A DNA stretch of 18,211 nucleotides from Promethearchaeota archaeon (lineage in GTDB: Archaea > Asgardarchaeota > Lokiarchaeia > Sigyniarchaeales > SOKP01), in assembly GCA_048940645.1 (NCBI GenBank), contig JBHLOI010000065.1:1-18211 (forward strand), in the 5' to 3' direction. How positions within the stretch are numbered: position 1 is the first letter of the stretch; each line of letters begins with the position of its first letter. The position numbers and the translations under genes were made by a program. Shown here one piece after another: positions 1-18,211 of this stretch. A model generated the notes under the pieces. That model was not told where the DNA came from. It saw only the letters and a program-made list of their open reading frames with translations, and did no database searches.

Positions 1-234
1 GGTTATGGGTTTCTTGAAGGGTTCTTAATAGTGTTTTATTTCTCTTTTGGAACATTTGTGGGATTATTTCCTCTTGCTTTAGCAAAACAGGGTACTTCAT
101 ATATTGTAAAACAAAAAGATCAAGAGAAAAATAGAATATTCTTTATTATGATCTCTATTATTGTTATATTTAATACAGTCGTTATGATTTTGTCTTTTTT
201 GCAAATTTCTGTCTTTCCAGTGCAAAATATTTAA
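1..234 (+). CDS. 5'-truncated integral membrane protein, possibly TauE/SafE-DsbD_2 (sulfite exporter / cytochrome c biogenesis) like
   Basis: Frame is open from base 1 (GYGFLEGFLIVFYFSFGTFVGLFPL...), so the GTG at 31 is probably internal. Two hydrophobic segments; the G-x6-F-x-x-GT pattern resembles the DsbD_2 C-terminal helix. Confidence 0.5.
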   Translation, partial: GYGFLEGFLIVFYFSFGTFVGLFPLALAKQGTSYIVKQKDQEKNRIFFIMISIIVIFNTVVMILSFLQISVFPVQNI

Positions 235-391
235 TTAAGCAAATAAAACCAACTAGGAATAATCAAAAAGTTAAAAATTTATTAATGATTCAAAATCAAC
301 AGTTGGTCTATGTTAATAATTTATATCAGTATTTTTATATATATTATAACTAAATTTTGTAACCTTACTAATAACGGTTGATTATGAAATA

Positions 392-2758
392 ATGAAATGC
401 TTATTCTGTGATTCCAATAGGATAGAATATACATGTGAAAGATGCAAATCGAGTTTTTGCATAAACCATATGGCAACAACAGAGAGTTGGGTATGTAAGA
501 AACATAACCATGTCTATTCAAAAGCTAGTGCTACCGAAAAAAGCTATAGATGCACAATTGTTGAAAATAGTAAATGTCCAGAATGCAACGCTCTTTTAAG
601 ATTAGAAAGATTATCTTCTGGTCAATATTATTTAGAATGTACAAATTCCAAATGTGGATGGAACTCATATTTAAAAACCCCAGGCTTATTCTTTCCAACA
701 AAAGAACAGTTAGCTAGAGAAGCCAGTAAGTATAATTTAATAAGAGGATATAGATTAGCTATATGCCGAAGAGGTTTGAAACACATTATTGGTAAAGATG
801 TGTGTCCTAATTGCTTTTTAGAGTTATTAAAAAGGTCTCATATAACAAATTTTTCAACAATTACTAATGCTTTTAATCTTTCAGCTCAACAAATGGTAAA
901 ATTAATCAATAAATACATTGATGAGGAACGAATTTATGGAATAATTGATCAAAAAAATCAAATGTTCTATTATATATCTCCTGAAATGAGGGAGAAAATA
1001 TTATCCAAAATTCAAAATGAAGGAACTATTAAAGTTGCCGATTTGGCTCTTATGTTGGATATGAGTTCTGAAATTGCTTTAAAAGTAATATATAAATTAA
1101 TAAGCCAATTTCAAATTAGGGGTTCTTTCTCACTGAATAAACAATTTTATTATACTCAGAAATATATAATGGATAATTTGATTAAAGAAGTTAATGAAAA
1201 AGGACGTGTTTCACTAAATGATTTAGCTAAAATCTTTAATATTCCTATTGATCTAATAAAATCTTTTTGTGTCAATCTGATGCGAACGGGTGCAATTAAT
1301 GCGTTTTTTGCTGATCGTGGAAATGAAGTAATTAATGCTGAACAGATTTATAAAGAAATTAAATCATATTCTAAAGAAAAAGGATTATTTGAGCTTTCAA
1401 AACTCGCAACTGATTTGAAAATTGCTGTGGAATTAGCTAGAAAGAATCTACATGAACTTATTAAAACTGGAAAAGTTAAGGGAATATTTACTCAAAGAAG
1501 AGAATTCATGACAAATAAACACTTAGAAAGTAAAATAAGAGAATTTGCAAAAGCATACAGAACAATGCCTTTACGAGAATTATCTAATAGATTGGGGGTT
1601 ACAGAATCAAGCATTGAAGAAATTTTAGCACAACTAATAGGAAGAGGAGATATTGATGGGTATATTGATATGCATAAGCGTATTTTTGTAGCATATAGCG
1701 TTCCAAGAACACAAGCTCCAGATGAGATAATACAAAAAGCTACAAAAACTGTTTCCAAAGGAGAGATAGAAGTAGTGAGAGATTATGATTTTGAAGGTGG
1801 CCAACTACACTTTAAAGTAGCTGTCAGAAATAAAAGTTCCATGGCTGTAAATAATGTAAAAGTTATCTTAGATGTTCCCTCAAGCTATAAGATAAAACAA
1901 CCTTTAATTACAATCCCAGTAATCGAAAGTAAGAATTCTAGGGGCGTTGACTTTTATCTCGAACCTAAGCAATGTGGATTATCTAATATTGGCGGCACTG
2001 TTATATATAAAGATGCAACGGGTGAGCAACACACAATTCATATCAGAAAAAAAGAAGTACAAATAAAGTGCCCTTTAGTTGTTTCATGTCTAGCGACAAT
2101 AGAGGATGTACAGATAGCAATTTCTGATCTCCCAAATGATGCTCGAGCTTTCCTAATAGCTGATTTAGATCCTCGATTAGCCTATCGAGCTGCAGTTAGG
2201 ACATTAAAGCATTTTGATGTGAGCACAGTCACTTCTCATGAAGGAGCAGATGCAAAAGGAAATTACGAATCTGAAAGTTGGCATTGCAGCGAGGCAAAAA
2301 ATACAGGTGGGCGAATTATTACTAGATTATATGTCTCAGAAGCAAGTCAATCTCTTGAAGTTCGAGTTTGGTGTGGAAATGCTGGTCAATTGACGGGATT
2401 CTTAGCAAGAATAATAGAATTACTGTTTGAGGAGATTAATATAATCAGAAAGATCAAATCTGAAGAAAGAGAAAAAACTATAGATGTTATGGCAATTACT
2501 CAGAATCTGGCTGAGATTTCGGACTATTGTATGCTTAGATGGAAGGCTCAGAACATTAGAAATAAGTTACATGATACTTTCGTTCGACTCAGAAAGATTA
2601 TTGGCGATAATGAGGCTGTTTTAGGACGTCTTGAATTTTGGTTAACTCAACTCAATAAATATGAGAAAGATGATAAAATCAGTGATTCGGATGCTGATAA
2701 GCTGGTAGAAGATGTTGAAAAATTCAAGAGTGTTATTGCAAGAGCTATAAAATTATAG
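392..2758 (+). CDS. Multidomain protein: N-terminal Zn fingers, 5 tandem winged-helix (DDRGK1/UFL1/PCI-like) repeats, Ig-like appendage/platform-like domain, C-terminal helices
   Basis: Cys/His clusters in aa 3-141. ~60-aa periodic WH wing motifs (GIID183, GSFS244, AFFA304, GIFT364, GYID423). The last repeat (YRTMPLRELSNRLGVTESSIEEILAQLIGRGDIDGYID) is a typical PCI-type WH. Alternating beta pattern at aa ~457-560. Confidence 0.8.
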   Translation: MKCLFCDSNRIEYTCERCKSSFCINHMATTESWVCKKHNHVYSKASATEKSYRCTIVENSKCPECNALLRLERLSSGQYYLECTNSKCGWNSYLKTPGLFFPTKEQLAREASKYNLIRGYRLAICRRGLKHIIGKDVCPNCFLELLKRSHITNFSTITNAFNLSAQQMVKLINKYIDEERIYGIIDQKNQMFYYISPEMREKILSKIQNEGTIKVADLALMLDMSSEIALKVIYKLISQFQIRGSFSLNKQFYYTQKYIMDNLIKEVNEKGRVSLNDLAKIFNIPIDLIKSFCVNLMRTGAINAFFADRGNEVINAEQIYKEIKSYSKEKGLFELSKLATDLKIAVELARKNLHELIKTGKVKGIFTQRREFMTNKHLESKIREFAKAYRTMPLRELSNRLGVTESSIEEILAQLIGRGDIDGYIDMHKRIFVAYSVPRTQAPDEIIQKATKTVSKGEIEVVRDYDFEGGQLHFKVAVRNKSSMAVNNVKVILDVPSSYKIKQPLITIPVIESKNSRGVDFYLEPKQCGLSNIGGTVIYKDATGEQHTIHIRKKEVQIKCPLVVSCLATIEDVQIAISDLPNDARAFLIADLDPRLAYRAAVRTLKHFDVSTVTSHEGADAKGNYESESWHCSEAKNTGGRIITRLYVSEASQSLEVRVWCGNAGQLTGFLARIIELLFEEINIIRKIKSEEREKTIDVMAITQNLAEISDYCMLRWKAQNIRNKLHDTFVRLRKIIGDNEAVLGRLEFWLTQLNKYEKDDKISDSDADKLVEDVEKFKSVIARAIKL

Positions 2759-2850
2759 GAAATTTATATCTAAGCCCTATTTTCGCACATTTTTATTTAT
2801 GAATATTTATATATTTTAATGCTTCTTATTATAATTAATAATAACATTAG

Positions 2851-3273
2851 GTGTTTACTATCCCAATTATATCGATTAGTATAAATGAACAACTTCGAAA
2901 ATTTATTAACAAATTAGTATCAAAGAATCGATATGAAAACAAATCTAAATTAATCAGAGATGCATTATTACGATTAATGTCGACAATAGATGTTTCGAGT
3001 TTTGAAACTGTTAGTGATATTACACCCTCAAGTAAAAATGTAGTAGGAAATTTAATTATCGTCGCTCCACTCGATTCAAACGTTCAAAGGAAATTAAATA
3101 AGATTGAATCAGAATATAATAATCAAATTGTAAGTAAAAACCAGCATTTTCAAGGCGAAAATAGTATAAATTTTCTTATATTTGAAGGAGAAATTCAAAG
3201 TTTTCAAAATTTTGTTGTTGAAATTAATGGTATTAAGGAAATAAGGAACTTTCGATATTTAATAATCAACTAA
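2851..3273 (+). CDS. CopG/NikR-like ribbon-helix-helix regulator with C-terminal ACT-like domain
   Basis: PIISISINEQL...YENKSKLIRDAL is an RHH signature, and the C-terminal domain has NikR-like length. NikR Ni ligands are mostly absent. True start may be ATC at 2860. Confidence 0.8.
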   Translation: MFTIPIISISINEQLRKFINKLVSKNRYENKSKLIRDALLRLMSTIDVSSFETVSDITPSSKNVVGNLIIVAPLDSNVQRKLNKIESEYNNQIVSKNQHFQGENSINFLIFEGEIQSFQNFVVEINGIKEIRNFRYLIIN

Positions 3274-3398
3274 TTAACTCAGAGAAATTTTACAAATTAT
3301 CTTCTTCTGGATATTGTTTATAAGGATTAAATTTAAAGTAAATTCTATGTTTATATCCTTAATTAAACTTTATAATAGATCGCTTTAGGTTATGCAAA

Positions 3399-4517
3399 TT
3401 GAATGAAAATAACTTAGAGATTTACCGTAAATTACAGCAACACCTTGATCAATTTCCAATTGGTTATCCAGCAACCGAATCTGGTGTTGAGTTACGGTTA
3501 TTAAAATATGTATTTACTCCAGAGGAAGCTGAGATCGCATTAAATTTAAGATTTATTCAAGAACCTATAGAAACAATTTACCGTAGAGTAAAGAAAAAAG
3601 TTAGTTCAGTTGAAGAACTTGAAAAGATTTTGTATACAATATACAAAAAGGGAGGAATACGTATTAAAAGAAAAAAGAAAGGAGATAAAATAGTAAAATT
3701 ATATCAAAATGCATTTTTGGCTGTTGGTATGTTTGAATACCAATTAAAGCGGCTTACAAAAGAATATTATGAAGATTTTGAACAATATATGGATGAAGCC
3801 TTTCGAGATGAAGTTACTAGCACGAAGATAAACCAATTACGTACCATTCCAGTAGAAAAAAGCATTACTCCCACTCACAATATTGCTACTCATGATCAGC
3901 TAAGAAACATTATTGAAAACGCTGAAAGGATTTTAGTAATGGAGTGTATTTGTAGAAAGGGTAAGGATCTCATTGGAAAACCCTGTAAACAATCTGACAT
4001 GCGTGAAGTATGTTTTGTTTTAAATGATTCAGTAGATCATGCACTTGATCTAAACTGGGGACGTGTTATTCCGAAGGAGGAAGCACTTGAGATTTTTGAA
4101 AAGATACAAGAAGAGGGATTGTTAATTCAACCCGGTAATGCATTAAATCCCAGTTTTATCTGTTGTTGCTGTGGATGTTGTTGTGATTTAATTACTAATC
4201 TTAAAAAATTAGAAAAACCTTGGGAACTAATTTATTCAAATTATTATGCTGAAGTTGACTCTGATATATGCATTGGTTGTGAAACGTGTGTAGATCGGTG
4301 TCAAATGGATGCGATTCAAATACATGATAATATAGCGAAGGTTAATCAAGACTTATGTATTGGCTGTGGGAATTGCATCTCATCATGTCCTGAGCAAGCT
4401 TTAACACTTATTAAGAAAGAAAAGGAATATCTACCTCCAAAAAGTACTACGGAATTATACATGAAAATTATGCATAAAAGAGCTGAATTAAGAAGATTAG
4501 AAAAAGGTATTGAGTAA
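3399..4517 (+). CDS. 4Fe-4S dicluster protein with Cys-rich CxC / CCxxCC module
   Basis: Two ferredoxin motifs (CIGCETCVDRC, CIGCGNCISSCP), CICR...C...C and ICCCCGCCC. TTG start. Confidence 0.85.
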   Translation: MNENNLEIYRKLQQHLDQFPIGYPATESGVELRLLKYVFTPEEAEIALNLRFIQEPIETIYRRVKKKVSSVEELEKILYTIYKKGGIRIKRKKKGDKIVKLYQNAFLAVGMFEYQLKRLTKEYYEDFEQYMDEAFRDEVTSTKINQLRTIPVEKSITPTHNIATHDQLRNIIENAERILVMECICRKGKDLIGKPCKQSDMREVCFVLNDSVDHALDLNWGRVIPKEEALEIFEKIQEEGLLIQPGNALNPSFICCCCGCCCDLITNLKKLEKPWELIYSNYYAEVDSDICIGCETCVDRCQMDAIQIHDNIAKVNQDLCIGCGNCISSCPEQALTLIKKEKEYLPPKSTTELYMKIMHKRAELRRLEKGIE

Positions 4518-4529
4518 TTTTATTAAGAG

Positions 4530-4892
4530 GTGAAATTTATAGGAAAAAATAAATATGGAAAGGGATACCAAAAAAAGGATATCGGTTCAAAAGGAAATAG
4601 TAGTGGTGCACCCATTCATGGAGGAAAAATCAAAGCAAGCCATATTTTAGTTGAAAAATTTACTAAAGCTCAAGAAATCTATGAAGATTTACAAGCAGGT
4701 GAAAATTTCGAAAATTTAGCAAAAACCTATTCGATTTGCCCTAGCAAAAAGAGGGGAGGAAATTTAGGAGAATTCTCGAAAGGGGATATGGTTCCTGAAT
4801 TTTGGAATGCGAGTATTAAGCTAAAAATAGGAGCAATTTCACAACCTGTTAAATCACGATTTGGATATCATATAATTAAAAGAATAAGTTAG
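4530..4892 (+). CDS. ppiC: Parvulin-type peptidyl-prolyl cis-trans isomerase with basic Gly/Lys N-terminal extension
   Basis: ASHILV, SICPS, GGNLG, MVPEF, S-x-PVKSRFGYHII motifs. True start may be ATA at 4539. Confidence 0.92.
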   Translation: MKFIGKNKYGKGYQKKDIGSKGNSSGAPIHGGKIKASHILVEKFTKAQEIYEDLQAGENFENLAKTYSICPSKKRGGNLGEFSKGDMVPEFWNASIKLKIGAISQPVKSRFGYHIIKRIS

Positions 4893-4909
4893 AATAAGTC
4901 TAAGATAAA

Positions 4910-5013
4910 TAGCCCGGCACGGATTCGAACCGTGGTGTCCCTTTCAGAGTATGATACTACCCTAAATCTCGGGATTCAGAGTCCCAAATGCTTGTCCACT
5001 ACACTACCGGGCT
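4910..5013 (-). tRNA. tRNA-Gln (anticodon CTG) with a 31-nt intron at position 45/46 (intron 4937-4967); CCA not encoded
   Basis: Minus strand reads AGCCCGG-TA-GTGTAGTGGACAAGCAT-T-TGGGA-CTCTGAA-TCCCG-AG[ATTTAGGGTAGTATCATACTCTGAAAGGGAC]AC-CACGG-TTCGAAT-CCGTG-CCGGGCT-A. Removing 31 nt gives a 73-nt cloverleaf with A1-U72, typical of archaeal tRNA-Gln. Confidence 0.93.
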
Positions 5014-5172
5014 AAATTAGGGAGATAAGTTAATAATTAATAGTTTAAGATTTCTAAAAAACCTTACTTCACTATTAAGAATGAAATATGGTGTTAATAA
5101 ATATAATTATTCATTTATGATTTATTTTTAATAAGGATAGATTTTTATTATAACATGGTTTTATATTTTATT

Positions 5173-5297
5173 GGATTACACAACATTAAAGGAGGATACT
5201 TTAAAAAAGTTTTAAAAAACTAATTTTTAAACCCCGTGACTGAAACAACAAAAAACCCCGTATAAAAAAAATTTGTTATTATCCTCCTGTGTAATCC
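5173..5297. other. Intergenic long-range inverted repeat; candidate structured ncRNA or MITE-like element
   Basis: GGATTACAC (5173-5181) pairs with GTGTAATCC (5289-5297), and AGGAGGATA (5190-5198) pairs with TATCCTCCT (5280-5288). Internal direct repeat AAACCCCGT at 5229-5237 and 5253-5261. Confidence 0.55.
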
Positions 5298-5391
5298 TAC
5301 TTCGATTTATATTTATGTATTATCACAATACTCCAAATAAAGTATCAAAAAGTATATTGTTTTGAATTTATTTTTAAATTCTTTAGCAGGA

Positions 5392-6612
5392 TTATTTAAA
5401 TAAATCATAAATTTGTGCAAAATACTTATCAGACATTCCTGCAATATAGTCTCGAACAATAAGTGTTAATTTATTTTGGTTTTTTAACGGATAATAATAA
5501 GTGGAATATTTGTTATCATCTATGTATTCGATGTGATCTTTAAAAATAGGAGCTTCAAAATCTTCTTCTTCTAAATGCTTTAAAGATTGAGCCCAAATTA
5601 ATTCAAATTTATCCCGTAATACTTGAATATATGGTTTTTTTGATGTATTATTAGTTTCAAAATAATTTCGTCTATTATAAATATTTTTATAATTAAATTG
5701 TTTTAACTCCTTCAATGCTTCAAATATTTCTTCACTATATCCAATAGTGTTATTATCCAAACTGTATTTAAGAAGGTCCATCATTAAAGACTTCATTATT
5801 TTTCGATTTGTATCTCCTAGGATTTTTTTACACGTTTCCGGAATATGTTTCCTTTTTATTAGCTTTAATAGGATGGCATCTTCAATATCTCTACCTATAT
5901 ATGAAATCGAATCAGCAAATCTTACAGCAATTCCTTCATAAGACATTGGAACTCGTTTAATCTTGTTTTCAGTAAAACTATCTTTATATTCTCTAAAGAA
6001 GTCTTCCCAAATTTTTCCATTAATTTTTTGTGGATGCAATTCTCTTTCATTTATTTCACCATCATGACATAAAATCCCATCAAGAACCTGTAAAGTTAAA
6101 TTAAGACCTTGTGCTGGTTGTTTAGGAAAGCGCTTTTCAAGATAAAAAACCCATCTAATCCCTTGAGCATTATGATTAAATGTTCCAATTTTATAATTTT
6201 TACTTATTTCTTCTAATATTTGTTCACCTACATGGCCATAGCACGTATGTCCAATATCATGAGCAAGAGCACAAGCTTCTATTAAATCTGTATTTAGATT
6301 TAACACTCGGCCAATTTGACGTGCTACTCTCGAAACTAGAATAACATGTAATGAACGATGAGTAATATTTGCGTTATTAATCTCAAAGAAAACTTGTGTT
6401 TTGTCGATATAACGAGCATATGCCTTGCTATGGACAATTCTATCTACATCCCTAAAGAAAGGAGGGCGAATATCATTATTATACTCATGTTCTTTTTCAT
6501 GATAATATCTTATAGCTTGCGAATCTGAAATGCCATGAATACCTACTTCTGTATCCTTTCTCATTCTTAATCTTAGTTCCTCTATCTTTTTGATATCCAT
6601 GCATATCAACAA
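5392..6612 (-). CDS. dgt: HD-domain deoxyguanosinetriphosphate triphosphohydrolase-like protein (dGTPase)
   Basis: RPPFFRDVDRIVHS, KTQVF, HRSLH, AHDIGH, HNAQG, ADSISY, DIED and DYIAGMSD motifs. Likely start is the ATG of MDIKK (6600). Confidence 0.88.
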   Translation of the reverse strand: MLICMDIKKIEELRLRMRKDTEVGIHGISDSQAIRYYHEKEHEYNNDIRPPFFRDVDRIVHSKAYARYIDKTQVFFEINNANITHRSLHVILVSRVARQIGRVLNLNTDLIEACALAHDIGHTCYGHVGEQILEEISKNYKIGTFNHNAQGIRWVFYLEKRFPKQPAQGLNLTLQVLDGILCHDGEINERELHPQKINGKIWEDFFREYKDSFTENKIKRVPMSYEGIAVRFADSISYIGRDIEDAILLKLIKRKHIPETCKKILGDTNRKIMKSLMMDLLKYSLDNNTIGYSEEIFEALKELKQFNYKNIYNRRNYFETNNTSKKPYIQVLRDKFELIWAQSLKHLEEEDFEAPIFKDHIEYIDDNKYSTYYYPLKNQNKLTLIVRDYIAGMSDKYFAQIYDLFK

Positions 6613-6712
6613 GCTATAATTTTCATATTAAGAAATTTTTACTAAATTATAAATCTTTATTTAAAGATTAATAGTTAAATAACTTTAAAATTAGAAATTA
6701 TTAAAATAGAAA

Positions 6713-7669
6713 TTAAAAACTTCCAAATTTTAAATTTATTGCTTCATAGGGGCAAATTTCTTTACATTTCAAACAGAGATTACATTCACCTTTACCTGTA
6801 AAAAATTCAAAAGGTTCATCTAAGATCCGAATTTGTTTTGGGCAAATTCGTTCACATTCGCCACAGTCGGACCTTCCTACACATTTAACAGGATTTCTAG
6901 ATAATTTTAAGAATGAATAATCAGCAACAACAGAGGATATTGCTGCAAATGGACAAAAATATCTACAATAAAATCTAGGATAGCGTACTGAGAGAATTAT
7001 AATAATTAAGTAAACTATAAATATTATAAAACCGCCGAAATTAGCAAAAAGAGGTTCTAATCCCCCAGATTGAAAGATTTTCACAGCCATGTCTGGGAAA
7101 AATACAAAGATATATTCAGAGAGGGAAAAGAATCCTACTGGTTTTTGAGCAAACAATCCTAATTGAGTATAAAAATCAAACCAAAATGCATAATTAGTAA
7201 CCGCAGTAACTCCAAGGGGTACAATAAGAATTATTAATATGATAATAATGACATATTTAACGTTCAATAAAGTTTTATGGGTTTTCATCTTCATTGATTT
7301 CTTCTTTATAGGAAGTGCGGTACATACATCTTGAATTGAGCCGATAGGACATATCCATCCACAAAAGAATCGATTAGTAAATAATATGATTAGTAAAAGT
7401 ACGCCTATCAAAAAGAACGGAATAACACCAGTTGCCATACTATAAAATATTGCTTCAACTATACCCATTCCCTCCGATAAAGGATTTCTTGGTGAGTTTA
7501 AAACAGGAAGTACTTTTAAAAAATTTTCTATACCTACTAGGTTGATTGAGAAGATTAATTCAAGAATGATATAGTTTATCAATAAAAAAGCAATAATCTG
7601 TACAATCCGTCTAGCTAATGTTGTTAAATGATCTCTTATTTTGATATTTCTAAAAACCAAGGGTACCAC
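6713..7669 (-). CDS. NapH/MauN/FixG-like membrane-bound polyferredoxin (4Fe-4S binding protein)
   Basis: Several TM helices, CGWICP and CRYFCP motifs, and C-terminal CxxxxxCxxCxxxCP and CxxCxxCxxxCP. Confidence 0.88.
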   Translation of the reverse strand: MVPLVFRNIKIRDHLTTLARRIVQIIAFLLINYIILELIFSINLVGIENFLKVLPVLNSPRNPLSEGMGIVEAIFYSMATGVIPFFLIGVLLLIILFTNRFFCGWICPIGSIQDVCTALPIKKKSMKMKTHKTLLNVKYVIIIILIILIVPLGVTAVTNYAFWFDFYTQLGLFAQKPVGFFSLSEYIFVFFPDMAVKIFQSGGLEPLFANFGGFIIFIVYLIIIILSVRYPRFYCRYFCPFAAISSVVADYSFLKLSRNPVKCVGRSDCGECERICPKQIRILDEPFEFFTGKGECNLCLKCKEICPYEAINLKFGSF

Positions 7670-7839
7670 ATAAAGAAGATTTTAAATTAATAAATAATTG
7701 GTTTTTAAAAAAATTAATTCTTAACAATTGGTATTTCAAAGATATGAATTCTTTTTTAGAGTTTTATCTAATATTTCGTATATCTATTTTAAAAAAAGTA
7801 AATCAAAGGAAGCAAGAGGAGTGAAATATTGAATCTTTT

Positions 7840-9750
7840 CTATTTAAGTAAAATGGTTTCTCGATTTTTTGGAGATTTAGTAGCTTTCCTTAACTTTTTA
7901 TGGATCATTGTAGATAAACTCACACATTTACTCTCTTCTCCATGATTAGTAATTACAACTTTAGGTCGTGGCTGAATACGTCGTAGAAATTGGGAAATCT
8001 GGCTTCTTGATGAATGTCCACTAAATCCTTCAAGCGTAAAGACATTAATATTCAACTTTACAAGCTGCGTTCTGCCTTTAGCATCGACATATTGAAATTC
8101 TCTGAATCCTTTTTGGATACGGGAACCTAAGGTACCATTAACTTGGTATGATACGAAAATTAATGAGTTATTTTTATCTTCTGCTAATGACCTAAGATAT
8201 TGCACTGACGGCCCACCAATTAACATACCGCTCGTAGCTAAAATAATACATGGCCCTCCTGTAATAACATCCAATCTCTCATCTGGAGTACTTATTGTAG
8301 TGAAAAATTCGCTTAGAAAGGGATTTTTACCTTGATGAAGTATTTTTTCTCTCAAATCAGAACTAAGAAAATCAGGATGAGCTGTATGAACTGCTGTAGC
8401 CTCAGCAATTAATCCATCTAAGAATATTGGGACTCTATCAATTAAACCTTTTGAAATAAATTCTTCAAGTATAATTATCAATTCCTGAGCTCGCCCTACA
8501 GCTAAGACCGGAATTAAGACCTTTCCTCCACGCTTAAGTGTCGAGTTTAAAATTTGTCGGAGCTCTCTCTCCGAATCTTGGCGACTGGGGATACGATCTT
8601 GCGGACCGCCATATGTTGCTTCGAGAAGTAGGGCTTCGACTCGGGGAAATTTAACAGCGGCCTTTTCGAGCAGCCTAGTCTTCTGGAACTTGAAATCTCC
8701 GGTGTAGATAAAATTAAATCCACCCTTTCCGAAATGTAAATGAATTATTGAAGAACCTAATATATGTCCAGAATTATGTAGCGTAAGTTTTATATCTGGT
8801 GCTATATCAGTAACTTTTCCCCATGAAAGAGGAACCGTATGCAGTACCGTTGTTTTAACGTCTCTTCTTGAATAAGGGGGTGGTATACCTTCTTTTTCAC
8901 AAATTTGAACAAAATCTAATTGCAACATAGTAGATAAATTGCGAGTTGGTAAAGTACAATATACAGGTCCCCTATAACCATATTTATAAAGAAACGGAAC
9001 CATACCGCAATGATCTAGATGTGCATGAGAGATAATAACTGCATCAAGATCTCGTATTGAAAATTCAGGTACATCGAAATAAGGAAATTTATCATTATTG
9101 TTTCCTACATTTAAACCCACATCAAGTAATATATTACTATCCCTTGTTTGCATTAAAATACAGGATCTTCCTACTTCCCGAAACCCACCTAGAGCAGTCA
9201 ATCTAATATCCAAATCTTTAAAAAGTATTGGACGATGAATTCTTTTTCCAATTCTTAATAGGATATCTTTTTGACTTTGTCGCTCTCTCGTCAACATCCC
9301 TCTAATAAGGCCGATTGTTTTAGATGTTAATGGTGGTGTTCTTATTGTTTTAGGTTGCCAAAAAGTATTTGCTCTTATTTCCTTCAAATTAACTCCTTTT
9401 TTCCCTATTACAAGACCAGGTTTACCAGATTCAATGATTACTTCCCCACGAGTATGATCAAATTCAATATCTGAAATTTCTGCTTCTTCACCTACTAAAC
9501 TTCTAATATATTCTTCAGTTTCTGAAGGTTCCTTACGTTTTTCGACATTCCATCTAAAAACTACCCTTTTTCTCATAGTTTTAGCTAAATCTTTCAAGAT
9601 GTCAGAACTTTCAACCACATCAAGATTAGAATTTTCAGAATATACTGCTATTTCAGGACCTTCAAACTCAATTTTCTGTACTTCTATATCAGGAGGTAGA
9701 TTTTGTATAATTTCACTTTTAATTCTTTCTAATTCTTGTTCGGAACTCAT
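7840..9750 (-). CDS. fttA: Archaeal beta-CASP ribonuclease aCPSF1 / transcription termination factor FttA
   Basis: N-terminal KH domains (IEFEGPEIAVY, KPGLVIGKKG), LGGFREVGRS, SHAHLDH, SGHILGS, YTGD, EATYG, GFSGHS and NHGE motifs; 636 aa. Confidence 0.97.
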   Translation of the reverse strand: MSSEQELERIKSEIIQNLPPDIEVQKIEFEGPEIAVYSENSNLDVVESSDILKDLAKTMRKRVVFRWNVEKRKEPSETEEYIRSLVGEEAEISDIEFDHTRGEVIIESGKPGLVIGKKGVNLKEIRANTFWQPKTIRTPPLTSKTIGLIRGMLTRERQSQKDILLRIGKRIHRPILFKDLDIRLTALGGFREVGRSCILMQTRDSNILLDVGLNVGNNNDKFPYFDVPEFSIRDLDAVIISHAHLDHCGMVPFLYKYGYRGPVYCTLPTRNLSTMLQLDFVQICEKEGIPPPYSRRDVKTTVLHTVPLSWGKVTDIAPDIKLTLHNSGHILGSSIIHLHFGKGGFNFIYTGDFKFQKTRLLEKAAVKFPRVEALLLEATYGGPQDRIPSRQDSERELRQILNSTLKRGGKVLIPVLAVGRAQELIIILEEFISKGLIDRVPIFLDGLIAEATAVHTAHPDFLSSDLREKILHQGKNPFLSEFFTTISTPDERLDVITGGPCIILATSGMLIGGPSVQYLRSLAEDKNNSLIFVSYQVNGTLGSRIQKGFREFQYVDAKGRTQLVKLNINVFTLEGFSGHSSRSQISQFLRRIQPRPKVVITNHGEESKCVSLSTMIHKKLRKATKSPKNRETILLK

Positions 9751-10034
9751 AAAACTTCAGTTTTTTAAATTAGTTCTTAAATTTTTATTTAAGAATTCCT
9801 TAAATTGTATTTTTATTATCTAATAAGATTTTAATATATCTCAATTATTTTTGACTTCTAAACTATGTACGCATGAATATAATATATTTTTAAATGATAT
9901 TTTTTCAACAATCAGAATCTATTTCTCTTAGATAATAAGAGAGAAATTTTAAAAGATCAAATATAAGAATAAATGACTTCTATTTTCTAAGATATATATA
10001 AGTTAATCACATAAAAACCTTTTTATTATGTAGA

Positions 10035-10059
10035 ATAGGAGAATTCCTATGTTTAAATA
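10035..10059. promoter_or_regulatory. Palindrome ATAGGA-gaat-TCCTAT directly upstream of TATA-like TTTAAATA in the divergent fttA/purN region
   Basis: 6-bp perfect inverted repeat at 10035-10050; TTTAAATA at 10052-10059. Confidence 0.3.
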
Positions 10060-10137
10060 GTATATCTTTAATATTAAAGACATTAAATATACTCTATTTG
10101 AGTAAAATTTTTTTAAAAAAGAAACTTTAAAGGAACT

Positions 10138-10776
10138 ATGTCGAAAGTAAAAAAAATAGGAGCATTAGCCTCCGGATCGGGTAGTAATTTTGAAGCTATA
10201 GTAAAAGCATGTGAAAATGGAATTTTAAAGAATAAAGCAAAAGTAGAAGTTTTAATCTGCAATAAACCTGGAGCCTTTTGCATGGAACGTGCTAAAAAAC
10301 ATAATATCCCCTATTTTTTAATAGAATCTGATAAATATCTTCATTTACCAAGAGAAGAATTTGATGAAAAAATGATAACCATATTAAAACAATATGAATG
10401 TGATTTAATTGTGTTAGTTGGTTATATGAGGCTAGTAAGTCAAAAGTTTATTAACACTTTTAAGGGAAATGTAATGAACATCCATCCTGCATTGTTGCCT
10501 TCTTTCAGAGGAATGCATGCCCATAAAGATGCCTTGGAATATGGAGTAAAAGTTTCTGGAGCTACAGTTCATTTTGTAGATGTAGAAACTGATCATGGCC
10601 CTATTATAATTCAAAAGTGTGTCCCTGTATATGATACTGATACTGAAGGAACTTTAGGTCCAAGAGTTTTAGAATGGGAACACAAAATTTTCCCAAAAGC
10701 GATTGAGTTATATTGTGACGGGAGGTTACATATAGATAACAGAATAGTAAAAATAGATGGAGAACTAAAATTATAA
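10138..10776 (+). CDS. purN: Phosphoribosylglycinamide formyltransferase
   Basis: LASGSGSNFEAI, GYMR, NIHPALLPSF, GATVHFV, DHGPII and EH motifs. Confidence 0.97.
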   Translation: MSKVKKIGALASGSGSNFEAIVKACENGILKNKAKVEVLICNKPGAFCMERAKKHNIPYFLIESDKYLHLPREEFDEKMITILKQYECDLIVLVGYMRLVSQKFINTFKGNVMNIHPALLPSFRGMHAHKDALEYGVKVSGATVHFVDVETDHGPIIIQKCVPVYDTDTEGTLGPRVLEWEHKIFPKAIELYCDGRLHIDNRIVKIDGELKL

Positions 10777-10794
10777 GTTATTGCATCATATAAT

Positions 10795-10897
10795 GCGGGA
10801 AATGATTTCGTTGAAAACTCTGACCCAACTGAAAATTGAAAATATTATTTCAATTTTATGAAGATGATCTTGAGTTATGAGAATCATCATTTCCCGC
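10795..10897 (+). ncRNA. Box C/D methylation-guide sRNA; predicted target Cm34 of tRNA-Leu(CAA)
   Basis: 12-bp terminal stem GCGGGAAATGAT/ATCATTTCCCGC; degenerate C box TTGAAAA (10811-17); 11-nt guide; D' CTGA (10829-32); 9-bp hairpin; C' ATGAAGA (10858-64); 12-nt guide TGATCTTGAGTT; D box ATGA (10877-80). TATA-like TTATAA at 10771-76 and a T-tract at 10901-05. Confidence 0.75.
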
Positions 10898-10988
10898 TCC
10901 TTTTTAAGTTCTAATAATCCTAAAATTTTAATCGAAAGAATTATTGATTATTTATATATCATATTAAGAAACTGAATAGGTAATAGTA

Positions 10989-13178
10989 ATGCCACGCCGT
11001 AAGGAAATAACAGATATACTAAGAATGATGGAACAAACAGAGAATATAAGAAATTTTGGATTAGTTGGGCATATAGACCACGGTAAAACTACCCTTTCTG
11101 ATTCATTATTAAGTGAAGCTGGTTTTTTATCGCCAGATTTAGCTGGTGAAGCTAGAGCACTTGATTATCTAGAAGAAGAACAACAACGTGGAATTACTAT
11201 GAAATCTGCCAATATTTCTTTGTATTATGAAAAGACATTGGAAGACCATAAACCCTTTCTTATTAATTTAGTTGACACCCCAGGACACTTAGATTTTAGT
11301 GGTAAAGTTACACGAGCTTTAAGGCTAGTTGACGGAGTTGTGGTTGTAGTTGACGCAGTTGAAGAAATTATCACTCAATCTGAAACAGTAATTAAACAAG
11401 CGTTACAAGAACGAGTTAAACCGATCTTGTATATAAATAAAGTGGATCGTCTTATTCGAGAATTAAAATTGACTGACGAGGAGATAAGAAAGAAATATAC
11501 TAGAATTATTAATGATTTTAATAAACTTATTAAAAGATATGCCGATAAACCATTCAAAAAAGAATGGCAAGTATCCCCCGCTAATGGAAATGTCGCTTTT
11601 GGATCCGCACTTCATAAATGGGGCTTTACGTTAAAAATTTTGGAAAAAAGTGAACTTAAATTCAGTGATATAAAAGCTAGATATAAAAAAGAGACTTATT
11701 CAAAAGAAACATATGCAGATTTGGTTATATATCTTCCAATTCATAAAGCCATTTTAGAAATGGTCGTAGATCATCTTCCCAATCCTAAAGAGGCACAGAA
11801 ATACAGAATCGAAAAAATCTGGGATGGAGATATCAATTCAGAAATAGGACACGCAATGAGAGAATGTAATCCTCTTGGCCCATTAGTGATTTGTATGAGT
11901 AAAGTACAAGTTGATAAACAAAATCTTATAGCTACAGGAAGAATTTTCTCAGGGATTTGCTCAAAAAGAGAAGAAATATTTTTATTACGTGAAAATAATT
12001 ATGAAGTGATTCAACGTACAGCTATTTTTATGGGTCAAAGAAGAGAACAGGTCGAAAAAGTACCTGTTGGAAATATAGTGGCAATAGAAGGTCTTAAAAG
12101 GCTAAAAAGTGGCGAAACTATTGTTGAAAGTAATTACATAGATAAGATGGTTCCATTTGAAGATGTAAAATATGTAACTACCCCAGTTGTTACAGTCTCT
12201 ATTGAACCTGAATATTTGAGGGATATGGATGAAATGAGAAAATTAATTGAAAATCTAATGATTGAAGACCCAAATTTAAGATTTGAAATTAATGAGGAAA
12301 ACGGTGAATTCTTATTATCGGGTATGGGACCATTACATCTTGAAGTAACAGCAAAGGAAATAGAAAAAAGGGGTATAAAGGTTTCAATATCGGAACCAAG
12401 GGCAGTTTTCAAGGAATCATGTCGATCTAATTCATCATTAATTACTGTGAATTCACCAAATAATCAGAGTTCCCTTTCAATTAAGATTGAGAGATTGGAT
12501 CGCAAAACAGCTAGTTTTTTACAATCTGTAAATATTAATTCATTTAAGCCCTTAAGTGTTTTAAAAGAAATTTTGGAAAAGAAGACAAACTTAAGGGAAT
12601 CTGATATTGAACACTTTTGGAAATTTGATAGTGATCAAAATCTCCTAATTTATAATGGAATTGATAATTTAAATGAGTTTTTTAAGAATATTATTATTGA
12701 AATTTTCAAAAAAATTCAGCTAAACGGACCACTCTGTGGTGAAAAACTTACTGAACTTAAAATTAGCGTTGAAAATTTGAAGATCGATAATTTAAATGAG
12801 GAGAATGCATTTACAGAATTATCTACTATGTTTTATGAAGCAATAAAAAAAGGACTTAACGAAGCTGAATTAATTTTACTCGAACCATTATACCATTGCA
12901 TTATCCAACTGCCTCCAGATTATATTAAAAATGTATTAACTTTACTCACGAAATATTCAGCTAAAATTAAAAATATAAATCAGGAGAAAGAATATCAAGC
13001 GATAATCGAAATCCTAATCCCTGTTAGGAATTCAATAAAATTTGCTGAAGATATACGATCTACCACCTCAGGAAGAGCTTTCTGGCAAAATGAATTTTAT
13101 GCCTTTTTGGAAGTTCCGCACCATGAGGCAAATTCAATAATTAATAACCTGCGATTTATAAAAGGACTTTCTTGGTAA
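10989..13178 (+). CDS. Elongation factor 2 paralog (aEF-2p type, lacks the diphthamide His motif)
   Basis: Intact G motifs GHIDHGKTT, RGIT, DTPGH, NKVD and GSAL, plus GMGPLHLE, GPLC and LLEP. The domain IV loop reads KIDNLNEENAF in place of HEDxxHRG. Confidence 0.92.
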   Translation: MPRRKEITDILRMMEQTENIRNFGLVGHIDHGKTTLSDSLLSEAGFLSPDLAGEARALDYLEEEQQRGITMKSANISLYYEKTLEDHKPFLINLVDTPGHLDFSGKVTRALRLVDGVVVVVDAVEEIITQSETVIKQALQERVKPILYINKVDRLIRELKLTDEEIRKKYTRIINDFNKLIKRYADKPFKKEWQVSPANGNVAFGSALHKWGFTLKILEKSELKFSDIKARYKKETYSKETYADLVIYLPIHKAILEMVVDHLPNPKEAQKYRIEKIWDGDINSEIGHAMRECNPLGPLVICMSKVQVDKQNLIATGRIFSGICSKREEIFLLRENNYEVIQRTAIFMGQRREQVEKVPVGNIVAIEGLKRLKSGETIVESNYIDKMVPFEDVKYVTTPVVTVSIEPEYLRDMDEMRKLIENLMIEDPNLRFEINEENGEFLLSGMGPLHLEVTAKEIEKRGIKVSISEPRAVFKESCRSNSSLITVNSPNNQSSLSIKIERLDRKTASFLQSVNINSFKPLSVLKEILEKKTNLRESDIEHFWKFDSDQNLLIYNGIDNLNEFFKNIIIEIFKKIQLNGPLCGEKLTELKISVENLKIDNLNEENAFTELSTMFYEAIKKGLNEAELILLEPLYHCIIQLPPDYIKNVLTLLTKYSAKIKNINQEKEYQAIIEILIPVRNSIKFAEDIRSTTSGRAFWQNEFYAFLEVPHHEANSIINNLRFIKGLSW

Positions 13179-13191
13179 AATTGGAAAAGTA

Positions 13192-13262
13192 TGCGCCCGC
13201 CGGGAATTGAACCCGGGACGCTGGCTTGGGAAGCCAGCATATTACCACTATACTACGAGCGC
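13192..13262 (-). tRNA. tRNA-Gly (anticodon CCC), intron-less, CCA not encoded
   Basis: Minus strand reads GCGCTCG-TA-GTATAGTGGTAATAT-G-CTGGC-TTCCCAA-GCCAG-CGTC-CCGGG-TTCAATT-CCCGG-CGGGCGC-A. Confidence 0.96.
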
Positions 13263-13435
13263 TTTTTGTGATTTGTATAATATAATCATAATAGTATTAC
13301 TGAAATAAATTTTTTGAATCCCAGTTAGAAAAAATACTAAAATTGCTAAAAAGAGTTAAAAATGAGTTAAAAATTAAAATATGAATCGATCTTATTATAA
13401 AATTAGTTCTTTATAAAAACAATTAATGGGTAAAA

Positions 13436-14113
13436 TTGATGGATATTATAGAATTAAAAATAGAAAAAGGCATTCAAATTAATCAAGATGATGCTTTAAT
13501 TATTGTGGATATGCAATACGACTTTATGCCTGGTGGGGCATTACCGGTTGAAAATGGTGATCAAATCATTGAGGGGATCAATAATTTAGCGTTAAAATTC
13601 AATGCTAATCAGAATAAAGTTGTTTTAACTCAAGACTGGCATCCCCAGGATCATTTATCTTTTGCAAGCAATCATCCTGGGAAAATTCCTGGTGATGAAT
13701 ATCAAACCGAAGCTATAGGTCCTGTGCTGTGGCCTGATCATTGTGTGCAAGGCTCAAAAGGAGCAGAATTCCATAATAAGCTGGATAAAAATTTAGCACA
13801 TGCTATAATTCGCAAGGGCTATAATCCTCAAATCGATAGTTATTCTGGCTTTATTGAAAATGACAAGAAATCTGAAACAGGTTTAGCAGGATACTTAAAA
13901 TCACTAAGCATCAAGAGAATTTTTGTGTGTGGCTTAGCATTAGATTACTGTTGTTATTCAACAGCTATCGATGGTATTGATTTTGGATTTGAAGTATATT
14001 TTTTGATTGATCTAACTAAAGGAATTGACTTACCTCCTGGCAATATTTCAAACTCTTTAGAAAGTATGACTAAAAAAGGTATCAAATTCGCAAAGATTGA
14101 AAGCTTTTCTTAA
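13436..14113 (+). CDS. pncA: Nicotinamidase/pyrazinamidase
   Basis: VDMQYDF, GGAL, QDWHP, H-x-SF, WPDHC, RKG...DSYSGF and GLALDYC motifs. Confidence 0.95.
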   Translation: MMDIIELKIEKGIQINQDDALIIVDMQYDFMPGGALPVENGDQIIEGINNLALKFNANQNKVVLTQDWHPQDHLSFASNHPGKIPGDEYQTEAIGPVLWPDHCVQGSKGAEFHNKLDKNLAHAIIRKGYNPQIDSYSGFIENDKKSETGLAGYLKSLSIKRIFVCGLALDYCCYSTAIDGIDFGFEVYFLIDLTKGIDLPPGNISNSLESMTKKGIKFAKIESFS

Positions 14114-14200
14114 ATTCAATATCTTTTCTATAACTTATAACTTTTAAAGTATCGTTTCATTACAGAAATAATACACTAAAAGCTTAATATCAACTTAATT

Positions 14201-14677
14201 ATGAATATAAACTTCCCTTACAAAAATATTTTAGTTGTTTGTAGTGTAAACACAGCTAGAAGTCCCATGGTTGTCGGATTTTTGAAGGATTTTTTTTCAA
14301 AAAATAATTTAGATGTGAATGTTCTATCAGGAGGAATAGCCTCAAACGCTAGGGATGGGATGCTTATCTCTCTTGACGCAAAATTAGTCATGAAAGAGGA
14401 GGGAATTGATTTACCAGAAGAATCTCTATCAATAGACTTAAAAAAACGTCCATTTTTAATTCATAAATCAGATTTGATCCTAACGTTAACCGAAAAGCAT
14501 AAAAGTGAAATCCTTAAGCTTATCAAAAGCAATAATAAAGAAATTTTTACCTTAAAAGAATTTGCTGGTGATTATGGAGATATTGAGGATCCTTCAATGA
14601 AGGGAGTAGATGGTTTCAGAAAAGCAAGAGATAAAATAAAAGAAAATATAATGAAAGGATTAAAGAAATATATGTGA
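14201..14677 (+). CDS. Low-molecular-weight phosphatase (LMW-PTP/YwlE-like)
   Basis: P-loop CSVNTARS (CX5R), SGG, DLILTL, FTLKEF and DIEDP motifs. Confidence 0.88.
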   Translation: MNINFPYKNILVVCSVNTARSPMVVGFLKDFFSKNNLDVNVLSGGIASNARDGMLISLDAKLVMKEEGIDLPEESLSIDLKKRPFLIHKSDLILTLTEKHKSEILKLIKSNNKEIFTLKEFAGDYGDIEDPSMKGVDGFRKARDKIKENIMKGLKKYM

Positions 14678-14683
14678 GATTGT

Positions 14684-15535
14684 ATGTGGGAATTTATCAT
14701 TATTGCAATTTTACAAGGATTATTTGAATGGCTTCCTATATCATCTTCAGGTCAAGTAATGATTCTTTCTTTGGGATTTCTCAATATTTTAAAAGCAGAA
14801 GCATTCAGTCTTTCAATATGGCTGCATTTAGGAACTACATTTGCAGTTATTATTAAGTTTAGAAAAGATTATATTAACATTGTCAAATCTTTTATACCTA
14901 ATAAGTTTAATAGTAATAAATTGGACATTAAAAAGAGAAACTGGTTAATTTTTGGTACGATTGGCACTGCTATTACTGCTTTACCATTGTATTTTTTATT
15001 TAAGATCATTGTTATTGGAGAATTTACAGAAATCCAGGGAGATATTCTAACTCTAATAATTTCTGCATTACTCATTATAACCGGTATTGTTTTACTTAAA
15101 ATAAAAAAGATATACGGAGCGAAAATAATAGATAATACACAAGATAAGGATATAATGAAAGATTCCTTTATAGCTGGACTATTTCAAGGTTGCGCTATTC
15201 TCCCAGGAATTTCTCGTTCTGGTTTTACTGTATCTACTATTCTCTTTGAAAAATATGAGTCTGAACATGCTTTAAAATTAGGTTTTTTGATGTCAGTTCC
15301 TGTTGCAATTGCATCTATTATTGTTGATATTATATTTGGGAGTTCTGTTTTCGGAATCTTAGATCCTCTTACTATAGTTATTATAACAATAGTTAGCTTT
15401 GTAATTGGATATCTTTCTATGGAATTATTACTAAGAGTTTCAAAAAAAATTCAATTTGGATATTTCTGCATATTATATGGAATTATATCATGGTTAGTTA
15501 TCTTTCCAATCCTTATTGCCACAGGTATAAGTTAA
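14684..15535 (+). CDS. uppP: Undecaprenyl(polyprenyl)-diphosphate phosphatase, BacA/UppP family
   Basis: QGLFEWLPISSSG, LHLGT and PGISRSG motifs; multiple TM helices. Confidence 0.92.
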   Translation: MWEFIIIAILQGLFEWLPISSSGQVMILSLGFLNILKAEAFSLSIWLHLGTTFAVIIKFRKDYINIVKSFIPNKFNSNKLDIKKRNWLIFGTIGTAITALPLYFLFKIIVIGEFTEIQGDILTLIISALLIITGIVLLKIKKIYGAKIIDNTQDKDIMKDSFIAGLFQGCAILPGISRSGFTVSTILFEKYESEHALKLGFLMSVPVAIASIIVDIIFGSSVFGILDPLTIVIITIVSFVIGYLSMELLLRVSKKIQFGYFCILYGIISWLVIFPILIATGIS

Positions 15536-16425
15536 ATAGTTGAGATATAGTCTTTAAGATAATTTACAATTATATCATCTATATTTAGAATACCCTTAAA
15601 TCCTGGAAAATCATTTAAGTCAACTAAATAATATTTTCGCCTATTTAAAGGTTTTATTAGATCAAATCCGAATATCCTAAGATTCAATTGTTTTGCTAAA
15701 ATTTTTGCTAATTTTTTGACACTTTCCGTTATTTTAAATTCTTGTCTATCTATCTCATCAACATTAATATCAGCGGGATTTTCACGTAGAAAGATATAAA
15801 TTGGGTTCTCTCTTTTAATTCCAAAAACTTTATCACCTACAACATAAACCTTTCTTTCTATTCCATCACATTCTATAAATTCTTGAATATATACATCATA
15901 ATATGTGAAAGCATTATATCTATTGCAGAATTTATCGATTTCGTTTATTTTTTTTGCTAAAAAATTGAATCTGTTATACTTATCATGCTGATAATGACTT
16001 TTTATAACAATTGGTAATTTGGGGGAGGCCCATTTCTTAAATTTTGATATATTTGATACATTATAGTTCCAAGATTGGGGCAGAGAAAAATATCTATTAA
16101 TATATGGATTTTGATTAAAAACTTTCCTCAGTGCATAATCGAGAGCTATTTTATTTTTACACATTAAAACGGTATCCACATTATGAAGGGCTGGAATGTT
16201 ATTAATCTTAGCATAATGAAGAAGGTCGATGGAACAATCATTTCTAACTTTCACAATAATAAGAGCTGCTTCTTCAAAAGAATTCGGCATATTTGAAAGA
16301 TTAAAGAATTCATTTTTAGGATCATGAGTAATAAGCTTAATATTTTGAATTTTCTCTAATTTATCTATAACCTTTTTGATGACTTCATGATCTTGTCTAG
16401 CTGAGAATATTATCTTTTTTTGCAT
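15532..16425 (-). CDS. ATP-grasp kinase, inositol-tris/tetrakisphosphate kinase (ITPK1)-like
   Basis: PIVIK, QEFI, KVYVVG...R, LRIFGFDLI and VDLNDFPGFKG follow the ITPK1 pattern (KVFVVG, LFGxD, IDINxFPGY) better than RimK (R-x-x-VVG, EVNxxPG). Confidence 0.72.
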   Translation of the reverse strand: MQKKIIFSARQDHEVIKKVIDKLEKIQNIKLITHDPKNEFFNLSNMPNSFEEAALIIVKVRNDCSIDLLHYAKINNIPALHNVDTVLMCKNKIALDYALRKVFNQNPYINRYFSLPQSWNYNVSNISKFKKWASPKLPIVIKSHYQHDKYNRFNFLAKKINEIDKFCNRYNAFTYYDVYIQEFIECDGIERKVYVVGDKVFGIKRENPIYIFLRENPADINVDEIDRQEFKITESVKKLAKILAKQLNLRIFGFDLIKPLNRRKYYLVDLNDFPGFKGILNIDDIIVNYLKDYISTI

Positions 16426-16590
16426 CCCTTAATCATTTATTATAGTTTTACATTCATTAATTTACATTCTTATCTCAAATGTAATTTATACTACCCTTTA
16501 ATATTAAGTTTAAAAGGATATGCTTTTAAATATTAACGATAATTTATCATCAAAACATTTTTTTCAAAAAAAAAATAACGTGAAAGATCC

Positions 16591-17883
16591 ATGGAAACTA
16601 AAAAAAAGATTTTTACTCGCTTTTTAATTATACAAGTTCTACTTATCGGAGTTTTATGGGCTGCTGATCGCATTTTTTTCTTTTTTGAGTCAGAATTTTT
16701 TAATACTTATTTAGATCACGTTTTAAATTTACCTAATGTCGATCTTTATATCGGTATAATGGTTGCTCTCTCAGCGGCAATGGGATTAATAATGAATTTT
16801 GTATGGGGTGTCCTTAGTGACAATACTCGAACAAAATGGGGAAAGAGACGACCCTATTTTCTTTTTGGGATTGTTGCTGGAATTGGGATGATTTTATATG
16901 GCTTATCCAATAATTATATTATATGTGTAGTTATAGATGTAATCTTGATTGGAGCAACTTCAAATGCAGTATCTGTTTCTCAGCGAGCTATAATACCTGA
17001 TACAGTAGATTTAGAACGTAGAGGAAGGGCAAATGGTATAATACAAGCAATATCGTATTTGGGATTAATAGTTGCACTTGGTTTTTTTCTAATGGGTAAT
17101 GAGCTATTCGGAGAACCAGCACCTTTACCTAAAACAGGAATTATCATTGGGCAAGAAGGTCATTTTATACTTCTTTCTCTTGGAGGAATTATTTATATTG
17201 TATGTTGTATTATCGGATTTCTATTTATTAGAGAAAAATCTATTTCAGAATTACCCCCAAAAAGGAAATTTATAGACGAATTAAAAGAGTTAGTCGATAT
17301 TAGTCAATTAAAAGAACAAAAGAATTTCTTTAAAATTTTACTGGCAGCAACGGTTTTTACTGCGGGGATCTATTCAGTATTGCCCTTTTTTTTCGCATAT
17401 ATTTTTAATTTAGGATTCAATACTACAGAGTTGTTAATTGCAGTCGCTGTTGGATTTGGCGTTTTAATTCCAGCAGTCCTCTTTCTAGGTAGACTTGCTG
17501 ATAGATTTGGACGCAAACGGTTTCTTCCTATTTTAATCGTTATTGTGAGTATAACTTATGCTTGTATGATTTTTGTAACTGTGGGAACAGAAGTAAATTA
17601 CATTTTATTTGTAGTATTACTTCCATTCATATTAATTGGATTATTAGGATTAGATACAATCATAAATGCATGGGCACAAGATACTCTACCAGAAGATAAA
17701 CGAGGAAAGTTTTATGGGATTTTTAATATTGTGTACACCGTTTCTCAAATAATTGGGTCATTGCTCGCGGGGACATTCTCGGTCTTATTTGGTCGACCCG
17801 TAATATTTATTGTAGGAGCTATATTATTCTTAATCTCAATTCCATTTTTCCTATATGTTAAGGAAACTCTAAAAAAGAAATAA
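16591..17883 (+). CDS. MFS transporter, GPH/sugar-glycoside type
   Basis: About 12 hydrophobic segments; GVLSDNTRTKWGKRRPY and GRLADRFGRKR MFS motif A repeats. Confidence 0.92.
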   Translation: METKKKIFTRFLIIQVLLIGVLWAADRIFFFFESEFFNTYLDHVLNLPNVDLYIGIMVALSAAMGLIMNFVWGVLSDNTRTKWGKRRPYFLFGIVAGIGMILYGLSNNYIICVVIDVILIGATSNAVSVSQRAIIPDTVDLERRGRANGIIQAISYLGLIVALGFFLMGNELFGEPAPLPKTGIIIGQEGHFILLSLGGIIYIVCCIIGFLFIREKSISELPPKRKFIDELKELVDISQLKEQKNFFKILLAATVFTAGIYSVLPFFFAYIFNLGFNTTELLIAVAVGFGVLIPAVLFLGRLADRFGRKRFLPILIVIVSITYACMIFVTVGTEVNYILFVVLLPFILIGLLGLDTIINAWAQDTLPEDKRGKFYGIFNIVYTVSQIIGSLLAGTFSVLFGRPVIFIVGAILFLISIPFFLYVKETLKKK

Positions 17884-17884
17884 C

Positions 17885-17900
17885 TTATTTTTTTTTTATT
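17885..17900 (+). terminator. Archaeal oligo-T terminator after the MFS gene
   Basis: Long T run immediately after the TAA stop. Confidence 0.55.
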
Positions 17901-18176
17901 TGAAAATTGGTAAATCAAGAAATTTTCATTATTTTCTTTGAGGCTCCACTATCATTTTTATCTATTTTTCTCGATCATAGTACTCCTTAATAGATTTATT
18001 GCAGATGTTATAAAACATTCTTAATTATAATAATTTTGATCTAACAATAAATTCCAGAAAATAATCTAATTCAAAATCAATACTTATGATGGTTTCAATA
18101 TTCCAACATATAGGTATTAAATCTTTACGGTATTTTAAAATCATTTAAATATTATCATTTTATTATAGAAAATATA

Positions 18177-18211
18177 ATGGCGAAAAATATCAACGTTGCT
18201 ATCATTGGAGT
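18177..18211 (+). CDS. 3'-truncated Rossmann-fold enzyme start, probably myo-inositol-1-phosphate synthase
   Basis: ATG at 18177 gives MAKNINVAIIGV, matching the beta1 of NAD-binding folds and the VAI(I/V)GVGN start of prokaryotic MIPS. Only 12 codons are visible. Confidence 0.5.
   Translation, partial: MAKNINVAIIG

What the first reader, a model, noticed from the sequence alone, without database searches (positions are those of the whole stretch)
815..1693. Natural single-chain DDRGK1-UFL1-like winged-helix backbone (possible UFM1 E3 ligase ancestor) in an archaeon
Seen: five ~60-aa tandem WH repeats. By recall of the human sequences, aa 178-218 (EERIYGIIDQKNQMFYYISPEMREKILSKIQNEGTIKVADLA) aligns with the DDRGK1/UFBP1 signature (EGTITGVIDDRGKFIYITPEE...RGRVSIAELA). 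Directly after it, aa 247-290 (SLNKQFYYTQKYIMDNLIKEVNEKGRVSLNDLAKIFNIPIDLIK) aligns with the UFL1 N-terminus (TLDGKEYIT...[22 protein letters not shown]). Established: in eukaryotes the DDRGK1 C-terminal and UFL1 N-terminal partial WHs complement each other to form one WH backbone that clamps the 60S ribosome. Inference: this protein has the unsplit order, suggesting the two eukaryotic subunits arose by fission of such a gene. The PCI-like fifth repeat links it to proteasome-lid/CSN/eIF3 WHs.
Basis: partly seen in the sequence, partly recalled or inferred. Interest (0 to 1): 0.85.

Follow-up and report, generated by a model that had tools for sequence, protein, structure and literature searches.

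The report
Unsplit UFL1/DDRGK1-like winged-helix arm, Asgard
An Asgard archaeon builds in one protein chain the row of folded units that eukaryotes assemble from two separate proteins of their UFM1-tagging enzyme, which suggests those two proteins are halves of an older single one; the archaeal protein was already catalogued and looks like a membrane-trafficking adaptor rather than a tagging enzyme.

Summary
Observation confirmed. Window 815-1693 is aa 142-434 of a 788-aa, single-copy Lokiarchaeia protein: Zn module, five tandem winged helices (WH), adaptin-type ear, Vps28-like C-terminal bundle. The array is homologous to DDRGK1(WH+half WH)+UFL1(half WH+WH1-3) in that order: best PDB match by sequence and fold is the engineered DDRGK1-UFL1 chimera 8B9X (Z 16.4, 3.4 A, 233 aa; SelB control 13 A). 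The colinear register wins in 50/50 (related) orthologues. Limits: signal sits mainly in repeats 1 and 5; the split unit resembles repeats 3/4 more than repeat 2; trees do not place this family as the eukaryotes' sister; similar arrays occur across Asgard and in Bathyarchaeia. The E2-binding helix, DDRGK arginine motif, membrane anchor, WH4-5 and UFL1 C-terminus are missing, and the ear is the most conserved part. So: an intact relative of the split eukaryotic backbone, probably an ESCRT/trafficking adaptor, not a UFM1 ligase or proven ancestor. The architecture (Liu 2020/21) and the Asgard origin of UFL1 and DDRGK1 (Picchianti 2023) are published; I found no paper stating the single-chain/fission reading. 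The scan noted this family on other genomes before.

The parts
392..2758 (+). Whole gene, 788 aa: Zn module - 5 WH - linker - adaptin-type ear - Vps28-CTD-like bundle
   Evidence: ~789-aa homologues at 57-96% identity in Promethearchaeota/Lokiarchaeia
392..814 (+). N-terminal Cys/His-rich module (aa 1-141), 14 invariant plus 2 near-invariant Cys/His in seven divergent orthologues, enough for about four Zn sites (inferred); no Pfam family
809..985 (+). WH repeat 1 (aa 140-198), counterpart of DDRGK1 WH1'; loop reads IDQKNQ, not DDRGK
   Evidence: profile score 62.7 vs next 42.6; best repeat for DDRGK WH in 49/50 orthologues; groups with DDRGK WH 94/74; 8OHD_C 216-304 aligns to model 1-86, 1.9 A
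986..1165 (+). WH repeat 2 (aa 199-258), intact; sits at the position of the composite pWH'/pWH that eukaryotes form from two chains
   Evidence: positional; sequence alone prefers repeats 3 and 4 for the two halves
1166..1345 (+). WH repeat 3 (aa 259-318), counterpart of UFL1 WH1
   Evidence: best repeat for UFL1 WH1 in 40/50 orthologues
1346..1522 (+). WH repeat 4 (aa 319-377), counterpart of UFL1 WH2
   Evidence: best repeat for UFL1 WH2 in 35/50; 8B9X superposition ends here
1523..1699 (+). WH repeat 5 (aa 378-436), PCI-type WH; positional counterpart of UFL1 WH3
   Evidence: Pfam PCI 42.5 bits; 0.9-1.0 A over 63-64 aa to CSN4/lid WH; groups with UFL1 WH3 82/79
1700..1765 (+). Flexible linker (aa 437-458)
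   Evidence: pLDDT < 50 at aa 436-456
1766..2452 (+). Adaptin/COPI-type appendage: beta-sandwich (aa 459-558) plus alpha/beta platform (aa 563-687); most conserved part of the protein
   Evidence: Foldseek 1E42 E 4e-10; platform vs AP4-beta appendage 2MJ7 Z 13.5, 2.8 A, 118 aa; 52-69% identity in deep orthologues
2456..2752 (+). Four-helix bundle like the Vps28 C-terminal domain (aa 689-787)
   Evidence: Pfam VPS28 model 87-179, 26.8 bits, cut-off 24.5; 2J9V Z 13.2, 3.0 A, 98 of 99 aa

Best explanation
The stretch is a five-repeat winged-helix arm, a mobile archaeal module, here inside a soluble Lokiarchaeia scaffold. SHOWN: it is homologous to, and colinear with, the DDRGK1 C-terminus plus the first 230 residues of UFL1, and is predicted to pack the same way. 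INFERRED (about 0.75): because tandem arrays arise by duplicating whole units, the unit that eukaryotes assemble from two chains was once one chain, so DDRGK1 and UFL1 are the two pieces of an archaeal array of this kind (by fission or by duplication and reciprocal trimming), later given a membrane anchor/UFIM, an E2-binding helix, two more WH and a C-terminal domain. This protein is a slow-evolving cousin, not the demonstrated ancestor. INFERRED (about 0.55): in the archaeon the arm is a rigid protein-binding spacer that holds a Zn module at one end and, through a flexible linker, an adaptin ear (peptide-motif binding) and a Vps28-like bundle (ESCRT docking) at the other, i.e. an adaptor for ubiquitin/ESCRT-linked membrane sorting, without UFM1 ligase activity.
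For: Sequence and fold top hit 8B9X (Z 16.4, 3.4 A, 233 aa; the other four-WH array SelB gives 13.0 A). DDRGK1 chain aligns to model 1-86 and UFL1 29-247 to model 88-297. A joined eukaryote profile aligns 4-290 of 298 to aa 141-427 at 102.5 bits, the best of all prokaryotic arrays tested; all 11 joined eukaryote rows start in register against the Loki profile. Shift 0 best in 50/50 orthologues, mean 83 vs at most 33 bits, and 49/50 with repeat 1 left out. Repeat tree pairs both ends. Ear and Vps28 folds; ear most conserved, repeats 1-3 least, 18-47%. Genome has ubiquitin-like proteins, E2/UEV, Vps22 and Snf7. Same array is fused to many other domains, often as the cytosolic tail of single-pass membrane proteins. 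Liu et al. predicted ubiquitin-dependent membrane remodelling for this domain mix.
Against: The 50 orthologues are kin, mostly above 65% identical; in three deep orthologues the native repeat order ranks only 11th-17th of 120. The halves of the split unit match repeat 3 (11.3 vs -0.3 bits) and repeat 4 (8.3 vs 4.0) better than repeat 2; middle repeats are unresolved in the tree; UFL1 25-163 of 8C0D superposes one repeat out of register at 2.5 A, so packing alone does not fix the register. No gene-neighbourhood link to ubiquitin or ESCRT genes. The characterised Loki Vps28 (Lokiarch_10170) is a different, short protein. No function was measured.
Confidence: 0.6

Rival explanations
1. The protein is a working ancestor-like scaffold E3: repeats 1-2 bind a charged E2 (ubiquitin or Ufm1-like) and repeats 2-5 dock on the 50S subunit, as UREL does on 60S.
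For: In UREL, UFC1 also touches DDRGK1 WH1' and pWH', and UFL1 WH1/WH2 touch eL13; those units have counterparts here. Ufm1 homologues are reported in nine Asgard clades (PMC12962969). Genome has E1, E2, JAB and ubiquitin-like genes. Single copy, near-universal in the class.
Against: UFL1 alpha1 (needed for E2 binding), DDRGK Arg265, UFIM, exit-tunnel helix, WH4-5 (main uL1 contact) and the UFL1 CTD are absent. Repeats 1-3 are the least conserved part and the arm is near neutral in charge. No UFC1, CDK5RAP3 or UFSP match in the genome (89.6% complete, searches without positive control).
Confidence: 0.12
2. The eukaryotic pair came from a different archaeal array (a membrane-anchored or 6-8-repeat one, or the short Heimdallarchaeia-type one); this family only scores best because it evolves slowly.
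For: Cassette tree is a star; eukaryotes are not sister to this family, whose stem and branches are short. AU test rejects neither Euk+Loki (p 0.39) nor Euk+P0138 group (p 0.26). Repeats as DDRGK-like as repeat 1 occur in other arrays (30.2, 27.8, 32.8 vs 30.9 bits). Arrays behind a transmembrane helix, the DDRGK1 topology, exist (P0137, P0138, P0153, P0149). Eukaryotes have seven WH.
Against: This family gives the four best whole-array scores and a full five-repeat span; both end repeats pair in the tree. It is compatible with the best explanation, which claims cousinhood only.
Confidence: 0.5
3. The colinearity is an artefact: any array of two or more homologous repeats aligns with a pair split in mid-repeat, and DDRGK1 and UFL1 arose separately from the same repeat family.
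For: All repeats are mutually homologous (24-51 between Loki repeats); Pfam DDRGK scores repeat 2-3 as high as repeat 1-2 in several orthologues; the split unit has no position-specific signal.
Against: Four of five eukaryotic units pick their positional counterpart; native order ranks 1, 2, 1, 11, 12, 17 of 120 in six orthologues; two complementary half-domains are hard to explain without a shared intact ancestor (inference).
Confidence: 0.17
4. The archaeal gene is a secondary fusion of DDRGK1- and UFL1-like genes obtained from eukaryotes, or eukaryotic contamination.
For: Highest similarity to eukaryotic proteins among solved structures.
Against: Archaeal neighbours and conserved synteny; present in 49/54 genomes of the family and in sister families; eukaryotes form their own clade 100/100 with this family outside; related intact arrays in Hel-, Odin-, Sif- and Bathyarchaeia.
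Confidence: 0.02

Closest known systems
Asgard fusion of E3 UFM1-ligase-1 domain + adaptin/COPI C-terminal domains + Vps28/Vps23 (Liu et al., bioRxiv 10.1101/2020.10.19.343400, Fig. 5a text)
   Same: All three named domains are found here in one chain; Asgard host; function predicted as ubiquitin-dependent membrane remodelling.
   Different: The text read does not mention DDRGK, the repeat register or fission; the figure itself could not be seen.
Asgard homologues of UFL1 and DDRGK1 (Picchianti et al. 2023, PMC10183829, Appendix Fig S1B,C)
   Same: [quoted passage not shown]
   Different: Treats them in two separate trees; the text read does not say that both hits lie side by side in one protein.
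Human UREL backbone, DDRGK1/UFBP1-UFL1 (PDB 8B9X chimera, 8C0D, 8OHD; Makhlouf et al. 2024, PMC10937380)
   Same: Order WH1', composite, WH1, WH2, WH3; 3.4 A over four WH; 19-20% identity.
   Different: One chain, five WH not seven; no alpha1 helix, DDRGK motif, UFIM, transmembrane anchor, WH4-5 or CTD; carries Zn module, ear and Vps28-like bundle instead.
PCI-domain WH (CSN4, proteasome lid, eIF3)
   Same: Repeat 5 superposes at 0.9-1.0 A over 63-64 aa, 23-27% identity; Pfam PCI above cut-off.
   Different: No helical-repeat subdomain in front of the WH (another WH sits there); no sign of a PCI ring.
Adaptin beta/alpha, COPI gamma/beta appendages; yeast Vps28 C-terminal domain
   Same: Sandwich-plus-platform order and folds; four-helix bundle at 3.0 A over 98 aa.
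   Different: 8-16% identity; relative orientation of sandwich and platform differs in the model (12-14 A over both); no adaptin trunk, no Vps28 N-terminal headpiece match.

Membership tests
UFM1 E3 ligase (UFL1-DDRGK1, UREL) | Tandem WH backbone in the order WH1' - pWH'/pWH - WH1 - WH2 - WH3 | tested here: met
UFM1 E3 ligase (UFL1-DDRGK1, UREL) | Seven WH, with WH4-WH5 binding uL1 | tested here: not met
   five WH in the model; WH4/WH5 profiles average at most 3.1 bits on any repeat
UFM1 E3 ligase (UFL1-DDRGK1, UREL) | UFL1 N-terminal helix alpha1 that recruits UFC1 | tested here: not met
   UFL1 profiles begin at position 29-32; that place is taken by the covalently joined first half of repeat 2
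UFM1 E3 ligase (UFL1-DDRGK1, UREL) | DDRGK loop with catalytic-assisting Arg265 | tested here: not met
   loop is IDQKNQ, IDTKNQ, IDEQNK, LDDNND in orthologues
UFM1 E3 ligase (UFL1-DDRGK1, UREL) | DDRGK1 membrane anchor and long exit-tunnel helix | tested here: not met
   max 19-aa hydropathy 1.47; Zn module precedes repeat 1
UFM1 E3 ligase (UFL1-DDRGK1, UREL) | UFL1 C-terminal domain that fills the tRNA sites | tested here: not met
   full-length UFL1 profile covers only 32-231 of 755; C-terminus folds as ear plus Vps28-like bundle
UFM1 E3 ligase (UFL1-DDRGK1, UREL) | Cognate UFM1, UFC1, CDK5RAP3, UFSP in the genome | tested here: inconclusive
   no Pfam match, but genome 89.6% complete and Pfam Ufm1 finds 0/251 Asgard genomes although homologues are reported
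UFM1 E3 ligase (UFL1-DDRGK1, UREL) | E3 activity and large-subunit binding | not testable with these tools
   needs biochemistry
Asgard UFL1-adaptin-Vps28 fusion (Liu et al.) | E3 UFM1-ligase-1 domain | tested here: met
   Pfam 69.8 bits, cut-off 23.2
Asgard UFL1-adaptin-Vps28 fusion (Liu et al.) | Adaptin/COPI C-terminal domains | tested here: met
Asgard UFL1-adaptin-Vps28 fusion (Liu et al.) | Vps28-like domain | tested here: met
PCI proteins (lid/CSN/eIF3) | PCI-type WH subdomain | tested here: met
   repeat 5 (42.5 bits) and repeat 1 (32.4 bits)
PCI proteins (lid/CSN/eIF3) | Helical-repeat subdomain N-terminal to the WH | tested here: not met
   the model shows another WH before repeat 5 and Zn fingers before repeat 1
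ESCRT-I Vps28 | N-terminal headpiece (steadiness box) in addition to the C-terminal bundle | tested here: inconclusive
   Pfam VPS28 matches only model positions 87-179 of 188; headpiece not searched separately

The most novel reading that the evidence does not exclude
DDRGK1 and UFL1 are the two pieces of one archaeal five-WH array, cut in the middle of repeat 2 during eukaryogenesis, and this Lokiarchaeia family keeps the closest intact copy, so its binding partners reveal the UFM1-independent ancestral job of the ligase backbone (possibly already an E2- or ribosome-binding arm).
Probability: 0.35. Interest if true: 0.7.

Novelty: new member of a known kind. Interest (0 to 1): 0.45.

Why it matters
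UFL1 and DDRGK1 only fold and work together because each supplies half of one domain. An intact archaeal array in the same order gives a simple origin for that odd arrangement and a concrete protein in which to test the proposed UFM1-independent ancestral function. The protein family itself and its Asgard origin are already published, so the gain is the register analysis and the fission reading, with its limits.

Tried and rejected
Literature: no held paper with UFL1+DDRGK1+'gene fission', UFL1+Lokiarchae*, or UFL1+UFBP1+fusion+'partial winged'+evolution; the Nature version of Liu et al. and its supplements were not held, so the asCOG number quoted by an earlier scan note is unverified. Complex prediction of repeats 1-3 with the genome's ubiquitin-operon E2: no answer (0.29, mark 0.32), not used as evidence. 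Search for natural eukaryotic DDRGK1-UFL1 fusions: three long DDRGK proteins, none with a UFL1 domain (weak); no UFL1 in 80 DDRGK1 loci, and all 79 DDRGK frames end within 92 residues of the motif. Pfam Ufm1 is too insensitive for Asgard. Gene neighbourhood gave no functional clue. AN1 identity of the Zn module not shown (no Pfam hit; PDB E 1.6). Claim that this protein is the only Vps28 of the host rejected as unsafe: Pfam finds only it but the characterised Loki Vps28 is a separate short protein. Eukaryotic rows in the joined profile and cassette tree pair DDRGK1 and UFL1 from different species, and several other archaeal arrays were cut by eye, which limits those trees. Human sequences were not typed in; eukaryotic profiles come.

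Full report
Observation. The coordinates fall in frame within ORF 392-2758 (+), 788 aa, and cover aa 142-434. Both quoted peptides are present. Pfam places DDRGK (model 100-180) on aa 138-219 and E3_UFM1_ligase (model 29-235) directly after it on aa 232-435, with PCI strongest on aa 375-434. The best solved-structure sequence match is 8B9X, a laboratory chimera of DDRGK1 and UFL1, aligned through the junction (E 2.2e-10). A template-free AlphaFold model of aa 139-437 shows five regular WH units (pLDDT 93.1).

Host and distribution. Homologues of about 789 aa are labelled mostly Promethearchaeota/Lokiarchaeia. The gene is single copy here and found in 49 of 54 genomes of the family and in the sister families of the class; more distant arrays occur in other Asgard families. 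A whole-library search returned arrays of 3-8 repeats in many contexts: behind extracellular domains and a transmembrane helix, fused to the same ear, to ABC ATPases, or alone. Named members come from Hel-, Odin-, Sif-, Asgardarchaeia and Bathyarchaeia. The array is therefore a mobile archaeal module.

The rest of the protein. Aa 1-141 hold 16 conserved Cys/His. After a disordered linker come a beta-sandwich and an alpha/beta platform matching adaptin and COPI appendages (1E42 E 4e-10; 2MJ7 Z 13.5) and a four-helix bundle matching yeast Vps28-CTD (2J9V Z 13.2, 3.0 A, 98 aa; Pfam 26.8 bits). In five deep orthologues the ear keeps 52-69% identity, repeat 5 45-57%, repeats 1-3 only 18-47%.

Is the colinearity real? 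Because all repeats are homologous, any array would align to a pair split in mid-repeat, so the register was tested. Profiles were built from 30 eukaryotic DDRGK1 and 24 UFL1 sequences. Profile-profile scores single out repeat 1 for the DDRGK WH (62.7 vs 42.6 next). Per orthologue, shift 0 is best in 50/50 (mean 83 bits vs at most 33), and 49/50 without repeat 1; DDRGK WH picks R1 in 49, UFL1 WH1 R3 in 40, WH2 R4 in 35, WH3 R5 in 33. A joined eukaryotic profile spans aa 141-427 at 102.5 bits, the best of all prokaryotic arrays tested, with orthologues at 36-80 bits in the same register; in the reverse direction all 11 joined rows start in register. A repeat tree pairs R1 with DDRGK WH (94/74) and R5 with UFL1 WH3 (82/79), neither starred, and leaves the middle open. 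Structurally, 8B9X is the top hit of 48,161 chains (Z 16.4, 3.4 A, 233 aa, model 1-238), against 13.0 A for the four-WH array of SelB; DDRGK1 216-304 falls on model 1-86 and UFL1 29-247 on model 88-297.

Limits. The orthologues are kin. In repeat-shuffling controls the native order ranks 1, 2, 1, 11, 12 and 17 of 120 in six orthologues. The composite unit prefers R3 in 42/50, and its halves match R3a and R4b better than R2, so the cut site is inferred from position, not from sequence. One UFL1 crystal chain superposes a repeat out of register at 2.5 A. The cassette tree is a star: eukaryotes are monophyletic (100/100) but not sister to this family, which has short branches; AU tests reject neither this family (p 0.39) nor another Asgard group (p 0.26) as sister.

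Function. In the human ligase, E2 binding needs UFL1 alpha1, catalysis is helped by DDRGK Arg265, UFM1 is held by the UFIM, and 60S binding rests mainly on WH4-5 with CDK5RAP3, the UFL1 CTD and the DDRGK1 helix; WH1-2 add three hydrogen bonds to eL13 (PMC10937380). None of the first group is present. No UFM1, UFC1, CDK5RAP3 or UFSP match was found, but the Ufm1 search is insensitive for Asgard (homologues reported in PMC12962969). The genome has ubiquitin-like, E1, E2, JAB, Vps22 and Snf7 genes elsewhere; neighbours here are unrelated. The most likely job is an adaptor: Zn module and ear as binding heads, WH arm as rigid spacer or docking surface, Vps28-like bundle as ESCRT link. Every functional step is inferred from domain identity.

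Prior knowledge. Liu et al. describe many Asgard proteins fusing Vps28/Vps23, adaptin/COPI C-terminal domains and E3 UFM1-ligase 1 (bioRxiv 10.1101/2020.10.19.343400). [quoted passage not shown] Hatano et al. used 'Asgard archaeal UFM1' WH sequences as an outgroup (PMC9192718). The ESM Atlas names the cluster after DDRGK, E3 UFM1 ligase and PCI. I found no held paper that states the single-chain order or fission. Earlier scan notes describe the same family in other genomes and a four-WH Heimdall protein with a similar verdict.

Verdict. Observation confirmed, interpretation partly supported. Homology and colinearity about 0.9; origin of the eukaryotic pair from one intact archaeal array about 0.75; this family as the closest relative about 0.4; ligase or ribosome-clamp function about 0.12. 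Known kind of protein with a useful, apparently unstated evolutionary reading: interest 0.45.

Noticed in passing
window 15532-16425 (-): ATP-grasp protein whose best Pfam match is inositol 1,3,4-trisphosphate 5/6-kinase (51.9 bits, cut-off 23), a eukaryote-like enzyme family.
   Followed up: no
window 10989-13178 (+): EF-2/EF-G-family GTPase of 729 aa with a divergent domain IV region; from memory Asgard archaea carry a second EF-2 paralogue lacking the diphthamide site, not checked here.
   Followed up: no
window 7840-9750 (-), 4530-4892 (+), 2851-3273 (+): KH/beta-CASP ribonuclease (aCPSF1-like by eye), parvulin PPIase and an RHH/NikR-like regulator; the last two keep their place next to the gene in 53 and 68 of 82 related loci.
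   Followed up: partly
L243 8001-10412 (Helarchaeota, P0134): A 5WH-ear-Vps28-like relative without the Zn module starts one base after a 6711-aa ORF on the same strand, as if it were the detached cytosolic tail of a giant surface protein.
   Followed up: no
P0137, P0138, P0153, P0170 (L214 2764-6561 -): Asgard proteins with large N-terminal (likely extracellular) regions, a transmembrane helix and then a WH array, three of them ending in the same ear: receptor-like layout with the DDRGK1 topology.
   Followed up: partly
L203 3381-4136 (-), L208 3000-3770 (-), L221 2009-2815 (+): Soluble 252-269-aa proteins made almost only of WH repeats in Asgard family f6, matched by both Pfam families; weaker and less clearly in register than the window's protein.
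   Followed up: partly
P0146, P0177: The same five-repeat cassette fused to an ABC-type ATPase domain (by eye).
   Followed up: no
L246 3078-8433 (G000:C80); G000:C60 95262-99000: Host ubiquitin cluster (JAB, E2, E1, three ubiquitin-like frames, one with an N-terminal hydrophobic segment) and ESCRT cluster (Snf7, Vps4-like, Vps22).
   Followed up: partly
control genome Methanosarcina acetivorans: Pfam DDRGK rings above its cut-off in this control genome; the gene was not examined.
   Followed up: no

Follow-up and report, generated by a model that had tools for sequence, protein, structure and literature searches.

The window analysed here, a stretch of 18,211 nt from a Promethearchaeota genome, very probably contains a real box C/D guide RNA that is uncatalogued and carries an unusual second guide. 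We are highly confident, though short of certainty, that it acts in trans as an archaeal guide RNA. Its D guide matches the anticodon arm of tRNA-Leu(CAA), and its D' guide matches a conserved tag inside the intron of tRNA-Met(CAU).

The element is present in a single copy in the host genome, an assembly of 3.83 Mb with 29.8% G+C in 126 contigs, and its parts are listed in Table 1. The initial annotation had proposed the order C, guide, D', hairpin, C', guide and D, with guides of 11 and 12 nt and a 12-bp terminal stem, and all of these parts are present at 10795-10897. Both box pairs can be drawn as putative kink-turns. The internal one is close to the textbook form, since AUGAAGA and CUGA provide the tandem G-A pairs, the 3-nt bulge is present and the hairpin acts as closing stem. 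The terminal one is degenerate; the outer geometry is given by the tandem G-A/A-G between UUGAAAA and AUGA, and in the host copy box C matches the consensus RUGAUGA at four of seven positions and box D the consensus CUGA at three of four. C is separated from D' by 11 nt and C' from D by 12 nt, where about 12 nt are expected. As a matter of description, the same layout can also be read in circular permutation, which makes AUGAAGA/CUGA the terminal pair and places the weak pair inside, an arrangement shared by most guide RNAs. Potential transcription signals flank the element. The run of five T residues could serve as terminator; this position is T-rich in the relatives, and the T5 itself is not constant. 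The distance between the TTATAA upstream and the element is short for an archaeal promoter.

Table 1. Features of the putative box C/D sRNA gene and its surroundings in the window.
Feature	Position	Strand	Remark
purN-like ORF	10138-10776	+	
TTATAA, possible TATA box about 20 nt upstream of the element	10771-10776	+	overlaps the purN stop codon; tentative
Whole putative box C/D sRNA gene, 103 nt	10795-10897	+	single copy per genome
Terminal stem, 5' strand	10795-10806	+	pairs over 12 bp with 10886-10897 in the host fold; sequence invariant in the genus
Closing pairs UC/GA, then GUU bulge (3 nt, 10810-10812)	10807-10812	+	read from the sequence
Box C, degenerate (UUGAAAA)	10811-10817	+	GA retained; lies 11 nt upstream of D'
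D' guide, CUCUGACCCAA, 11 nt	10818-10828	+	core UCUGACCC
Box D' (CUGA)	10829-10832	+	GA invariant in homologues
Hairpin closing the internal C'/D' kink-turn	10833-10856	+	9 bp and 6-nt loop
Box C' (AUGAAGA)	10858-10864	+	after a 3-nt bulge (U10857, A, U)
D guide, UGAUCUUGAGUU, 12 nt	10865-10876	+	
Box D, degenerate (AUGA)	10877-10880	+	canonical CUGA at the same register in distant homologues
Terminal stem, 3' strand	10886-10897	+	
T5 run, possible archaeal sRNA terminator	10901-10905	+	suggested by the sequence
TTTATATA, possible separate promoter of the EF-2 paralogue	10951-10958		about 30 nt before its start; tentative
EF-2-like ORF	10989-13178	+	

The element is widespread among the relatives of the host. 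BLAST located it in about 32 of the 36 genomes searched within the genus, at 70-96% identity; terminal stem, guides and boxes are nearly invariant in these copies, and the hairpin sequence varies with compensatory changes. Four genomes of the genus (G011, G020, G022 and G030) gave neither the element nor any match to a 1.1-kb query that runs from the 3' part of purN through the element into the beginning of the gene for the EF-2 paralogue, and in G027 the match to this query stops at a contig edge; coming from incomplete assemblies, these absences carry no weight. Beyond the genus, a covariance model built from its sequences found exactly one copy in 109 of 131 genomes of the host family and in 11 of 14 in a sister family. 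A second model, based on a diverse set, gave single matches in 88 of 151 genomes sampled from the phylum, with many families among the positives; these samples are draws of related organisms, such that the counts are not independent, and E-values from our own models are rough. In an alignment of 46 diverse copies, all 26 modelled pairs vary on both sides, including all nine pairs of the hairpin. Paired cells amount to 86.8% compared to 60% for shuffled and at most 55% for slid partners, figures that lean toward structure because the alignment was fitted to the model. Moreover, the terminal stem is elsewhere replaced by unrelated complementary sequence, for example GAUCGGU/ACCGAUC in the sister family, and RNAalifold independently recovered a covarying terminal stem in distant homologues.

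In the boxes, GA is constant for D' and C' and largely so for D, and the remaining letters vary. Among 50 homologues at the order level, box D' reads CnGA in 47 with an invariant GA, and box C' reads RUGAnGA in 41 and AUGAUGA in seven. Box D is nnGA in 42 of these copies (AUGA in 16, UUGA in 10, GCGA in six) and GCUA in six, and most of them have xUGAnnn as box C 11 nt before D', a spacing that is found in nearly all homologues in which box C can be placed. About 8-14 of the 50 lack the tandem G-A in their terminal motif. These lineages combine AAUGCGC with GCGA or GCUA, i.e. a 3-nt bulge followed by Watson-Crick pairs, and L7Ae may not bind such a motif. Farther away, 20 homologues at the phylum level were inspected. 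They measure 73-102 nt, and most have canonical boxes (GAUGAUGA or GAUGAUA, CUGA, AUGAUGA and CUGA); in other families the box C position is occupied by GAUGAUA, GAUGAAA or GAUGAUGA. The box D register holds CUGA in 11 of the 20 and nnGA in seven more. Because canonical CUGA occurs at the same register elsewhere, the AUGA of the host copy occupies the exact place of box D, which supports the reading of UUGAAAA and AUGA as degenerate C and D boxes. The initial annotation had already taken them as such, and the conservation of boxes and guide in relatives, whose lack it had named as a ground for refutation, is borne out.

The D guide has a clear partner. It had been read as antisense to the anticodon arm of tRNA-Leu(CAA), a tRNA that neither ARAGORN nor the Rfam tRNA model listed for the host genome. 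A pattern search with the predicted target gave six matches to ACTCAAGATC across the genome, one of which lies inside a tRNA-Leu(CAA) gene on the minus strand of contig C43. This gene has two non-canonical introns, in the D-loop and in the T-loop, which explains why the tRNA finders missed it. It carries the predicted target ACUCAAGAUC, and GACUCAAGAUC is found in its anticodon arm, AUGGA-CUCAAGA-UCCAU, which also occurs in genomes of four genera. Guide and arm form 10 Watson-Crick pairs (31-40) plus a G-U pair at position 30, where a complementarity of at least 9-10 nt is expected of a guide, and the G that is the fifth base upstream of box D pairs with C34, exactly the residue that the N+5 rule selects. 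Throughout the order the part GAUCUUGAGU of the D guide does not vary, and in 19 of the 20 phylum-level homologues GAUCUUGAG precedes U, one further base and box D. The arm of tRNA-Leu(UAA), CUGGA-CUUAAGA-UCCAG, offers a fit with nine Watson-Crick pairs and a G-U pair at 34. The Pyrococcus precedent named in the initial annotation is sound: the D guide of sR47 from Pyrococcus abyssi base-pairs to GACUCAAGAUCC in tRNA-Leu(CAA) and thereby guides the 2'-O-methylation of C34, as shown in vitro with L7Ae, Nop5 and fibrillarin (PMC3413156).

The D' guide had been described as weakly similar to a tRNA D-loop and left without a target. It instead pairs with a conserved and covarying tag in the intron of tRNA-Met(CAU). 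The exact complement of all 11 nt has no match in the host genome. The 10-mer UUGGGUCAGA has five occurrences, one of which falls within a 32-nt intron on contig C36 that belongs to an elongator-type tRNA-Met(CAU); there it can form 10 contiguous pairs with the guide (G000:C36:47950-47959). The core octamer GGGUCAGA, the pairing partner of the guide core UCUGACCC, has 13 occurrences in the host genome, one of them in the tRNA-Met intron, and of the 50 order-level sRNAs tallied, 49 have the guide core unchanged. In all complete tRNA-Met introns inspected in the genus (A/U)UGGGUCAGA is invariant and the remainder is variable, and the tag is also kept in a group of the genus in which the intron stands before, not after, the anticodon loop. 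Furthermore, GGGUCAGA is contained in every tRNA-Met intron, whatever its length, of 20 additional genomes that represent 13 other genera and include members of the sister family.

Guide and intron also change together in a few lineages. The host family combines the guide CUCUGACCCAA with the intron UUGGGUCAGA (10 pairs), family f24 combines AUCUGACCCCA with UGGGGUCAGAU (11 pairs), and family f12 combines GCUAUGACCCCA with UGGGGUCAUA (10 pairs). In addition, the second base of the 3' flank of the guide tracks the intron in one genus, with U facing A in genome G106 and A facing U elsewhere. For three families with the guide UCUAGCCC (f27, f10 and f14), a search with the anchored pattern CTCATA..GGGYYAGR gave no convincing tRNA-Met intron, which limits the covariation to f24 and f12. 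We take these observations as good evidence that the pairing takes place in vivo. Ribosomal targets were considered as well. The host genome contains a partial LSU and no SSU rRNA gene; the best fits, UUGGGUUAAGG and AUGGGUUAGAA in the LSU of a congener, each need one or two mismatches plus G-U pairs, which makes them weaker candidates than the intron, and they were rejected. In 32 genomes the D-loop intron of tRNA-Leu(UAA) contains GGGUCAAGA, a near-copy of the tag that does not vary among them. Part of this motif also resembles a helix of the tRNA-Leu(UAA) intron itself, which makes its significance less certain.

These observations can be assembled into a model. The predicted sRNA would assemble with L7Ae, Nop5 and fibrillarin; the host genome encodes fibrillarin (C86:1794-2456) next to Nop5 (C86:2564-3238) and two L7Ae-family genes, and it has many intron-containing tRNAs, plus tRNA-Sec. 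The D guide would pair with the anticodon arm of tRNA-Leu(CAA), with C34 at the fifth pair from box D, and thereby lead to its 2'-O-methylation. The D' guide would pair with the tag of 8-11 nt (GGGUCAGA in the host) of pre-tRNA-Met(CAU), and as the tag lies wholly in the intron, at least this interaction would occur before splicing. We infer that the sRNA is expressed and that C34 is methylated. Four metatranscriptome runs share 5-9% of words, and their contigs stop in purN or in the EF-2 paralogue, leaving the element uncovered.

Two readings of the D' interaction are equally allowed by its geometry. Taken literally, the N+5 rule would have the D' guide methylate the third G of the intron tag, and we know of no role for the methylation of an intron nucleotide. 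The reading that we prefer regards the D' pairing as an anchor, by which docking would let an imperfect D guide modify residue 34 of pre-tRNA-Met. Here the D guide can pair with ACUCA, meets two central mismatches (U-U and A-C) and pairs again with AUC, and C34 is once more at N+5. The anchor might extend to pre-tRNA-Leu(UAA), with its G-U pair at 34 and the near-copy GGGUCAAGA in the intron. Similar modifications of residue 34 are established in other archaea. Pyrococcus uses separate guides for residue 34 of the tRNAs for Leu(CAA), Leu(UAA) and Met as well as Trp (PMC7994747), sR-tMet guides the formation of Cm34 in haloarchaeal tRNA-Met (PMC4033218), and a guide within the intron of tRNA-Trp methylates its own pre-tRNA (PMC4033218; PMC7994747). 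The fit of the D guide, the near-copy of the tag in tRNA-Leu(UAA) and these precedents from Pyrococcus and haloarchaea are the reasons for favouring the anchor. A search of the host genome with simple patterns for a dedicated guide for C34 of tRNA-Met gave noise and one uncertain candidate, C57:74664. In its widest form, the model would let one sRNA serve residue 34 of Leu-CAA, Met-CAU and Leu-UAA, with the intron tags as address labels for docking before splicing: Leu-CAA would be matched perfectly, and Met-CAU and Leu-UAA would be recruited as precursors only, by way of the tag. The anchor and its wide form are put forward as tentative proposals in which our confidence is limited.

It might also be considered that the element is a real box C/D RNA which mainly acts as a chaperone or splicing cofactor of pre-tRNAs, with methylation as a secondary activity or none at all. 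Docking on the intron tag would then hold pre-tRNA-Met in a splice-competent fold. The degenerate or lost terminal kink-turn in part of the family would agree with this role, and the UCAGA of the tag could pair with the 3' strand of the anticodon stem, UCUGG, in competition with the correct stem. Moreover, paired dual guides on neighbouring sites of archaeal rRNA have been described (PMC7994747), which may act as folding chaperones. Nevertheless, we consider this improbable, because in every homologue the D guide puts C34 exactly at N+5, in the same register wherever the boxes are canonical, and the same guide is catalytically active in Pyrococcus (PMC3413156). Even the loss of the kink-turn does not imply a loss of methylation, because plain stems can replace C/D motifs for Nop5 binding, correct substrate placement and activity (Wang, Yang and Ye 2022; PMC9670817).

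The genomic neighbourhood raises the question of a role in cis. The element lies between the purN-like and the EF-2-like ORFs, all on the + strand. Throughout the genus the EF-2-like gene follows it in all 28 loci with readable downstream sequence, and purN precedes it in 27 of 29. The EF-2-like protein is devoid of the HRG diphthamide motif, and a second EF-2 homologue, 32% identical, is encoded on contig C46, which together identify the gene downstream of the element as an EF-2 paralogue. The linkage to this gene is seen in most loci of both the host family and its sister family, the EF-2 proteins of which are only 55% identical, and such tight linkage in two families might point to a local role. 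Located in the 5' region of the paralogue mRNA or at the 3' end of purN, a kink-turn RNA might bind L7Ae and in this way control the neighbouring gene, with the tRNA complementarity being incidental. In about 34 of 43 loci of the two families the distance from the element to the EF-2 paralogue downstream is indeed 25-190 nt, and L7Ae is reported to bind kink-turns of mRNAs in archaea (PMC5539422). However, about eight order-level loci (L128, L135, L146, L151, L160, L138, L149 and L142) and all 20 phylum-level loci have lost the linkage and kept the guides unchanged, which argues against a purely cis-regulatory role. Such a leader would also leave two invariant single-stranded segments of 8-10 nt, one matching a tRNA anticodon loop and one covarying with an intron, without explanation, and the tentative signals, the T5 run after the element and the separate TTTATATA before the start of the paralogue, count against it as well. 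A leader acting in cis is therefore very unlikely compared with the trans-acting guide RNA.

The strand of the guide RNA follows from several lines of evidence. The + strand folds with -29.7 kcal/mol (z = -5.3 against shuffled sequences). The minus strand also folds because the element is nearly palindromic, and folding by itself cannot pick the strand. The minimum-energy fold includes an AACUC/GAGUU helix that joins the two guides; it is conserved in close relatives only and was rejected as a structural part. The covariance model scores 120.9 bits on the + and 36.4 bits on the minus strand, with the reservation that it was built from + strand sequences. In several helices, G-U pairs on the + strand would turn into A-C mismatches on the opposite one, and these predicted pairs favour the + strand. 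Rfam release 15 at gathering thresholds has no match on the element, its only matches being tRNA elsewhere in the window. In a permissive scan, the best matches on the element are snoRNA models on the minus strand with 18-20 bits against thresholds of 50-95 and E > 1, which are due to AUGAUGA on that strand. The minus-strand reading was rejected because this strand has no D box, its G-U pairs would be broken, and in distant homologues it is the + strand alone that shows canonical versions of the boxes C, D, C' and D'. That the element is no RNA gene at all, and instead inverted-repeat DNA, a terminator hairpin of purN or a transcript of the minus strand, is extremely unlikely despite the good folds on both strands and the weak Rfam matches confined to the minus one, given that the same arguments apply, the element is single-copy, and a terminator or repeat would not hold two unpaired segments invariant across the phylum.

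The closest known RNA is sR47 of Pyrococcus. C34 of tRNA-Leu(CAA) is the known target of sR47 and the predicted one of the present element, for which the 10-nt guide core is necessarily identical. In contrast to sR47, the RNA described here has 103 nt, a terminal stem of 11-12 bp, a C'/D' kink-turn closed by a hairpin, degenerate terminal boxes and a D' guide that would dock on a tRNA-Met intron. sR-tMet and the Pyrococcus guides for residue 34 are likewise guides of wobble 2'-O-methylation and concern the Leu-CAA, Leu-UAA and Met tRNAs to which the present element is also tied. However, they are separate RNAs with one contiguous guide-target duplex each, whereas the present element combines a perfect guide for tRNA-Leu(CAA) with a second guide whose pairing site is 12-16 nt away and lies entirely within the intron. 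sR-tMet reportedly acts on the intron-containing pre-tRNA-Met, and its duplex is said to span the exon-intron junction.

Eukaryotic box C/D snoRNAs resemble the element in that one of the two box pairs is strong and the other weak, D' and C' are linked by a stem, and a second complementarity possibly aids a weak guide; accessory base-pairing is said to occur in these snoRNAs. The differences are that the present RNA belongs to an archaeal genome, that its strong kink-turn is internal rather than terminal, and that the second complementarity is the other guide and not a segment beside the first. Finally, engineered guides devoid of C/D motifs (PMC9670817) make the relatives with GCGC/GCGA and GCUA look workable; those guides are laboratory constructs, whereas the relatives are putative natural cases.

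A few cultured archaea are known to possess guide RNAs for the wobble methylation of tRNAs, and none has been described for this phylum in Rfam or the literature searched. A single-copy gene is kept across the phylum here, with one guide fixed on C34 of tRNA-Leu(CAA) and the other co-evolving with the tag of pre-tRNA-Met. The gene and the intron-rich tRNA-Leu(CAA) missed by standard finders both deserve entries in the annotation of the host and related genomes. The sRNA family may furthermore provide natural examples of a box pair decaying into a plain helix, in line with the engineering of guides by Wang, Yang and Ye. Above all, the pairing between D' guide and tag would be a concrete case of a tRNA intron that carries information for a trans-acting RNA, which bears on the question of why archaeal tRNA introns persist and how accessory pairing of snoRNAs may have begun. 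If the intron tags indeed work as address labels, this would give the introns a selectable function, explain why the tag is fixed despite the changing length and position of the intron, and represent an archaeal counterpart to the accessory base-pairing of eukaryotic snoRNAs.

The gene for tRNA-Leu(CAA), the predicted target of the D guide of the sRNA, could be located in the genome carrying the window (G000) solely through a search with the guide's target; it was detected neither by ARAGORN nor by the Rfam tRNA model. It contains two non-canonical introns, one of approximately 41 nt in the D-loop and one of approximately 28 nt in the T-loop. Further intron-containing tRNAs exist in the same genome (see table below). 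The gene inside the window scored 49 bits with the Rfam tRNA model, and ARAGORN annotated it as tRNA-Gln(CUG) with a 26-nt intron. Locus L186 received the ARAGORN call "tRNA-Stop(tta)"; inspection of its sequence gave a putative tRNA-Ala(UGC) with the arm CUUGA-CUUGCAC-UCAAG.

Features located in G000, which carries the window, and in the relative G019 (C, contig; L, extracted locus)
Feature	Position	Strand	Found by
tRNA-Leu(CAA) gene	G000:C43:~26990-27146 (L185:141-297)	-	search for the guide's target
putative tRNA-Ala(UGC), D-arm intron	G000:C43:44342-44444 (L186)	-	ARAGORN, identity by eye
intron-containing tRNA	window 4910-5013	-	Rfam tRNA model and ARAGORN
separated tRNA-Met(CAU) parts	G019:C197:41576-41657 and 42653-42681		
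tRNA-Leu(UAA) gene, at two contig ends	G000:C21:14100-14220 and C99:23901-23975	+ and -	
candidate guide with box-like GUGAUGA and CUGA	G000:C57:~74600-74760	-	
EF-2 paralogue gene, downstream of the sRNA	window 10989-13178	+	

In several close relatives (G019, and also G022, G030, G070 and G026), the 5'-most ~24-29 nt of tRNA-Met(CAU) are situated ~1 kb away from the remainder of the gene, which suggests that the D-arm holds an intron of very large size or that the tRNA gene is split. The corresponding place is occupied by a D-loop intron of 25-40 nt in other genera. Moreover, a distant family harbors two tRNA(CAU) genes spaced by ~190 nt (G183:C356:8380-8720), and the introns of both copies keep the tag GGGGUCAGA, i.e. 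the short tRNA-Met intron motif complementary to the D' guide. A copy of the tRNA-Met intron tag, longer by one base, is found as GGGUCAAGAC in the D-loop intron of tRNA-Leu(UAA), where it is invariant in 32 genomes; part of this copy can form base pairs with GGUCUU, located where exon and intron of this tRNA meet.

An additional wobble guide could, judging from its sequence, be encoded on contig C57, with irregular boxes and spacing. Its CUGA is placed 18 nt downstream of GUGAUGA, and the final 12 of these nucleotides, GGAAUAUGAGUU, are antisense to ACUCAUAUUCC, so that the N+5 rule would point to C34 of a CAU anticodon.

The HRG diphthamide motif is missing from the "EF-2" encoded downstream of the sRNA, and contig C46 of the same genome encodes a second EF-2 homologue with 32% identity; the downstream gene is therefore an EF-2 paralogue. 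The element TTTATATA (window 10951-10958) is found ~30 nt upstream of its start codon, and one metatranscriptome contig begins at window 10979, which is a contig end and not a mapped start site; both observations are compatible with a separate promoter for the paralogue. The linkage between the sRNA and the EF-2 paralogue is maintained across two families.
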